From: an uncultured Eubacteriales bacterium
GTDB lineage: Bacteria; Bacillota; Clostridia; TANB77; CAG-508
Length of the DNA: 64,000 bases
Direction of reading: 5' to 3'
NCBI GenBank assembly: GCA_949288095.1
Contig: CASEIX010000023.1
Location: forward strand, 9,977 to 73,976
Made by a program: the position numbers and the translations under genes. Within the stretch, counting starts at the first letter, position 1; every line of letters begins with the position of its first letter. This document shows, in pieces, positions 1-64,000 of this stretch. The notes under the pieces were generated by a model. That model had not been told where the DNA came from, made no database searches, and saw only the letters and a program-made list of their open reading frames with translations.

Positions 1-61
1 TTGAGCAGAAAAATTGAGTTTAAACATAAAAAAACAAAAAAAGAAAAAAAGGGTGAATAGT

Positions 62-985
62 ATGATTCAAGAAATTTATATTATAGATGATGATGATTCG
101 TCTATTGTTATTTTTAGAGAATTATTTAAACAAGATAAGGAATATAAATTTATTAGTGTAAAATCAGAACAGATTGATATTGCATTAAAAAATATTCCAT
201 CATTAATTATTATTAATGAAGATGCGATAGATAGAGATGTAGTAGGACTTTGTAAACAAATCAGACGAGATGAGGATAACAAAATTACACCAGTTATCGT
301 TGTATCCTCTAATAATGATAAAGAACATAGAATGAAAATATTAAGAGAATCTATCGAATATTACATCAAAAAACCAGTAGATGAAGAATATTTATATTTT
401 ACGGTAAAAAATCTAAATAGGTTACTGGCAAATAACAGAAGGGTAAGTCCACTTACAGGATTACCAGGAAATGTACAGATACATGCAGAATTGAAAAAGA
501 GAATATCTAATAATGAACCATTTTCTGTATTATATTTAGACTTGGATAATTTTAAGGCATATAATGATGTATATGGATTTGTAAAAGGAGATCAAATTAT
601 TGAGTTTACAGCAGAAACAATATTAAAAGGTGTTCATAGTGATCTTACGGAAGAAGCTTTTGTAGGACATATTGGTGGAGATGATTTTGTAGCAATCGTA
701 CCATCCACAAATTGTGAAAAAATATGTCAAACAATATTAGCTATTTTTGATAATAATGTAAAAAAATTCTTTACAGAAAAAGATTTAGAAAAAGGATATA
801 TAGAAGTTGAAAATAGAAAAGGAATTATTGAACAATTTCCTTTAACATCACTTTCCATAGGTGTAGTAGTGGCAGATCCAGGAAGATTCCAAAACATATT
901 GGAAATAGGAGAAGTAGGAGCACAAGTAAAACATGCTGCAAAATCTGTTATGGGAAGTAGTTATGCGGTAGATAGAAGAAGATAA
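62..985 (+). CDS. Response regulator: receiver (REC) domain fused to a GGDEF-family (diguanylate-cyclase-like) domain with a GGDDF variant motif
   Basis: ORF 14..985; the ATG at 62 is the likelier start. REC-like N-terminus (IYIIDDD). GGDEF-domain blocks SPLTGLPGN, LYLDLDNFKAYND, YGFVKGD and HIGGDDFVAIV (GGDDF encoded at 674..688). A hairpin terminator follows. Confidence 0.8.
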   Translation: MIQEIYIIDDDDSSIVIFRELFKQDKEYKFISVKSEQIDIALKNIPSLIIINEDAIDRDVVGLCKQIRRDEDNKITPVIVVSSNNDKEHRMKILRESIEYYIKKPVDEEYLYFTVKNLNRLLANNRRVSPLTGLPGNVQIHAELKKRISNNEPFSVLYLDLDNFKAYNDVYGFVKGDQIIEFTAETILKGVHSDLTEEAFVGHIGGDDFVAIVPSTNCEKICQTILAIFDNNVKKFFTEKDLEKGYIEVENRKGIIEQFPLTSLSIGVVVADPGRFQNILEIGEVGAQVKHAAKSVMGSSYAVDRRR

Positions 986-1001
986 TATAAATAGGAAGAA
1001 G

Positions 1002-1034
1002 AACTTGAGTAAAAAAATAGACTCAAGTTTTTTT
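1002..1034 (+). terminator. Rho-independent terminator after the REC-GGDEF gene
   Basis: Stem AACTTGAGT / ACTCAAGTT followed by a T-run. Confidence 0.7.
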
Positions 1035-1102
1035 GTGTTCTAAAAAAAGAAATATCCAATAAACTAAAATAGAAATAAAAAATATTTTGGGAGTTTATAT
1101 AT

Positions 1103-1823
1103 ATGAATAAAAATAATTTAAAAAGAATGGTAATCATATTTATAATGGTGATTGTGAGTATAACATATGTCAGTGTGACGAAAAGAAGTAGAGAGATAGG
1201 AGATGCTGTTCAAGTTACAACATTACCGGTTTCAGGAAAAGTGGTAATATTAGATGCTGGACATGGTACACCAGATGAACGGTGCAGAAGGTAATCATGG
1301 AGTAACAGAAGCACAAATTAACTTAGAAATTGTATTAAAAATACAACAACTTTTAGAACAATCTGGTTGCACAGTAATCCTTACAAGGTCAGATGAAAAT
1401 GCTATTTATGATTTAGATGCCAAAACCTTAAAACAAAAAAAGATTTCCGATATTCATAATCGTGTAAAAATTGGAAATGAATCTTCAGCAGATATATTTG
1501 TATCCATACATTTAAATAAAATAAGTGAACAACAATATTATGGTTGGCAAACATTTTTTAATACAAGTAATGAACAAAGTAAGATTCTAGCAGAACAAAT
1601 ACAAAATAGTTTAAATGAAAGTATACAAAAAGAAAATAATAGAATTGCAATGAAATTAAACACTGTGTATATTATGAAACATGTAGAGATTCCTATATCG
1701 ATTGTAGAATGTGGATTCCTTTCTAATCCACAAGAAGAACAACAATTACAAGAAGATGAATATCAAAATAGATTAGCTTGGGGAATTTATAATGGAATTA
1801 TTAGTTATATTTCAAATACATAG
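1103..1823 (+). pseudogene. cwlD: Germination-specific N-acetylmuramoyl-L-alanine amidase (CwlD-like), split by an apparent +1 frameshift at about 1280
   Basis: ORF 1103..1294 gives a signal/TM segment plus ILDAGHGTPDE. ORF 1254..1823 continues in the next frame with GAEGNHGVTEAQINLEI...SIHLN...ECGFLSN. Together these match the CwlD/Amidase_3 pattern LDPGHGGPDGGAVG. Removing the C at 1280 restores one frame. Confidence 0.75.
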
Positions 1824-1915
1824 TAAATATTTGAAATATAAAAGATGAAAAATAATGTAATAAACAAGGGAAAAGGACATATATATTAATATCATGACTA
1901 TGTAGGAGGAAATAC

Positions 1916-2686
1916 ATGTTTATCATATTTAATAAGCAGAAAATATATACATATTGTATATCAGTAATAATGGTCATACTATTATTTTGTATAGCAGGAA
2001 CACTAACGAATGAAAAAGAAACAATAATGACATCTTCTACAAATGAAAAATTGTTACCAATATATGAGGTACAGACAGAGGAAAATAAAGTGGCATTAAC
2101 TATGAATTGTGCATGGAATGCAGATGATATTGATAAAATATTAGAAGTATTAGAAGAAAACAATGTAAAAATAACTTTTTTTATGGTAGGAGATTGGATA
2201 GAAAAATATCCAGATGCTGTTAAAAAAATATATGAAGCTGGTCACGAAATTGGAACACATAGTGATACACATCCACATGTTAATAATTTAAGTTATGAAG
2301 AAAATGTCAAAGAAATAGAAAATAGTAATGAAAAAATAGAAAAGATTACAGGAACTAGAACAAATTTATACAGAACGCCATATGGAGAATATAATCAAAC
2401 TGTCATAAAAGCAGCACAGGATAAGGGATATTATACAATACAATGGAGTTTAGATACATTAGACTATACAGGACTAACAGGAGAAGAAATGTGGAATAGA
2501 ATTAAAGACAAAATTGCATCAGGAGATATCATATTAATGCATAATGGAACGGAACATACAGCAGATAGTTTAGATAAGATTTTAAAAAATATAAAAGAGA
2601 AAAATTTAGAAGTTGTAAAGATTTCAGATCTTATATATAAAGAAAATTATACAATTGATGTTAATGGAACACAAAAAAGTAAATAG
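1916..2686 (+). CDS. Polysaccharide deacetylase (NodB-homology domain, PdaB-like)
   Basis: N-terminal TM segment. Blocks VALTMNCAWNADD, TFFMVGDW, GHEIGTHSDTHPH, YRTPYGEY and LMHNG are typical of the CE4 family. Confidence 0.8.
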   Translation: MFIIFNKQKIYTYCISVIMVILLFCIAGTLTNEKETIMTSSTNEKLLPIYEVQTEENKVALTMNCAWNADDIDKILEVLEENNVKITFFMVGDWIEKYPDAVKKIYEAGHEIGTHSDTHPHVNNLSYEENVKEIENSNEKIEKITGTRTNLYRTPYGEYNQTVIKAAQDKGYYTIQWSLDTLDYTGLTGEEMWNRIKDKIASGDIILMHNGTEHTADSLDKILKNIKEKNLEVVKISDLIYKENYTIDVNGTQKSK

Positions 2687-2748
2687 GGTATGTATAAAAT
2701 TGGAAATAAAGGGAAAAATAAATATAGTTTTTTTAGGAGAAAAAGAAA

Positions 2749-3255
2749 ATGCATTTTATTGGTATTTTTTCAAATCATTCAGAATATGAAATGATAAAGC
2801 AAAATATAATAAAAATAGTAAATAGAAAAGATTTAGAGTTGATTCACATAAGTTCTAAAAATATACAAAATATGAAAAACATTGTATTTGAGACCATCGT
2901 ATTGTGTCATCAAGAAAAAATAGAAGATGAATCAAAATCTATATTAAATAAACTTTGTAGTAATTGCATGTTTGTAATCATAAATGCAGATGCATTTTGT
3001 AATACAAGAGTAATATCAAATAAAAAAACAAATTGTGTAAGTTATGGTTTAAATCAAAAATCAACGATAACGATATCAAGTATTCAAGAAGATAAAGCAA
3101 TTTTATCGATACAAAGAAATATAAATAATTTAGAGCAAAAGACAATTGAAATGGGAGAAATAGGAATAGATTTGAAACAATATAAACCAAATCAAATAGA
3201 AAATATATTGGCAATTTTTGCAATTTATCTTATATATAGCAAAGAAAATGCTTGA
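2749..3255 (+). CDS. Hypothetical protein (168 aa)
   Basis: ORF with an AGGAGA RBS upstream. No motif I can name with confidence; only a faint resemblance to a Mur-ligase fragment. Confidence 0.5.
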   Translation: MHFIGIFSNHSEYEMIKQNIIKIVNRKDLELIHISSKNIQNMKNIVFETIVLCHQEKIEDESKSILNKLCSNCMFVIINADAFCNTRVISNKKTNCVSYGLNQKSTITISSIQEDKAILSIQRNINNLEQKTIEMGEIGIDLKQYKPNQIENILAIFAIYLIYSKENA

Positions 3256-3397
3256 AAAACAAGGGATTTTTACAAAAAAATTACAAATTTAACTTTTTAT
3301 GTAGACAAAACCGGGAAAATGTTGTATAATAGGTAATGTAGACTAAAAGAGGTAAAAAAATACAATTGATAAAATAAATTTTAAGGAGGAAAATAAA

Positions 3398-4102
3398 TTG
3401 GATACAAATTATTTAGAAAACAACTATTTAACATTAGTTGGAAAGGTTACAGGAGAAAAGAAATTTAGTCATGAAATTTATGGAGAAAGATTTTACATCT
3501 TTAACTTAGAAATACCTCGTTTAAGTGGTGTAGCAGATATTATACCAATTACAATTTCAGAAAGACTAATTAATGAAGATACATTAAATGAAGGACAAAA
3601 ATTGTTAGTAAAAGGACAATTCAGATCATATAATAGTTATGAAAGCGAAAAGAACAGATTAATCTTAACTGTATTTGCCAAAGATATTAAAGTCATATCT
3701 GAGGAAGAAGAAAGTGAAGAAGAAAATGAAATGACGAAAAAAGATGTTGTTACCAATGAAGTTGTTTTAATTGGTTATATTTGTAAAAAACCAATTTATA
3801 GACAAACACCATTTGGTAGAGAAATTGCAGATATCTTACTTGCAGTTAATAGAGCATATAATAAATCAGACTATATTCCATGTATTGCATGGGGAAGAAA
3901 CGCAAGATTTTGTCAAAATCTTGAGGTAGGATCTCAAATAAAATTAGTAGGTAGAGTTCAATCAAGAACTTATGAAAAGAAACATGAAGATGGAAGTGTT
4001 GAAACAAGAGTTGCTTATGAAGTTTCAGTAGGAAGCTTAGAAGTAATTGAAGAAAATGATAATGAAAATACAGCTGAAACAGAAAACCAAGAAGCTGTAT
4101 AA
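3398..4102 (+). CDS. SSB-like protein with two tandem OB-fold halves joined by an acidic linker
   Basis: TTG start 8 nt after AAGGAGG. Two similar halves: LTLVGKV...LLVKGQFRSY and VVLIGYI...IKLVGRVQSRTY. Acidic linker EEEESEEENE and an acidic C-terminal tail. Confidence 0.6.
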   Translation: MDTNYLENNYLTLVGKVTGEKKFSHEIYGERFYIFNLEIPRLSGVADIIPITISERLINEDTLNEGQKLLVKGQFRSYNSYESEKNRLILTVFAKDIKVISEEEESEEENEMTKKDVVTNEVVLIGYICKKPIYRQTPFGREIADILLAVNRAYNKSDYIPCIAWGRNARFCQNLEVGSQIKLVGRVQSRTYEKKHEDGSVETRVAYEVSVGSLEVIEENDNENTAETENQEAV

Positions 4103-4123
4103 GATATAAATAGAAAAGCAATA

Positions 4124-4160
4124 AAAAGTTTGAAAAGTATAGTCTTTTCAAACTTTTTTT
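4124..4160 (+). terminator. Rho-independent terminator
   Basis: Stem AAAAGTTTGAAAAG / CTTTTCAAACTTTT followed by a T-run. Confidence 0.75.
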
Positions 4161-4191
4161 GATATAATGCAAAAGAACTGTTATTGTTCAA

Positions 4192-4413
4192 ACCGACATA
4201 CACAAGTGGGAAGGATTCATAAATTATTTATTACTCGGTTCAATACGATATTTAAGAATTTGTAATATAATTTATTGAGCTTCTTTCACTCAGACCCTCA
4301 CTGTGTGAGTACCGTGAACATTCCTCAATAAATTATATAACAAATTCTAAAACATCTCCAATCACATTCGTAATTAAATAATTTATGAATCCTTCCCACT
4401 TGTGTATGTCGGT
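4192..4413. repeat. Long imperfect palindrome (hairpin element 1): 43/44-nt outer arms, an internal loop, 28-nt inner arms and a 44-nt centre
   Basis: Outer arms 4192..4234 and 4370..4413 are reverse complements apart from one 1-nt indel. Inner arms 4252..4279 and 4324..4351 have two mismatches. The centre contains the mini-hairpin CTCAC-TGT-GTGAG. Confidence 0.9.
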
Positions 4414-4498
4414 CTAAGCAATAGCAAAGAATATATGATATTTGCATAATAGATAATTTTAATGTGAAATATCAATAAAAATTTTGTGGAGGAGAAAC

Positions 4499-6199
4499 AT
4501 GTTTAAACACAAAGAAGAAAAAGAGAAAAAAGAAGAGATGAAAGATAAAAAGGGGATACTTCAATCTAAATGGATTTTTGGAATTATAGCGATTGTATTG
4601 ATTGCCATATTTTGTATTGCAATGACACCAGTTACATTACAAAATGATACATTCTATACGATAAAAATAGGAGAACAAATAACCAAAACAGGAATTGATA
4701 TGCAAGATCATTTTTCTTGGCATGAAGATTTGGCTTATACCTATCCACATTGGTTATATGATTTAATAACATATTATATATATGCAGGATTTGGTATGAC
4801 AGGAATTTATGTAACAACTTGTATATTAACGGTTATACTAGGTATTTCCATATATATTGTTAATACAAAAATCGCTAAAAATCAATTGGTTTCATTTATA
4901 TTAACAGCAATTGTTATCTATATTATAAGAGGATATATTGCAGCAAGAGCACAATTATTAACTTTTATTTTATTTGTATGGATTATCTATTGCATAGAAA
5001 TGTTTTTGAAAAATAAAAAAATCCGATATGCTGTTGGATTAGTATTGATTTCAACTTTAATTGCTAATTTACATGCAGCTGTTTGGCCATTTATATTTGT
5101 ATTATTCTTACCATATATAGCTGAATATTTACTTGCATTAATAGCAGAAGTTACCATATACAGAAAAATAAATATAAAAATCTTAAATTTTAGAATTAAG
5201 TTATTAACAAAATCAGGAAAACATGTTGATAAAAAATTGGCATTAGAAGAAAAATTAAAAGATATTATTACAAAAAATGAGAAAATAAAAGTAAAAAGAG
5301 AAGAAGAACTAAAAAATCCATATAAAATTAGATTTACTAAAAATCCAAATGTAAAATGGTTAATATTGGTTATGATTATATGTGCGTTTACAGGATTATT
5401 AACACCATTAGGAGACACACCATATACGTATTTAGTTAAAACGATGGAAGGAAACACAACACAAAATATTAATGAACATTTACCAATGACCATTATTGAT
5501 GAAACAGAAGCTTTATCAGCAATTGTAGTCATTTTAGCAATCTTAACTTTTACAAAAACTAAAATTAAACTTAGTGACTTATTTATGATAGGTGGTTTAT
5601 GCTTTTTGATGTTGGCGTCAAGAAGACAAATTACCATGTTTTGCTTAATAGGTGTATTAGTGGTTAACAAAATGATATGTGGATTATTTGAGATATATAC
5701 AAAAAACGGATTAGAAAGATTGACACAAATGATTGCAGGTAAAGTAGGATATATCATCATGATTGTTGTTATGTTAGCCTTAAGTTATCATTTTTATGAA
5801 CCAAAACAAAATGATGAATATATAGATGAATCTTCTTATCCAGTTCAAGCATGTGATTATATATTAGAAAATATAGATTTGGGAAAAGCTAGATTTTATA
5901 ATGAATATAATTATGGTAGCTATATGATATATAGAGGAATTCCAGTATTTATTGACTCTAGAGCAGATTTATATGCACCAGAATTTAGTGGCAAAAAAGA
6001 GGATATTTTCATGGATTTTATCAATACATCTAGTATAGGAGAATTTTATGAAGATACTTTCGAAAAATATGATATTACACATGTGATTACTTATAAAAAT
6101 TCAAAAATGAATATGATTATAAAAGAAACAAAGGATCCAAACTATAAAGAGTTATACGAAGATGATTACTTTACAATATACGAGAGATTAAATGCATAA
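4499..6199 (+). CDS. Polytopic membrane protein, possibly a GT-C-type glycosyltransferase
   Basis: ATG at 4499 after GGAGGAG. About a dozen hydrophobic segments with a soluble C-terminal domain. The function call is by architecture only. Confidence 0.5.
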   Translation: MFKHKEEKEKKEEMKDKKGILQSKWIFGIIAIVLIAIFCIAMTPVTLQNDTFYTIKIGEQITKTGIDMQDHFSWHEDLAYTYPHWLYDLITYYIYAGFGMTGIYVTTCILTVILGISIYIVNTKIAKNQLVSFILTAIVIYIIRGYIAARAQLLTFILFVWIIYCIEMFLKNKKIRYAVGLVLISTLIANLHAAVWPFIFVLFLPYIAEYLLALIAEVTIYRKINIKILNFRIKLLTKSGKHVDKKLALEEKLKDIITKNEKIKVKREEELKNPYKIRFTKNPNVKWLILVMIICAFTGLLTPLGDTPYTYLVKTMEGNTTQNINEHLPMTIIDETEALSAIVVILAILTFTKTKIKLSDLFMIGGLCFLMLASRRQITMFCLIGVLVVNKMICGLFEIYTKNGLERLTQMIAGKVGYIIMIVVMLALSYHFYEPKQNDEYIDESSYPVQACDYILENIDLGKARFYNEYNYGSYMIYRGIPVFIDSRADLYAPEFSGKKEDIFMDFINTSSIGEFYEDTFEKYDITHVITYKNSKMNMIIKETKDPNYKELYEDDYFTIYERLNA

Positions 6200-6215
6200 A
6201 ATAAGAGAGGTATTT

Positions 6216-6746
6216 ATGAGAAAAGAAGAAAAGAAAAAATTGAAAAAACTTTATCTTATGCTAGCTGTCATGATATTTATTATCATATTTATAGATCAGT
6301 TATCTAAAGTTCTTGTGGTACATTATGGAGAAATCACATTGATAGCTGACAAAATTGTATTAAAACCAGCAGAAATACGAAATGGTATGTATGATGAAAC
6401 TTCTAGAGGGGTGACCATATTAACCAATTTAGTTATTGTGGGGATTATTTTAGGTATTATAAAAAGTGATAATCAATTTATAACGAAAAAAATAAAAATA
6501 TTGTTAAGTTTTGCTTTTGCAGGAGGCGTTAGTAACATCATTGATAGACTATGTAGAGGAAGTGTTGTAGAATTTATTCACATTGGAAATTTTCCAGCAT
6601 TTAATATAGCTGATGTTTGTATCTTAATTGGTTGGGTTTCCTTTGTTGCTATATTTGCTTCTTTTTCTGCAAAAGAATTATCAAAAAAGAAACCAAAGAC
6701 AGATAAGAAAAGAAAGACAGAAAATAATGATAATGCCAATTCATAA
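6216..6746 (+). CDS. lspA: Lipoprotein signal peptidase II
   Basis: Block IIDRLCRGSVVEFIHIGNFPAFNIADVCI matches the LspA pattern DR..G.VvDF....P.FN.AD. It lies directly upstream of rluD, a conserved pairing. Confidence 0.75.
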   Translation: MRKEEKKKLKKLYLMLAVMIFIIIFIDQLSKVLVVHYGEITLIADKIVLKPAEIRNGMYDETSRGVTILTNLVIVGIILGIIKSDNQFITKKIKILLSFAFAGGVSNIIDRLCRGSVVEFIHIGNFPAFNIADVCILIGWVSFVAIFASFSAKELSKKKPKTDKKRKTENNDNANS

Positions 6747-7679
6747 ATGAAAGAAAGGATAGAACAATACATGAAGTATTTTGAAGTAGAAAATGAAAAC
6801 AAAAGAATTGATGCATATTTATCAGAAAAGCTTGAAGATACATCAAGAGTAGCAATACAAAGATTGATAACCAATGGAAAAGTATTGGTAAATGGTAAAA
6901 TTATAAAACCATCTTATAAAGTACAAGTAGGAGATAAAATCGAAGTAGAAGAAGAAGTACCAGTAGAAGTATCTTTAAAAGCACAAGATATTCCTCTAGA
7001 TATTATTTATGAAGATAATGATATCATTGTAGTAAATAAACCCAAAGGAATGGTAGTGCATCCTGCAACTGGAAATCTAGATGGAACATTAGTAAATGCT
7101 ATAATGGCAATTTGTAAAGATTCTTTATCAGGAATCGGAGGAGAAATTAGACCAGGAATTGTGCATAGATTAGACAAAGACACATCAGGAATTATTATTG
7201 TGGCAAAAAATGATAAAGCACATATAAATTTAAGTGAACAAATAAAAGATCATAAAGTCAAAAAGACATATATCGCTTTGGTAAGAGGAATTGTCAAAGA
7301 AAACGAAGCAACCATTAATATGCCAATTGGAAGAAGTGAAAAAGATAGAAAGAAAATGGCAGTTACCAAAAAAGGAAAAGAAGCGATTACACATTTTAAA
7401 GTATTACAAAGATATGATAAATATACATTATTACAAGTAAATATAGAAACAGGAAGAACGCATCAAATTAGGGTGCATTTATCACAAATTGGATATCCGA
7501 TTGTTGGAGATGAAGTGTATTCAAATGGAAAAAATGAATGGAATATAAAAGGACAATGTTTACATGCGAAAAGTTTAGAATTTACTCATCCAATAACTGG
7601 AGAAAAGATGCATTTAGAAGCAAAACTACCAGAATATTTTGAAAATATATTAAAAGACTTAGAAAATAGAAAAAGATAA
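6747..7679 (+). CDS. rluD: 23S rRNA pseudouridine synthase, RluD subfamily (S4 domain plus RluA-type catalytic domain)
   Basis: Catalytic motif HRLDKDTSG and the TGRTHQIRVH block. The start could instead be 6771. Confidence 0.85.
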   Translation: MKERIEQYMKYFEVENENKRIDAYLSEKLEDTSRVAIQRLITNGKVLVNGKIIKPSYKVQVGDKIEVEEEVPVEVSLKAQDIPLDIIYEDNDIIVVNKPKGMVVHPATGNLDGTLVNAIMAICKDSLSGIGGEIRPGIVHRLDKDTSGIIIVAKNDKAHINLSEQIKDHKVKKTYIALVRGIVKENEATINMPIGRSEKDRKKMAVTKKGKEAITHFKVLQRYDKYTLLQVNIETGRTHQIRVHLSQIGYPIVGDEVYSNGKNEWNIKGQCLHAKSLEFTHPITGEKMHLEAKLPEYFENILKDLENRKR

Positions 7680-7737
7680 TTTTAAAATTAAAATAATGCA
7701 TTTATATAGTTTATAAATTTAGAAGGGAGAATATCTG

Positions 7738-8457
7738 TTGGAAGAAATACGATTACAGAAATATCTAGCAGAAGCAGGAATCGCCTCAAGAAGAAAAGCA
7801 GAAGAACTCATCTTACAAGGAAAAGTTCAAGTAAATGGAAAAGTAGTAACAGAATTGGGAACAAAAGTACAACCTGGAAAAGATAAAGTAATGTATGAGG
7901 GAAAAATTGTACAAATAGAAAATAAAAAAATATATATTTTATTAAATAAACCAATTGGATATGTAACAACTGTAAAAGATCAATTTGACCGTGATTCTGT
8001 TTTGGACTTAGTAAAAGTAAAAGAAAGATTAGTACCAGTAGGAAGATTAGACATGTATACATCAGGAGCTTTAATCCTTACAAATGATGGAGACTTTGTA
8101 TATAAAGTCACACATCCAAAGCATGAGATTAACAAAACTTATACAGTTACATTAAAAGGAATTATTAGTAAAGAAAAAGTAGAAGCTTTGAGAGCAGGCG
8201 TAGATATTGGAGGGTATATTACAAAGCCTGCTAAAGTAAAGATATTAAAGACTGATGAGGAAAAACAAACCACAAGATTAGAAATTATTATCCATGAGGG
8301 AAAAAACAGACAAGTGAGGAAAATGTGTGAAGCGATTGGACACAAAGTGCTTGCTTTACATAGAAGTGCAATTGCAGGTATTGATGTAAAAGATATAGAA
8401 CTCGGAAAATGGAGATATTTGTCGAAAGAAGAAGTGAAAAAAATATTACAAGATTAA
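7738..8457 (+). CDS. rluB: Pseudouridine synthase, RsuA/RluB family (S4 domain)
   Basis: TTG start after GAAGGGAG. S4-like N-terminus RLQKYLAEAGIASRR, the GRLDMYTSG motif, and EGKNRQVRKM. Confidence 0.8.
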   Translation: MEEIRLQKYLAEAGIASRRKAEELILQGKVQVNGKVVTELGTKVQPGKDKVMYEGKIVQIENKKIYILLNKPIGYVTTVKDQFDRDSVLDLVKVKERLVPVGRLDMYTSGALILTNDGDFVYKVTHPKHEINKTYTVTLKGIISKEKVEALRAGVDIGGYITKPAKVKILKTDEEKQTTRLEIIIHEGKNRQVRKMCEAIGHKVLALHRSAIAGIDVKDIELGKWRYLSKEEVKKILQD

Positions 8458-8481
8458 AACACAAGATTTGCTTGTGTTTTT
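8456..8481 (+). terminator. Rho-independent terminator
   Basis: Stem AAAACACAAG / CTTGTGTTTT followed by T residues. Confidence 0.7.
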
Positions 8482-8723
8482 CTGTGTTTTGTGATTTAAT
8501 ATACATAATTTAATTTATATATTTTATTCTAAATTTTATCATATATTTTAATATCAAAAAAATTTTCAAGAATCAGTTTAAAATTTATTTTGTAAGGAGG
8601 CGATAGGTCATATATCAGTTTACCTATAAAAACTATATTCAGTGTATTCACAATATCAAACAAAAAGATTATTTAGATTTACAAGAAGAAAGTGAAAAAT
8701 ATAGTGTTTTAATCGGAAAGGAT

Positions 8724-9215
8724 TTGGACACAAAATTTAAAAGTATTATAGAGTATTTATTTAAAGATGAAGAGAGAATCTGTGTTTTTATTAATTCTTT
8801 TTCAAATTGTCATGAAAAAATAGAAAAAGAAAAATTAGTATATATGGATTTCTATAAAAGTCAGAAAGGTATAAGAATCATATATAAGCATTTGGATAGA
8901 CAAATTTTTTATATGATTATGTATCAACAAGAGATTTTGGTTGATTTACCATATGTTGTTTTACAAGAATGTATCAAAATCATTCAAAATTGTAAGCAAA
9001 AAAATATCAAAAATATAAGTATCATTCCTATTGTGATATATGTTAAAGACAATATGTATCATTATGGAAAAACAATGAAACAATGCTTTCAGATGACAAC
9101 TTATGATCATCATATACTAGAATTAAAGTACAATATAATCAATTTAACAAAATTTTTAAGATATCCTAATATGAAAAATACCATATTAGAGGATTTAATA
9201 TATATAGAAAATTAA
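8724..9215 (+). CDS. Hypothetical protein; weak resemblance to short Rpn/PDDEXK_2-type putative transposase/nuclease proteins
   Basis: TTG-start ORF. The N-terminal FKSIIEYLFKDEE..FINSF and the block IIPIVIYV recall Rpn-family proteins, but no clear catalytic motif is seen. Confidence 0.4.
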   Translation: MDTKFKSIIEYLFKDEERICVFINSFSNCHEKIEKEKLVYMDFYKSQKGIRIIYKHLDRQIFYMIMYQQEILVDLPYVVLQECIKIIQNCKQKNIKNISIIPIVIYVKDNMYHYGKTMKQCFQMTTYDHHILELKYNIINLTKFLRYPNMKNTILEDLIYIEN

Positions 9216-9224
9216 AATACATTT

Positions 9225-9393
9225 ATTACAATTGAATCCTAGATATATCATAATTATTTTTTTACACCTTGTGTGTCGCAACCACTAAATACAAATAATC
9301 GTTGGTTGCTCCAATCGCACTTGCTATCGCTCGTTTGGTCGCTTACGCGGTATTTCAAAAATAATTATGATATATCTAGGATTCAGTTGTTAT
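9225..9393. repeat. Long inverted repeat (hairpin element 2): 33-nt arms (37 with an imperfect extension) around a 95-nt GC-richer core
   Basis: Arms 9229..9261 and 9357..9389 are reverse complements. The only exception is one T:G pair, which is a wobble only if the + strand is read as RNA. The core contains hairpin GCAACCA...TGGTTGC and direct ATCGC/TCGCT repeats. Confidence 0.9.
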
Positions 9394-9491
9394 ACTGCAA
9401 TAATACACCATCTCTATTTTTTTTACATAAAATATATTAATGACAAAATAAATGACAGATATATCAAAAGATTAGAAAGGAATGAAACTAG

Positions 9492-10259
9492 ATGAAAACC
9501 ATATTAGAAATAAAAAATATTTGTAAAACCTATCAAAGTAAAGAAGGGGAAATTTTAGCACTAGATAATATTCATTTTAGAGTAAAAGAAGGAGAATTTG
9601 TATCTATTATAGGTCCTAGTGGATGTGGAAAATCTACTTTACTATCTATTATTAGTGGGTTAGAAAAAAAGACAAAAGGAGAAATCTACATAGATAATAA
9701 AAAAGTAGAAGGAATTTCAGAAGATGTGGGATATATGCTACAAAAAGATTGCCTATTAGAATGGAGAAACATATGGAGTAATAGTATATTGGGACTAGAA
9801 CTAAAAGGAAAACTAAATGAAAAAAGTAAAAATTATGTAGAAAATTTATTAAAAAAATATAATCTTTATGACTTTAAAGATAAATATCCATCAGAATTAT
9901 CTGGAGGAATGAGACAAAGAGCAGCTTTAATTAGAACTTTAGCAACAAAACCTAAAATTCTATTACTAGATGAGGCATTTTCAGCATTAGATTATCAAAC
10001 AAGAATCATGGTCACAAATGATATTTATTCGATATTAAGAAAAGAAAATATGACGGCTATTATTGTCACACATGATATTTCAGAGGCTATTAGTATGTCT
10101 GATAGAGTGGTGGTATTAACAAAAAGACCAGGAAGAGTAAAAGACATTTATACAATTGATTTTGAGATGGAAAATAGAAATCCTATCAATGTAAGAGAAA
10201 GTCCAAAATTTAGTGGATATTTTAATACTTTATGGAAGGAGCTGGGGGTTGATGAATAA
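9492..10259 (+). CDS. ABC transporter ATP-binding protein (NitT/TauT family)
   Basis: Walker A GPSGCGKST, signature LSGGMRQR, Walker B LLLDEAFS. Confidence 0.9.
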   Translation: MKTILEIKNICKTYQSKEGEILALDNIHFRVKEGEFVSIIGPSGCGKSTLLSIISGLEKKTKGEIYIDNKKVEGISEDVGYMLQKDCLLEWRNIWSNSILGLELKGKLNEKSKNYVENLLKKYNLYDFKDKYPSELSGGMRQRAALIRTLATKPKILLLDEAFSALDYQTRIMVTNDIYSILRKENMTAIIVTHDISEAISMSDRVVVLTKRPGRVKDIYTIDFEMENRNPINVRESPKFSGYFNTLWKELGVDE

Positions 10260-11058
10260 TTCTTTATCACAAGAAAGAAAACAATATATCAAACATAATC
10301 GAAAAAGAAAAATACTGGTATTTATAACACAGGTAGCAATATTAATCGGATTTTTAGCTATATGGGAAATATTAGCGAATATGAATGTAATTGATAGTTT
10401 TATTATGAGTCAGCCAAGTAGAATATGGGAAACGCTAACCAATTTAGGCTCAAATGATTTGTTAATGCATATTAAAGTAACTGTATATGAAACTGTTGTT
10501 GGATTTTTGATAGGAACAATTTTAGGAACCATCATTGCTATTATGTTATGGTGGTCTAGATTTCTTTCAGATGTACTAGAACCCTATTTAGTTGTGTTAA
10601 ATAGTTTACCAAAGGTTGCTTTAGGACCTGTTATCATTATTTGGGTAGGAGCAGGAACATCAGCTATTATTGTTATGGCAGTTGCGATTTCATTGGTTGT
10701 TACTATATTAGAAAATCTAAATGGATTTATCAAGACAGATAAAGATCTGATTAAAATGGCAAAAACATTTAAAGCTACTAAATTTCAAATATTGACTAAG
10801 ATTGTTATACCAGCCAATATTTCTACTTTTATCAATTCTTTAAAAGTAAATATCGGACTTTCTTTAGTAGGTGTTATTTCTGGAGAGTTCTTAATATCTA
10901 AAGCAGGTTTAGGATATTTGATTGTATATGGAGGGCAAGTATTTAAATTGGATTTGGTTATGGCAAGTGTGATTATACTTGGTGTTGTGGCAGGACTTAT
11001 GTATTTAGCTGTATTATTATTAGAAAAAATCATATTGAAATCTAAAAAATTTCAGTAA
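10252..11058 (+). CDS. ABC transporter permease (NitT/TauT family)
   Basis: ATG at 10252 overlaps the ATPase stop codon. Six hydrophobic segments in a BPD-transporter-like layout. Confidence 0.85.
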   Translation: MNNSLSQERKQYIKHNRKRKILVFITQVAILIGFLAIWEILANMNVIDSFIMSQPSRIWETLTNLGSNDLLMHIKVTVYETVVGFLIGTILGTIIAIMLWWSRFLSDVLEPYLVVLNSLPKVALGPVIIIWVGAGTSAIIVMAVAISLVVTILENLNGFIKTDKDLIKMAKTFKATKFQILTKIVIPANISTFINSLKVNIGLSLVGVISGEFLISKAGLGYLIVYGGQVFKLDLVMASVIILGVVAGLMYLAVLLLEKIILKSKKFQ

Positions 11059-11171
11059 TAAGTAAGGAATTACTATTATAAATAGTAGTTCTTTTTTTTA
11101 GAAGGGTTATATATTTCACATATTTTGACAGACAACATAAAATATAGGGAGAAAATTAAGGAGGTGTGAAA

Positions 11172-12191
11172 ATGAGTAAAAAAGGAAAAATTGCGCTAGT
11201 GGTAATCATTGTACTCATAGCAATTGTTATTGCTGTTGTCGCTATAAAATCCCAAAAGGGAAATTATCAAAATACTTTACAAATCATTAATGTTAGTGAG
11301 GTAACACGTTCTGTTTTTTATGCACCACAATATGTAGCAATCAATAATGGATATTTTGAAGAAAAAGGATTAGAAATTGAATTATCTACTGGTCAAGGAG
11401 CAGATGCGGTTATGACAAGTGTATTGGCAAATCAAGTAGAAATTGGATTTGCAGGTCCAGAAGCATCTATTTATGTATATAATGAGGGAAAAGAAGATTA
11501 TACAGAAGTATTTGCACAATTAACGAAAAAAGATGGATCATTATTAGTGTCTAGAACAAATGAAGAAAATTTTAGTTGGGAAAATTTAAAAGGTAAAACA
11601 GTTATTCCAGGAAGAAAAGGTGGCGTACCATATATGACATTAGAATATGTCTTAAAAAAGAATGGAATTAATCCAGAAACAGATGTGGTATTAGATGACA
11701 GCATCAAATTTGACCTAATGGCAGGTGCCTTTGCAGCTGGAAACGCTGACTATGTAACTTTATTTGAACCAACAGCTTCTTTAACAGAACAAGAAGGAAA
11801 AGGATATGTTGTGGCATCAGTTGGAGAAGAGGCAGGAGAAATACCATATACAGCATATTTTGCGAAAAAAAGTTATATTGAAGCAAATGAAGAATTGATT
11901 CAAAATTTTACAGATGCGATTTATAAAGGGCAAGTTTGGGTAAAGGAACATACAGCAGAAGAAATTGCAACTGTTATACAGGACTTTTTCCCAGATACAA
12001 GTATTGAAATGTTAACAGAAGCAATACAAACATATAAAGATATAGATGCATGGAATGAAACACCGGTATTAGAAGAAGAAAGTTTTAATAGACTTCAAGA
12101 AGTCATGACATTGGCTGGAGAGTTAGAAAATCCAGCACCATATGACAAGGTTGTAAATAATATGTATGCATTTAAAAGTATTGAAAATTAA
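11172..12191 (+). CDS. ABC transporter substrate-binding protein (NMT1/THI5-like, SsuA-type)
   Basis: ATG 7 nt after TAAGGAGG. N-terminal membrane anchor; the periplasmic-binding-like body begins VFYAPQYVAINNGYFEEKGL. Confidence 0.8.
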   Translation: MSKKGKIALVVIIVLIAIVIAVVAIKSQKGNYQNTLQIINVSEVTRSVFYAPQYVAINNGYFEEKGLEIELSTGQGADAVMTSVLANQVEIGFAGPEASIYVYNEGKEDYTEVFAQLTKKDGSLLVSRTNEENFSWENLKGKTVIPGRKGGVPYMTLEYVLKKNGINPETDVVLDDSIKFDLMAGAFAAGNADYVTLFEPTASLTEQEGKGYVVASVGEEAGEIPYTAYFAKKSYIEANEELIQNFTDAIYKGQVWVKEHTAEEIATVIQDFFPDTSIEMLTEAIQTYKDIDAWNETPVLEEESFNRLQEVMTLAGELENPAPYDKVVNNMYAFKSIEN

Positions 12192-12271
12192 TTTTTACTA
12201 TTATGTAAAAAAAATGTATTGACAAATAAAACTCATAATGTTATATTTACCAATAAAGGAGAAGTGATAAT

Positions 12272-12604
12272 ATGAACATGGATTTTTCTAATATTGGTAA
12301 AAGAATACAAGCAACAAGAATAGAAAATAAAATTACACAAAAAGAAATGTCAGATTTCTTAGGAATATCTATGAATTATATAAGCAAACTAGAAAATGGG
12401 AAAACGAAAATAGATTTAAAAACATTTATGAAAATATGTGATTTTTTAAATATTTCTATGTATGATGTTCTAAATGAAAAAAGTGATCATATAATAAGAT
12501 ATATGGATAAAGAATTATATGAATTAATTATTAAATGTAATCTGGAAAAACAAAGATTCATTTATAATATGGTAAAGCTATTGATAAAAAATCAAGTAGT
12601 ATGA
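12272..12604 (+). CDS. XRE-family helix-turn-helix transcriptional regulator
   Basis: HTH_3-like block IGKRIQATRIENKITQKEMSDFLGISMNYISKLENGK. Confidence 0.75.
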   Translation: MNMDFSNIGKRIQATRIENKITQKEMSDFLGISMNYISKLENGKTKIDLKTFMKICDFLNISMYDVLNEKSDHIIRYMDKELYELIIKCNLEKQRFIYNMVKLLIKNQVV

Positions 12605-12759
12605 AAACGCTAAACTCTAGAATTAGATAAATAAGAATCGAAGTGTAAATTAGTAAATTTTGGAAAAAAGTCAAAAATTTGACTTTTTTTTAGATTTATA
12701 GTATACTATTCTGGTACTACTTTTTTTAAAATATAAAATATTTAAGGAGAAGGATTACA

Positions 12760-14061
12760 ATGAAAAGTAAAATGAATATAAAAAGCATCTTTATTATGGC
12801 AATTATATCATTAGCTAGTTTGCTTTTTATAAATATCAGCTTAGCAGCAAATACTGGAACAATCAACGTAGATGTTGCTAATTTAAGGGAGACAGCAGAT
12901 GCTGAGAGTACAATCTTGGAACAAATTACTTTGAATCAAGAAGTCGAAATCGTTGGAGAAGAAGGTGACTGGTATCAAGTTACATATAATAATATTACAG
13001 GATATGTAAGTAAAGAGCTAGTTACAGTAAATTCAAATCCAGAACCTACAGAAGATAATAATCAAATAAGTGAAAATAGTACACAAGAAAACAATGTGGC
13101 AACAGAAAATACGACAGAAGAAGGTACTGAAACAGACAGTACAGAAGAAATAACATTAGGAGAATACAAAATTTCAGAGGATACAAGACTAAAATTAATA
13201 CCATCAATTAATGCAACAGATGTGATAGAATTAAAAACAGATGAAACTGTTACTGTTACAGAAATCATGAATGGATGGGCATGTGTAGAAACACAAACAA
13301 CAAAAGGTTGGTTAAGAAAAGATAAATTAAAGAAAGATGAGCCTGTGGAAGAAACTGTAGAAGAAGTGCCAGAAGAACCAGCTCAAGAAACACCAATCAA
13401 AACACAATATGTAAATTCTACAACTGTTAACGTAAGACAAGAAGCAAATACTTCTAGTACAATTGTAACAACTGTAGCATTAAATACAGAAGTTCAAGTT
13501 TATAGTGAAGAAAATGGCTGGAGTAAAGTAATGGTTAATAATGTAGAAGGATATATTTCAACTTCATTATTATCAAACAGTAAACAAGAAACATCAAGAA
13601 GCCAAAGCACTTCTAGAAGAACAAGTAGTACAAATACAAGCACAAAAACAACAAGTCAAACAACAACAGCACAAACAACAACTGTACCAGCATCTGGTAA
13701 CGGTTCAGCAATTGTTGCAACAGCAAAACAATATTTAGGATATAAATATACTTATGGAGGAAGTTCACCTAGCACAGGATTTGACTGTTCAGGATTTACT
13801 TCATACATATTTAAACAATATGGAATATCTTTAAATAGAACAGCTGCAGGACAATATAGCAATGGTGTTGCTGTTAGTAGAGCAAACTTACAACCAGGTG
13901 ACTTAGTTATGTTTGGTAAATCTGGAATTAATCATGTTGCAATATATATCGGTGGAGGACAGATTATCCACGCATCAACTCCATCAACAGGAGTTAGAAT
14001 TGATTCTTTAAGTACAGGATATTATAATAATAATTATGTAGGTGCAAGAAGAATACTATAA
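12760..14061 (+). CDS. Secreted SH3b-repeat NlpC/P60 (C40) peptidoglycan endopeptidase
   Basis: Signal peptide, three SH3-like repeats (G.INV...NLR, GW..V...G..GY), a Ser/Thr-rich linker, and a C-terminal GFDCSGF...HVAIYIG catalytic core. Confidence 0.85.
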   Translation: MKSKMNIKSIFIMAIISLASLLFINISLAANTGTINVDVANLRETADAESTILEQITLNQEVEIVGEEGDWYQVTYNNITGYVSKELVTVNSNPEPTEDNNQISENSTQENNVATENTTEEGTETDSTEEITLGEYKISEDTRLKLIPSINATDVIELKTDETVTVTEIMNGWACVETQTTKGWLRKDKLKKDEPVEETVEEVPEEPAQETPIKTQYVNSTTVNVRQEANTSSTIVTTVALNTEVQVYSEENGWSKVMVNNVEGYISTSLLSNSKQETSRSQSTSRRTSSTNTSTKTTSQTTTAQTTTVPASGNGSAIVATAKQYLGYKYTYGGSSPSTGFDCSGFTSYIFKQYGISLNRTAAGQYSNGVAVSRANLQPGDLVMFGKSGINHVAIYIGGGQIIHASTPSTGVRIDSLSTGYYNNNYVGARRIL

Positions 14062-14070
14062 TGAAAAGGA

Positions 14071-16633
14071 ATGATAACAAATTTGAAAAGACCAATTATC
14101 ATTATCGTTATAGGATATATCATTGGAATTATATGGGGGCTATACTTAAATTTTAGTATAGTCCTTTTATATATCCTAATAGCTTTCTTTTATGGCTTAA
14201 AAAAATGTTTTAAAAGTAAAAAACATAAAAAATTTCATATTTTATCTAGTTATCGATATATTCGATATATCAAATTAATTTTCACAAAACAAGTTATTTT
14301 TTTAATCATTATTAGTTCGATAATTTCTAATACAATTCTTATATTCCAAGAAAAACGCTATGAAAATTTATATCCTGAGGAAAATATAACAGTAGAAGGG
14401 ATTATTATCAGTAATCAGGAAGAAAGAGAATATAAAAATCGATATAAACTAAAGGTATTAACAGTGAATTCATCTAATAAATATTACTCTACGCAAATCT
14501 ATATTGAAGTAAAAAAAGATATTCAATTTGAATATGGTGACAAAGTATTTTTGCAAGGAGAGTTTCGAAAAGGAAGCGAACAAAGAAATACAGGTGGATT
14601 TGATTATCAACTATATTTAAAATCCATTCATATATATGGTACTTTAAAGGTTGAAAATTATCAAAAAATATCTTCTGATAATGTAAATTGGATTGCAAAA
14701 AGTATAAACACAATCAAATTAGCAATTACAAAGAATATTGAAAATATATTAGAAAAAGAAGAAGCACAAATTGTAAAAGGACTAATCTTAGGAGATACAA
14801 CAACTTTAGAAGAAGAGTTAAAAGAAAAATTTCAAATTGCCAATATTTCTCATGTGTTAGCAGTATCTGGCATGCATATTGTCTATATTGTTATTGGAAT
14901 AGAAGTTATTTTTAAGAAGTTGCTAGGAAAAAGACCTGTAAAATATGTGATTATCTTTGGATTAGTATTTTATATGAGTATAACAGGATTTACAAGCTCG
15001 ATTGTAAGAGCGGGAATCATGGGAATGATGAATATATTCGCTTTTTTAGTGTATAGAAAAAATGATATATGGACATCGATTGCTATTTCCTTAGGAATCA
15101 TCCTAATACAAAATCCATATGCAATTACAGGTGTTGGATTACAATTATCTTACTTAGGTACGATAGGGATTATTTTATTCAATAAAAATATAAGGCAGTA
15201 TTTGGATAATATAAAATGGATAAGAAATAATATACGAATAAAAAGAAGTAAACGAATTTCTAAAATAATAGAGAAACTAAAAGACATGATATCTGTTACA
15301 CTTTCTGCCCAATTGATGATTCTTCCGATTATGCTTTATCATTTTAATATGATTGGAATTTATTTTGTGATAACCAATATTTTAGTCAGTATCATGATTG
15401 GTCCCATTATGTTTTTATCCATTATTTTTATCTTCAGTACATTTATTCACTTACAAATTTCACAGTTTATTTATATTTTTTTATCATTTGGTATAAAAAT
15501 CTTAATACAAATTTCCAATTTAGCGAATTTACCATTTTCGAAAATATATGTACCCACACCAAGCATTTTATTTATCTTTATCTATTATATTGGCATATTG
15601 GCAGGTAATCAAATATATGTCATTTATACTAGTAAATATTTAAATGGTACAGAAAGAAGAATAAAAAATCTAATTGCATTGATGAAATACAAATTATATG
15701 AGAAAAAGAAGAAAACAAAGAAAATATATCAGAGAATTTTCCAAGAAAAGAATGTAAAAGCTTTTATTATAAGAATTTATAAAGTAATTTTATTAATCGT
15801 TTTTTTAATAGAAATTTATCAATTTCCTAAAGATTTAGAAATTCATTTCTTAGATGTAGGACAAGGAGATTCTAGTTTGATCATCACACCAAATCGTAAG
15901 ACCATTTTAATTGATGGAGGAGGAAGTACTTCAAGTACATTTGATGTTGGAAAAGATACATTAATACCTTATTTATTGGACAAAGGATATACAAAGTTAG
16001 ATTATGTATTTATTTCTCATTTTGACCAAGACCATGTAGGTGGAATATTATCTCTATTAGAAGAATTGAAAGTAGGACAAATATTTATTAGTAAACAGGG
16101 AGAAACAAGTGATAATTATGAAGCATTTTTAGAAATTGTGACACAAAAGAATTTAAACGTACAAGAAGTAAAGATGGGTGACAAAGTGACAATAGGAGAT
16201 GTTACTTTCCATATATTATGGCCAAGTGAAAAGCAAATAGAAGAAAATATGTTAAACAATAATGCTATGGTGATGAAATTACAATATAAAAGTTTTAGTA
16301 TGCTATTTACTGGGGATATAGAAGAAGTGGCAGAAAAGAAAATGTTAAGCGTATATAGTGACAACTTAGATAGTTTAAAGGCAACTATATTAAAAGTTGC
16401 TCATCATGGGTCTAAAAGTTCATCAACAGAAGAGTTCTTAAAAACGGTAAATAGTAAGATAGCTATTATTGGTGTAGGAGAAAATAACATGTTTGGACAC
16501 CCAAGCAATGTTGTTCTTGAAAGGTTACAATCATTTCGGTATGCAGATTTTTAGAACAGATGAAAATGGAGAGATTAGTATAAGTGTTAATCATAGAAGT
16601 AGAATTCATGTGAAAAAGTTTATAGGAGACTGA
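14071..16633 (+). pseudogene. comEC: ComEC/Rec2 DNA-internalisation channel with an MBL domain; apparent +1 frameshift about 30 codons before the end
   Basis: Polytopic competence domain and MBL motif SHFDQDHVGG. The ORF stops at 16554, but the next frame continues GMQIFRTDENGEISI... to the TGA at 16631..16633, which is the expected ComEC C-terminus. Removing the C at 16537 restores the frame, and a terminator follows at 16637. Confidence 0.8.
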
Positions 16634-16636
16634 AAA

Positions 16637-16670
16637 TTGCCAAATGGGACGTGGCATTTTGGCAACTTTT
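16637..16670 (+). terminator. Rho-independent terminator after the extended comEC frame
   Basis: Stem TTGCCAAA / TTTGGCAA followed by CTTTT. Confidence 0.6.
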
Positions 16671-16814
16671 GTATGTCTTTATTGTTAAAAAATACAAGAA
16701 AATGTATAAAGGAGAAAAAAAGGTAAATAATACTATAAAAGGTGAGAAAAGGTAAAATTGAAAATGATAAGAACTTTAAGAATCAATTTTATCTTTGGAA
16801 AGGAATGTAAGAAA

Positions 16815-17420
16815 ATGAAAAAAAGTATAATCATTTCAGCTATTATTGTATTATTTATTTTAGGAATCGTCATTGGTGCTATTTTAATAAATAATTTTTC
16901 AGGAGAAGAAAAGGAAACAGAAATAGCAGAACAAAATCAAGAAGAAATATATGATGAATGTACAGATGAATATGAAGAAATGGTACAAAGTAATACATTA
17001 GTAGAGGAGACAAGCTCAGAAGGAGAAAAAATATCTCCCAATTGTTCCATTATATTTAGAAGACATTATAATGATTGTGGGCATACGATTGAACAATATG
17101 CTAGTGTTCCAACTGAATTAGTTAATAAAACAGAAGAGGATTTACAAGAACAATATCAAGGATGGACAATTGAAGAATTCTCGCGAAATCAAATTATATT
17201 ATATAGAGACTTTGATAGTGAATGTGGAGAACATTATGTCTTAAGAGAAAAAGATGGAAAAGTGGTTGTATATCTAAAAACAGGAGATACAGAAGAATTA
17301 GTAGAAGAAACGGATATTGCAACAGAATTTTTAACAGAAACAGATAGAATTGAATTACAAAATGGTATTGAAGCAAATGGAAGAGTGGAATTAAATCAAC
17401 TAATAGAAGATTACGAGTGA
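16815..17420 (+). CDS. Membrane-anchored protein with a BofC C-terminal-like domain (tentative)
   Basis: ATG at 16815 (MKKSIIIS...), one TM segment, and the pattern W.IEEF....I.LYRDFD.ECGEHYVLREKDGKVVVY. The call is by pattern only. Confidence 0.5.
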   Translation: MKKSIIISAIIVLFILGIVIGAILINNFSGEEKETEIAEQNQEEIYDECTDEYEEMVQSNTLVEETSSEGEKISPNCSIIFRRHYNDCGHTIEQYASVPTELVNKTEEDLQEQYQGWTIEEFSRNQIILYRDFDSECGEHYVLREKDGKVVVYLKTGDTEELVEETDIATEFLTETDRIELQNGIEANGRVELNQLIEDYE

Positions 17421-17608
17421 AACGATAATTTCAGTTTGATTTAATTATGTAAGTGAGAAGTAACCAGTAGTAGCAGACCAAGCCCAAAGGGGGATTTGTA
17501 ATTAATCTAATAAGACGTGGATGCCTGGGACTTTCAGGAATAATCATTCTGACAATTGAAGTTGGGATGATTATAAGTGGTAGTATTATCACTTATATGT
17601 TAATAAAC

Positions 17609-17652
17609 AAAAAAAAATCTGATACGTCACCGTAGGCGTATCAGATTTTTTT
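17609..17652. terminator. Bidirectional terminator between convergent genes
   Basis: A-run, stem ATCTGATACG / CGTATCAGAT, T-run. It overlaps the pgsA stop codon. Confidence 0.75.
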
Positions 17653-18234
17653 CTTTTCTTTTTTATCAATGGTAACTTCTTTTTTCAAATCATCTTTATC
17701 AATAAATCCTTTTTTATAAACATCTTTAATATACATCAATAAAGAAAATACAGTAGCAAATAAAGCTAAACAGAATAACCACAAATCTAAATTAGACCAT
17801 ATAGATGGTAATTCAAATTGATTAATTAATAATGAAAATACAATAGCAACATAGAAAAGAACGGTTGCCAACTTTCCATACCATTTGCTATATACCACTA
17901 CATCTTTACCATAAAGGAAAGATGCGCCTGCAATCATAATTAATTCTTTTAATAATACAACTGCTAATATCCAAATAGGAATAATATGGATTAAAGTTAA
18001 TGAAGCAATTGTTGCAATTTGCGTTAATTTATCTGCCAAAGGATCCATTAATTTTCCAAAGTTTGATATTAAATTAAATTTCCTTGCAATACATCCATCA
18101 GCAATATCTGTGATACCAGATACTGTGAAGAAGATAAAAGCAATGATATAATCTCCATTAAAAATGCTGATTACAATAACTGGTATTAATAAAAATCGAA
18201 TAATGGTTAGTGCGTTTGGTACATGTTTTAACAT
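17641..18234 (-). CDS. pgsA: CDP-diacylglycerol--glycerol-3-phosphate 3-phosphatidyltransferase
   Basis: CDP-alcohol phosphatidyltransferase motif DGCIARKFNLISNFGKLMDPLADK. Confidence 0.85.
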   Translation of the reverse strand: MLKHVPNALTIIRFLLIPVIVISIFNGDYIIAFIFFTVSGITDIADGCIARKFNLISNFGKLMDPLADKLTQIATIASLTLIHIIPIWILAVVLLKELIMIAGASFLYGKDVVVYSKWYGKLATVLFYVAIVFSLLINQFELPSIWSNLDLWLFCLALFATVFSLLMYIKDVYKKGFIDKDDLKKEVTIDKKEKKKI

Positions 18235-18243
18235 AAAAATCTC

Positions 18244-20607
18244 CTATTTTACTTCAAATTTTAAATTTCCATTGACAAAATCAATATTGACAGTTTGTCC
18301 ATCTAATAATTCTTGTTTCAATATCATTTCAGATAATTCATCTTCAACATATCTTTGAATAGCTCTTCTTAATGGTCTAGCACCAAATTTAATATCTGTG
18401 CCTTTTTCTAAGATATAATTCTTAGCAGATTTTGTAATATTCATTTTGATATCTTTATCTGACAAAGCTTTGACTGTATCATTTAACATTAAATCAACAA
18501 TTTGCAATAATTGTTCATTCGTTAATGGGTCAAATGTAACAATTTCATCAACTCTATTTAAGAATTCAGGTCTAAAGACATCTTTTAGACTATCCATAAT
18601 TTTATTTTTATTGATCATAGAGTTTCCAAATCCAATAGAATTATTGTTTAAGTTAGAACCTGCATTTGATGTCATAATGATAATCGTATTTGAGAAACTA
18701 ACAGAATTTCCTTGGCTATCTGTTAAGATTCCATCATCTAATACTTGTAATAAAATATTAAATACATCTGGATGTGCTTTTTCAATTTCATCTAATAAAA
18801 TAATAGAATATGGTTTTCTCTTAACTTTATCAGTTAATTGTCCTGCATCATCATAACCAACATATCCTGGAGGTGCACCAATTAATTTAGAAGTAGAGTG
18901 ACTCTCCATATATTCTGACATATCAATTCTAATAATAGAATCTTCAGATCCAAACATTTCGTAAGCTAAACTTTTGGCAAGTTCTGTTTTACCAACACCA
19001 GTAGGACCAACAAAGATAAATGAAGGTGGTCTTTTGGTTGATTTTAAACCTGCTCTATTTCTACGAATAGCTCTTGCTACAGCACTTACAGCTTCATCTT
19101 GACCAATAATTCTCTTATGAAGATTGTTTTCTAAGTTTAATAATTTTTGTGTTTCTGCTTCTGTAATTTTTTGTACAGGTATTTTTGTCCAACTTTCAAT
19201 AACATTGGCGATATCTTGAACTGTTAATTGTCTAGGTTTCATCGTTTCATTTAGTTTATCAATTTGTTCAATTAATTGACACTCACGGGTTTTTAAATCA
19301 GCTGCTCTTTGATAATCTTCTGTAGAATCAGCAGCAATGACTTCTTCTTTTTCTGCTTGGACTTGTTCTAATTCTTGTTTTAATTTTTCTAAAGTAAATA
19401 ATTCTTTATTCTCTAAATTAATTCTTGAACAAGCTTCATCTAAAATATCAATTGCTTTATCTGGTAAAAATCTATCATGAATATATTTTTCAGACATGAT
19501 AACTGCTTGTTTAATGACATCTAAAGAAATTTTTACTTTATGATATTCTTCATAATATTTTTTAATACCTTCCAAAATTCCAATAGAATCATCAATATTT
19601 GGTTCTTCTACTAAAACTTGTTGGAATCTTCTTTCTAAAGCAGAGTCCTTTTCAATATATTTTCTGTATTCTTTCAAAGTAGTTGTACCAATTAATTGGA
19701 TTTCACCATTGGAAAGCGCTGGTTTTAAGATGTTAGCAGCATTCATAGAATGTTCACCATCACCAGCACCAATAATATTATGGATTTCATCAATCACTAG
19801 AATGATATTTCCATATTCTTTACATTCATCAATGATTCCTTTCATTCTAGATTCGAATTGTCCTCTAAATTGTGTTCCTGCAATAACAGCTGTCATATCT
19901 AAAAGATATACTTCTTTGTTTAATAATTTTGCAGGTACATTTTGATTGGCAATTCGAATCGCTAATCCTTGAGCGATAGCTGTTTTACCAACACCTGGTT
20001 CACCAATTAAGCAAGGATTATTTTTAGAACGTCTATTTAAAATTTGGATAATTCTTTTAATTTCAGTATCTCTTCCAATAACGATATCTAATTGGTTATT
20101 TTTTGCTTTTGCGGTTAAATTGGTACCATAAGTATCTAAGAATTTTTTCTTTTTATTTTGTTTTGTATTTTTCTTTTTCTCTACTTTTACTTTTTTTCTA
20201 CCATTATTTAATTCTTGTTCATTATTAGCATTATTATTATTTGAATTTCCAAACATATTAGAGAATAATGAACTTAATGGAATGGCTGCTCCTGATACTT
20301 TACCAGAACCATCTCCATTGTCATCACCATTATTTTCAAAAGTGATGGCACCATCGATATTTTCAATGTCTTCTAAATTAATATTTTCAGCTAAATCTTT
20401 AAAAATGGTCTCAAATTGTTTTGTCATATCATTTAAATTTACATTGTCTTTAGATAAAATTTCATTTTGTCTATATAATACTTCATTAGGGTTAATGCCT
20501 TTTGCTTTTGCACAATCATAACAATACCCTTCTAAAGATTCTTTACCATTTTCTATTTTTTTATAAAAAAGGATAGCTGGGTTTTTATTACATTCTGAAC
20601 ATAACAT
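18244..20607 (-). CDS. clpE: Clp ATPase, ClpE-type (N-terminal zinc ribbon, two AAA+ modules)
   Basis: N-terminal CSEC-x22-CYDC (CX2CX22CX2C, as described for ClpE). Walker A motifs GEPGVGKTAIA and GPTGVGKTELA. UVR-like middle segment and an Asn/Lys-rich linker. Confidence 0.85.
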   Translation of the reverse strand: MLCSECNKNPAILFYKKIENGKESLEGYCYDCAKAKGINPNEVLYRQNEILSKDNVNLNDMTKQFETIFKDLAENINLEDIENIDGAITFENNGDDNGDGSGKVSGAAIPLSSLFSNMFGNSNNNNANNEQELNNGRKKVKVEKKKNTKQNKKKKFLDTYGTNLTAKAKNNQLDIVIGRDTEIKRIIQILNRRSKNNPCLIGEPGVGKTAIAQGLAIRIANQNVPAKLLNKEVYLLDMTAVIAGTQFRGQFESRMKGIIDECKEYGNIILVIDEIHNIIGAGDGEHSMNAANILKPALSNGEIQLIGTTTLKEYRKYIEKDSALERRFQQVLVEEPNIDDSIGILEGIKKYYEEYHKVKISLDVIKQAVIMSEKYIHDRFLPDKAIDILDEACSRINLENKELFTLEKLKQELEQVQAEKEEVIAADSTEDYQRAADLKTRECQLIEQIDKLNETMKPRQLTVQDIANVIESWTKIPVQKITEAETQKLLNLENNLHKRIIGQDEAVSAVARAIRRNRAGLKSTKRPPSFIFVGPTGVGKTELAKSLAYEMFGSEDSIIRIDMSEYMESHSTSKLIGAPPGYVGYDDAGQLTDKVKRKPYSIILLDEIEKAHPDVFNILLQVLDDGILTDSQGNSVSFSNTIIIMTSNAGSNLNNNSIGFGNSMINKNKIMDSLKDVFRPEFLNRVDEIVTFDPLTNEQLLQIVDLMLNDTVKALSDKDIKMNITKSAKNYILEKGTDIKFGARPLRRAIQRYVEDELSEMILKQELLDGQTVNIDFVNGNLKFEVK

Positions 20608-20755
20608 ACTTTAAATTCCTCATTTCTATATAAATATACAATATATATCATACCCCAAATTCCACGAATAGTCAATAAATTTAATCATTTTCATGTTGAA
20701 ATATTTGTATGAAAATGCTATAATAAAATAAGATTATAATATAAGAGGTATTCAT

Positions 20756-21613
20756 ATGAATGTAAATTTACCAAAGAAAGCAAAGGTTAGTGTTAAATCT
20801 GTTATCATATATACAGTTTCTATAATTACTTGCATTATAGCCATTATTATAACAGGACTATCAATTTATTATGGAAGTGATGAATTAGATAGATTAATTA
20901 CAATTGGTGGTTCGACTTTGACACAAGCAGATGAAGAGTATCAATTATTAGTTTCTAATTTTGATGATGTATTTCAAAATCAATTGGAAGGATATACAAC
21001 AGATGTAAATATAAAAAAAATAGATGAAGAACAAGATATAATATATACATATTATACAAAAGATGAAAGCAAAAAAAATAGTTATGATATGAATATCAAT
21101 ATTCCATATATTAATATTGAAAATGAAACAATAGCAGCATATAATGAGGAAATTAAACAAACTTATGAAGAAAAAGCAGAAAGCACATTACAAACAGAAA
21201 ATGAAAATATTATTTATACACTTCAATATGAAGCAACCATAGAAAATGATATTTTATCTTTAATTATTAGAGCTAACTTAAAAGAAGGATCAAGTGCACA
21301 AAGACTAATTATTCAAACATTCAATTATGATTTGAGAAATAATAAAGAAATAACATTAGAAGAGATGATAAATTTAAAGCAATTAAATACCAATGATGTG
21401 CAAAATAAAATAAATCAAGAAATAGAATCAGAACATCAAAGAGTAGAAGACTTAAGAAGTTTAGGATATAGTGTCTTTGAAAGAAATCCAGAAGATGAAA
21501 TGTATAAAATAGAAAACTCACAAGAATTTTTTGTAAAAGATGGAAATATTTATATTATATATGCTTATGGAAATGAAAATATAACAAGTGAAATGGATTT
21601 AGTAATTGTATAA
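20756..21613 (+). CDS. Membrane-anchored hypothetical protein
   Basis: N-terminal TM segment followed by a soluble domain. Possibly DUF4163/DUF3298-like, by feel only. Confidence 0.55.
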   Translation: MNVNLPKKAKVSVKSVIIYTVSIITCIIAIIITGLSIYYGSDELDRLITIGGSTLTQADEEYQLLVSNFDDVFQNQLEGYTTDVNIKKIDEEQDIIYTYYTKDESKKNSYDMNINIPYINIENETIAAYNEEIKQTYEEKAESTLQTENENIIYTLQYEATIENDILSLIIRANLKEGSSAQRLIIQTFNYDLRNNKEITLEEMINLKQLNTNDVQNKINQEIESEHQRVEDLRSLGYSVFERNPEDEMYKIENSQEFFVKDGNIYIIYAYGNENITSEMDLVIV

Positions 21614-21876
21614 TTTTATCCGGACAGAAACATTTTCAATTAGATAAAAAAGAGAGAAGCTTTGAAGCTTCTCTTTTTTTGAAAATAAAAGGGGATGTTT
21701 TTTTATTTAAATCAGTAATCGATTACTGATTATGTTTGTATTATAAACTGCAAATTTGTCCATTTTGTGAACTAAAAGTGAAAAAGAAGTAATCATTAAG
21801 AATTTGTAAGATAAATAATAAAGCTTAGAAAACGTTTTACAGAAAACATTTTCTAAGCTTCTAAGTAAAAGTTTAA

Positions 21877-23145
21877 CTAAGGCTGTTCACCTAATGTAAT
21901 AGTTAAATCTTTTTCTTGACCATCCCTATTAACGGTAATTGTCATTTCATCACCAATACTATGCGAATTTTTGATTTCATTTAATTCATCCATTGTTTTA
22001 ATATCTTTTCCGTCTGCTTTTACAATAACATCACCAATTTTTACACCAGCTTTTTCTGCAGCAGAAAATGTTTCAACATCTTTTACATAAATACCTTCTA
22101 CTAAATTATTTTTTTCAGCTGTTTCTGCATCTAGGTCCATTCCTGTAACACCAATATATGGTCTTCTTACCTTGCTATACTGAATTAATTGAGAAGTAAT
22201 ATCTGTTGTTGAGTTAATTGGTATAGCAAATCCCATACCTTCAACATCATTACCTGTTAGTTTCAAAGTATTAACACCAATAACTTTTCCCTCACTGTTT
22301 ACTAAAGCACCACCACTATTACCAGCATTAATAGCTGCATCTGTTTGGATTAAAGTATAAGTTTTACCATCTGAATCGGTAACTTCTCTGTTAACAGCAC
22401 TAACAACACCACATGTAATTGTACTTTGTAAACCTAAAGGACTACCAACAGCCATTGCAAATTCACCTACTTTAATAGAATCTGAATCAGCAAATTCTGC
22501 TTGTGTTAGACCAGTTGCATCAATTTTTATAACAGCTAAGTCTGTTTCTTCATCAGTACCAACAATTGTTGCTTCATATGGTGTATCATCATTAAATAAA
22601 GTAACAGTAATTTTTGTTGCTTCTGATACTTGATAATATGCTTCAGCTTCACTAGAAGAAACAACATGGTTATTTGTTAAAATATATCCATCATCACTAA
22701 TAATAATACCTGAACCTGTTGCAGTAGCAGTAGATGTTTGATTTCCCCCAAAAATAGAGAACATAGATGTTACATTATATTCAATTTGAATACCAACAAT
22801 TGATGGTAAAATTTTATTAGCTGCATATACAGCTGTATCAGAATAGTTAGATAAAGAAACTTGATCAACATATCCTGTTGCTTGTGCATTAGAAGAACTA
22901 TTAGATGTATTAGAATTTGTATTTCCCATAATTTGATTTCTGATTGTTGGAACACCAAAACAAGTTCCTAGTACAACTGCACAACCAACAATTCCACTAA
23001 AGAATGGTAAAACAACATTTCTTCCAAAGTTTGATTTCTTTTTAGGTTTATCATCAATTTCATAAACTGCTTTATAGTTTCCTGGATTTGAAACAGTTTT
23101 GAATTTTGAATGGTTTGCTTCATTTTCTTGATTATTATTTTCCAT
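21877..23145 (-). CDS. htrA: HtrA/DegP-family serine protease with a PDZ domain
   Basis: TM anchor, trypsin-like blocks TNNHVV, DLAVIK and GNSGGALVN, and a C-terminal PDZ-like region. Confidence 0.9.
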   Translation of the reverse strand: MENNNQENEANHSKFKTVSNPGNYKAVYEIDDKPKKKSNFGRNVVLPFFSGIVGCAVVLGTCFGVPTIRNQIMGNTNSNTSNSSSNAQATGYVDQVSLSNYSDTAVYAANKILPSIVGIQIEYNVTSMFSIFGGNQTSTATATGSGIIISDDGYILTNNHVVSSSEAEAYYQVSEATKITVTLFNDDTPYEATIVGTDEETDLAVIKIDATGLTQAEFADSDSIKVGEFAMAVGSPLGLQSTITCGVVSAVNREVTDSDGKTYTLIQTDAAINAGNSGGALVNSEGKVIGVNTLKLTGNDVEGMGFAIPINSTTDITSQLIQYSKVRRPYIGVTGMDLDAETAEKNNLVEGIYVKDVETFSAAEKAGVKIGDVIVKADGKDIKTMDELNEIKNSHSIGDEMTITVNRDGQEKDLTITLGEQP

Positions 23146-23388
23146 ATATATTACCTCCTACAATTATATATATATTAACCTATTCTGAACATATAATACA
23201 ATATATTTGTGAATTTTATGTGAAGAAAATAGGATTTTTATAAGCCTATTATATAAAATCTATGTAAAATAAAAAAGATTTTCCATCAAATTTTATTGAA
23301 AAAAAGCAGATAAAAAGATATAATATAAAAAATTAAAGAATAAAAAAGAATTTGTGATAAATAATAGAAATATAGAGGTGAAAAACAA

Positions 23389-23922
23389 ATGAAACAAAAT
23401 AATCAAAATGGGATAACATTAGTTGTATTATCAATAACAATCATTGTTTTAATAATCTTAGCAAGTATAACGATTCAAACAGGAAAAGAATCAATTCAGA
23501 AAGCCAATTTAGAAGGATTAAAAACCAATATGTTATTAGTTGAAACAAAGGCAAGAGAATTTGTAGAAAATGCAAGTTTTGATTTAGGGATAGACCCTGA
23601 AAATGCTACTGATGAAATGAAAGCAAAGGCACAAAGTGAATTAAATGGTGAAGATAAAGGTACATTAGTTACTTCTGGTGATAGTATTATAGATGAATTA
23701 TTGAATATTGGTATTAGCCAACAGGATATTGATAATGGAAATGTGTATAAATTGACAACAGAAAATTTAGAAAAAATGGGAATTAATGATGTAGAATCTA
23801 ATGATGAAGAAGGATGGTATGTTATTGTATATAATATAAATGACACAACGGCAGAGATTTATCATACAATGGGATATCAAGGAAAATATTCTTTAACAGA
23901 TATAGAACAGATAGAATTATAA
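23389..23922 (+). CDS. Protein with a prepilin/pseudopilin-like hydrophobic N-terminus
   Basis: N-terminus MKQNNQNGITLVVLSITIIVLIILASITI. No pilus-assembly genes lie nearby. Confidence 0.5.
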   Translation: MKQNNQNGITLVVLSITIIVLIILASITIQTGKESIQKANLEGLKTNMLLVETKAREFVENASFDLGIDPENATDEMKAKAQSELNGEDKGTLVTSGDSIIDELLNIGISQQDIDNGNVYKLTTENLEKMGINDVESNDEEGWYVIVYNINDTTAEIYHTMGYQGKYSLTDIEQIEL

Positions 23923-23973
23923 GTAAAGCATGTATAATAAAAAGAAATAAATAAGAAAACTAAGGAAAGAAGT

Positions 23974-24609
23974 GTGGAGACAATAAAAGAAAAAGAACTA
24001 GAAAGATTAACGAATTTAAAAAGTATGGAAAAAGAACTTTATGATAAAGGATTTGAGTATATTTGTGGAATCGATGAAGCAGGAAGAGGACCATTAGCTG
24101 GTCCTGTTGTCGTTGCAGGGGTTATTATGCCAAAAGATTCTATGATAGAAGGGGTAAATGATTCTAAAAAGGTATCAGAGAAGAAAAGAGAAAAACTATA
24201 TGATGTGATTTTAAAAGAGGCCATTAGTTATTCAGTTGCCATTATTGGACAAGATGTGATCGATGACATTAATATTTTAAATGCAACAAAACAAGGTGTT
24301 ACAAAAGTAGTAGAAGAATTAGATGTAAAACCAAATTTAATATTAGTAGATGCTTTAACACATATCAACACAAAAGGAATTCCTTATGATTCGATTATTA
24401 AAGGAGATGCTAAATGTTATAATATAGCAGCTGCATCTATCATTGCAAAAGTAACAAGGGATAGAATTATGCGTGAGTGGGATGAAATTTATCCACAATA
24501 TGGTTTTATGAATCATAAAGGATATGGAACAGCCAAACATATAGAAGCATTAAAGGAATATGGACCATGTCCAATACATAGAAAAACATTTATTAAACAT
24601 TTTGTATAG
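23974..24609 (+). CDS. rnhB: Ribonuclease HII
   Basis: GTG start. Motif GIDEAGRGPLAGPVV and a C-terminal KGYGT.KH block. Confidence 0.9.
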   Translation: METIKEKELERLTNLKSMEKELYDKGFEYICGIDEAGRGPLAGPVVVAGVIMPKDSMIEGVNDSKKVSEKKREKLYDVILKEAISYSVAIIGQDVIDDINILNATKQGVTKVVEELDVKPNLILVDALTHINTKGIPYDSIIKGDAKCYNIAAASIIAKVTRDRIMREWDEIYPQYGFMNHKGYGTAKHIEALKEYGPCPIHRKTFIKHFV

Positions 24610-24619
24610 GAGAAAATAT

Positions 24620-25924
24620 ATGAATATTCTAGAAATTATAGAAAAAAAGAGAGATAAAAAAGAATTATCAAAAGAAGAAATTACATATTTTATAGAGGGG
24701 TATACACATGATAAAATAGCAGATTATCAAGCTTCTGCATTAATTATGGCAATTTATTTAAATGGAATGACAAAACAAGAGACAACAGATTTAACAATCG
24801 CAATGGCAAATTCAGGAGAAAAACTAGATTTGTCAAGTTTAAATGAAGTAATTGTTGATAAACATTCAACAGGAGGCGTAGGAGATAAAGTATCTTTAAT
24901 CCTATTGCCATTAGTAGCATCTTTAGGTGTACCAGTAGCCAAAATGTCTGGAAGAGGATTAGGGTTTACAGGAGGAACTGTTGACAAATTAGAATCTATA
25001 TCCGGGTATCAAACAGATATCAATATCCACAATTTTGTACAAAATGTGGAAAAAATAGGAATTAGCATGATTTCTCAGACATTAAATTTAGCACCAGCAG
25101 ATAAAAAAATATATAGTTTAAGAGATAGTATTTCTTGTGTAGAAAGTATTCCATTAATTGCTTCTAGTATTATGAGCAAAAAAATTGCGAGTGGTGCACA
25201 AAAAATTGTATTAGACGTTACTTGTGGTTCAGGAGCTTTTATGCAATCCAAAGAGAAGGCAGAAGAATTAGCAGAAGAAATGATTGAAATTGGAAGATTA
25301 GCAAATAAGGAAACAGTATGTGTACTTACCAATATGGATGAACCATTGGGATATGCAGTAGGAAATTCTTTAGAAGTTATAGAAGCAATTCAATCTTTAA
25401 AAGGTGACATGCCAGAAGATGTAAAAGATGTGGTATTAGAACTAGGTGCTTATATGGTAAAACTTGCAGGCAAAGGAGAAAATATTGAAGAAAATACAGC
25501 AAGATTATTAAAGAATATTGAAAATGGAAAAGCATATGAGAAATTCATACAATTGGTAGAAAATCAAGGGGGAGATTCTTCATATATTAAAGATATAAAT
25601 CAATTTCCAAAAGCAAGTTATATAGAAAATGTATATAGTCAAAAAAGTGGATATATTCAAAGTATGAATGCAAAAGAAGTGGGAAAGATTGTCTGTGCTT
25701 TAGGAGCAGGAAGAATTAGAAAAGAAGACAGTATTGATAATGCAGTTGGAATTATATTAAACAAAAAGGTTTCTGATAAAGTAGAAAAAGAAGATGTGTT
25801 AGTCACCATATATGCAAATTCAAAAGAAAAATTAGAAGAAGCAAAAAAGAAATTATTAGAAGTGATAAAAATAGAAGAACAAGAAATTGAAAGACCTAAA
25901 ATGATATTAGAAATTATGAAATAA
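24620..25924 (+). CDS. pdp: Pyrimidine-nucleoside (thymidine) phosphorylase
   Basis: ATG at 24620. Blocks ILEIIEKKRDKKELSKEEI, HSTGGVGDK and SGRGLGFTGGT. Confidence 0.9.
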   Translation: MNILEIIEKKRDKKELSKEEITYFIEGYTHDKIADYQASALIMAIYLNGMTKQETTDLTIAMANSGEKLDLSSLNEVIVDKHSTGGVGDKVSLILLPLVASLGVPVAKMSGRGLGFTGGTVDKLESISGYQTDINIHNFVQNVEKIGISMISQTLNLAPADKKIYSLRDSISCVESIPLIASSIMSKKIASGAQKIVLDVTCGSGAFMQSKEKAEELAEEMIEIGRLANKETVCVLTNMDEPLGYAVGNSLEVIEAIQSLKGDMPEDVKDVVLELGAYMVKLAGKGENIEENTARLLKNIENGKAYEKFIQLVENQGGDSSYIKDINQFPKASYIENVYSQKSGYIQSMNAKEVGKIVCALGAGRIRKEDSIDNAVGIILNKKVSDKVEKEDVLVTIYANSKEKLEEAKKKLLEVIKIEEQEIERPKMILEIMK

Positions 25925-26086
25925 TATATTATATTTATGTTATATCTTTCCTAATATTTTTATAATTAGATTGATTGATATATTATGTAAAATATGATAT
26001 AATAAAATCTGTAGTCTGAAATAAGTTTTTTTAGAATTGAAAAACAAAATATTTATGATATAATATATATAATTTAAGAAAGGAAG

Positions 26087-26242
26087 ATGAGCATGAAAAA
26101 GGAGAAAAAACGACAAGAACAAATTAAAAAGGTAAAAAAATATGATAAAGGACAGATTTTTGTAAAAGTAATGGCTGGTGTTTTAGCATTATTAATGGTA
26201 CTTGCAACAGCTTCAACATTAATATACTCACTAATGATATAA
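26087..26242 (+). CDS. Small (51 aa) basic protein with a single TM segment, upstream of cdaA
   Basis: Not in the ORF track because it is under 60 aa. AGGAAG precedes the ATG. Sequence MSMKKEKKRQEQIKKVKKYDKGQIFVKVMAGVLALLMVLATASTLIYSLMI. Confidence 0.4.
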   Translation: MSMKKEKKRQEQIKKVKKYDKGQIFVKVMAGVLALLMVLATASTLIYSLMI

Positions 26243-26258
26243 TAAAAGAGGTAAAAAT

Positions 26259-27206
26259 ATGATAATTGATTTTGGAATGAATTGGGAGAATTTCTATACG
26301 GATAATATAGTAGGATATATAAAATCATTGCAAGAAAATCCATTTGAATTAATTACACTGATTATAGATTTAACAATCGTAATTTTTTTAATATATTCTT
26401 TTCTAAAAATTGTAAAAGGATCTAGAGCATGGCAGTTAATAAAGGGAATTGTATTATTAATTGTCATTACTTGGTTAAGTGGATTATTTAACTTGCAAAT
26501 TTTAAATTGGATTTTAACAGGAATCATGAATTTAGGAGTGATTGCCATTATTGTTATATTCCAGCCAGAGTTAAGAAGAGGTCTAGAACAATTAGGAACC
26601 AATAAATTTACAAAATTTTTTGGGATTGATAAAGATTTAGCAACAAAAACAAAGGAAGATATTTATAAAATTGTTATTGCAGCAGTAGAATTATCCAAAA
26701 ATAAAATAGGAGCTTTAATTGTTATAGAAAGAGATATCAAAATACAAGATGTTGTGGCTACTGGAATACCAATGAATGCAGATGTATCTCCTCAGTTATT
26801 GGTTAATATCTTCGAACCAAAGACACCATTACATGATGGGGCAGTTATTATTTCAGGAAATAAGATTGCAGCTGCGGCTTGTGTTTTACCACTTGCAGAT
26901 GATAATGATATCGCAAAAGAATTAGGAACAAGACATAGAGCAGCTATTGGTATATCTAAAGAATCTGACAGTATTGTAGTTGTGGTTTCTGAAGAAACGG
27001 GAAAAATTTCTATTGCAAAAGATGGAACATTGATTGCAGATGTTAGTGAAGATGCATTGAAAAAAATATTAATTACCAATGTGGTAACTAAGAGATTTGC
27101 AGTAGAGAAAAGAGAAAGAAGAATCAAGTTAAAAGAAATAAGAGAAAAATTACGCAAAGAAAAACAGGAAGAAAAAGCAAAAGAAGAGGAAGAAAAGAAA
27201 GATTAA
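26259..27206 (+). CDS. cdaA: Diadenylate cyclase CdaA (membrane-anchored DisA_N/DAC domain)
   Basis: Three N-terminal TM segments and DAC motifs TPLHDGAVII and GTRHRAA. Confidence 0.9.
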   Translation: MIIDFGMNWENFYTDNIVGYIKSLQENPFELITLIIDLTIVIFLIYSFLKIVKGSRAWQLIKGIVLLIVITWLSGLFNLQILNWILTGIMNLGVIAIIVIFQPELRRGLEQLGTNKFTKFFGIDKDLATKTKEDIYKIVIAAVELSKNKIGALIVIERDIKIQDVVATGIPMNADVSPQLLVNIFEPKTPLHDGAVIISGNKIAAAACVLPLADDNDIAKELGTRHRAAIGISKESDSIVVVVSEETGKISIAKDGTLIADVSEDALKKILITNVVTKRFAVEKRERRIKLKEIREKLRKEKQEEKAKEEEEKKD

Positions 27207-27257
27207 AAGTCGCATATATAGCGACTTTTATTTATAAAATAGAAAGGAAATAGAAGT

Positions 27258-28001
27258 GTGAGAAATATCAAATTAGTAATTGAATATGATGGAAAAGAAT
27301 TTAATGGATGGCAAAAGCAACCAACCAAATTAAATATTCAAGGAGAAATTGAAAAAGCAATACAGCGAATAACAGGTGAAGAAGTAGATTTAACAGCATC
27401 TGGTAGAACAGATGCTGGTGTTCATGCTCTTGGACAAGTAGCTAATTTTAAAACAAATTCGAATATACCAATTGAAAAGATTCCGATAGCGTTAAATTCT
27501 AATCTAAAAAAATCAATAGTTATAAAATCAGCAGAAGAAGTAGAAGAAAGATTTCATAGTCGATTAAATTGTAAGAGAAAAACATATCGATATATTATTA
27601 ATAATTCAAAATATGGAACCGCAATTTATAGAAATTTAGAGACACATATACCAATGAAACTAGATATACAAAAAATGCAAGAAGCTGTAAAATATTTTGA
27701 AGGAGAACATGATTTTAAAGCATTTAAAGCAAGTGGAACAAGTAGTAAAAGTAGTGTGAGAACAATTTATAAGGCAGATGTAATAGATGCGGGAAATGAA
27801 AGAATTTATATAGAATTAACAGGAAATGGCTTTTTATATAATATGGTAAGAATTATTTCAGGAACACTTGTAGAAGTGGGATTAAGAAAGATACAACCAA
27901 ATGAAATACAGACAATTATACAATCTAAAAAGAGAGAAAATGCAGGAAAGACATTACCACCACAAGGACTATATTTAGTTAGTGTAGAGTATGAAAAATA
28001 A
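27258..28001 (+). CDS. truA: tRNA pseudouridine(38-40) synthase
   Basis: GTG start. Motif SGRTDAGVHALGQV and the YNMVRII block. Confidence 0.9.
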   Translation: MRNIKLVIEYDGKEFNGWQKQPTKLNIQGEIEKAIQRITGEEVDLTASGRTDAGVHALGQVANFKTNSNIPIEKIPIALNSNLKKSIVIKSAEEVEERFHSRLNCKRKTYRYIINNSKYGTAIYRNLETHIPMKLDIQKMQEAVKYFEGEHDFKAFKASGTSSKSSVRTIYKADVIDAGNERIYIELTGNGFLYNMVRIISGTLVEVGLRKIQPNEIQTIIQSKKRENAGKTLPPQGLYLVSVEYEK

Positions 28002-28111
28002 GAAGACCAAAAAGATAATTTACGTTATTTTATTTATAATCTATTAATCATATGAACAAAGTCAATGGATTATGCATAAAATATAGTAAAAAAGAAAAAA
28101 GGAGAAAGCAT

Positions 28112-28660
28112 ATGAATACAATTTTACTTATATTTTTTGCAATACCATTGGCTGTTATTATATTTTCTATAGCCTTACAAAAGATATTAAAATGTCCAGC
28201 ATTGGTTGCAGGAATTATATTTGCAATAGGTGTTATCATTACATTTATTATAGGAAATCTAATCTTTTTGGCGGCGACATTGGTATATACATTTATCAGT
28301 TATATTACAGCATTGATTACTTGTTTGATATGTAGATTCTTTAATAATGATGACAATAATAATTGTTGTAGAAGAAACCGTTGTTGTAATCATAATGAAA
28401 ATGATTTATTAACGATAAGTAGTCGTTGTCAAAATAATGGAAATGGTGACTTATTAACAATTAATAGTAGTTGTGCAAACGGAAATACGAATAATTTACT
28501 TACAATTAGTAGTAATAATGATAATGGAAGAGATTGTTGTTGTAATAATGGTAATAATTTTTGCAATAATGACGAAATTATGACTAGAATTAATGTAATT
28601 CCAAATACTGCAAACAATGGAAGAACAGGTTGCATTTGCGGAAGATATAGAAGAAGATAG
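28112..28660 (+). CDS. Membrane protein with a Cys/Asn-rich, repeat-containing C-terminal tail
   Basis: ATG at 28112 after AAAAGGAG. Three hydrophobic segments. The tail has CC/CCC clusters and three copies of about 16 aa each of the (D)LLTI(S/N)S...N motif. Confidence 0.6.
   Translation: MNTILLIFFAIPLAVIIFSIALQKILKCPALVAGIIFAIGVIITFIIGNLIFLAATLVYTFISYITALITCLICRFFNNDDNNNCCRRNRCCNHNENDLLTISSRCQNNGNGDLLTINSSCANGNTNNLLTISSNNDNGRDCCCNNGNNFCNNDEIMTRINVIPNTANNGRTGCICGRYRRR
28403..28530 (+). repeat. Three imperfect tandem repeats of about 45-48 nt inside the Cys/Asn-rich gene
   Basis: The units GATTTATTAACGATAAGTAGT..., GACTTATTAACAATTAATAGTAGT... and TTACTTACAATTAGTAGT... encode DLLTISS, DLLTINS and LLTISS. 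Confidence 0.7.
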
Positions 28661-28661
28661 T

Positions 28662-28745
28662 AAAAAAGGGACAATTGGGGACGTTTCTATTTGGACATTT
28701 ATTCAAAAATGTCCAAATAGAAACGTCCCCAATTGTCCCTTTTTT
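28662..28745. repeat. Perfect palindrome: 39-bp stem (28662..28700 / 28707..28745) with a 6-nt loop, flanked by A6 and T6. Likely an oversized bidirectional terminator.
   Basis: AAAAAAGGGACAATTGGGGACGTTTCTATTTGGACATTT-ATTCAA-AAATGTCCAAATAGAAACGTCCCCAATTGTCCCTTTTTT. Confidence 0.9.
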
Positions 28746-28748
28746 GTC

Positions 28749-28777
28749 TTGAAATTTTGTCAAAATTATGGTAATAT
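28749..28777 (+). promoter_or_regulatory. Putative sigma-A promoter of the ArsP_2-like gene
   Basis: TTGAAA-N17-TAATAT, immediately downstream of the palindrome. Confidence 0.45.
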
Positions 28778-28802
28778 ATATCATACAAAAAAGGAGGAGA
28801 AA

Positions 28803-29657
28803 ATGTTAGAAATTATAGAAGATACAATAATAGATAGTGTAAGATTAATTCCTTTCTTATTTCTTACATATTTATTAATGGAATATATAGAACATAAAAC
28901 AAAAGAAAAAACAAAGGAAACCATAAAAAAATCAGGAAAATTTGGACCATTTTTTGGAGCATTACTTGGTATTGTTCCTCAATGTGGATTTTCTGTTTCT
29001 GCAACCAATTTATATGCAGCAAGGGTAATAACATTAGGTACACTAATTGCCGTTTATTTATCTACTTCTGATGAAATGTTACCAATATTCTTATCAGAAG
29101 GGGTAGCTATTGATGTTATTATAAAAATATTAGCGATTAAGTTAGTTATTGGTATGATAGCAGGATTTTTAATTGATTTGGTTATACGATTAAAGAATAA
29201 AGGAAAAGAAGATGAAGAAAAAATTATTGATTTATGTGAAAAGGAACATTGCCATTGTGAGCATGGAATATTCAAATCTGCATTAAAACATACAGTCAAC
29301 ATATTTTTATTTATCTTTATAATAACATTTGTTATTAATATAGCAATTTATTTTATTGGAGAAGAAACAATAGCAGGATTTATGTTAGATAGACCAATAT
29401 TAGGCCCAATGATATCTGGACTTATTGGATTAATTCCAAATTGTGCTTCATCAGTTATCATTACACAGATGTATTTAGAAAATATCATATCTGTTGGTAC
29501 AATGATTGCAGGTTTATTAGTTGGTGCAGGTGTGGGACTAGCAGTACTATTTAGAACCAATAAAGGTATCAAAGAAAATATTAAAATTACTGTTTTATTA
29601 TATGCAATAGGTGTTATATCTGGTATCATATTAGAACTAATTGGGTTAACCATATAA
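28803..29657 (+). CDS. Putative permease of the 10-TM ArsP_2 type (putative metal/metalloid transporter)
   Basis: ATG after AAGGAGGAG. The blocks LIPFLFLTYLLMEYIEH and GIVPQCGFS, together with the repeated half GLIPNCASS, are typical of this family as I remember it. Confidence 0.6.
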   Translation: MLEIIEDTIIDSVRLIPFLFLTYLLMEYIEHKTKEKTKETIKKSGKFGPFFGALLGIVPQCGFSVSATNLYAARVITLGTLIAVYLSTSDEMLPIFLSEGVAIDVIIKILAIKLVIGMIAGFLIDLVIRLKNKGKEDEEKIIDLCEKEHCHCEHGIFKSALKHTVNIFLFIFIITFVINIAIYFIGEETIAGFMLDRPILGPMISGLIGLIPNCASSVIITQMYLENIISVGTMIAGLLVGAGVGLAVLFRTNKGIKENIKITVLLYAIGVISGIILELIGLTI

Positions 29658-29735
29658 GAAGCTTAATCATATGGCTTGTGAGAAAAAATATATATGTTCA
29701 GAATAAAGCAAAATCTTTTTATATAATAAAAACAT

Positions 29736-29771
29736 AAAGACTTACGAAATGATTTAATCGTAAGTCTTTTT
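29736..29771. terminator. Bidirectional terminator between convergent genes
   Basis: Stem AAAGACTTACG / CGTAAGTCTTT followed by a T-run. Confidence 0.7.
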
Positions 29772-29784
29772 AATATGTATATTT

Positions 29785-32112
29785 TTATTTCTTTTCATTT
29801 CTTTTAAAATTGATAACCACAGCATCGTCATTATCAAAGAAATATTTAGAATCTGTTGTATCTGTTTGTACTGGATTGATTTCATCTCTTTCATCTTTGA
29901 AATCTAGATTTTTTAAATCAAATTTCTTTTTAGCTGAAGTGTCATCTTCTGTGGCAGTTGTAACACCATCAGAATATTTACCGAAATCAAATACTTTAAT
30001 TTTTTGCTTTTCTTTATATTTTGATTCTAAGTATTTAAATCTACCTGGTCCAACGATTGGTTTTCCGTTAAGACCTTTTACTTTAAATGCAGCCATTGTA
30101 TTGGTTAGCATTGATTGTAATTTACCAGGTGTGAAATAATAAACATATGACCATTTTGCATCACCATATTTAGAGCTATACTGCGTTTTTTCTGTATCAA
30201 AATCAACTTTGTAAGTCCATTCTCTGTGTTGCCCAAATTCGTCACACCACCATTTTAGTTCACTTATTTCTGCATTTCCTGTAAATACCTTGTTTGCACA
30301 GTTTGATAAAATAGTATTTTTATAATTTTCTCTAGATTTTGGAGTTTCTAATTGTGCTAAGTTTTGTGCAGAGATGATTGTTCCTACACGATATTTTCTA
30401 TACATGGTGAACATAGCTTCTGTTGCTTTACAAATAAAGTCTGGGAACTCATCAATATATAGAAAATTAGGGATCCTTGAATTTTCTCCGCCAGGTCTTC
30501 TTAAAACAGCATTTTGCATTGAAATTAAGAAGAATAATCCAAAAGCTTGATGTGTTGAGGAACCTAAATCACCACGTCTTGTACATACAAAAGTAATCTC
30601 ACCATTTGCAAGAGCTTTATCAAAATCAATATTATTAAATCGATTACATAGGATAGATTTAACACCTGGCAATCTTAAAAGATTATCTAATTGTGTAACA
30701 GCTGCATAAATGTCCTTTTCAGTTTGTGCTTTAGCAGGTCCATCTTTGTAGAAACATTTTCTAAAATATGCAAGTTGTACAGCGTATTTTTCTTTTAAAT
30801 CTTCATCATGTGCTAATATTTCACACATTTTTTCAATCAACTCAAAATTAGTGAACATTTTTAGCATATCTTCCATATTAGGAAGAGCACCTTCATTCAT
30901 TCTAGGATACATTTCTTTTAGTAAAATAGCTAAATTTTCGATTGCTTGAATGATGAAGTCTTCCCTATAGGCATCTTCTACTTCTTCATGTGCATTATTA
31001 TACATAGATTTTAAAGCAGAAGAGATTGTAACTGCTATTTTTGAAGGTTCATCATATACAAAAGGATTTAATCCCATTGAATTAGGATTTGATGGATCAA
31101 TCATATTGTATTTAAATCCATAGTTTTCACAAACTTGCGTCATGTGTTCAATGATTTCATAATCTGGTGACATGATTTCTAATCCCAAATTTCTATATAC
31201 ATTTTCTCCATCTAATGGTCCTAAAATCATTTTTTTCATATAGCCGTTAAAAACAGCTTCTTTTCCATCATTAGGAGCAAGCATTTCTAATTTAAAGTTT
31301 TCATTTAGATAATCATTATCGTAAGGTCTTTTTAAATGAGCAATACCTGTTTTTAAAGCGGTAAATCCCATTTCCTTTGAAACTTCTCTAAAAAAGAATT
31401 TTTTCTCGATATCTCTAGCAATCATTGGTTCAAAAACTAAAGATGTTTTTCCTGTTCCAGAGCCACCACATACAAATAAAGACGAATATCTAGAAACTTC
31501 TGGAATGGTAATGACTGTACCGTAATCATGGTCTGTACATAAAAATACTTCACAAGTATAAATACCTCTATCTTTCTTAGGATCAGATAAATCAATACCA
31601 GGATAATCCCAAATAGAACGAATCTGATCTAAGTTGTCATTAATACCCATATATAACCATTTAAATACTGGAAATATGGTAACAAGTGGTAAATAAAGCG
31701 AAATACTAATAAATGCAGGTTTTACAATATCAGAAAAATCTGTAATTAATTCTACATAATTTGGAACTGATAAAAGTAATAACCAAGCCCCCATATTTAA
31801 CCATTGTGTGAACATAGAAACAGCTATGACATATAGTCCAACAGCATATACATAGAATATAGCAACTTTTTTCATATTGGAAGTAGCAAATTCGGATTTT
31901 CCTGAAAATAGGAATGCAAAAATTGGACATGCCAAAGCTAATGTATATTGGATAGGTCCCCAATATGAATAGGATACACCTGTAAATATCATAAGAAGCA
32001 TTTCTACAAGTCTATCTACTGCTAAGTATACAGTGATTAAGGTTAAAATATAAGTTGCAAATGTATTTCTATTGATATTTAATTTCTTTAAAAATTTATC
32101 GATTAGCTTCAT
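29785..32112 (-). CDS. Membrane-anchored type-IV-coupling-protein-like (TraD/TraG/VirD4/TcpA-like) P-loop ATPase
   Basis: About five N-terminal TM segments. Walker A VCGGSGTGKTS, Walker-B-like FLYIDEFPDF, and the block RKYRVGTIISAQNLAQL that resembles the TraG-D_C region. Confidence 0.7.
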   Translation of the reverse strand: MKLIDKFLKKLNINRNTFATYILTLITVYLAVDRLVEMLLMIFTGVSYSYWGPIQYTLALACPIFAFLFSGKSEFATSNMKKVAIFYVYAVGLYVIAVSMFTQWLNMGAWLLLLSVPNYVELITDFSDIVKPAFISISLYLPLVTIFPVFKWLYMGINDNLDQIRSIWDYPGIDLSDPKKDRGIYTCEVFLCTDHDYGTVITIPEVSRYSSLFVCGGSGTGKTSLVFEPMIARDIEKKFFFREVSKEMGFTALKTGIAHLKRPYDNDYLNENFKLEMLAPNDGKEAVFNGYMKKMILGPLDGENVYRNLGLEIMSPDYEIIEHMTQVCENYGFKYNMIDPSNPNSMGLNPFVYDEPSKIAVTISSALKSMYNNAHEEVEDAYREDFIIQAIENLAILLKEMYPRMNEGALPNMEDMLKMFTNFELIEKMCEILAHDEDLKEKYAVQLAYFRKCFYKDGPAKAQTEKDIYAAVTQLDNLLRLPGVKSILCNRFNNIDFDKALANGEITFVCTRRGDLGSSTHQAFGLFFLISMQNAVLRRPGGENSRIPNFLYIDEFPDFICKATEAMFTMYRKYRVGTIISAQNLAQLETPKSRENYKNTILSNCANKVFTGNAEISELKWWCDEFGQHREWTYKVDFDTEKTQYSSKYGDAKWSYVYYFTPGKLQSMLTNTMAAFKVKGLNGKPIVGPGRFKYLESKYKEKQKIKVFDFGKYSDGVTTATEDDTSAKKKFDLKNLDFKDERDEINPVQTDTTDSKYFFDNDDAVVINFKRNEKK

Positions 32113-32268
32113 CTAAAATATCCTTTCAAAATTTATAATCATACATATATATTATCCTACAAAATAGCGAAAAAAACAAGAGTTTTCGCTAAATTTATTT
32201 AATTTTTACTTAGTATAAAAATGAAAGATTTGAATATACTATTATGGCAAAAGGCAAGGAGGAATGTT

Positions 32269-32553
32269 ATGGAAGATGGATATATGCAAGAGAGTGAATT
32301 GGAAAGTTTGGATGAAAGAGAAAAAGAAATAGAACTAATCAAAAATATTATAAAAACAAGAAGAGAGCTAAAAAATGTAGATAGAAATTTTGAATATGCA
32401 CAAGATGATTTAGTAGATTATTATATCTACGAAATGAAAGCAAACCAGGCAAAATTAAATTACTTAATTAAAATGGCTAAAATGAAGGGAATTACGGTTG
32501 ATATGATTAATGATATCAAATATAGACTTTCTAGTGATGAAGAAGTCGGATAG
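32269..32553 (+). CDS. yaaL: YaaL-like protein (DUF2508)
   Basis: ATG at 32269, 6 nt after AAGGAGG. Pattern F.YA.DDLVDYYIYEMKA...YLIK. It is adjacent to bofA, matching the B. subtilis yaaL-bofA order. Confidence 0.6.
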   Translation: MEDGYMQESELESLDEREKEIELIKNIIKTRRELKNVDRNFEYAQDDLVDYYIYEMKANQAKLNYLIKMAKMKGITVDMINDIKYRLSSDEEVG

Positions 32554-32621
32554 GTCTATTTGTCCAATGGATAGCATAATAATGAGTAAGAGAATATATA
32601 TGTTATCAATTGGAGGTAGAA

Positions 32622-32882
32622 ATGGATTTAAATATAGTTACATATTTGGCTTGTATCTGTTTTATATTTATCATTGGGAGAATTTTTATTGTCCCACTTA
32701 AAAAAATATTAAAACTTATCATCAATTCAATATTTGGTGGGCTTGTTATATATGTGATTAATTTAATAGGTGCTAATTTTGGATTTCATATAGGTTTAAA
32801 TATTGTCAATAGCATTATCATAGGATTACTAGGATTACCAGGCGCAGTATGTTTAATCATTGTGAAGCTATTAATAGGATAA
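32622..32882 (+). CDS. bofA: Pro-sigma-K processing inhibitor BofA
   Basis: Small two-TM protein ending ...IIGLLGLPGAVCLIIVKLL, typical of BofA. Confidence 0.75.
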   Translation: MDLNIVTYLACICFIFIIGRIFIVPLKKILKLIINSIFGGLVIYVINLIGANFGFHIGLNIVNSIIIGLLGLPGAVCLIIVKLLIG

Positions 32883-32968
32883 ACAAAAAAATAAAGCGAC
32901 TATTGAATAATGTTAAATTTTCTGATAGGATAGAAATACATAAAAGAAATAATAAAAGGAGCAAAATA

Positions 32969-33748
32969 ATGGAGTATATAAATCATAAAGATAAATTGAA
33001 AGATATAAAACTAGATAAAAATAATTTTTATGTAATAATTGATTTTGACAGAACCATAACAGAAGCAAAAAGTTTTAGTGCATGGAGAGTATTATACTAT
33101 TCAGAATTATTAGGGGAAACATTCAAACAAAAATATGCTGAGATACATGATGAAACAGAATTAAGTGAAAATGAGAGTAATGAAGCAAAACAAAAGGCTT
33201 TTGAACAAAGATTTATGGCATATATGGATTTATTAAGAGATTGTCATTTTAATAAAGATATATTAAAAAAGGCAGTAGAAAAAACAGATTTAACATTGCG
33301 TGATGGTGCAAAAGAATTTTTTAGAAAGATGTATGAAAACAATATTCCAGTTATTATTATATCTAGTAGTATAAAAAATGTAATAGAAGAATATTTAAGA
33401 CAAAATCATGCATTTTATGATAATATTCACATATATGCTAATGATTTAGATATGAATGGAAAAAAAGAAAATGATGTAACCAATGTGACACCATATAATA
33501 AAAATGAAATAGAATTTTCTGAAAAATTAAAGAAAAATATAAAAGACAAAAAATATATACTATTACTAGGAGATATACTAGATGATGTTAACATGGTATC
33601 AAAAGAAAAGTTAAATCATACCGTTACGATAGGATTTTTAGAAGAAAATATAGAATCTAATTTAGAAAAATACAACAAAACTTTTGATATTGTGTTAACA
33701 AATAATGCAAGTTTTAAAGAAGTTTTAAAGTTAATAGATTTTAATTAA
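32969..33748 (+). CDS. HAD-superfamily hydrolase (5'-nucleotidase-like)
   Basis: ATG after AAAAGGAG. Motif I is IIDFDRTIT; a later LLLGDILDD block is also present. Confidence 0.7.
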   Translation: MEYINHKDKLKDIKLDKNNFYVIIDFDRTITEAKSFSAWRVLYYSELLGETFKQKYAEIHDETELSENESNEAKQKAFEQRFMAYMDLLRDCHFNKDILKKAVEKTDLTLRDGAKEFFRKMYENNIPVIIISSSIKNVIEEYLRQNHAFYDNIHIYANDLDMNGKKENDVTNVTPYNKNEIEFSEKLKKNIKDKKYILLLGDILDDVNMVSKEKLNHTVTIGFLEENIESNLEKYNKTFDIVLTNNASFKEVLKLIDFN

Positions 33749-33756
33749 AAAATGGG

Positions 33757-33795
33757 AAAAGACAAAATCAAAATATTTTGATCTTGTCTTTTTTA
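33757..33795. terminator. Bidirectional terminator between the HAD gene and glmS
   Basis: Imperfect palindrome AAAAGACAAAATCAAAAT / ATTTTGATCTTGTCTTTT. Confidence 0.65.
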
Positions 33796-33817
33796 TTTAT
33801 TATATAGTTTTCAAAAT

Positions 33818-35659
33818 TTATTCTACTGTAACAGACTTTGCCAAATTTCTAGGTTTATCAACATCTAATCCTTTTTCCTTTGAAATATAATATGATAATA
33901 ATTGTAAAGGAATAATAGATAAAATTGGTGAGATATATGGACTAGTCTCAGGAATTTCTAGTACAGTATCAAACATAGATTTATCAATTTTTTGGTTAGT
34001 AATAATGAAAGTTTTTGCTCCACGAGTGATAACTTCTTGAAGATTACTAACTGTTTTCTCAACTAAGGTAGGTTCTGTCATAATACCTACAACGGTTATG
34101 TCTTTTTCGATTAAAGCAATTGGTCCATGTTTTAATTCACCTGCTGCATAACTTTCTGAATGAATATAGGAAATTTCTTTTAGTTTTAAAGAACCTTCTT
34201 TAGCAACCGTTTCATCAATACCTCTACCAATAAAGAAAATATCTTTTTCTTGATAAATTCTCTTTGAAAATTGTTTAACAACATCTTCTAATTTTAGACA
34301 TTCTTCAATTTTTCTTGGTAAATCTAAAATTTCTTTTTTCAATTCATATAACATTTCAGAATTTTTTTCTAATATTTCTGCAAAGTAAATTGCTAATATA
34401 ACCATTAAAATGACTTGTGAAGTATATGCTTTTGTAGAAGCAACTGCAATTTCTGGTCCAGCATGTGTATAAATAGAATAATCTGCTTCTCTAGTAATAG
34501 AACTACCAATAACATTAGAAATAGCAAGTGTTTTGGCACCTTTTTGTTTTGATAATTTCAATGCGGCAATGGTGTCTGCGGTTTCTCCTGATTGAGAAAT
34601 AAAGATACATAATGTTTTATCATCAATTAATGGATCTCTATATCTAAATTCAGAAGCAATATCTACTTCAGTTGGAATTCTACAAAGTTTTTCAATAATA
34701 TTTTTTCCTGCTAATCCAGCATGCATAGCTGTACCACAAGCAACAATGTAAATTTTATTTAAACTTGATAAATATTCTTTTGTGAATTTTAATTCATCAA
34801 ATTCACATTTTGAATTTTGGCTAAACTTAGCACCAATGGTTTCACGAATAGCTGTTGGTTGTTCATGAATTTCTTTTAGCATAAAATCTTCATAACCATT
34901 TTTTTCACTACTAGCAGCATCCCATTCAATACTTTGTGTCTTTTTATCTATTTTATTTAAATCTTTATCATAAAATTCAGCAGAATCTCTTGATAAAAAT
35001 ACATATTCTAAATCGTTTAAAAGATAGAAGTTTCTAGTAAATGACAAGATAGCTGGAATATCTGAAGAAATATAATTTTCATCAATTCCTTTTCCAATAA
35101 CTAAAGGACTATCTTTTCTAACAACAATCATATTATCAGGAAAATCTTTACAAATAATTTCTAAAGCAAAACTTCCTTTTAAGTCAGAACAAGCATTTTT
35201 TACTGCTGTTAAAAATTTCATTTTTCCTGTTTCTTTTGTCTCTTTTGTATAATAGTAATGAATTAAATTTGGCACAATTTCTGTATCTGTATCAGAATAA
35301 AATGTATATCCATTATCCATTAAAAATTTTCTTAATTCATTATAATTTTCAATAATACCATTATGAACAACACTAAATGATTTTGCATTATCTTGATGAG
35401 GGTGTGCATTTTCCTTAGATGGTTTTCCATGTGTTGCCCATCGAGTATGTGCAATACCAATCGTACCTTTTAAGTCATCAATTCCTTTTATATAATATAA
35501 ATTTTTTACTCTTCCTTTATCTTTCATAACAACCAAACCTTCTGGCTCAATTGTTGAAATACCTGCAGAGTCATACCCTCTGTATTCCAATCTTAAAAGT
35601 CCATTAATTAAAATTGGACTTGCTTTTTGTTTTCCTATATAACCTACAATTCCACACAT
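33818..35659 (-). CDS. glmS: Glutamine--fructose-6-phosphate aminotransferase
   Basis: N-terminal MCGIVGY nucleophile, two SIS domains, and the C-terminal ...LAKSVTVE. Confidence 0.95.
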   Translation of the reverse strand: MCGIVGYIGKQKASPILINGLLRLEYRGYDSAGISTIEPEGLVVMKDKGRVKNLYYIKGIDDLKGTIGIAHTRWATHGKPSKENAHPHQDNAKSFSVVHNGIIENYNELRKFLMDNGYTFYSDTDTEIVPNLIHYYYTKETKETGKMKFLTAVKNACSDLKGSFALEIICKDFPDNMIVVRKDSPLVIGKGIDENYISSDIPAILSFTRNFYLLNDLEYVFLSRDSAEFYDKDLNKIDKKTQSIEWDAASSEKNGYEDFMLKEIHEQPTAIRETIGAKFSQNSKCEFDELKFTKEYLSSLNKIYIVACGTAMHAGLAGKNIIEKLCRIPTEVDIASEFRYRDPLIDDKTLCIFISQSGETADTIAALKLSKQKGAKTLAISNVIGSSITREADYSIYTHAGPEIAVASTKAYTSQVILMVILAIYFAEILEKNSEMLYELKKEILDLPRKIEECLKLEDVVKQFSKRIYQEKDIFFIGRGIDETVAKEGSLKLKEISYIHSESYAAGELKHGPIALIEKDITVVGIMTEPTLVEKTVSNLQEVITRGAKTFIITNQKIDKSMFDTVLEIPETSPYISPILSIIPLQLLSYYISKEKGLDVDKPRNLAKSVTVE

Positions 35660-35699
35660 AATAAAAATCCTCCTAAAATTTGTTTTTGGGAATTAAAGG

Positions 35700-35856
35700 T
35701 ATGCAAATAAAACCTATATGTATTGACCTTTGTTACAATATTACTATTGCTCTTTTCATCAATACTCATGACCATAAGTGAAAGCCATCAGAGCATCCGC
35801 CGAATCTTTCGATAACTCTGAACCTCGTCAACACTATTTCATAGTGTCCAGGCGCT
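35700..35856 (-). ncRNA. glmS ribozyme: glmS ribozyme (GlcN6P-dependent self-cleaving leader)
   Basis: The minus strand reads A/GCGCCUGGAC...GACGAGGUUCAGAGUUAUCGAAAGAUUCGGCGGAUGCUCUGA. This matches the conserved core GACGAGG..GUUAUCGAA..UUCGGCGGAUGC, with a compensatory CAGAG/CUCUG helix. It lies directly upstream of glmS. Confidence 0.85.
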
Positions 35857-36035
35857 ATATATGAATGAAATATTGCCCTCCTTTCTAGATATTTTCTTGC
35901 ATACTTTTAATTTACTGCTATTATATTATACTAAAATGAAAAAATACGCAAGTCCTACTTAAAAAATTTTATTTTCTTGAAAAAAGATAACATAAAATTT
36001 GAAAAAGTCGGCAAAAAGTGTTATACTATAAATTG

Positions 36036-36385
36036 TACGACCCAAAGAGGTTGTAGCACATTGAAAAATAGGTGCGGATAAGCACCTCATACATAAATTG
36101 AGGCTTTTATTCAGCCTATTTTTCTTTGTGCAAAAATAAGCGCCAAAGATGGTGCGAAAGAAAGGAGGCTGAAAAAATGGCAGTTCTCACGCTTCAGGAT
36201 CTGATTGACCGAGAGGAAAAACTCGGTCAAGATTCCAGCGAAGAGACATGGGAGGAAAATATTCCTAAGGAAGATGAATGATCAACCCAGGTCTCTGAGG
36301 TATCAGCCCATTTGCTGAATGCCTCAATTTATCTGGCAAAAGCAGGTTATCCTCATTTGGGTAGCTTGCTTTTGTTGTATTTTAT
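36036..36385 (+). ncRNA. Candidate structured RNA / small-gene transcription unit; a GC-rich island with its own promoter and terminator
   Basis: Upstream TGTTATACT extended -10 at about 36019..36027. Long-range helix 36093..36104 + 36109..36115 pairs with 36314..36332. Perfect 9-bp hairpin 36205..36213 / 36222..36230. Helix 36242..36252 / 36286..36296. Terminator 36337..36374 has two G-U pairs that are valid only on the + strand. Confidence 0.4.
36177..36281 (+). CDS. Possible 34-aa acidic small protein embedded in the structured unit
   Basis: AAAGGAGG lies 8 nt upstream of the ATG. Sequence MAVLTLQDLIDREEKLGQDSSEETWEENIPKEDE. The reading frame is itself almost entirely paired in the predicted helices, so coding status is uncertain. 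Confidence 0.3.
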   Translation: MAVLTLQDLIDREEKLGQDSSEETWEENIPKEDE

Positions 36386-36488
36386 AAAAAGAAAAAACAA
36401 TAAAAAGATTGAAAAGATAAATCAATTTATATATAATGCAATTATATATTACAAAAAATATAATTTAAAATTATGAAAGGTAAAAAAT

Positions 36489-37358
36489 ATGGATAATAAG
36501 AATATAGAATTTCAAGAATTTTTAAATAAAGATATAGGGTATGGTAATACTCTAAAAAATAAAAAAATGAAATTATTAAATGAAATAAAAGAAAGTGTCA
36601 TAAAGGATAAAAAATTTTTTGAACAAGCTACAGAAATAGATTTCAAAAAGTGGAAAAAGAAACTGGATTTATCTATATTTTCTAAAATTATTGATAAATA
36701 TATAGAAATGGAGAAAGATAACCATACTATCATGATAGAAGAGGAAAATACACAAATAGAAAAAATAGTGATAAGCTATTATGGAAATCCATATGTAACA
36801 TGGATTTTATGTATCCAAGCAATTATATATCAAAAGCAATTATTACTAGAATCAGGAGAATTTATGCTATCTACCAATACTTTTATAGTGAATATGGTAA
36901 ATCAAATATTAAAAGAAAATCATCTTCCAAAATTGTTGATAGATTGTATAGAAATTGTAGATAAAACAGCTATTATTGAAAAAGAAATCAAAACCATCAT
37001 TATTGGTGCTACACAGAACAAAGCAGAATATTTGGGAAAATATACTTACATACCATATAACAACTATATTATCTATTGTGCAGATGAAGAATTAGAAGAA
37101 TTAAGTAAAAGTATTTATGATTATGCATGTAATAATTTTTTTGAAACAGAAGTCCTATTTGAAGAAGATATTGAAGAAGCTATTGCGATAATCAATCTTC
37201 ACAAAGAGTGTATTGCAATTATATTAACTAAAGATACAAATTTACAAGATCTATTCAGAGAAAAAATAAAAAACAAATTATATATCAATGAAAATCCATT
37301 TTCAAAAGAAGAAATCAATCTTCCTGTTGATTGTTTAAAAATGAAACACGAGAAATAA
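36489..37358 (+). CDS. Hypothetical protein; faint, truncated resemblance to the ProA/aldehyde-dehydrogenase fold
   Basis: The blocks ISYYGNPYVT and ACNNFFETEVLF recall ProA IYESRPNVT and CNA.ETLLV. However, the protein is about 125 aa shorter than ProA and poorly conserved. Confidence 0.5.
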   Translation: MDNKNIEFQEFLNKDIGYGNTLKNKKMKLLNEIKESVIKDKKFFEQATEIDFKKWKKKLDLSIFSKIIDKYIEMEKDNHTIMIEEENTQIEKIVISYYGNPYVTWILCIQAIIYQKQLLLESGEFMLSTNTFIVNMVNQILKENHLPKLLIDCIEIVDKTAIIEKEIKTIIIGATQNKAEYLGKYTYIPYNNYIIYCADEELEELSKSIYDYACNNFFETEVLFEEDIEEAIAIINLHKECIAIILTKDTNLQDLFREKIKNKLYINENPFSKEEINLPVDCLKMKHEK

Positions 37359-37505
37359 AAAAGTTTTTAATAATAAGCATGATAAAAAATGACAAAAAGA
37401 TTGAAAATATGAGAAAATTTATATATAATACAAGTATTCAAAGTAAAATGGCATAAAAGGGAATAGGTAACCAAAAGACCTAAATATGAAATAAGGGGAA
37501 TCAAT

Positions 37506-38024
37506 ATGAATGTACTAATTAATGAAACAAGAATTGAAAAAAGATTGGATGAAATGGCAAAACAAATAGACAAAGATTATGAAGGAAAAGAAATCATCTT
37601 AATTGGTATTTTAAAAGGTTCAGTTGTATTTATGGTAGAATTAGCCAAAAGACTAAAAACAAAAGTGCAATTTGAATTTATAGAAGTATCTAGTTATGAG
37701 GGAACAGAAACGACCGGAAAAGTAAAGATTGTAAAAGATATTAAAAACAGTATTGAAGGAAAAGATGTATTAATTATAGAAGATATTATCGATACAGGAA
37801 CAACTTTAGCATTTTTAAAAGATTATTTGAAATTAAAAAGACCAAATAGTTTAAAAATTGCAACTTTACTTAGCAAACCATCAAGAAGAACAAAGGAATT
37901 AGAAGTAGAATATATAGGATTTAGAATAGAAGATAAATTTGTTGTAGGATATGGTTTAGATTATAATCAAAACTATAGAAATTTACCATATATTGGCTAT
38001 GTAGAAAGCGAAGATGAGTTTTAA
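37506..38024 (+). CDS. hpt: Hypoxanthine phosphoribosyltransferase
   Basis: PRPP-binding motif VLIIEDIIDTGTTL and VVGYGLDY. A terminator follows. Confidence 0.9.
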   Translation: MNVLINETRIEKRLDEMAKQIDKDYEGKEIILIGILKGSVVFMVELAKRLKTKVQFEFIEVSSYEGTETTGKVKIVKDIKNSIEGKDVLIIEDIIDTGTTLAFLKDYLKLKRPNSLKIATLLSKPSRRTKELEVEYIGFRIEDKFVVGYGLDYNQNYRNLPYIGYVESEDEF

Positions 38025-38140
38025 AAAAAGAAGAAAAGTTTTCAAGACTTTTCTTTTTTTTTTCAAAACAAATAGATTGTATTTAAAAGAAAATAATATA
38101 ATGAAAACTCAAAAAATGCTTTGGAAAAAATAGAAATAAT

Positions 38141-38179
38141 AGTCAAAAATTGACTTTATGTAAATTAATATAGTATAAT
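38141..38179 (+). promoter_or_regulatory. Putative promoter of the tandem large-paralog operon, with an overlapping palindrome
   Basis: TTGACT (38150..38155)-N18-TATAAT (38174..38179). The palindrome AGTCAA-AAA-TTGACT (38141..38155) covers the -35 element. Confidence 0.45.
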
Positions 38180-38198
38180 AGAAAATAGAGGTGAGCGA

Positions 38199-41060
38199 AT
38201 GGTAGATATTCATAAAATGACAATAAGAGAAATCGATAAACAATTTCATTTGCAAATGGAGTTTAGTGATGTTCCATATATATTACATAAGAGAATTACG
38301 CAAGAAGAAATCACACAAAGATTTGGAACGATAGATAACACTGCAATTTCTATGTCTGATATATTAGACTATTTAGAAGAAAACGAAAAAGATGTAGATA
38401 AAGAAAGGCTAATGGTAGTTAATTTAAATTCCTATACACAAATAAAGAACTTTCAAAGTAGAGTAAAAAATCACATGGGAGTATTTGGATTTGAAGAAAA
38501 AGAAATAGAAAGAGACTGGAACAAGGCTAGAGACTGTGTAGCAGAATTTTGTGAAGAAAAAGACATTGCATTTGCAAAACAAGAATCTGTAGGAGGAAGA
38601 TACTTTACAAAGGTAGTATCTAGTAGAGAGCTTTTAGGTAAACCTGTATCAGAAGAAGAAAGAAAACAAGAAAAAGCGAATAGAAGAGTTATCAAAATGC
38701 TTTCTGAAGAGGCCTTATTAAATGCATTATTACAAACCAAAGACTTAGAAGACCAAGAAGAAATATTTAAAGTTCCAGGATTAGGAAACAATATATTACA
38801 GACAATGGTATACAATTCTTTTTTGAAAATGCAACTTTCCCCATCCAAGATTAGAAAACTTATAGAAACAGAAAAATTAGATGTATATTTGGAAGCACAT
38901 TTGCTTCAATTAGATGGGACAGAAATTAAGAAAGCATTTGAAGGTGTAGAAAAGTATATAGATATGGAAAAAATGTGTTTATATACTTTATCTAATCTTA
39001 TTACACAACTTGAAAATGCAGATATTATCTATTATACAATAAAAGACGAAAAAAGGGGTGTTTCAATTTATGAAGCATGTATGGGAACAAATGCACAATT
39101 AATTCCCTATTTGGAAAAAAGTTTAGGAGAATATAATTCCATTTTATCTGATTTCAAAACAGAATTTACGATAGGAGATAAAACCTATACAACTGAAGAA
39201 CTTAAAGAAAATATGAAAAAATATATACATGGCAGATATTTATCTAGCTTTTCCATAGAAGAACAAATTAAAATCTTTTTAGAAAAGGGAATTCAAGAAA
39301 CAGGAATGCATAAGAGTCAACTACAATACATTCAACAATATATTGTAACTGAAAGAGGTGTAAAAAACTTAAAAGAATTAAATCAAATGATGGATATACA
39401 GCTATTGAATGAAAGAGATGTCGTAAAATTATATGAGAATAGAAAATTAAGTCTGGAAAATATAAAAGAAATGAGAGAAAGACTAAATTTAGAAAGACAA
39501 ATAACACCTGCATCAATACAAAATCAAATAGCTTCTTTGCAAAATGTGAAAGAGGAAAAAAGGCAGTATGAAGAGGAAACAGTTAAAAGATATGTCGCAT
39601 TATATAGAGAAATATATGTTACGGGAAAAACAGAGGAAGAAATATTAGAAGAAGCAAAAAGATTATTACAAAGACCAGAAAGTATGAAAAAGAAAAATGA
39701 TGCAAAAACGCCGATAGAAGAACATGCAGATTTATTAAGATTTGGTGCCATTTCTGAAGAAACATATATAAAATTAATGGAAAGAGGAATCATAAGTGTA
39801 GAGGATTTTATAAATCAATATCAAAATGATTTGATTCATATCGATACAATTCGAAAATTAAAAGAAGAAGGCGTAGAATTTAAAGGGGTAGATATAGAAA
39901 AACAAATCATAGATAACTATATGGAGATAAGAGAGCAAGAAAATCTTGATGATAAAGAATTAAAAAAATTCATTGCATTATATAAAGTACTCCAATTAAG
40001 TGGATTATCAGAAGAAGAAAAAATCGATAAAGCAGATGAGTTTGTGATGAAAATTGGTGTGAAAATAGAAAATGATATAAAGGCAAAAAAACAAACAAGA
40101 GAATTTGGTGCCAAAGACAGAAAGCAATTATATGAATTAGGAGTTATTCCAATAGATACAGTGGTGTTTTGGGGAGAAAGACAGGAATTGATGGAATTAT
40201 TGAAAAGCAAACTTTTAGTACCAAAAGATGTCAGAAAATTATACGAAAATGGAAGAATTTCTATGCGTGATTTTGAAGAAATGATGGAATCACCCAATAT
40301 GACAATAGGACAAAAATTACATTTAGTAAATATGGTGTTTTCTACGCACGAAGTGGCTGGTATAAGGCAAGAATTAATGACAAAAATAAAAGGATTAAAA
40401 AGTGTTACTAATTCAGAGAGTATTGCGGGAAAAAGAGGACAAAAGGGAGCTTTAAAGAAACAGAAAGAATTTGTAGATAAATCCAATGAGAATAGTCGTT
40501 ATATCTTTGATACAGCAGAAAGATATAATGCGTGGATAGAAGCAGATGAAAATGTTGCTATGTCACTTTTTGATGATGGGCATTTAGCAATTGAATTACC
40601 AAATCTAAAAGGTGGTATAGTGGTATTAGAACAATTGTGGAAATCTAAAACAGTAGTGGAAAATGGAGAAAAAAACGAACAACTTGTAGATAAATATGGT
40701 GCAACTGGTTATGTATTAACGATAGAAGAATATGAAAAATATAAAGAAAGTTTTGTAAGTTCAGACAATCGAATTGAAAGATCAAATCTAATTGAACTGA
40801 TAGGAAGTTTACCAAGTCTCGAAGAAAAAACGATAGGAAGAAAATTAATTCATAGTAAAAACAAATATACAATGGATGTCCAAAAGTTATTAGGCATACC
40901 AAATGATTTAGCAGAAGCAAGAACAGATAGTAAAAGACAACAAGCATTAAAAAGAATAAAAGATAGTAAAATATATACTTCAGAAGAAAAAGCAAGAATT
41001 ATTCGAATACATGAAATGTGGGAGCAAATACGACAAAATAGAGATAAATATATAGAATAA
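38199..41060 (+). CDS. Large (953 aa) Lys/Glu-rich, apparently cytoplasmic protein of unknown function (paralog A)
   Basis: Long uninterrupted ORF with RBS AGAGGTGAG. No signal peptide, TM segment or catalytic motif recognised. Collinear with the next gene. Confidence 0.75.
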   Translation: MVDIHKMTIREIDKQFHLQMEFSDVPYILHKRITQEEITQRFGTIDNTAISMSDILDYLEENEKDVDKERLMVVNLNSYTQIKNFQSRVKNHMGVFGFEEKEIERDWNKARDCVAEFCEEKDIAFAKQESVGGRYFTKVVSSRELLGKPVSEEERKQEKANRRVIKMLSEEALLNALLQTKDLEDQEEIFKVPGLGNNILQTMVYNSFLKMQLSPSKIRKLIETEKLDVYLEAHLLQLDGTEIKKAFEGVEKYIDMEKMCLYTLSNLITQLENADIIYYTIKDEKRGVSIYEACMGTNAQLIPYLEKSLGEYNSILSDFKTEFTIGDKTYTTEELKENMKKYIHGRYLSSFSIEEQIKIFLEKGIQETGMHKSQLQYIQQYIVTERGVKNLKELNQMMDIQLLNERDVVKLYENRKLSLENIKEMRERLNLERQITPASIQNQIASLQNVKEEKRQYEEETVKRYVALYREIYVTGKTEEEILEEAKRLLQRPESMKKKNDAKTPIEEHADLLRFGAISEETYIKLMERGIISVEDFINQYQNDLIHIDTIRKLKEEGVEFKGVDIEKQIIDNYMEIREQENLDDKELKKFIALYKVLQLSGLSEEEKIDKADEFVMKIGVKIENDIKAKKQTREFGAKDRKQLYELGVIPIDTVVFWGERQELMELLKSKLLVPKDVRKLYENGRISMRDFEEMMESPNMTIGQKLHLVNMVFSTHEVAGIRQELMTKIKGLKSVTNSESIAGKRGQKGALKKQKEFVDKSNENSRYIFDTAERYNAWIEADENVAMSLFDDGHLAIELPNLKGGIVVLEQLWKSKTVVENGEKNEQLVDKYGATGYVLTIEEYEKYKESFVSSDNRIERSNLIELIGSLPSLEEKTIGRKLIHSKNKYTMDVQKLLGIPNDLAEARTDSKRQQALKRIKDSKIYTSEEKARIIRIHEMWEQIRQNRDKYIE

Positions 41061-41088
41061 CAAGTTATTATAAATAGAGAGGTGAAAA

Positions 41089-43989
41089 ATGAAGAGTTTA
41101 GAAGAAATAAGTATTCAAGAATTGGATAACATATGTCCATTGCAAGTTCTAGAAGTAGATGTTCCATATGTTATAAGAAATAAATCAACTGAAACAGTTA
41201 AGAAAGATTTAAAGGCAATTATGAGAGATGAAAGAAGTAAACGAGAAAAAAGAGAAAATGATAGAAATAAACAAAGCAAACTAGGAACACGTTTAAAAGT
41301 AACAGAAGGATATGACGAAAATATTATGCCACACAGAAGAATCATAGAATATTTAATAGAAAATGATGCTGATAAAAGAATAGCGTTATTAATTAGTTTA
41401 TACAGATACAAAACAGCTATAGATAGTATCAATGATATTCATCATCCTAATAGAAAATATTTAATTAGTGAAAGAGAGAAAATTGAAGCAGGGCTTGAAG
41501 AAACGCAAAAACTGGCACAAGCGTTATTAAAAGATGAAAAGGATATACGAATTAGCAGATTAGGAAAACGTGGAAAGGATTATTTTATAGAAGTTATTTC
41601 TAGTAGAGAACTTCTCAATAAGATGCCATCTCAAGGAGAAAGAAAACAGGAAAGAGAAAATATCAAAATCATACATGAATTACCACCAAAAGCACTTTTT
41701 TCAGCATTGTTGATAGTAAATAGTTATGTAGAAAATCAAGCAGATATAGTTGACATACAAGGATTGGTTAACCAAATATTAGAATTAACAAAGGCAAAAG
41801 TAAGAGCAAAAGGTAAGTTAACACAGGAAGATATAGATGCATTTGAAAATCCAGAAGAATATGTAGAAACATATCCACTAGAAAGAAAAGTCAATATGTT
41901 ATATCCAGAAATAGCAGAGACAATTGAAGGAGTAGAAAAATATTTTCATATGCCTAAAATATGTTTGTATACGATTATGAAAATGGTGGAAGCATCAGAG
42001 AATGGAGAAACAAGTTTTTTTATAGGAAATGAAATTTCTCTAGAAAGCAATCCAGAAAGAGATTACCTAAATTTAGAACCCTATTTACCTCAATTCTATT
42101 CACTTATAAAAGGAAAAAAAATAGAAATTTCACTTGAAGGGAAAACATATACTACTGAGGACGCTGAAAAGGCAATGAAAAAATTTGTTAATGGAAGATA
42201 TATGTCAGATTCGGCAATGAAAGATATGATTAATGAATTATTACAAAGTGGAAAAAATGCATCTGTTATAGATATAAAACAATTACAATATATAAGAGAA
42301 TATATTGTGAATAGTAGAGGGGTAATATCTACAATTGAATTAAAAAATATGATACGTATTGGATTATTAACAGGACAAGATGTTTTAAAAATGTATGAAA
42401 ATCGAAAACTTAGTTTAGAAAATGTGTTAGCTATTCAAGAAGATATGGACTTAAAAGAATTTCTAACACCTGCCTATATCGTAGAAAGGTTTAGTGAATT
42501 AGAAAATTTAAATGATGAAGAACATACCTATGAGAGAGAAACCATCAAAAGGTATTTGAATTTATATAAAGCATTATATTTAGAAGGAAAATCAGAAGAA
42601 GAGTTAGAAAATGCAGGAAAAGAGTTGATAGAAGAATTAAAAAAATCAGAGAAAGAATATGATGAAAGAAGAGAATCAAGAAAACAAGAAGGATTATTAA
42701 GATATGGATTAATTTCTGAAAGAACATATGCGTTATTAGCTTCTAAAGGAATAATAAGACCAGAGGATTTTATGAACCTGTATCAGAAAGATATTATTCA
42801 TCTGAAAACGATAGAGCAATTAAGAGAAGAAGGAACTTATTTTGATAATGTTGATATAGAAGCATATATTATAGACAGTTATATGAAAATAAGAGAAAAT
42901 GAAAATTCTGATAAAACAGAGTTGAAGAAGTATATTGCATTATATAAAGTAGTTCAATTAAGCGGATTATCAGAAGAAGAAAGAAATGAAAAAGCAAATG
43001 ATTTGGTAATCAATATTGGAACAAGGATAGAAAGTGACATAGAAGCTGGAAAACAAATAAAAGCATTTGGAAAAGAAGATAGAAAAAACTTATATGAACT
43101 AGAAGCAATTCCAATAGATACAGTTGTACTTTGGGCAGACAAAGGTGAATTGATAGAACTTTTGAAGAGTGAATTTTTAGTTCCAAAAGATTTGAAAAAG
43201 CTATATCAACAAAACAGTATTATTTTACATGATATACAAGAAATCATAGAATCTCCAGATGTAAAATTAGAGCAAAAAATAGCTATCATTAATATAGTAT
43301 TTCCATCACCAGAAGATGCAGAAATAAGGGATATATTATTTGGGAAAATAACAGAATTAGATGAAACCGTGGCTTCTGAAAAAGAATCTACACATAGAGG
43401 GGTAAGAAATGGTAGTACAAAACCAAAATATCGTAAACATATATTTGATACGGCAGTTCGATATAATAGCTGGATACAATCAGATGAAAATGTAAGAATG
43501 GAAATTTTAAATGATGGGCATATTGCTGTACATTTGCCAAATGTAAAAGAAGGAATTGTTGTCATTGAACAATTTTATCAATTAAAAAAAGCAAAAAATG
43601 GAAAAAGAAACATGGATGATGCATGGGGAGTAGGAGGCTATGTATTACCTGAAGAGGATTATCAAGCAAACAAAGAGCAATTTATTACCAAGGATTATCG
43701 AGTTGACCGTCAACAGTTAGGAAATATTGTAAAAGAATTAGAACCAATGTTAGAAGGTAAAGGAATATCTGGAAAATTGTATCATTTTCAAAATTATCCA
43801 GAGGTGGTACAAAAACTAATAGGAATACCAGTAGATTTAGCAAAAGCTAAAACAGAAGAAGAGAGAGAAAAGGCAATCAGAATGTTGGAAGACAGTAAAC
43901 AATATTCAACTGAAGAAATGGAAAGAATAAAAGCTACAAGCGAGGTTTGGAAAAGAGTAAGAGAGAGTAGAAAAGCTTACGAAAAATAA
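41089..43989 (+). CDS. Large (966 aa) protein of unknown function (paralog B of 38199..41060)
   Basis: Starts 28 nt after paralog A, with RBS AGAGAGGTG. Many blocks are shared with A in the same order: DVPY, ISSRELL, ERKQE, GVEKY, GKTYTTE, KQLQYI, YENRKLSLEN, ALYKV.QLSGLSEEE, IPIDTVV, FDTA.RYN.WI and GIVV.EQ. Confidence 0.75.
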   Translation: MKSLEEISIQELDNICPLQVLEVDVPYVIRNKSTETVKKDLKAIMRDERSKREKRENDRNKQSKLGTRLKVTEGYDENIMPHRRIIEYLIENDADKRIALLISLYRYKTAIDSINDIHHPNRKYLISEREKIEAGLEETQKLAQALLKDEKDIRISRLGKRGKDYFIEVISSRELLNKMPSQGERKQERENIKIIHELPPKALFSALLIVNSYVENQADIVDIQGLVNQILELTKAKVRAKGKLTQEDIDAFENPEEYVETYPLERKVNMLYPEIAETIEGVEKYFHMPKICLYTIMKMVEASENGETSFFIGNEISLESNPERDYLNLEPYLPQFYSLIKGKKIEISLEGKTYTTEDAEKAMKKFVNGRYMSDSAMKDMINELLQSGKNASVIDIKQLQYIREYIVNSRGVISTIELKNMIRIGLLTGQDVLKMYENRKLSLENVLAIQEDMDLKEFLTPAYIVERFSELENLNDEEHTYERETIKRYLNLYKALYLEGKSEEELENAGKELIEELKKSEKEYDERRESRKQEGLLRYGLISERTYALLASKGIIRPEDFMNLYQKDIIHLKTIEQLREEGTYFDNVDIEAYIIDSYMKIRENENSDKTELKKYIALYKVVQLSGLSEEERNEKANDLVINIGTRIESDIEAGKQIKAFGKEDRKNLYELEAIPIDTVVLWADKGELIELLKSEFLVPKDLKKLYQQNSIILHDIQEIIESPDVKLEQKIAIINIVFPSPEDAEIRDILFGKITELDETVASEKESTHRGVRNGSTKPKYRKHIFDTAVRYNSWIQSDENVRMEILNDGHIAVHLPNVKEGIVVIEQFYQLKKAKNGKRNMDDAWGVGGYVLPEEDYQANKEQFITKDYRVDRQQLGNIVKELEPMLEGKGISGKLYHFQNYPEVVQKLIGIPVDLAKAKTEEEREKAIRMLEDSKQYSTEEMERIKATSEVWKRVRESRKAYEK

Positions 43990-44044
43990 ATAAAACATTT
44001 GGCATGAAAACAATGATGTGATATACTATATAAAGTAGATAAAA

Positions 44045-44071
44045 GAAAGACTTATAAAATATAAGCCTTTC
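44045..44071 (+). terminator. Hairpin after paralog B (weak terminator)
   Basis: Stem GAAAGACTTATA / TATAAGCCTTTC with one mismatch and only a weak T tract. Confidence 0.4.
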
Positions 44072-44165
44072 TAATTTGTTTTCATAAAGCCTTTTACAAT
44101 AAAGGAACTTTGGGAGTAAATACCGATAATAGAGAAATTCAATAAAGACAAAGGAATGAAATGAA

Positions 44166-46025
44166 ATGTTTGATATAGAAGAAGAATTAAAAAAATTACC
44201 AGGAAAGCCTGGCGTATATATTATGCATGATAAAGAGGATAACATTATCTATGTAGGAAAAGCGGTTTCACTAAAAAATAGGGTTAGACAATATTTTAGA
44301 AAAAACAATAAAACCGCTAGAATTGAAAAAATGGTTTCTTTAATTGACCATTTTGAATATATTGTGGTAGATAATGAGGCAGAAGCTTTAATATTAGAAT
44401 GTAATTTAATTAAAAAGAATAGACCCAAATTTAATGTGTTATTAAAAGATGATAAAACTTATCCCTATATAAAAATTGATGTAAAATCAGAGTATCCAGG
44501 AGTCTATTATACAAGAAGAATCATCAATGATGGTTCAAAATATTTTGGACCATATGCCAATCCAGGGGCAGCAAAAGAAATGTTAGACTTTATTAAAGAA
44601 AGATATAAAATTCATCAATGTAGAACCTTAAAAGAAAGAACAAGACCCTGCTTAAATTACCATATAGGTAGATGTTTGGCACCATGCATGGGAAATGTAG
44701 ATAAAGATGAATACCGAAAACAAGTCAATGAAATCATCGATTTGTTAGAGGGAAAAACAGATAAGGTTTTAAAAGATTTAGATTTACAAATGCAAGAAGC
44801 ATCTCAAAAAATGGAATATGAAAAAGCAGCGTATTTAAGGGATAGAAAACAAGCAATCGAAAGGGCCTCAGCGAAACAAAAAGTATCCAATATATCAGAA
44901 AATAGTATTGATGTTATCGGAATTGCAAAATCAGATTTAGAAGTTTGTGTAGAAATCTTTTTTGTAAGAGGAAGTAAAATGATAGGAAGAGAACAATACT
45001 TCTATAAAGATTTAAAAGACATGGAAGATAAAGAAATTCTTTCAGGATTCATCAAACAATATTATTTTGATAATCCAAACATTCCTAGTAAAATTATGAT
45101 AAGAGAAGAAATTGAAGATAGAGAGGCAATTGAAAGTTGGTTATCCATAGAATTAGGAAAAAAAGTGGAAATCAAAACACCTAAAAAAGGTGAAAAATTA
45201 AGATTTGTAGAAATGGCAGAAAATAATGCAAAAGTAACACTAGATAATAAAGAAAAAGATAAAAGTGAAATTTTATTAGAATTAAAAGAAGTATTAAAAA
45301 TGGATATATTACCAAGAAAAATAGAAACTTTTGATATATCGAATATATCAGGTGAATACATGGTAGCTGGAATGTGTGTTATGCAAGATGGTGTGATTAA
45401 AAAGAATTTATCTAGAAGATTTAAAATCAAAACAGTATATGGACAAGATGATCCTAAATGTATGGAAGAAGTAATCACTAGAAGATTAAGACATTCTATT
45501 GAAAATCCAAATGGTGGATTTGGAAAACTTCCAGATGTCATATTTGCAGATGGTGGTATTACCCAAATACGAGCAACAAAACAAGCAATTGAAAATGCTT
45601 TAAAAGAAGAAAAAGAAAAAATTATGCAAGAAGATATGACAGAGCAAGACAAAAAAGAAAAACTAGAAATGATAGAAAAAGAATTAGATATTAAAGTGTT
45701 TGGTATGGTTAAAAATGATAAACACCAAACAAGAGCTTTAATGGATGAAAACAGAAATGAATTAACCATTTCAGAAAACTTAATGAAACTCATTACCAGA
45801 TTTCAAGATACTGTTCATGATACAGCCATTACTTATCATAGAAAATTAAGAGACAAGGAAATCACAAAATCAGAATTAGATGATATCAAAGGAATTGGTA
45901 AAGTCAAAAAACAGGCTTTATTAAAACAATTTGGAAGTGTAGAAAAGATAAAACAAGCATCCATAGAAGAATTAATGAAAGTAAAAGGTATTACAAAAGA
46001 GTTAGCAGAAAAATTGAAGAAATAA
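44166..46025 (+). CDS. uvrC: Excinuclease ABC subunit C
   Basis: GIY-YIG N-terminus PGVYIMHDKEDNIIYVGKA, a UVR motif, and a C-terminal HhH (IKGIGKVKKQALLKQFGS). Confidence 0.95.
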   Translation: MFDIEEELKKLPGKPGVYIMHDKEDNIIYVGKAVSLKNRVRQYFRKNNKTARIEKMVSLIDHFEYIVVDNEAEALILECNLIKKNRPKFNVLLKDDKTYPYIKIDVKSEYPGVYYTRRIINDGSKYFGPYANPGAAKEMLDFIKERYKIHQCRTLKERTRPCLNYHIGRCLAPCMGNVDKDEYRKQVNEIIDLLEGKTDKVLKDLDLQMQEASQKMEYEKAAYLRDRKQAIERASAKQKVSNISENSIDVIGIAKSDLEVCVEIFFVRGSKMIGREQYFYKDLKDMEDKEILSGFIKQYYFDNPNIPSKIMIREEIEDREAIESWLSIELGKKVEIKTPKKGEKLRFVEMAENNAKVTLDNKEKDKSEILLELKEVLKMDILPRKIETFDISNISGEYMVAGMCVMQDGVIKKNLSRRFKIKTVYGQDDPKCMEEVITRRLRHSIENPNGGFGKLPDVIFADGGITQIRATKQAIENALKEEKEKIMQEDMTEQDKKEKLEMIEKELDIKVFGMVKNDKHQTRALMDENRNELTISENLMKLITRFQDTVHDTAITYHRKLRDKEITKSELDDIKGIGKVKKQALLKQFGSVEKIKQASIEELMKVKGITKELAEKLKK

Positions 46026-46045
46026 AAATAAATAGAGATAAAAAA

Positions 46046-46089
46046 AGTGGGGAAACCCCACTCCGGGCATATCAGATATGCCCTTTTTT
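46046..46089 (+). terminator. Two consecutive hairpins after uvrC; the second has a T6 tract
   Basis: AGTGGGG-AAA-CCCCACT (46046..46062) and GGGCATAT-CAG-ATATGCCC (46065..46083) followed by TTTTTT. Confidence 0.75.
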
Positions 46090-46218
46090 GATTTGCCCCA
46101 AAAGGGCTAGACTAGGGTAGCGACCGGCTAACCCATATTTTATTTTACGAGCCCGAATGTGAAAGAGTAAAATTCCCACACTTATCAGACTCACTAAAAA
46201 AATAATTGCTTTTTTCAT
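46072..46218 (-). CDS. Small (48 aa) protein with a hydrophobic N-terminus and a basic C-terminus
   Basis: Not in the ORF track. AAAGGAGG lies 7 nt upstream of the ATG. Sequence MKKAIIFLVSLISVGILLFHIRARKIKYGLAGRYPSLALLGQIKKGHI. Upstream promoter-like TTGTTA-N17-TATACT. GC content is well above the local background. Confidence 0.45.
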   Translation of the reverse strand: MKKAIIFLVSLISVGILLFHIRARKIKYGLAGRYPSLALLGQIKKGHI

Positions 46219-46356
46219 ATCTAAATCCTCCTTTATAAATGAAAAAAGCGTTACCAGAGATTATTCTCTGGACAGTATCTTAAACAGTATATCATGAAAT
46301 TAGGATAATAACAATAGAAAACAAAAAAGTAAATATAACCTTACAAGATAAAAAAC

Positions 46357-46385
46357 TTGAAAAAATAATTAATTTGTAGTATAAT
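46357..46385 (+). promoter_or_regulatory. Near-consensus sigma-A promoter for the 78-aa gene
   Basis: TTGAAA-N17-TATAAT, followed by an AAAGGAGGAG RBS. Confidence 0.5.
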
Positions 46386-46417
46386 TAAGTTATAAACAAA
46401 TCAAAGGAGGAGTAAGA

Positions 46418-46654
46418 ATGAATAATAAGAGTAAAGTCCGGGCTATAGTTTGGACATTGGAAACATGGGCTGGGGTAATGAGTTTTTTATTTATGAGCAA
46501 CAATTGGGAAGTGTTTGTTCAATTTATAAGGACGTTAACTCCGGCAGCGTTAACGACACTGCTTTTGCCAACGTTTCTGGCGGGAATTGTGGCAAAGGCC
46601 AACTGGCCAAAGCATGAAAAGAAGCCGTCAAGAAAGACTGCAGAGCACAACTGA
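46418..46654 (+). CDS. Small (78 aa) membrane protein with GC-rich coding sequence
   Basis: Strong RBS, two hydrophobic segments, and a hairpin plus T-run terminator at about 46663..46705. Confidence 0.55.
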   Translation: MNNKSKVRAIVWTLETWAGVMSFLFMSNNWEVFVQFIRTLTPAALTTLLLPTFLAGIVAKANWPKHEKKPSRKTAEHN

Positions 46655-46762
46655 AAGAGGGACTGTTAGTAAGATATGAGAGTGTCTTACTAATGGTCTT
46701 TTTTTATGTATTAGGAATAATTTATTAAAGTAATGCATATACATATATTAGGAGGGATGAAT

Positions 46763-46975
46763 ATGCAAAATACAAATGAAGGGATTTTTATATGTACATA
46801 TGATAGTAAAGTATTGAGAATGAGAGAAAAAACAAAGAAAAATTGGAAGGACAAGTTATATACAAGTATAACAAAACATAAATTTATATCAATAGTTATA
46901 TTATCATTTATTATGTTGTCTGGCATAAATGTAATGATGGTATATCATTTCTTTAAAATTTTACAAAACATTTGA
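46763..46975 (+). CDS. Small (70 aa) single-pass membrane protein
   Basis: ATG at 46763 after AGGAGGG. C-terminal TM segment FISIVILSFIMLSGINVMMVY. Confidence 0.5.
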   Translation: MQNTNEGIFICTYDSKVLRMREKTKKNWKDKLYTSITKHKFISIVILSFIMLSGINVMMVYHFFKILQNI

Positions 46976-47025
46976 ATTTATGAAAAAAAGGAAGTATAAT
47001 ATATAACAAGAAAGGAGCTAAAAAT

Positions 47026-47169
47026 ATGAGTATAAAATACAATGTTATGATACAAAAAGAAGAAGAATGGTATGTAGCAAAATGTTTAGATAATAATGTT
47101 GCATCACAAGGAAAAACGATAGAAGAAGCATTAAAAAATTTAAGAGAAGCATTAGAATTATATTTATAG
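47026..47169 (+). CDS. hicB: HicB-family (UPF0150) antitoxin-like small protein, orphan
   Basis: Not in the ORF track (47 aa). AAAGGAG RBS. Sequence MSIKYNVMIQKEEEWYVAKCLDNNVASQGKTIEEALKNLREALELYL follows the HicB N-domain pattern (...GY.A.cP.l.g..sqG.T.eEAl.N..EAielyl). Confidence 0.6.
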   Translation: MSIKYNVMIQKEEEWYVAKCLDNNVASQGKTIEEALKNLREALELYL

Positions 47170-47319
47170 ATATAGAATTAGAAGAATTTTTAAAATATTT
47201 AAAATCGTAAAATTTTTAAATCGGCAAATACCCTTGGAAAAATCAAAAAAATATGGTAAAATATAGCTATTCTAATAATAGGAGGAATAGTAGCTTATTA
47301 ATGCTACTTGAAAAGAATT

Positions 47320-48183
47320 ATGAAAATAGCAAATGAATGGAAAGATTATAAAATATTAGACATGGCAGATGGACAAAAATTAGAAAAATGGGGAAATGTC
47401 ATTTTATCTAGACCAGACCCACAAATTATTTGGAAAAATAAAAGTTTTCCAAACAAGTGGAAAGAAATGAATGCTGTATATAATAGAAGTAAAACAGGAG
47501 GAGGTTCATGGGAGTTTAAGAAAAAAGTACCTTCTCAATGGCAAATTAAATATAAAAATTTAACATTTAACATTAAACCAATGGGATTTAAACACACAGG
47601 CTTATTTCCTGAGCAAGCAGTTAATTGGGATTGGATGATACAAAAAATTAAAAGTGAAAAAAGACAAATAAAAGTATTAAACCTATTTGCCTATACAGGA
47701 GGAGCAACTGTTGCATGTTTATCAGCAGGAGCTTCTGTATGTCATGTGGATAGTTCAAAAGGAATGACCACTTGGGCGAAAGAAAATGTAACATCTTCAA
47801 AATTACAGGATAGACCAGTTCGATTTATTGTAGATGATGTTGTAAAATTTGTAAACCGAGAAATTAGAAGAGGAAATACTTATGATGCCATCATTATGGA
47901 TCCACCTTCATATGGTAGAGGTGCTAAAGGAGAAGTGTGGCAATTTGAAAATAATATTTATGATTTAGTGGAATTATGTACAAAAGTATTATCATATAAT
48001 CCTTTATTCTTTTTAATTAATTCCTATACAACAGGAATATCAAGTAAAGTCTTAGAAGATATTTTACAGTTAACTGTATCAAAGAAATATAAAGGAAAAG
48101 TAGAATCTGGAGAGATTGGACTTCCTATGGAAAATTCTAAGTTGGTTTTGCCTTGTGGGATTTATGGAAGATGGGAAAAATAG
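47320..48183 (+). CDS. Class I SAM-dependent methyltransferase (RlmI/RlmK-like catalytic domain)
   Basis: Motif I VLNLFAYTGGATVA and motif IV IIMDPPSYG. Confidence 0.75.
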   Translation: MKIANEWKDYKILDMADGQKLEKWGNVILSRPDPQIIWKNKSFPNKWKEMNAVYNRSKTGGGSWEFKKKVPSQWQIKYKNLTFNIKPMGFKHTGLFPEQAVNWDWMIQKIKSEKRQIKVLNLFAYTGGATVACLSAGASVCHVDSSKGMTTWAKENVTSSKLQDRPVRFIVDDVVKFVNREIRRGNTYDAIIMDPPSYGRGAKGEVWQFENNIYDLVELCTKVLSYNPLFFLINSYTTGISSKVLEDILQLTVSKKYKGKVESGEIGLPMENSKLVLPCGIYGRWEK

Positions 48184-48195
48184 AAGGAGAAATAT

Positions 48196-48897
48196 ATGCA
48201 AAAACTAAAAATCATATATGAAGATAACCATATTATTGTTGTTGAAAAAATACCAAATATTCCTTCACAATCTGATAAAACTGGAGATATGGATATGCTA
48301 ACACTTGTGAAGGAGTACATAAAGGAAAAATACAATAAGCCAGGAAATGTATATTTGGGATTAGTGCATAGACTAGATAGACCTGTTGGTGGAATAATGG
48401 TATTTGCAAAAACTTCAAAAGCAGCTTCAAGATTAAGTAATCAAGTAAGGGAAAAAGTATTTAAAAAAGAATATTTAGCAGTTGTAGATGGAAAGATTGA
48501 AAGTACAAAAGGGACTTTAGTTGATTATTTATATAAAAATGAAAGAAATAATATGAGTAGGGTGGTTAACAAAGAAAAGAAAAATGCGAAAGAAGCGAAA
48601 TTGGATTATGAAGTGTTAAAATATAATGAAGTAAAAGATTTATCTTTAGTGAAAATAAATTTACATACAGGAAGACATCATCAAATTCGTGTACAATTGT
48701 CTCATTTTGGGCATAGTATATTTGGAGACCAAAAGTATGGAACGAGAGGAAGAGGAAAGCAAATAGCTTTATGGGCATATAAATTAACAATTGAACATCC
48801 AATAACAAAAGAAATATTAGAATTTAAAGATTTACCAGAACCAATTGGAACATGGTGCATATTAAAAAATGAACAAAATATGATTGAAGAAATATAG
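48196..48897 (+). CDS. RluA-family pseudouridine synthase
   Basis: Motif VHRLDRPVGGIMVFAK and the TGRHHQIRVQ block. Confidence 0.85.
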   Translation: MQKLKIIYEDNHIIVVEKIPNIPSQSDKTGDMDMLTLVKEYIKEKYNKPGNVYLGLVHRLDRPVGGIMVFAKTSKAASRLSNQVREKVFKKEYLAVVDGKIESTKGTLVDYLYKNERNNMSRVVNKEKKNAKEAKLDYEVLKYNEVKDLSLVKINLHTGRHHQIRVQLSHFGHSIFGDQKYGTRGRGKQIALWAYKLTIEHPITKEILEFKDLPEPIGTWCILKNEQNMIEEI

Positions 48898-49059
48898 TTG
48901 GAAGTAAAGAATTCAACTATATTTTTTATATTATTTAAAAATTTTTTATAAAATAAATAGAAAAAATTTTTCGTAAAAGAAAATAAAGTTTTCACAAAAT
49001 AAAAGACATTTACAAATTATAGAGTGCTACAATCAAATTAGCAAGAAGAGGTGAAGAAA

Positions 49060-49677
49060 ATGATAGATACAATCTGCACATTCTTGACTAATAGAATCAG
49101 AAAAGAAATGCCAGAAATATATGATGAAAGAGCAGAGGTAATCAATTATGGATTACAAAATATAGTAGGAGAAATACCAAAAATTTTCTTATTGTTTATT
49201 ATTTCATTTATTCTGGGAATGTTAAAAGAAGTATTATTTATGTTTATTGTTTTAACACCATATAGAGGAGCATCTGGGGGATTTCATTTAAAAACACATT
49301 TAGGATGTATAGTTGGAACAACTGCATTTTATTGTGGAATTGTACTTCTTTCGCAACATGTTATATTAGATGATATAACAAAATATATTTTAATAGGAAT
49401 TAGTTGGATATTTGGAATGTTTATGATAAAACTTTATGCACCAGCAGATACAGAAAATGTTCCTATATTATCTAAAAAAGATAGAAAAAAGAAACAAATG
49501 ATAGCATATATTACATATTCAATAGGTCTTATGGCTGCTTTATTAATTCAAAATAATGTAATTTCAAATATATTATTATTTGGAAATCTTCTACAAACAT
49601 TAACAATTACAAAATTGGCATATAGATTAACAAAAAATAAATATGGATATGAAGTGTATGGAGATGCTTCAGTTTAA
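49060..49677 (+). CDS. agrB: Accessory gene regulator B (AgrD-processing membrane peptidase)
   Basis: AgrB-like N-terminus and the block YRGASGGFHLKTHLGCI (the conserved H and C region). Polytopic. Confidence 0.85.
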   Translation: MIDTICTFLTNRIRKEMPEIYDERAEVINYGLQNIVGEIPKIFLLFIISFILGMLKEVLFMFIVLTPYRGASGGFHLKTHLGCIVGTTAFYCGIVLLSQHVILDDITKYILIGISWIFGMFMIKLYAPADTENVPILSKKDRKKKQMIAYITYSIGLMAALLIQNNVISNILLFGNLLQTLTITKLAYRLTKNKYGYEVYGDASV

Positions 49678-49737
49678 AAAGTTTAAAAAACATATACCGG
49701 TGTGTTTTTAAAAATATATAATAAGGGGGAATCTATT

Positions 49738-49857
49738 ATGTTCAAATTTTTATCTAAAGTAGCAGAAAAATATGCTAAAGTAACTAACACATCTTGCTTT
49801 GCTTTATGGGTATTACATCAACCTAAAATGCCAGAAAGCATGATAAAAAAAGATTAA
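49738..49857 (+). CDS. agrD: AgrD-like autoinducing-peptide precursor (39 aa)
   Basis: Not in the ORF track. GGGGGA RBS. Sequence MFKFLSKVAEKYAKVTNTSCFALWVLHQPKMPESMIKKD: an amphipathic leader, a single Cys, a hydrophobic stretch, then a HQPKMPE charged tail. It lies directly after agrB. Confidence 0.65.
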   Translation: MFKFLSKVAEKYAKVTNTSCFALWVLHQPKMPESMIKKD

Positions 49858-50015
49858 TTACTTGGCAAAAATAGGACGAAAAATTATTTTTGCCGACCCA
49901 TATATAACTTAAAAGGTTATATATTTACAATCCAATACAAGACAGCTTTTGAAAGCTGTTTTTCTTTTTAAATTAAAAATAGATATGAACAACTAAATTC
50001 ATATCTATTTTTGAA

Positions 50016-51362
50016 TTAATAATATATTTCGATTTGTTGAGAAAAATATTTTTCATTTTTAGTAGTATGCAAGTTTAAATTTTTACTTTTATTTAAAATT
50101 TTTCTAACTTCCCATAAACCTAATCCAGTATGATTTTCTTTTCCAGAAAAGCCCTTATTAAATATTTTTTCAGTATCAACATTTTTATCATTATATGTAT
50201 TTTCCACAATGATGAGTTGTCTGTGATTTTTAGAATCATCTCTGAAAATAATATTCATTATTTTTTCTTCGCACTCACTACTTGCATCTATTGCGTTATC
50301 TAAAAGTATACCTAAAACTCGAGTAAAGTCATATATTTTCATGTTGAGTTTACTTAAATCTAGTAGAAGAGACATATTGACTTTGATTCCTTTTTCCTCG
50401 GCTTCATTATATTTTGTGGTTAACAAACTGTATACACCAGGATTATTAATTAGTTTAGGATTTAAAATATATAAATTATTTACTTTTTGACAATCATCTT
50501 CAAGTTGTACATAATATTTTTTCAATCCTTCCATATCATTCGTTTTTACATAACCACCAATAGTTGTTACAATATTATCAAAATCATGTTTAAAACCTCT
50601 TACATTATCATGCAAGATACTTAATGTTTTATTATATTCTTCTGCATTTTGTAATTTCTGAGTCATAGAAGCAAGTTTCATTATTCTAGTTAAACTGTAT
50701 ATACTTATTGAAAAATATGCTAACATAGATAGGAAACTTAAAAAGGTGATTAATAAGGGAAGATTATCTATATAATAAACAGTGATAATTGCTTCTACTA
50801 AAAGTGTAAAAATACCAAAAACTAAATTAAAATAAATAATCTTTTTATTTTTTCCATCTATTTCATCAAATATTTTTAATGAAAGATTTTTCTTCTTAAA
50901 AAATAAATAGATAATAAAAGCAATAATATATTGAATAAAGATGTACAATATTCTATATATAGGTATCACAGAAGAATCATAGAAGGAAATATTTAGTAAT
51001 GCAAGATATGGATTTGTAATAAACATACCTATCAAGGCAAAAATTACAATAGGAATAATAAAAGCAAGGATAGTTTGGAAAATATTAGTTTTAAATAATA
51101 AATGTATAAAAATAACCATAAAGATATAATTTATTATTAGATTAAAGGGAGTAGGTATAAAATAATTACTAATAATACTCACAAAACTGATGAATGCAAT
51201 ATAAATTAATTTTTGCTTTTTAGATGATTTTATATTTAATAAGCTAGAAAATAAAAGAACGGAAAATACTATTTCTATAACTGTAAACGGTATAGAAAGT
51301 ATACTTATTAAACACTCATTAGGCGTAGTTAACGCATTCCATATATTACTCAATAATTCCAT
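50016..51362 (-). CDS. agrC: AgrC-like membrane histidine kinase (GHKL ATPase domain)
   Basis: Six to seven TM segments, an H-box-like region HDFDN, an N-box LLDNAIDAS, and a G-box HTGLGLW. Confidence 0.8.
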   Translation of the reverse strand: MELLSNIWNALTTPNECLISILSIPFTVIEIVFSVLLFSSLLNIKSSKKQKLIYIAFISFVSIISNYFIPTPFNLIINYIFMVIFIHLLFKTNIFQTILAFIIPIVIFALIGMFITNPYLALLNISFYDSSVIPIYRILYIFIQYIIAFIIYLFFKKKNLSLKIFDEIDGKNKKIIYFNLVFGIFTLLVEAIITVYYIDNLPLLITFLSFLSMLAYFSISIYSLTRIMKLASMTQKLQNAEEYNKTLSILHDNVRGFKHDFDNIVTTIGGYVKTNDMEGLKKYYVQLEDDCQKVNNLYILNPKLINNPGVYSLLTTKYNEAEEKGIKVNMSLLLDLSKLNMKIYDFTRVLGILLDNAIDASSECEEKIMNIIFRDDSKNHRQLIIVENTYNDKNVDTEKIFNKGFSGKENHTGLGLWEVRKILNKSKNLNLHTTKNEKYFSQQIEIYY

Positions 51363-52062
51363 GATTTTTTACAACCTCCATAAATTCCTTTTTATATTTA
51401 GGTCCAATACTACAAAATGTATCATTATTAAAATACACAGTTAAAGCAACAGGATCTACATTTTTAATATTGTTTAGATTAACAATATAAGATTTGTGAC
51501 ATCTTACAAAATTATCAGGCAACTTATCTTGAATCTTATTAAAAGAACTATAAGACTCATAATCACGAGAAGAGGTATGAAAGTTTAATTTCATACCATC
51601 TCTTTTAATATATTGAATTTGCGTTTCATCTACAAGTGTATCCTTATTATCAATTTTAATATATTTCTTTGGTAATCCATAAATATCATCAAAAAGCCTT
51701 TTTACAGTATCTTCTAATCTTTCATAAGTAATAGGCTTAGCTAAATAATCAAATGTTTTGTATTTATAAGCCATCATAGCATATTCTAAATGACCAGTTG
51801 TAAATATAAGATAAACATCTTTATTTTTCTTTCTAATTTCTTCAGCTAAATCTAAACCAGTTTTTTGAGATTTTAAATTAATGTCTAATAATAAAACATC
51901 AATTTGATTTTCATTGTCAAAACAAGCCAATAAATCTTCAAAGTTATTAAATTTGAAAGCTACTTGACCTTCAAGATTATTTTTTGTAAATATATTTTCC
52001 AAAAGTTTTTCTAATCTATCTAAAATATGTATATTATCATCACAAATAACAAAATTTAACAT
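51346..52062 (-). CDS. agrA: AgrA-like LytTR-family response regulator
   Basis: ATG at 52062 after GGGGGA. REC N-terminus (ICDDN...LLDINL) and a LytTR C-terminus (FVRCHKSYIVNLNNI). It overlaps the kinase start. Confidence 0.85.
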   Translation of the reverse strand: MLNFVICDDNIHILDRLEKLLENIFTKNNLEGQVAFKFNNFEDLLACFDNENQIDVLLLDINLKSQKTGLDLAEEIRKKNKDVYLIFTTGHLEYAMMAYKYKTFDYLAKPITYERLEDTVKRLFDDIYGLPKKYIKIDNKDTLVDETQIQYIKRDGMKLNFHTSSRDYESYSSFNKIQDKLPDNFVRCHKSYIVNLNNIKNVDPVALTVYFNNDTFCSIGPKYKKEFMEVVKNHGIIE

Positions 52063-52483
52063 ATGAGAATCCCCCTTTTTATTGGATAAAATAATATGTT
52101 TCGACAATAAAAAAATAATTACCTTATTTTTCCAGCAACAACAACAATATATTCTAAAATAATCATCTTGTCAATACTCTCAGAATAATTTTATATTGCA
52201 GATAAAAGCGTTAATACCAGTAAAAATCGAAAGAGGAATAAAAAAGGTGACAAAAATAATTTTACAATTATTGGAAATTACAATTTCGTATACTACAAAG
52301 ATATATTGAAAAAATATATTTATTTCCTAAAATTTATGATATACTAATAAATAATTATTAAAAAAGTGAAGGAAAAAGATGATTGACTATACAAACGCAA
52401 CAGAAGAATTTAATAATTATAAAGGTTCAGAAAAAGAAAATTTTAATCTACAACAATAAGAAATAATAAAGAAGGTGGAATTT

Positions 52484-53116
52484 ATGAAGAAAAATGGAAT
52501 ATTATTTGATTTAGATGGAACATTATGGGAAGTAAAAAATTCAACGTTTGAAAGTGCAAATAAAATTGTAAAAAAGCATCAATTAAAAGAAATATCTATG
52601 GAAACAATCTGTGCAGTATTTGGACTAAATAAATTTGAAGTAGCACAGTTATATTTTCCATATCTTGAATTGAATCAATCTTTAAATTTATTAGATGAAA
52701 TTGAGATTTTAAATATAAAAAATTTAAAAGAATATGGAGGCAATATATATCCAAATTTAAAAGAAACTTTAGCAAGTTTGAGAAAAAAATATGAACTATT
52801 TATTGTTAGCAATACATCAAAAAGTGAATATATTGAAGCATTTTTAACATCAGCCAAGTTAAATAACTATTTTAAAGATTATATTGCTGCTAGCGAACTT
52901 GGAATTTCAAAGGCTGATGCAATAAAAAAGATAATAGATGATTATAAATTAACTAAAGCTGTATATGTAGGAGATACCAAAAAAGACATGGAAGCTTCTA
53001 ATTTAGCTAAAATACCATTTATACAAGCAAAATATGGATTTGGAAAGAATTTAAATGCAGAATATTACATTAATACATTCAAAGAATTACCTTATATAGT
53101 AGAAAAGCTTATTTAA
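52484..53116 (+). CDS. HAD-superfamily hydrolase (phosphoglycolate-phosphatase-like)
   Basis: Motif I ILFDLDGTLWE, plus the SNT and GDTKKD motifs. Confidence 0.75.
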   Translation: MKKNGILFDLDGTLWEVKNSTFESANKIVKKHQLKEISMETICAVFGLNKFEVAQLYFPYLELNQSLNLLDEIEILNIKNLKEYGGNIYPNLKETLASLRKKYELFIVSNTSKSEYIEAFLTSAKLNNYFKDYIAASELGISKADAIKKIIDDYKLTKAVYVGDTKKDMEASNLAKIPFIQAKYGFGKNLNAEYYINTFKELPYIVEKLI

Positions 53117-53410
53117 GTTGATACAGCTATAAAGTATGAAGTTAATCATTCATATATATAACAAATAAAAAAGATACTATACTAACAATAGTATATAAAA
53201 AATGTTAGTTTGAATTATTATTGAAAGTTAAAATAAATGTGAAATTAGAGATATTAAGAAATTAGTATCTCTTTTTTATTTACTGTAAAATCAAAGAAAA
53301 TTTTAAAATTTTATCCGATTTACCTGTTTTATAATAGATGTTTATAGTGAAGGAATAATTTAAAATATGATTCATAAAATTAAACAAAAGAAAATAAGAG
53401 GAGGAACATA

Positions 53411-54229
53411 ATGCGTAATATGATAAGAAAACAATCAGTTAGAAATATAATGATAATGGTATTGCTTATAGCAATGATATCCTTAACGATTATACAAAGT
53501 CAACAAGAAAAAAGGATAGATACAAATGTAGAATCAGTAAGCAATAAAAAAATAGAATGGGGAATAAAAAGAAATGATAATCACGAGCAACCAGATCTGG
53601 GAAGTGAAAATAGAAAAGTATTAGAAGAAAATAATGGAATAGCATTAGGAAATAGTGAATCAAAAGTAATTTATTTAACATTTGATGAAGGCTATGAAGC
53701 TGGATATACAACTCAGATTTTAAAAATATTAAAAGAAAATGATGTAAAGGCAACTTTTTTTCTAACAGCACATTATATCAATACCCAAGAAGAACTAGTA
53801 AGACAAATGATTGATGAAGGACATATTATAGGAAATCATACGGTTAATCATAAAAGTATGCCAAGTTTAACAGAAGAAGGAATTAAGAAAGAAGTAATGG
53901 ATTTACATCAAAGTGTATATGAAAAATTTGGATATGAAATGAAATATATAAGACCACCCAAAGGAGAATTTAGTGAGAAAACAATACAAGTAACAAATTC
54001 ATTAGGATATAAAACAGTTATGTGGTCATTTGCTTATGAAGATTGGAATGAAGAAAAACAACCAAATGAAGAAAATGCAAAAGAAAAAATTTTGAATAAT
54101 CTTCATAGTGGAGAAATTATGTTGTTACATGGGAATTCAAAAACGAATACCAATATTTTAGATAGTATTATAAAAGAAGCAAAAAATATGGGATATGAAT
54201 TTAAATCTCTTGATGATTTTGAACAATGA
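53411..54229 (+). CDS. pdaA: Delta-lactam-biosynthetic de-N-acetylase (PdaA-like polysaccharide deacetylase)
   Basis: Signal anchor and blocks EWGIKRN, VIYLTFDEGYEAGYT, ATFFLTAHY, GNHTVNH and LLHG. Confidence 0.8.
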   Translation: MRNMIRKQSVRNIMIMVLLIAMISLTIIQSQQEKRIDTNVESVSNKKIEWGIKRNDNHEQPDLGSENRKVLEENNGIALGNSESKVIYLTFDEGYEAGYTTQILKILKENDVKATFFLTAHYINTQEELVRQMIDEGHIIGNHTVNHKSMPSLTEEGIKKEVMDLHQSVYEKFGYEMKYIRPPKGEFSEKTIQVTNSLGYKTVMWSFAYEDWNEEKQPNEENAKEKILNNLHSGEIMLLHGNSKTNTNILDSIIKEAKNMGYEFKSLDDFEQ

Positions 54230-54287
54230 AAAGGGAAAAATGAGTCCGTCCCCAAAATCCCTTTTTAAGAAAGGATAGATAATCAAC

Positions 54288-54566
54288 ATGAAAAAAAATA
54301 GAATGCGTAAATTAAATAAGATATTGGAAATACCAGAAGAAGTATATTCAGATGTTCCTAAAATTTCCCTGATAGGATTTGATGAAATGATTATAGAAAA
54401 TTATAAAGGAATTTTAGAATATGAAGAATTTTTTATAAGAATTAGTACCTATAAAGGTCTTATTAGTATTAATGGATATAATCTAAATTTAGAAACGATG
54501 ACAAATGATGATATACGTGTAACAGGAAAAATAGAGAGTTTTGATTTTGAAAGAATAACAGATTAG
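54288..54566 (+). CDS. yqfC: Sporulation protein YqfC
   Basis: Block LEIPEEVYSDVPKISLIGFDEMIIENYKGILEYEE is typical of YqfC. It is followed by yqfD. Confidence 0.8.
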   Translation: MKKNRMRKLNKILEIPEEVYSDVPKISLIGFDEMIIENYKGILEYEEFFIRISTYKGLISINGYNLNLETMTNDDIRVTGKIESFDFERITD

Positions 54567-54582
54567 CTAAAAGGAGAGATAC

Positions 54583-55767
54583 ATGTTCATAAAGAAAATT
54601 ATCAATTATATATATGGATATTTACGAATTGTCGTAGAGGGGTATTATATCGAAAGATTTATTAATATTTGTAGAAACCGAAATTATATGATGTGGAATA
54701 TAAAAAAAGTAAATGATATAAACATAGCATTAAATATAGAGATAAAACATTTTAGAGAAATCTGTAAAATCGCAAAGAAAACACAATGTAAAATATCCAT
54801 TAAAGCCAAAAGGGGGTTACCTTTCTTTCTTAATAAATATAAGAAGAGAAAACTGTTTGCATTATTTTTAATATTTGTTCTTGCAATCATCTTTTTAAGT
54901 TCACGTTTTGTATGGAATATAGAAATTATAGAGGAAAATGGATTAACAATTGAAAATATTATGGAAGATATTCAAGAAGCAGGACTAAAAACTGGAATAT
55001 TAAAAAATGATGTAGATACAAAAGAAATTATCAATAAAGTGAGATTAGAAAGAGATGATATTGCATGGATGGGAATTGAATTAAAAGGAACCAATGCAAT
55101 TGTTAGATTAGTAAAAGCTGATGAAAAACCAGAGATTGTTGATGAAGATGAATATTGTAATATTGTTTCAAATAAAAATGGCGTGATTACCAAAATAAAT
55201 GCACAAGATGGAACTGCAAATGTGAAAGTAGGAGATACCGTAAGTGTAGGAGATGTATTAATTAATGGATGGATGGAAGGAAAATATACAGGAATTCGAT
55301 ATGTCCATGCTAAGGGAGAAATAGAAGCAAGAGTCTGGTATACCATGAATAAGACGATTCCATATACAACTACGGAAAAACAGTATACAGGAAATATGGA
55401 GATAAATTATGGAATAAAAATGAATAATTTTAAAATAAATTTTCCGAAAGGGGTTTCAAAATTTGAATTTTATGATACAATAGAAACTGAAAATAAAATA
55501 AAGCTATTTTCTAACTTCTATTTACCGATTTCCGTAGTAAAAACGACTTATCAACAATATGAAGAAACAGAAAAGACATATTCTGTTGAGGAAGCGAAAA
55601 ACTTAGGGATACAAGAAATAGAAAAGGAATTGGAAAATCAAATAGAAAATAAAGAAAATATTGTCAATAAACATATAAATACTTATGAACATGAAGATAG
55701 TATTGATATTTATATTACATATGAAGTACAAGAGACAATAGGGACAAATGAAAAAATTGTATTTTGA
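54583..55767 (+). CDS. yqfD: Sporulation protein YqfD (stage IV)
   Basis: N-terminus GYLRIVVEGYYIERFINIC, a central TM segment, and conserved synteny with yqfC. Confidence 0.8.
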   Translation: MFIKKIINYIYGYLRIVVEGYYIERFINICRNRNYMMWNIKKVNDINIALNIEIKHFREICKIAKKTQCKISIKAKRGLPFFLNKYKKRKLFALFLIFVLAIIFLSSRFVWNIEIIEENGLTIENIMEDIQEAGLKTGILKNDVDTKEIINKVRLERDDIAWMGIELKGTNAIVRLVKADEKPEIVDEDEYCNIVSNKNGVITKINAQDGTANVKVGDTVSVGDVLINGWMEGKYTGIRYVHAKGEIEARVWYTMNKTIPYTTTEKQYTGNMEINYGIKMNNFKINFPKGVSKFEFYDTIETENKIKLFSNFYLPISVVKTTYQQYEETEKTYSVEEAKNLGIQEIEKELENQIENKENIVNKHINTYEHEDSIDIYITYEVQETIGTNEKIVF

Positions 55768-55780
55768 AGGGATGATATAA

Positions 55781-56995
55781 ATGGAAGAAAAAAGTTTAAG
55801 AATCACAGGAACAGATAAAACATTTTTTAATAAAATCACAAAAACATTAACTAAAATGTTAATTCCAACGAAAATAGGGATTAATGGGATGTTAATTTCC
55901 ATAAAAAGAAATAACTTATTAAAGGCTTTTGAGGGATATAAAAATAGTGGAGAAAACTATAATCAAAAAGAAGCAGAAGCAAAATATGATACAGCCTATG
56001 AAAGCTATTTAGAAGCTTTAGATAAATATGTTATGGATTCTATTTATAAAAAAGTAAAAAATGATACTGCATCAGAGTTTGAAAAAGAAGCATTATCTAA
56101 GTATTATGAAGTAACAAGTTTAAAAGAAAATGAATTTGTAGAATACAAAAATAGAAAACAAAAATATTTACTGGAATTAGATAATGATGGAGTTCAATTA
56201 TCAGGAAAAGAAAAACTAATTGATAGATATAATCAATTTTATGTTTCAAAAATGGATATATTGTATAAAGGAATTTTAAAAAATTATTCGATAAAATTAG
56301 CCGATACAATGAACACATATGAAACTTCAAAAGAATGGATATATACAAAAATATTTCATACATTAGAAGAATATATACAAAATATTTTAGCATTAAAAAT
56401 AAGAATTGGAAATGATAATGTTGCAAAAGATGTAAAAAAAGAATATGAAAATTATGAAACTTACACAGTAGGGAAATTAGATACAAAAGACAATATAGAG
56501 AAAAATGTTTTATTATTAAGTATTAGCAGAAAATTATTCACACATAGTTTGCCATTAATTGTTGCAATACAATGCTATGAAAAAGTTTTAAAAGATGCAA
56601 GAATTTTAGTTCAAGACACAAAGATTGCTACAAAGAGAGAAAAAGCATATAGCATGTTAATTAACTTATTTGAAGATTATAATGTGAAATTATTATCTAC
56701 AAAAGTATATTGGGAAAATGCAAAAGATAGAGAAGAATTTAAAACTTTCTGGAACAAGTATAAAGAAATATGTAAATTAAAAGAAACAAACTTTATTGAA
56801 TATGTAAGACAAAAAGAAGTTTTATTTATCAAAAATGATATGAAAAAAATACAAGAAGGAAATACAAAGACAGATTATAGTAAATTAATTACATATTATA
56901 AAAGAAAATTAATTGATTATGGAGCATTAAGAGAATTAAAAAATGCATGTATATCAGAAGGAAAATATACAAAAAAATTAAAGGAAGTTGCATAA
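55781..56995 (+). CDS. Hypothetical Lys/Glu/Tyr-rich protein (404 aa)
   Basis: Tightly packed between yqfD and ybeY, with its stop codon abutting the ybeY start. No Walker motif, so it is not PhoH. Confidence 0.6.
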   Translation: MEEKSLRITGTDKTFFNKITKTLTKMLIPTKIGINGMLISIKRNNLLKAFEGYKNSGENYNQKEAEAKYDTAYESYLEALDKYVMDSIYKKVKNDTASEFEKEALSKYYEVTSLKENEFVEYKNRKQKYLLELDNDGVQLSGKEKLIDRYNQFYVSKMDILYKGILKNYSIKLADTMNTYETSKEWIYTKIFHTLEEYIQNILALKIRIGNDNVAKDVKKEYENYETYTVGKLDTKDNIEKNVLLLSISRKLFTHSLPLIVAIQCYEKVLKDARILVQDTKIATKREKAYSMLINLFEDYNVKLLSTKVYWENAKDREEFKTFWNKYKEICKLKETNFIEYVRQKEVLFIKNDMKKIQEGNTKTDYSKLITYYKRKLIDYGALRELKNACISEGKYTKKLKEVA

Positions 56996-57472
56996 ATGGA
57001 AACATATGAAATCATATATAAAGATATTGAAGAGGTAAAATCTTGGGAAGATATTGTAAAAAAAGTCTTTGAGGAATGTTTTAAGGAAGAGGGATTGCAA
57101 GATTCAAAATTATATATTACTGTAACCTTTACAAATCCTGAAAACATACAAAGTATCAATAAAGAATATAGGAATATAGATAGGCCAACAGATGTACTTT
57201 CTTTTCCTATGTTTGAAAAAGAAGAATTAGACAAAAAGATACTAGAAAACGACTTTTCATATCAAGATATATTAGGAGATATCGTTATCTCTATACCTAA
57301 AGTAGAAGAACAAGCAAAAGAATATGGACATAGTTTTGAAAGAGAATTAAGTTATATGTTGGTTCATGGATTTTATCATTTGATGGGATATGACCATATG
57401 GAAGAAGAAGATAAAAAAGAAATGCGAACAAAAGAAGAAAAGATATTAAAAACGTTAAATATATTACGATAA
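56996..57472 (+). CDS. ybeY: rRNA maturation endoribonuclease YbeY
   Basis: Zinc motif HGFYHLMGYDH. Confidence 0.9.
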   Translation: METYEIIYKDIEEVKSWEDIVKKVFEECFKEEGLQDSKLYITVTFTNPENIQSINKEYRNIDRPTDVLSFPMFEKEELDKKILENDFSYQDILGDIVISIPKVEEQAKEYGHSFERELSYMLVHGFYHLMGYDHMEEEDKKEMRTKEEKILKTLNILR

Positions 57473-57495
57473 AAGGAAATAAGAAGGGAGTACAT

Positions 57496-58572
57496 ATGGA
57501 AAAGGGTGGAATAAAAATTTTAATTGCCATATTAGTTGTTTTAATTATTGTAGCAGGTGTTGTATTAGCCTATAAAATTACACAAGATAAAAATAATACA
57601 GAAACAATATCTGGTGAAGAAAATAAGGAAACAGTAGCAGTAGAAGAAAAGACAGTACAAATATTTAGTGGAAATGACAGACCATTTGCAGTTATGATTG
57701 ATAATCATAGTGATGCTTGGCCACAAGCTGGATTGAATCAAGCATATATGGTGTATGAAATTATTGTAGAAGGTGGAGAAACTAGATTAATGGCTTTATT
57801 TAAAGGTGTTGATTTAGATAAAATAGGACCAGTAAGAAGTGCTAGACATTATTTCATAGATTATGCAATGGAAAATGATGCCATTTATGTACATTTTGGA
57901 CAAAGTCCACAAGCTCAAAGTGATATAAAGAAATTTAGTATTAATGATATTAATGGTATAGCAGAAGATGGAACAACTTTCTGGAGAGTAAAAGATAAAT
58001 ATGCACCACATAATGCAGTAACAAGTATAGAAAAATTATTAGAATCAGCAAAAAGTAAAAATTATAGAACAACATCAACAGAAAAAAGTCTGTTAAATTA
58101 TGTGACAGATGAAGTGAATTTAGAAGATGGGCAAGTTGCTGATACAATCACAATACCACATTCAGATTTACAAACTGTAACATATGAATATGATAAAGAA
58201 AATAAAGTATATGTAAGATATGCAAGAAGAGAAGAACAAACTGATTGGGATACAGATGAACCTGTAACAACAAAAAATATTATCATTACATTCTGTAATA
58301 ACTATACTTTATCAGATTCAGAGAATAAAGGTAGACAAGGGTTAAAAAATATAGGAACATTTGATGGATACTATATTACGAACGGAAGAGCTATCAAAAT
58401 TCAATGTATCAAAAATGCAAGAGATGAAAAAACAATTTATCAAGATATGAACGGAAATGAAATTCAAGTAAATGATGGAAATACATTTGTCAATATATGT
58501 CCAACAAATGCAGATGTAGAAATTGAAGGGACAGAAGAAGTAACTGGAACAACAAATACAGTGAACGAATAG
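57496..58572 (+). CDS. DUF3048-family (YerB-like) membrane-anchored protein
   Basis: TM anchor and blocks PFAVMIDNHSDAWPQAGLNQAYMVYE and EGGETRLMALF. Confidence 0.7.
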   Translation: MEKGGIKILIAILVVLIIVAGVVLAYKITQDKNNTETISGEENKETVAVEEKTVQIFSGNDRPFAVMIDNHSDAWPQAGLNQAYMVYEIIVEGGETRLMALFKGVDLDKIGPVRSARHYFIDYAMENDAIYVHFGQSPQAQSDIKKFSINDINGIAEDGTTFWRVKDKYAPHNAVTSIEKLLESAKSKNYRTTSTEKSLLNYVTDEVNLEDGQVADTITIPHSDLQTVTYEYDKENKVYVRYARREEQTDWDTDEPVTTKNIIITFCNNYTLSDSENKGRQGLKNIGTFDGYYITNGRAIKIQCIKNARDEKTIYQDMNGNEIQVNDGNTFVNICPTNADVEIEGTEEVTGTTNTVNE

Positions 58573-58588
58573 AAAGGATGTGTAAATT

Positions 58589-58921
58589 ATGAATGTATAT
58601 GATACAGCAAATAGGTTAGCAGCAGAAATAAAACAATCAGAAGAATATGTAAATTATAAAATGGCTAGAGAAGCATTGGCATTAAATCCTGATTTAAAAA
58701 AGAAGATTGGTGAATTTGAAGTTGCAAGATATGAAGCACAACTAACACAAATGCAAACAGGAAAAGAAGATGTAGAAAAAACAAATAAAATGAAAGAATT
58801 ATATGCAGAATTAATACAAATAGATGAGGCAAAAAAATATTTTGATGCGGAAATGAAATTTAATATTTTATTGACAGATGTGAATAAAATTATTGGTGAG
58901 GCTGTAAGAGATTTTATGTAA
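58589..58921 (+). CDS. YlbF/YmcA-family regulatory protein
   Basis: Small helical protein starting VYDTANRLAAEIKQSEEY..YK, typical of this family. Confidence 0.7.
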   Translation: MNVYDTANRLAAEIKQSEEYVNYKMAREALALNPDLKKKIGEFEVARYEAQLTQMQTGKEDVEKTNKMKELYAELIQIDEAKKYFDAEMKFNILLTDVNKIIGEAVRDFM

Positions 58922-59090
58922 TAACAGTAGCCTCATGTATAAGAAGAACATATTTTAAAGCAAAGCTAATACATGTAGGATGATGGAAATCTTATAAGTA
59001 TTAGCTTTATTTAAAATTAGGATTTTTAATAGTATAGGATTTTTTAAAAGAAAATTAATCTAAATGTGTAGAGAGAAAGGAATAGAAAAA

Positions 59091-59780
59091 ATGGAGTTTG
59101 CAATCATTATTACTTTTTTAGTTTGTATCATAATCATTTTAAGAATTTTATTTGGAAGTAGCAAAAAACAAATTGAAACAATAGCTAAACAAGAAACACT
59201 AGATGAATTGGCAAAAAAGTATCCAGATAATATAGATATTTGTAAGGAATATTTAAACATGTTACATAATGAAAATGTTAAAGTAGAAGAAGATAAAAAT
59301 GCAACAAATTCATTATATATTGCATTATCAAATAAAATTATTATTGCAGATGTAAAAGAAAGTTATACAAGAATACAAACAATCGCACATGAATGTTTAC
59401 ATTCAATTCAAGATAGAAAGATATTAGTATTTAATTTTATATATTCAAATCTATATATACTATATTTTCTGATAATATCTATTTTAAAACTATTTAATAT
59501 ACTGCCATATGAAATGATGTTTTTGGCAATTTTAATTGTGGGTGGTTTTATTTATTATTTTGTAAGAAGTTACTTAGAAAATGATGCCATGATAAAAGCA
59601 AGATTTTTAGCAAAGGATTACATGGAATACAAAAAAATATCTTCACAAGAAGAAATTGATGAAATAGTAGGTCAATTTGATAAACTTAATGATGTGGGAA
59701 TTAGAACTGTTAATTACATGCTATTGTTAACGGTGATGATACAAATCATTATTTTTTGTGGTATATGCATAATAAGATAA
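59091..59780 (+). CDS. Membrane protein with an HExxH motif (putative zinc metalloprotease)
   Basis: ATG at 59091. N-terminal TM segment, the motif AHECLHS, and further TM segments. Confidence 0.5.
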   Translation: MEFAIIITFLVCIIIILRILFGSSKKQIETIAKQETLDELAKKYPDNIDICKEYLNMLHNENVKVEEDKNATNSLYIALSNKIIIADVKESYTRIQTIAHECLHSIQDRKILVFNFIYSNLYILYFLIISILKLFNILPYEMMFLAILIVGGFIYYFVRSYLENDAMIKARFLAKDYMEYKKISSQEEIDEIVGQFDKLNDVGIRTVNYMLLLTVMIQIIIFCGICIIR

Positions 59781-59865
59781 CATTAGTCACTGCTCAGACC
59801 TAGGTAATCTTCCAGGGATGATACGTTATATTTTTGAACAAATGGTATAAAACCTTAAAAAAATA

Positions 59866-59905
59866 TTGCAATATTCAATGTTTGCATATATAATATAAAC
59901 ATTGA
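59866..59905 (+). promoter_or_regulatory. Promoter with an overlapping inverted repeat (candidate TetR operator)
   Basis: TTGCAA (59866..59871)-N17-TATAAT (59889..59894). The inverted repeat TCAATGTTT (59875..59883) / AAACATTGA (59897..59905) brackets the -10 element. Confidence 0.5.
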
Positions 59906-59933
59906 TATATCATGTTGAAAGGATGTTTAGAAA

Positions 59934-60503
59934 ATGAACAAAACCAAAAGAAAAATTTTTGAAACATCAATGAAATTATTCGCCGAAAAAGGATATGATG
60001 CGACTAGTATTGAAGAAATTACTGCAACAGTGGGTGTAGCCAAAGGAACTTTGTATTATCATTTTTCGAGTAAAGAAGAAATTTTCAATTTTTTAATTGA
60101 AGAAGGAATGAAATTACTCCAAAATAGTATTGATATTAAGACAGCAAAATATGATAATTACATAGATAAGTTAAAAGCAGTAGTATTGATCCAAATTAAA
60201 ATTGTTATGAAATATGAAGATTTGATAACCATTTTATTGAGTCAATTTTGGGGAAATGAAGCAAGAAACCAAAAGTGTAAACAACATATTTATGAATATA
60301 TTAAAAAAATTGAAGAAATCGTTAAAGAAGGTATTGAAAAAAAACAAATCAAACAAGGAAATCCAAAAGTGATTGCATCCGAAATTTATGGATTGATTTG
60401 TTCAACATTGGTATACAAATTAAGAAATGAAAAAGAAATTGATATTATGAATTTATATAAAGAATTTGAAAATACGGTAATAGAAGGACTAAAAATTAAA
60501 TAG
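59934..60503 (+). CDS. TetR/AcrR-family transcriptional regulator
   Basis: HTH block GYDATSIEEITATVGVAKGTLYYHF. Confidence 0.85.
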   Translation: MNKTKRKIFETSMKLFAEKGYDATSIEEITATVGVAKGTLYYHFSSKEEIFNFLIEEGMKLLQNSIDIKTAKYDNYIDKLKAVVLIQIKIVMKYEDLITILLSQFWGNEARNQKCKQHIYEYIKKIEEIVKEGIEKKQIKQGNPKVIASEIYGLICSTLVYKLRNEKEIDIMNLYKEFENTVIEGLKIK

Positions 60504-60517
60504 ATGGGAGAAAGAAA

Positions 60518-62239
60518 ATGAGAGAGCCAATACATGAATTTATGAAATTTACAGATTTAAGAGATATGTTAGAAAAGTCTGAAAAACTTTATGGAGATAG
60601 ACCAGCTTATGTATTTAAAACAGAGGAAGAAGGAAAATTTAGAGAAATTACACATAAAGAATTTAGGAATGATGTAAAAGCATTAGGAACAAAATTAGTC
60701 AATATGGGACTAAAAGACAAAAGAGTTGCAGTTATATCAGAAAATAGATATGAATGGGGAATTGTTTATTTAGCTGTTGTAAATGGGACTGGTATTATTG
60801 TTCCATTAGACAAATCTTTACCAGAAAATGAAATAGAAAGTTTAATGATTCGTTCAGAAGTAGAAGCCATTGTATATTCTGAAAAATATAATGATGTTAT
60901 GAACAAAATTAGAAAAGAAAATACAACAAAAGTAAAATATTTTATTTCCATGGATTTAGAAAAAGAAGAAGATGGTGTATACTCTGAATCTGAATTAATA
61001 AAACAAGGAAAAGAATTATTAGAAGAAGGAAATAGAGAATTTTTAGATGCCAAAATTGATGCAGAAAAGATGTCTATTATGTTATTTACATCAGGAACAA
61101 CAGCTATGTCAAAAGCAGTTATGTTATCACATAAAAATATATGTGCCAATTTAATGGATATTACATCTGTTTTAAGAATTTATGATACAGATAGATTTTT
61201 ATCTTTCTTACCATTGCATCATACATTTGAATGTACAACTGGATTTTTATACCCATTATCAAGAGGTTCTTCAATTGCATTTTGTGAAGGAATTAGACAT
61301 ATAGCAGATAATTTAAAAGAATATAAAGCAAGTGTCATGGTTTCTGTTCCAATTTTATTTGAAGCCATGTATAAAAAAGTAATGAAAACAATTGAGAAAA
61401 AAGGTAAACTAAAAAGTATACAAAAAGGAATTAAAATTAGTCAATTCCTATTAAAATTTGGAATAGATATTAGAAAAAAATTATTTAAAGAAATTCATGA
61501 AACATTAGGTGGAAATATAAGAGTATTTGTAGCAGGAGGAGCTGCACTTGATCCAGAAACAGAAAAAGGATTTAATGAACTAGGATTTACATTATACCAA
61601 GGATATGGTCTAACAGAAAGCTCACCAGTTATTTCAGTAGAAGATGATAAATATCAAAGATTAGGTTCTATCGGAAAAGCTTTCCCAAGCTTAGATGTTA
61701 AGATAGATGATCCTAACGAAGAAGGGATTGGAGAACTATTAGTCAAAGGTCCATCTGTTATGCTTGGATATTATAATAATGAAGAAGCGACAAAAGAAAC
61801 CATTACAGAAGATGGATGGTTACATACAGGAGATTTGGCAAAAATAGATAAAGATGATTTTATTTTTATTTCAGGAAGAAAGAAATTTGTGATTGTCTTA
61901 AAAAATGGAAAAAACATTTATCCAGAAGAAATAGAAGCATTAATTAATAAAATAGAAGGGATAAAAGAATCTTTTGTTTATGGAAAACCAGAAGAGGATG
62001 GAGATTATAAAATATGTGCAAAAATTGTATATGATGAAGAACTAGTTGAAGAAATATATGGAACAAAAGATCCAGAACAATTAAAAGAAAAAATCTGGCA
62101 AGAAGTTAAGAAAATGAATAAATCAATGCCAGCCTATAAATATGTAAGAGAAATTAGTGTAACCAATAAAGAACTAATCAAAACAACAACACAAAAAGTA
62201 AAAAGATTTGAAGAAATTAAAACAGTATTAGCAGAATAA
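60518..62239 (+). CDS. AMP-dependent synthetase / long-chain-fatty-acid--CoA ligase
   Basis: AMP-binding motif FTSGTTAMSKAV, plus the GYGLTE, TGD and GRKK blocks. Confidence 0.85.
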   Translation: MREPIHEFMKFTDLRDMLEKSEKLYGDRPAYVFKTEEEGKFREITHKEFRNDVKALGTKLVNMGLKDKRVAVISENRYEWGIVYLAVVNGTGIIVPLDKSLPENEIESLMIRSEVEAIVYSEKYNDVMNKIRKENTTKVKYFISMDLEKEEDGVYSESELIKQGKELLEEGNREFLDAKIDAEKMSIMLFTSGTTAMSKAVMLSHKNICANLMDITSVLRIYDTDRFLSFLPLHHTFECTTGFLYPLSRGSSIAFCEGIRHIADNLKEYKASVMVSVPILFEAMYKKVMKTIEKKGKLKSIQKGIKISQFLLKFGIDIRKKLFKEIHETLGGNIRVFVAGGAALDPETEKGFNELGFTLYQGYGLTESSPVISVEDDKYQRLGSIGKAFPSLDVKIDDPNEEGIGELLVKGPSVMLGYYNNEEATKETITEDGWLHTGDLAKIDKDDFIFISGRKKFVIVLKNGKNIYPEEIEALINKIEGIKESFVYGKPEEDGDYKICAKIVYDEELVEEIYGTKDPEQLKEKIWQEVKKMNKSMPAYKYVREISVTNKELIKTTTQKVKRFEEIKTVLAE

Positions 62240-62471
62240 AATAAACAAAGCAGAATTTTTATTCTGCTTTAAACATTATATATAGAATACTACGGAATCA
62301 ACGAATTTGACCAAAAAGCAAAGAAACAAGAAAATGTTACAAAATTGTAATACTTTTGTAACAAAAACTTAAAGAAAAAATCTTCCGTTAGTATTGTAGT
62401 TTTTTGTAGGTTAATGTATAATTATAATTGTATAAAAACATATGCTTAAGATAAAAAAGGAGGTAATTTAC

Positions 62472-63323
62472 ATGTCTAAATCTGGCATAGTAAATGTGAG
62501 AATGGTTATCACTGAGGAGAAAATATTATCAAATATAGATAAAGTACATAAGCTTATCAATCCAAACAGTAAAAAACAAATTGTACAATTAGAAGATGAT
62601 TCTTATTTCAAAGATTTAATAGAATCTATCAAAACATATTTAATTGAATATCCAAAAAAGAAAAATTTTCCAATAAGTGTATATAAGGCTGCTTATGGAT
62701 TAGTTGAATATGCTACAAATCAATTTGAGGAAAATACAAAAAAGATTGAGGAATTGATTAGACAAAGAGAACAAAATATAGCTTTATCAGGAAAATTGAA
62801 AGAATTAATTGATGTTGTAGATAATAAACAAAAAGATTGGAAAGATCAAGTAAAAAAAGCAGAAGATGAATTTCCAGAAGATATTATTGATACTTTAAAT
62901 ATTGTTGGAAAATCTAAAGGAAAAAAATCTCAAAATTATCAAGATGCTATGAAACTATTAAATGCTAGAGTAACAAATCTAGAATCTAATTTACATATAG
63001 AAATTGATATGGAAAGAATAGAAGATAGATCAAAAGCATTAAGTTATATAGGAATTGAAGTAGCAGATGCATTGAAATCTATTCCAACACCAGTAGAAGA
63101 AACAACCCCAGCAGTAGAACAAGTACAAGAAGAACAAAATGTACAACAAGTAAATGTAGCTGAACAACAATATCAACAAGCTGTAACATTTGAAGCAAAA
63201 CCAAGCTTATGGCAAAGAATTAAAAACAGTAAAATTGTAAGAGCAATTAGATATATTACAAAAATTAGAATTGTTATACAATATCCAGCATTACCAGAAG
63301 GTAAAGGTTCAGATAACTATTAA
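62472..63323 (+). CDS. Hypothetical protein (283 aa) with a coiled-coil-like middle and a Gln-rich segment
   Basis: ATG at 62472 after AAAAGGAGG. No recognisable motif. Confidence 0.6.
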   Translation: MSKSGIVNVRMVITEEKILSNIDKVHKLINPNSKKQIVQLEDDSYFKDLIESIKTYLIEYPKKKNFPISVYKAAYGLVEYATNQFEENTKKIEELIRQREQNIALSGKLKELIDVVDNKQKDWKDQVKKAEDEFPEDIIDTLNIVGKSKGKKSQNYQDAMKLLNARVTNLESNLHIEIDMERIEDRSKALSYIGIEVADALKSIPTPVEETTPAVEQVQEEQNVQQVNVAEQQYQQAVTFEAKPSLWQRIKNSKIVRAIRYITKIRIVIQYPALPEGKGSDNY

Positions 63324-63449
63324 AATAAAATAGAAGGAGTTAGCCTAATAACTAACTCCTTTAATAAGTATAAAAGAAAAATAAAAATATATCTTAGACT
63401 AAAAGTAGCGAATAATTAGTAAGAAATTATAGGAATTTGAAAAAATGTC

Positions 63450-63478
63450 TTGACAACTAAATGAAAATAGTTTATACT
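63450..63478 (+). promoter_or_regulatory. Promoter of the tRNA gene pair
   Basis: TTGACA-N17-TATACT, about 20 nt upstream of the first tRNA. Confidence 0.6.
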
Positions 63479-63498
63479 TTAACTTGCGTTAGGAAAAC

Positions 63499-63575
63499 GC
63501 TCCCTTAGCTCAGTTGGTCAGAGCAACCGGCTCATAACCGGTGGGTCCAAGGTTCGAATCCTTGAGGGAGCACCA
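63499..63575 (+). tRNA. tRNA with a CAU anticodon (elongator Met or lysidine-dependent Ile2; the loop CUCAUAA and the body look Ile2-like), CCA encoded
   Basis: Cloverleaf: acceptor GCTCCCT/AGGGAGC, D arm GCTC..GAGC, anticodon stem ACCGG/CCGGT with loop CTCATAA, T arm CAAGG-TTCGAAT-CCTTG, and a 3' ACCA. It is not initiator-like: positions 1 and 72 are paired, and the anticodon stem has no three consecutive GC pairs. Confidence 0.85.
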
Positions 63576-63585
63576 TTATACATAT

Positions 63586-63896
63586 GGGTAGGTGGCCGAG
63601 TGGCTAAAGGCGGCAGACTGTGGTCTTTGGTTAATCAAAACCTAAACTTGCAGCTCATATAAGTGATTATATGATGAACACCGGGCTAATTCGGGGAACT
63701 CTTAACAGTTAGGCTGATGACAATCCCGAGCTAGGAAAGAAATTTCCGAGTGTAGAGACTTTATACCTGGTATCTTGAAAAAGATAAAGAGAAAGTCCAG
63801 ACTACAAACATAATATAATTATGGTAGTGAAAACTATAGTAGTAAGAAATCTGTTCTCATTTGAGTACGAAGGTTCGAATCCTTCCCTGCCCACCA
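63586..63896 (+). tRNA. tRNA-Tyr(GUA), class II, interrupted in the anticodon loop by a group I intron (exons 63586..63621 and 63847..63896)
   Basis: The joined exons read GGGTAGGTGGCCGAGTGGCTAAAGGCGGCAGACTGT|AAATCTGTTCTCATTTGAGTACGAAGGTTCGAATCCTTCCCTGCCCACCA. Acceptor GGGTAGG/CCTGCCC, anticodon stem GCAGA/TCTGT, loop CTGTAAA, long variable arm CTCA-TT-TGAG, T arm GAAGG/CCTTC, and an encoded CCA. Confidence 0.85.
63622..63846 (+). ncRNA. Group I intron (IC3-like, ORF-less, 225 nt)
   Basis: The 5' exon ends in U and the intron ends in G. Helices: P3 ACCGGG (63680..85) / CCTGGT (63766..71); P4 TCGGG (63691..95) / CCCGA (63725..29); P6 GGAAA-GAAA-TTTCC (63734..47); P7 GACTT (63757..61) / AAGTC (63793..97); P8 ATCTT-GAAA-AAGAT (63772..85). 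Conserved strings GTGTAGAGACT and TAAAGAGAAAGTCCA closely resemble the Azoarcus and Anabaena tRNA introns. There is an extra hairpin with a GTGA loop at 63655..63674. Confidence 0.8.
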
Positions 63897-64000
63897 AGAC
63901 GAGTTTTTGTCGAACTCTCTGTAATGCTTGATATAACTTGATTTCAAGATTATAAGAATTTGACAACACAAAAACTTTAAACCGTTTCAAAAAAGAAGCG

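Follow-up and report, generated by a model that had tools for sequence, protein, structure and literature searches.

Group I introns leave their host RNA by guanosine-dependent self-splicing in two transesterifications, and the small tRNA introns of Azoarcus and Anabaena do so in vitro. The protein-spliced tRNA introns of archaea and eukaryotes are short, usually lie at position 37/38 and form a bulge-helix-bulge motif. In bacteria, group I introns have been described in tRNA-Leu(UAA), tRNA-fMet, tRNA-Ile(CAU) as well as tRNA-Arg(CCU) genes of cyanobacteria and proteobacteria. Bacterial and plastid tRNA introns are sporadic among relatives, and tRNAscan-type tools miss the genes that carry them (PMC4033280, PMC8450103, PMC2686568). 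Here we analyse a 64,000-nucleotide stretch of DNA (the window; GC content 27%) from an uncultured Eubacteriales bacterium. At 63586-63896 of its forward (+) strand lies what is very probably a functional tRNA-Tyr(GUA) gene, co-transcribed with tRNA-Met and split between anticodon nucleotides U35 and A36 by a small, IC3-like group I intron.

Like the Azoarcus tRNA-Ile intron, the window intron is a small, ORF-free group I intron that lies directly 3' to a U of the anticodon loop, has helices P2-P9 without P5abc, carries GNRA loops on P2 and P9, and relies on the anticodon stem to hold the exons together. The two differ in host tRNA (Ile against Tyr), in site (after the anticodon against after nucleotide 35) and in carrier (a beta-proteobacterium against gut Clostridia). 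The window intron also has an extra P1a stem-loop and a branched P9, and its P5 contains the motif CUUAAC/GCUGAUG in place of the classic 11-nt receptor. The string GUGUAGAGACU, which spans J6/7 and P7, is presumably the same in the Azoarcus intron, and near-identical versions of the core strings probably occur in the Azoarcus tRNA-Ile and Anabaena tRNA-Leu introns; a search of paper texts for the core strings matched only unrelated primers. As in the tRNA-Leu(UAA) introns of Anabaena and of cyanobacteria and plastids, and in the tRNA-fMet, tRNA-Arg(CCU) and Burkholderia tRNA-Leu introns, the insertion follows an anticodon-loop U and the exons rebuild a normal tRNA. Sporadic distribution and missed tRNA calls are likewise common to the window intron and those of the cyanobacterial type; however, the tRNA-Leu intron follows U34, whereas the tRNA-Tyr intron follows U35.

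A tRNA-Tyr host and a Firmicute or Clostridia carrier are absent from four reviews (PMC4033280, PMC8450103, PMC2686568, PMC3984707), and full-text searches of the literature yielded no tRNA-Tyr or Clostridia case, an absence that is no proof of being unpublished. The locus therefore represents a known kind of element that is new in its host tRNA, its site and its host phylum: tRNA-Tyr(GUA), 35/36 and Clostridia/Bacillota fall outside the series Leu-UAA, fMet, Ile-CAU and Arg-CCU of cyanobacteria and proteobacteria. The original prediction had called a tRNA-Tyr host in an AT-rich Firmicute, with this insertion position, unusual; the intron is not restricted to a single Firmicute, as 51 uncultured Clostridia species bins carry it and three phage tRNA-Tyr genes have a related one at the same site. 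Its site at 35/36 rather than the usual 37/38, its 225 nt and its group I core set the intron apart from archaeal and eukaryotic protein-spliced introns. The nuclear tRNA-Tyr intron of Trypanosoma brucei (PMC4931112) is similar in interrupting the gene beside the anticodon and in requiring splicing. Introns of that type, however, are short, lie at 37/38, are removed by a protein endonuclease and a ligase, contain no ribozyme and show no homology to the window intron.

Promoter- and terminator-like signals flank the tRNA-Met/tRNA-Tyr pair, and all features of the locus lie on the + strand. Upstream, TTGACA and TATACT, 17 nt apart (63450..63478), match the promoter consensus at 11 of 12 positions. 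Downstream, the start of a terminator-like hairpin with a T run (63981..64000) is cut by the window end; its equivalent is at 9359-9380 of L001, a metagenome scaffold of the same locus on which both signals were found, their coordinates being moved to the window by sequence identity. The first gene of the tandem, tRNA-Met(CAT), occupies 63499..63575 (73.3 bits with the Rfam tRNA model; also called by ARAGORN), and exon 1 of tRNA-Tyr begins ten bases after it. This exon (63586..63621) comprises the acceptor 5' strand, the D arm, the anticodon stem 5' strand and C32 U33 G34 U35, and ends in ...CAGACUGU at 63621. The intron (63622..63846; 225 nt, 36% GC) ends in ...UAAG at 63846. Exon 2 (63847..63896) starts with AAAUCUG at 63847 and supplies A36, A37 and A38, the anticodon stem 3' strand, a long variable arm, the T arm, the acceptor 3' strand and ACCA.

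With intron search switched on, ARAGORN reports tRNA-Tyr(gta) at 63586-63896 and places a 225-nt intron after gene nucleotide 36, that is, after anticodon U35; neither default ARAGORN nor the Rfam tRNA model called the gene at this locus. The predicted exon junction is GGCAGACUGU/AAAUCUGUUCUC, the slash marking the point of ligation, and the predicted ligated-exon sequence across it is GGCAGACTGTAAATCTGTTCTCATTTGAG. Once joined, the exons form an 86-nt canonical class II tRNA-Tyr(GUA) with anticodon loop CUGUAAA and an encoded CCA (ARAGORN), the anticodon stem spanning the intron. Both the split tRNA-Tyr gene and the break between anticodon positions 35 and 36, as first proposed from the sequence, are thus borne out. 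No endonuclease ORF is present in the 225 nt, which are too few for a homing endonuclease, so the intron is not a mobile one of the homing-endonuclease type; its homologues all measure 180-233 nt. Elsewhere in the window, the minus strand carries a glmS ribozyme/riboswitch at 35710-35867 (-) that scores 94 bits where the gathering score is 37; such an element is ordinary in Firmicutes.

Because the Rfam match falls below the curated 50-bit score, the intron structure was written by hand on the sequence; helices P1 through P9 can all be assigned, and an alignment of 47 homologous genes was used to follow their pairs. In P1 (63618..63653) the exon bases CUGU (63618-63621) pair with an internal guide GCAG (63650-63653), leaving U63621·G63650 at the splice site; this wobble and the three adjoining pairs are invariant in 43 distinct sequences and in phage tRNA-Tyr introns. 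A G·U extension of P1 and then a P1a stem-loop (63626-63646) follow, one P1a pair showing changes on both sides in seven sequences, and U63648-U63649 could later form a 2-bp P10 with A63847-A63848. P2 (63655..63674) has 8 bp and a GNRA loop, GUGA (63663-63666), with both-side changes in five of its eight pairs. P3 joins ACCGGG (63680..63685) to CCUGGU (63766..63771), with two pairs changed on both sides and 98.8% of cells paired. The segment 63691..63729 contains P4 (63691-63696 with 63724-63729; one compensated pair), J4/5 AA, P5 and J5/4 CAA; the P5 internal motif is conserved, and at the outer pair of P5, 22 sequences have U-A and 21 have C-G. P6 and P6a with its GAAA loop (63730..63751) include three pairs changed on both sides.

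In P7, a 5' strand of G, a bulged A and GACUU (63755..63761) pairs with AAGUCC (63793-63798). The pair G63755-C63798, the bulged A63756 and the pair G63757-C63797 are invariant in all 47 sequences, and we take G63757-C63797, beside the bulge, to be the guanosine-binding site. P8 (63772..63785) consists of 5 bp and a GAAA loop that is variable in relatives. J8/7 (AAAGAGA) and the P7 3' strand, together 63786..63798, are invariant and make up a string common to more than 190 phage-contig introns. P9 is a three-way element (63801..63843) whose stem (63801-63805 with 63839-63843) bears P9a (63809-63823; length variable, four pairs changed on both sides) and P9b (63824-63837; invariant GAAA loop, two such pairs). 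The intron ends with an invariant G at the 3' splice site, 63846.

The core helices P3-P4-P5-P6 and P7-P8 come in canonical order, and the order of their strands creates the P3/P7 pseudoknot that is characteristic of such introns. The core that had been predicted (P3, P4, P6, P7 and P8) can be written out in full, with covariation among homologues in P3, P4, P6a and P8 and an invariant P7. The splice-site U, held in its U·G wobble with the internal guide in P1, and the terminal G, both also predicted, are invariant in the 47 homologues; the terminal G and the G-C pair beside the bulged base of P7 together provide, at the sequence level, the elements of the predicted binding site. Two details of the original prediction needed correction. 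The hairpins with GNRA loops number four rather than three (L2 GUGA; L6a, L8 and L9b GAAA), and the P7 pairing GACUU/AAGUC, which had been read as a compensatory change, is instead the usual state of the family, found in 81 of 83 distinct phage examples. Of the compact IC3-type architecture, P2, the L2 GNRA loop and the invariant L9b GAAA are present, and P5 has a conserved internal motif; by analogy with Azoarcus-type introns, L9b GAAA with the P5 motif and the L2 GNRA loop with P8 probably form two clamps. The whole precursor folds better than 100 of 100 shuffled sequences (z -4.05).

The Rfam group I model, RF00028, aligns with 63618-63813 over its full length (35.4 bits, E 2.2e-7 in 601 nt searched). 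A match to this family had been put forward as a check, and the outcome is divided: the local search gives an E value of 2.2e-7, but 35.4 bits stay below the gathering score of 50, so that the window intron misses the cut-off and is not listed at gathering. Five homologues had no RF00028 match at E <= 0.001 in a 55-kb search. The phage homologue L111, whose identity with the window intron is about 70% over 173 nt, scores 56.4 bits, above gathering, and so links the window intron to the curated family.

From the sequence we infer the chemistry and the occurrence of splicing in vivo; the proposed steps follow the group I mechanism as reviewed in PMC3984707. In the precursor, the anticodon stem would hold the exons together while CUGU of exon 1 and the guide GCAG form P1, its U·G wobble lying at the splice site. 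Domains P3-P8 and P4-P6 would fold around P7, and free guanosine or GTP, bound at the P7 G-C pair beside the bulged A, would attack the phosphate after U35. The terminal G would then occupy the guanosine site, with the short P10 (AA with UU) and the anticodon stem aligning exon 2. Attack by the U35 3' OH after the terminal G would ligate the exons into a tRNA identical to the product of the relatives' uninterrupted gene.

A real group I intron that is an AT-rich, minimal RNA might also be spliced in vivo yet depend for its folding on a host protein: a chaperone, or else tyrosyl-tRNA synthetase or a similar tRNA-binding protein sitting on the exons. We regard this as unlikely, although it is the alternative that fares best. 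Comparable small tRNA introns of Azoarcus and Anabaena self-splice in vitro. No candidate protein is linked to the locus, and the peripheral elements that would be expected to stabilize the fold (the invariant L9b GAAA, the conserved P5 motif and the L2 GNRA loop) have been kept. What speaks for such help is the 36% GC of the intron, its short helices of 3-8 bp and precedent, group I introns being well known to fold with the help of proteins such as CYT-18, a mitochondrial TyrRS (PMC4275181; reviewed in PMC3984707).

Selection on the proposed structure is evident in the alignment of 47 genes, for which partners slid by one to three columns served as controls. The proposed pairs are paired in 98.2% of cells, against 36-45% in the slid controls, and 21 pairs show changes on both sides, against 2-5. 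These compensated pairs are located in P1a, P2, P3, P4, P5, P6a, P8, P9a, P9b and the acceptor stem. In the last, pair 3-70 is G-C in 37 sequences and A-U in six; its two bases flank the intron on opposite sides, and their compensation across it shows that the tRNA halves are selected as one tRNA. There is no variation in J3/4, J4/5, J6/7, J8/7, any part of P7, the U·G pair or the terminal G. P7 accordingly lacks covariation support because it is invariant, and invariant junctions together with an invariant P7 fit what would be expected of a catalytic core. Between species the intron is about 90% identical, whereas the 100 nt 3' of the gene reach 61%, no more than shuffled sequence (60%). The intron is under strong purifying selection.

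Homologues were sought in one genome per species, exon 2 being required to follow a G that does not itself follow a T. An earlier exon-based pattern had also matched phage tRNA-Ser(UGA) genes, hence the exclusion of T before G. The scan returned 68 loci, among them 46 full-length homologues, all in uncultured bins labelled Clostridia, Bacillota, Clostridium sp. or Eubacteriales and originating from the gut of human, chicken, goat, deer and rabbit. Their introns measure 215-233 nt and occupy the same position, and tRNA-Met lies upstream in most; the closest carrier bin is CALXFG01 (L176). Six further loci are cut by contig ends with the 3' end of the intron visible, for a total of 52 loci in 51 species-level bins. 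Set aside as off-target were tRNA-Ser(CGA) genes of Micrarchaeota that hold archaeal introns, a coding region in Leptospira, a partial tRNA of Haloferula, and Kiritimatiellae and Omnitrophota loci with GIY-YIG genes.

A metagenome scan by exon 2 alone, blind to the preceding sequence, found 119 loci, 66 with an uninterrupted tRNA-Tyr and at least 45 with an intron. Recurrence in 52 loci of 51 bins and in at least 45 metagenome contigs shows that the intron is not an assembly artefact. The exact 86-nt mature sequence predicted from the window is present 61 times split by the intron and 19 times uninterrupted, so what ligation is predicted to yield exists elsewhere as a real tRNA gene. Intron-free loci have an equally low GC content (median 28%), and many have the Met-Tyr tandem; three of them (L197, L202 and L289) share the upstream genes of the window, which identifies the locus as orthologous. 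The survey of relatives that had been suggested thus found the intron in 51 species-level bins and absent from relatives with identical exons. In a rough neighbour-joining tree of the adjacent 283-aa protein, the intron-free L202 and L289 fall between intron-containing groups; this weak tree suggests at least two events of gain or loss. The scaffold L001 has two further peculiarities, a 6-nt tandem duplication (ACACCG, 9040-9060) at the J2/3-P3 border of the intron and, at 9894-11541, a serine recombinase (Resolvase domain, E 2.8e-36) that starts about 0.6 kb downstream of tRNA-Tyr and suggests an integrated element just past the window end.

These comparisons bear on whether the window gene could be a dead split copy whose work is done by an intact tRNA-Tyr elsewhere, with an intron that no longer needs splicing. 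In one bin, CALXCM01, two contigs (L150 and L189) have tRNA-Tyr exon 2, so more than one tRNA-Tyr copy per genome is possible. Each of these contigs, however, ends inside an intron-containing tRNA-Tyr, so that both copies end in the intron; their introns and flanks differ, and the bin is either a genome with two copies or a mixed bin. No locus with both forms was found, and none of the 88 intron-containing loci has a plain tRNA-Tyr in its DNA (0/88, locus DNA only). Moreover, the exons hardly vary and show covariation across the intron, the intron itself has an invariant core and is about 90% conserved beside randomized flanks, and the locus is orthologous to the Met-Tyr locus at which relatives carry the uninterrupted gene. 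A dead copy is therefore very improbable. That the insert is some other element (a group II intron, an IS or an archaeal-type protein-spliced intron) or an assembly chimera is scarcely credible, since nothing beyond the sub-threshold Rfam score speaks for it, while no Rfam family beats RF00028 on the intron's strand, an ORF is lacking, independent assemblies agree on a length of 214-233 nt, and the boundaries fall exactly after U and after G around group I core strings. Pseudogene, group II or IS insertion and assembly artefact were thus rejected on conservation, the RF00028 match and recurrence in independent assemblies.

The probably functional, intron-split tRNA-Tyr gene of the window has relatives in phages. 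Phage group I introns known in 2014 all lay in protein-coding genes (Hausner et al. 2014), and literature searches found no publication on phage tRNA introns, the three phage tRNA-Tyr cases included. IMG/VR viral contigs contain more than 190 stretches in which both core strings, GTGTAGAGACT and AGAGARAGTCC, are found (L006-L125, L314-L386). The first set, 120 stretches, was defined by a gap of 30-60 nt between the strings, the spacing in the window intron itself being 27 nt; about half of this set lies inside tRNA genes of phage arrays (ARAGORN), mainly Arg(TCT) and Leu(TAA), and also Thr, Asn, Lys and an opal-suppressor-like tRNA(UCA). Examples are L017 3866-4144, L048 and L111 2944-3145. 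A targeted scan found three distinct phage tRNA-Tyr(GUA) genes (L323, L329/L354 and L387/L389), in arrays of 5-18 tRNA genes, that are split as CUGU/...G/AAAUCUG by introns of 180-189 nt. They share with the window intron the insertion site, the guide UUGCAG and the core strings, and L387 also has the P5 motif; they differ in being shorter, in lacking P1a and in having a single-hairpin P9, and the exons around them have other acceptor, D and T arms.

The L354 intron is 76.8% identical to that of the window over 168 nt. The window structure fits L323 in 67 of 74 pairs and L354 in 68 of 74, with 22 and 17 both-side changes, respectively, relative to the window; almost all misfits are in P9, which in the phage versions is a single hairpin. 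A scan of phage contigs for the exact 3' end of the window intron joined to exon 2 gave no match. In GenBank phage genomes the similarity is confined to the core, in an intron of a crAss-like phage helicase gene and in a pelagiphage capsid-gene match. In the former, the crAss-like Bacteroides phage Kolpuevirus (L313; OQ198718.1 74971-78041), the record splits the replicative helicase into two annotated pieces with a GIY endonuclease ORF between them. From this ORF to the second helicase piece there is an unannotated gap that is 80.8% identical over 70 nt to P8-P9 of the window intron and, judged from this match, is a group I intron not annotated in the record. The tRNA-Tyr intron itself has no endonuclease gene. 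Its patchy distribution and the close phage tRNA-Tyr relatives at the same site suggest that it has long been inherited vertically and has occasionally been lost or transferred.

Other elements occur at the same site. A recurring element (L231, L265, L292, L296 and L310) contains the 3' part of the clade's tRNA-Tyr without the 5' half, starting at the anticodon loop (..TATGTAA/ACTGTAAATCTG..CCA), and resembles an element's attachment site for integration into the anticodon loop of tRNA-Tyr. At L152 and L190 (Kiritimatiellae) and L184 and L172 (Omnitrophota), a small GIY-YIG ORF (Pfam E 2.7e-10) beside a complete tRNA-Tyr is followed by a tRNA-Tyr copy that runs from the anticodon stem to CCA, the units sometimes being tandem (for example, L190 at about 4400-4700). 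In these copies short covarying GC hairpins, one or two in number, fall precisely between CTGT and AAATCTG, which is the 35/36 site of the intron. Since an element with the 3' part only and GIY-YIG cassettes with 35/36 inserts both converge on it, the anticodon-loop DNA appears to be a target of mobile elements. A more speculative reading, which we consider improbable, is that the intron, more than a parasite that is tolerated, is kept for a benefit to its host, gene protection or guanosine-linked maturation, and moves between phage tRNA arrays and bacterial chromosomes by way of the anticodon-arm exons that they share. In the first version, the intron may protect the gene by splitting the anticodon-loop DNA of tRNA-Tyr that other mobile elements target; in the second, it may make tRNA-Tyr maturation dependent on the supply of guanosine nucleotides.

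Taken as a functional tRNA-Tyr gene split by a group I intron, the locus extends the small set of group I introns known from bacterial tRNA genes by a fifth host tRNA, a new insertion site (anticodon 35/36) and a further bacterial phylum. Because standard tRNA finders and the Rfam gathering threshold miss the gene, carrier genomes seem to be without tRNA-Tyr, which affects the tRNA counts used for bin quality and any inference on codon usage or recoding. Such introns are common in uncultured Clostridia of the vertebrate gut and in phage tRNA arrays. Given some 90 natural variants, intron-free alleles whose exons are identical and relatives in phages, the 225-nt intron is well suited to studies of how introns are gained, lost and passed between phage and host.
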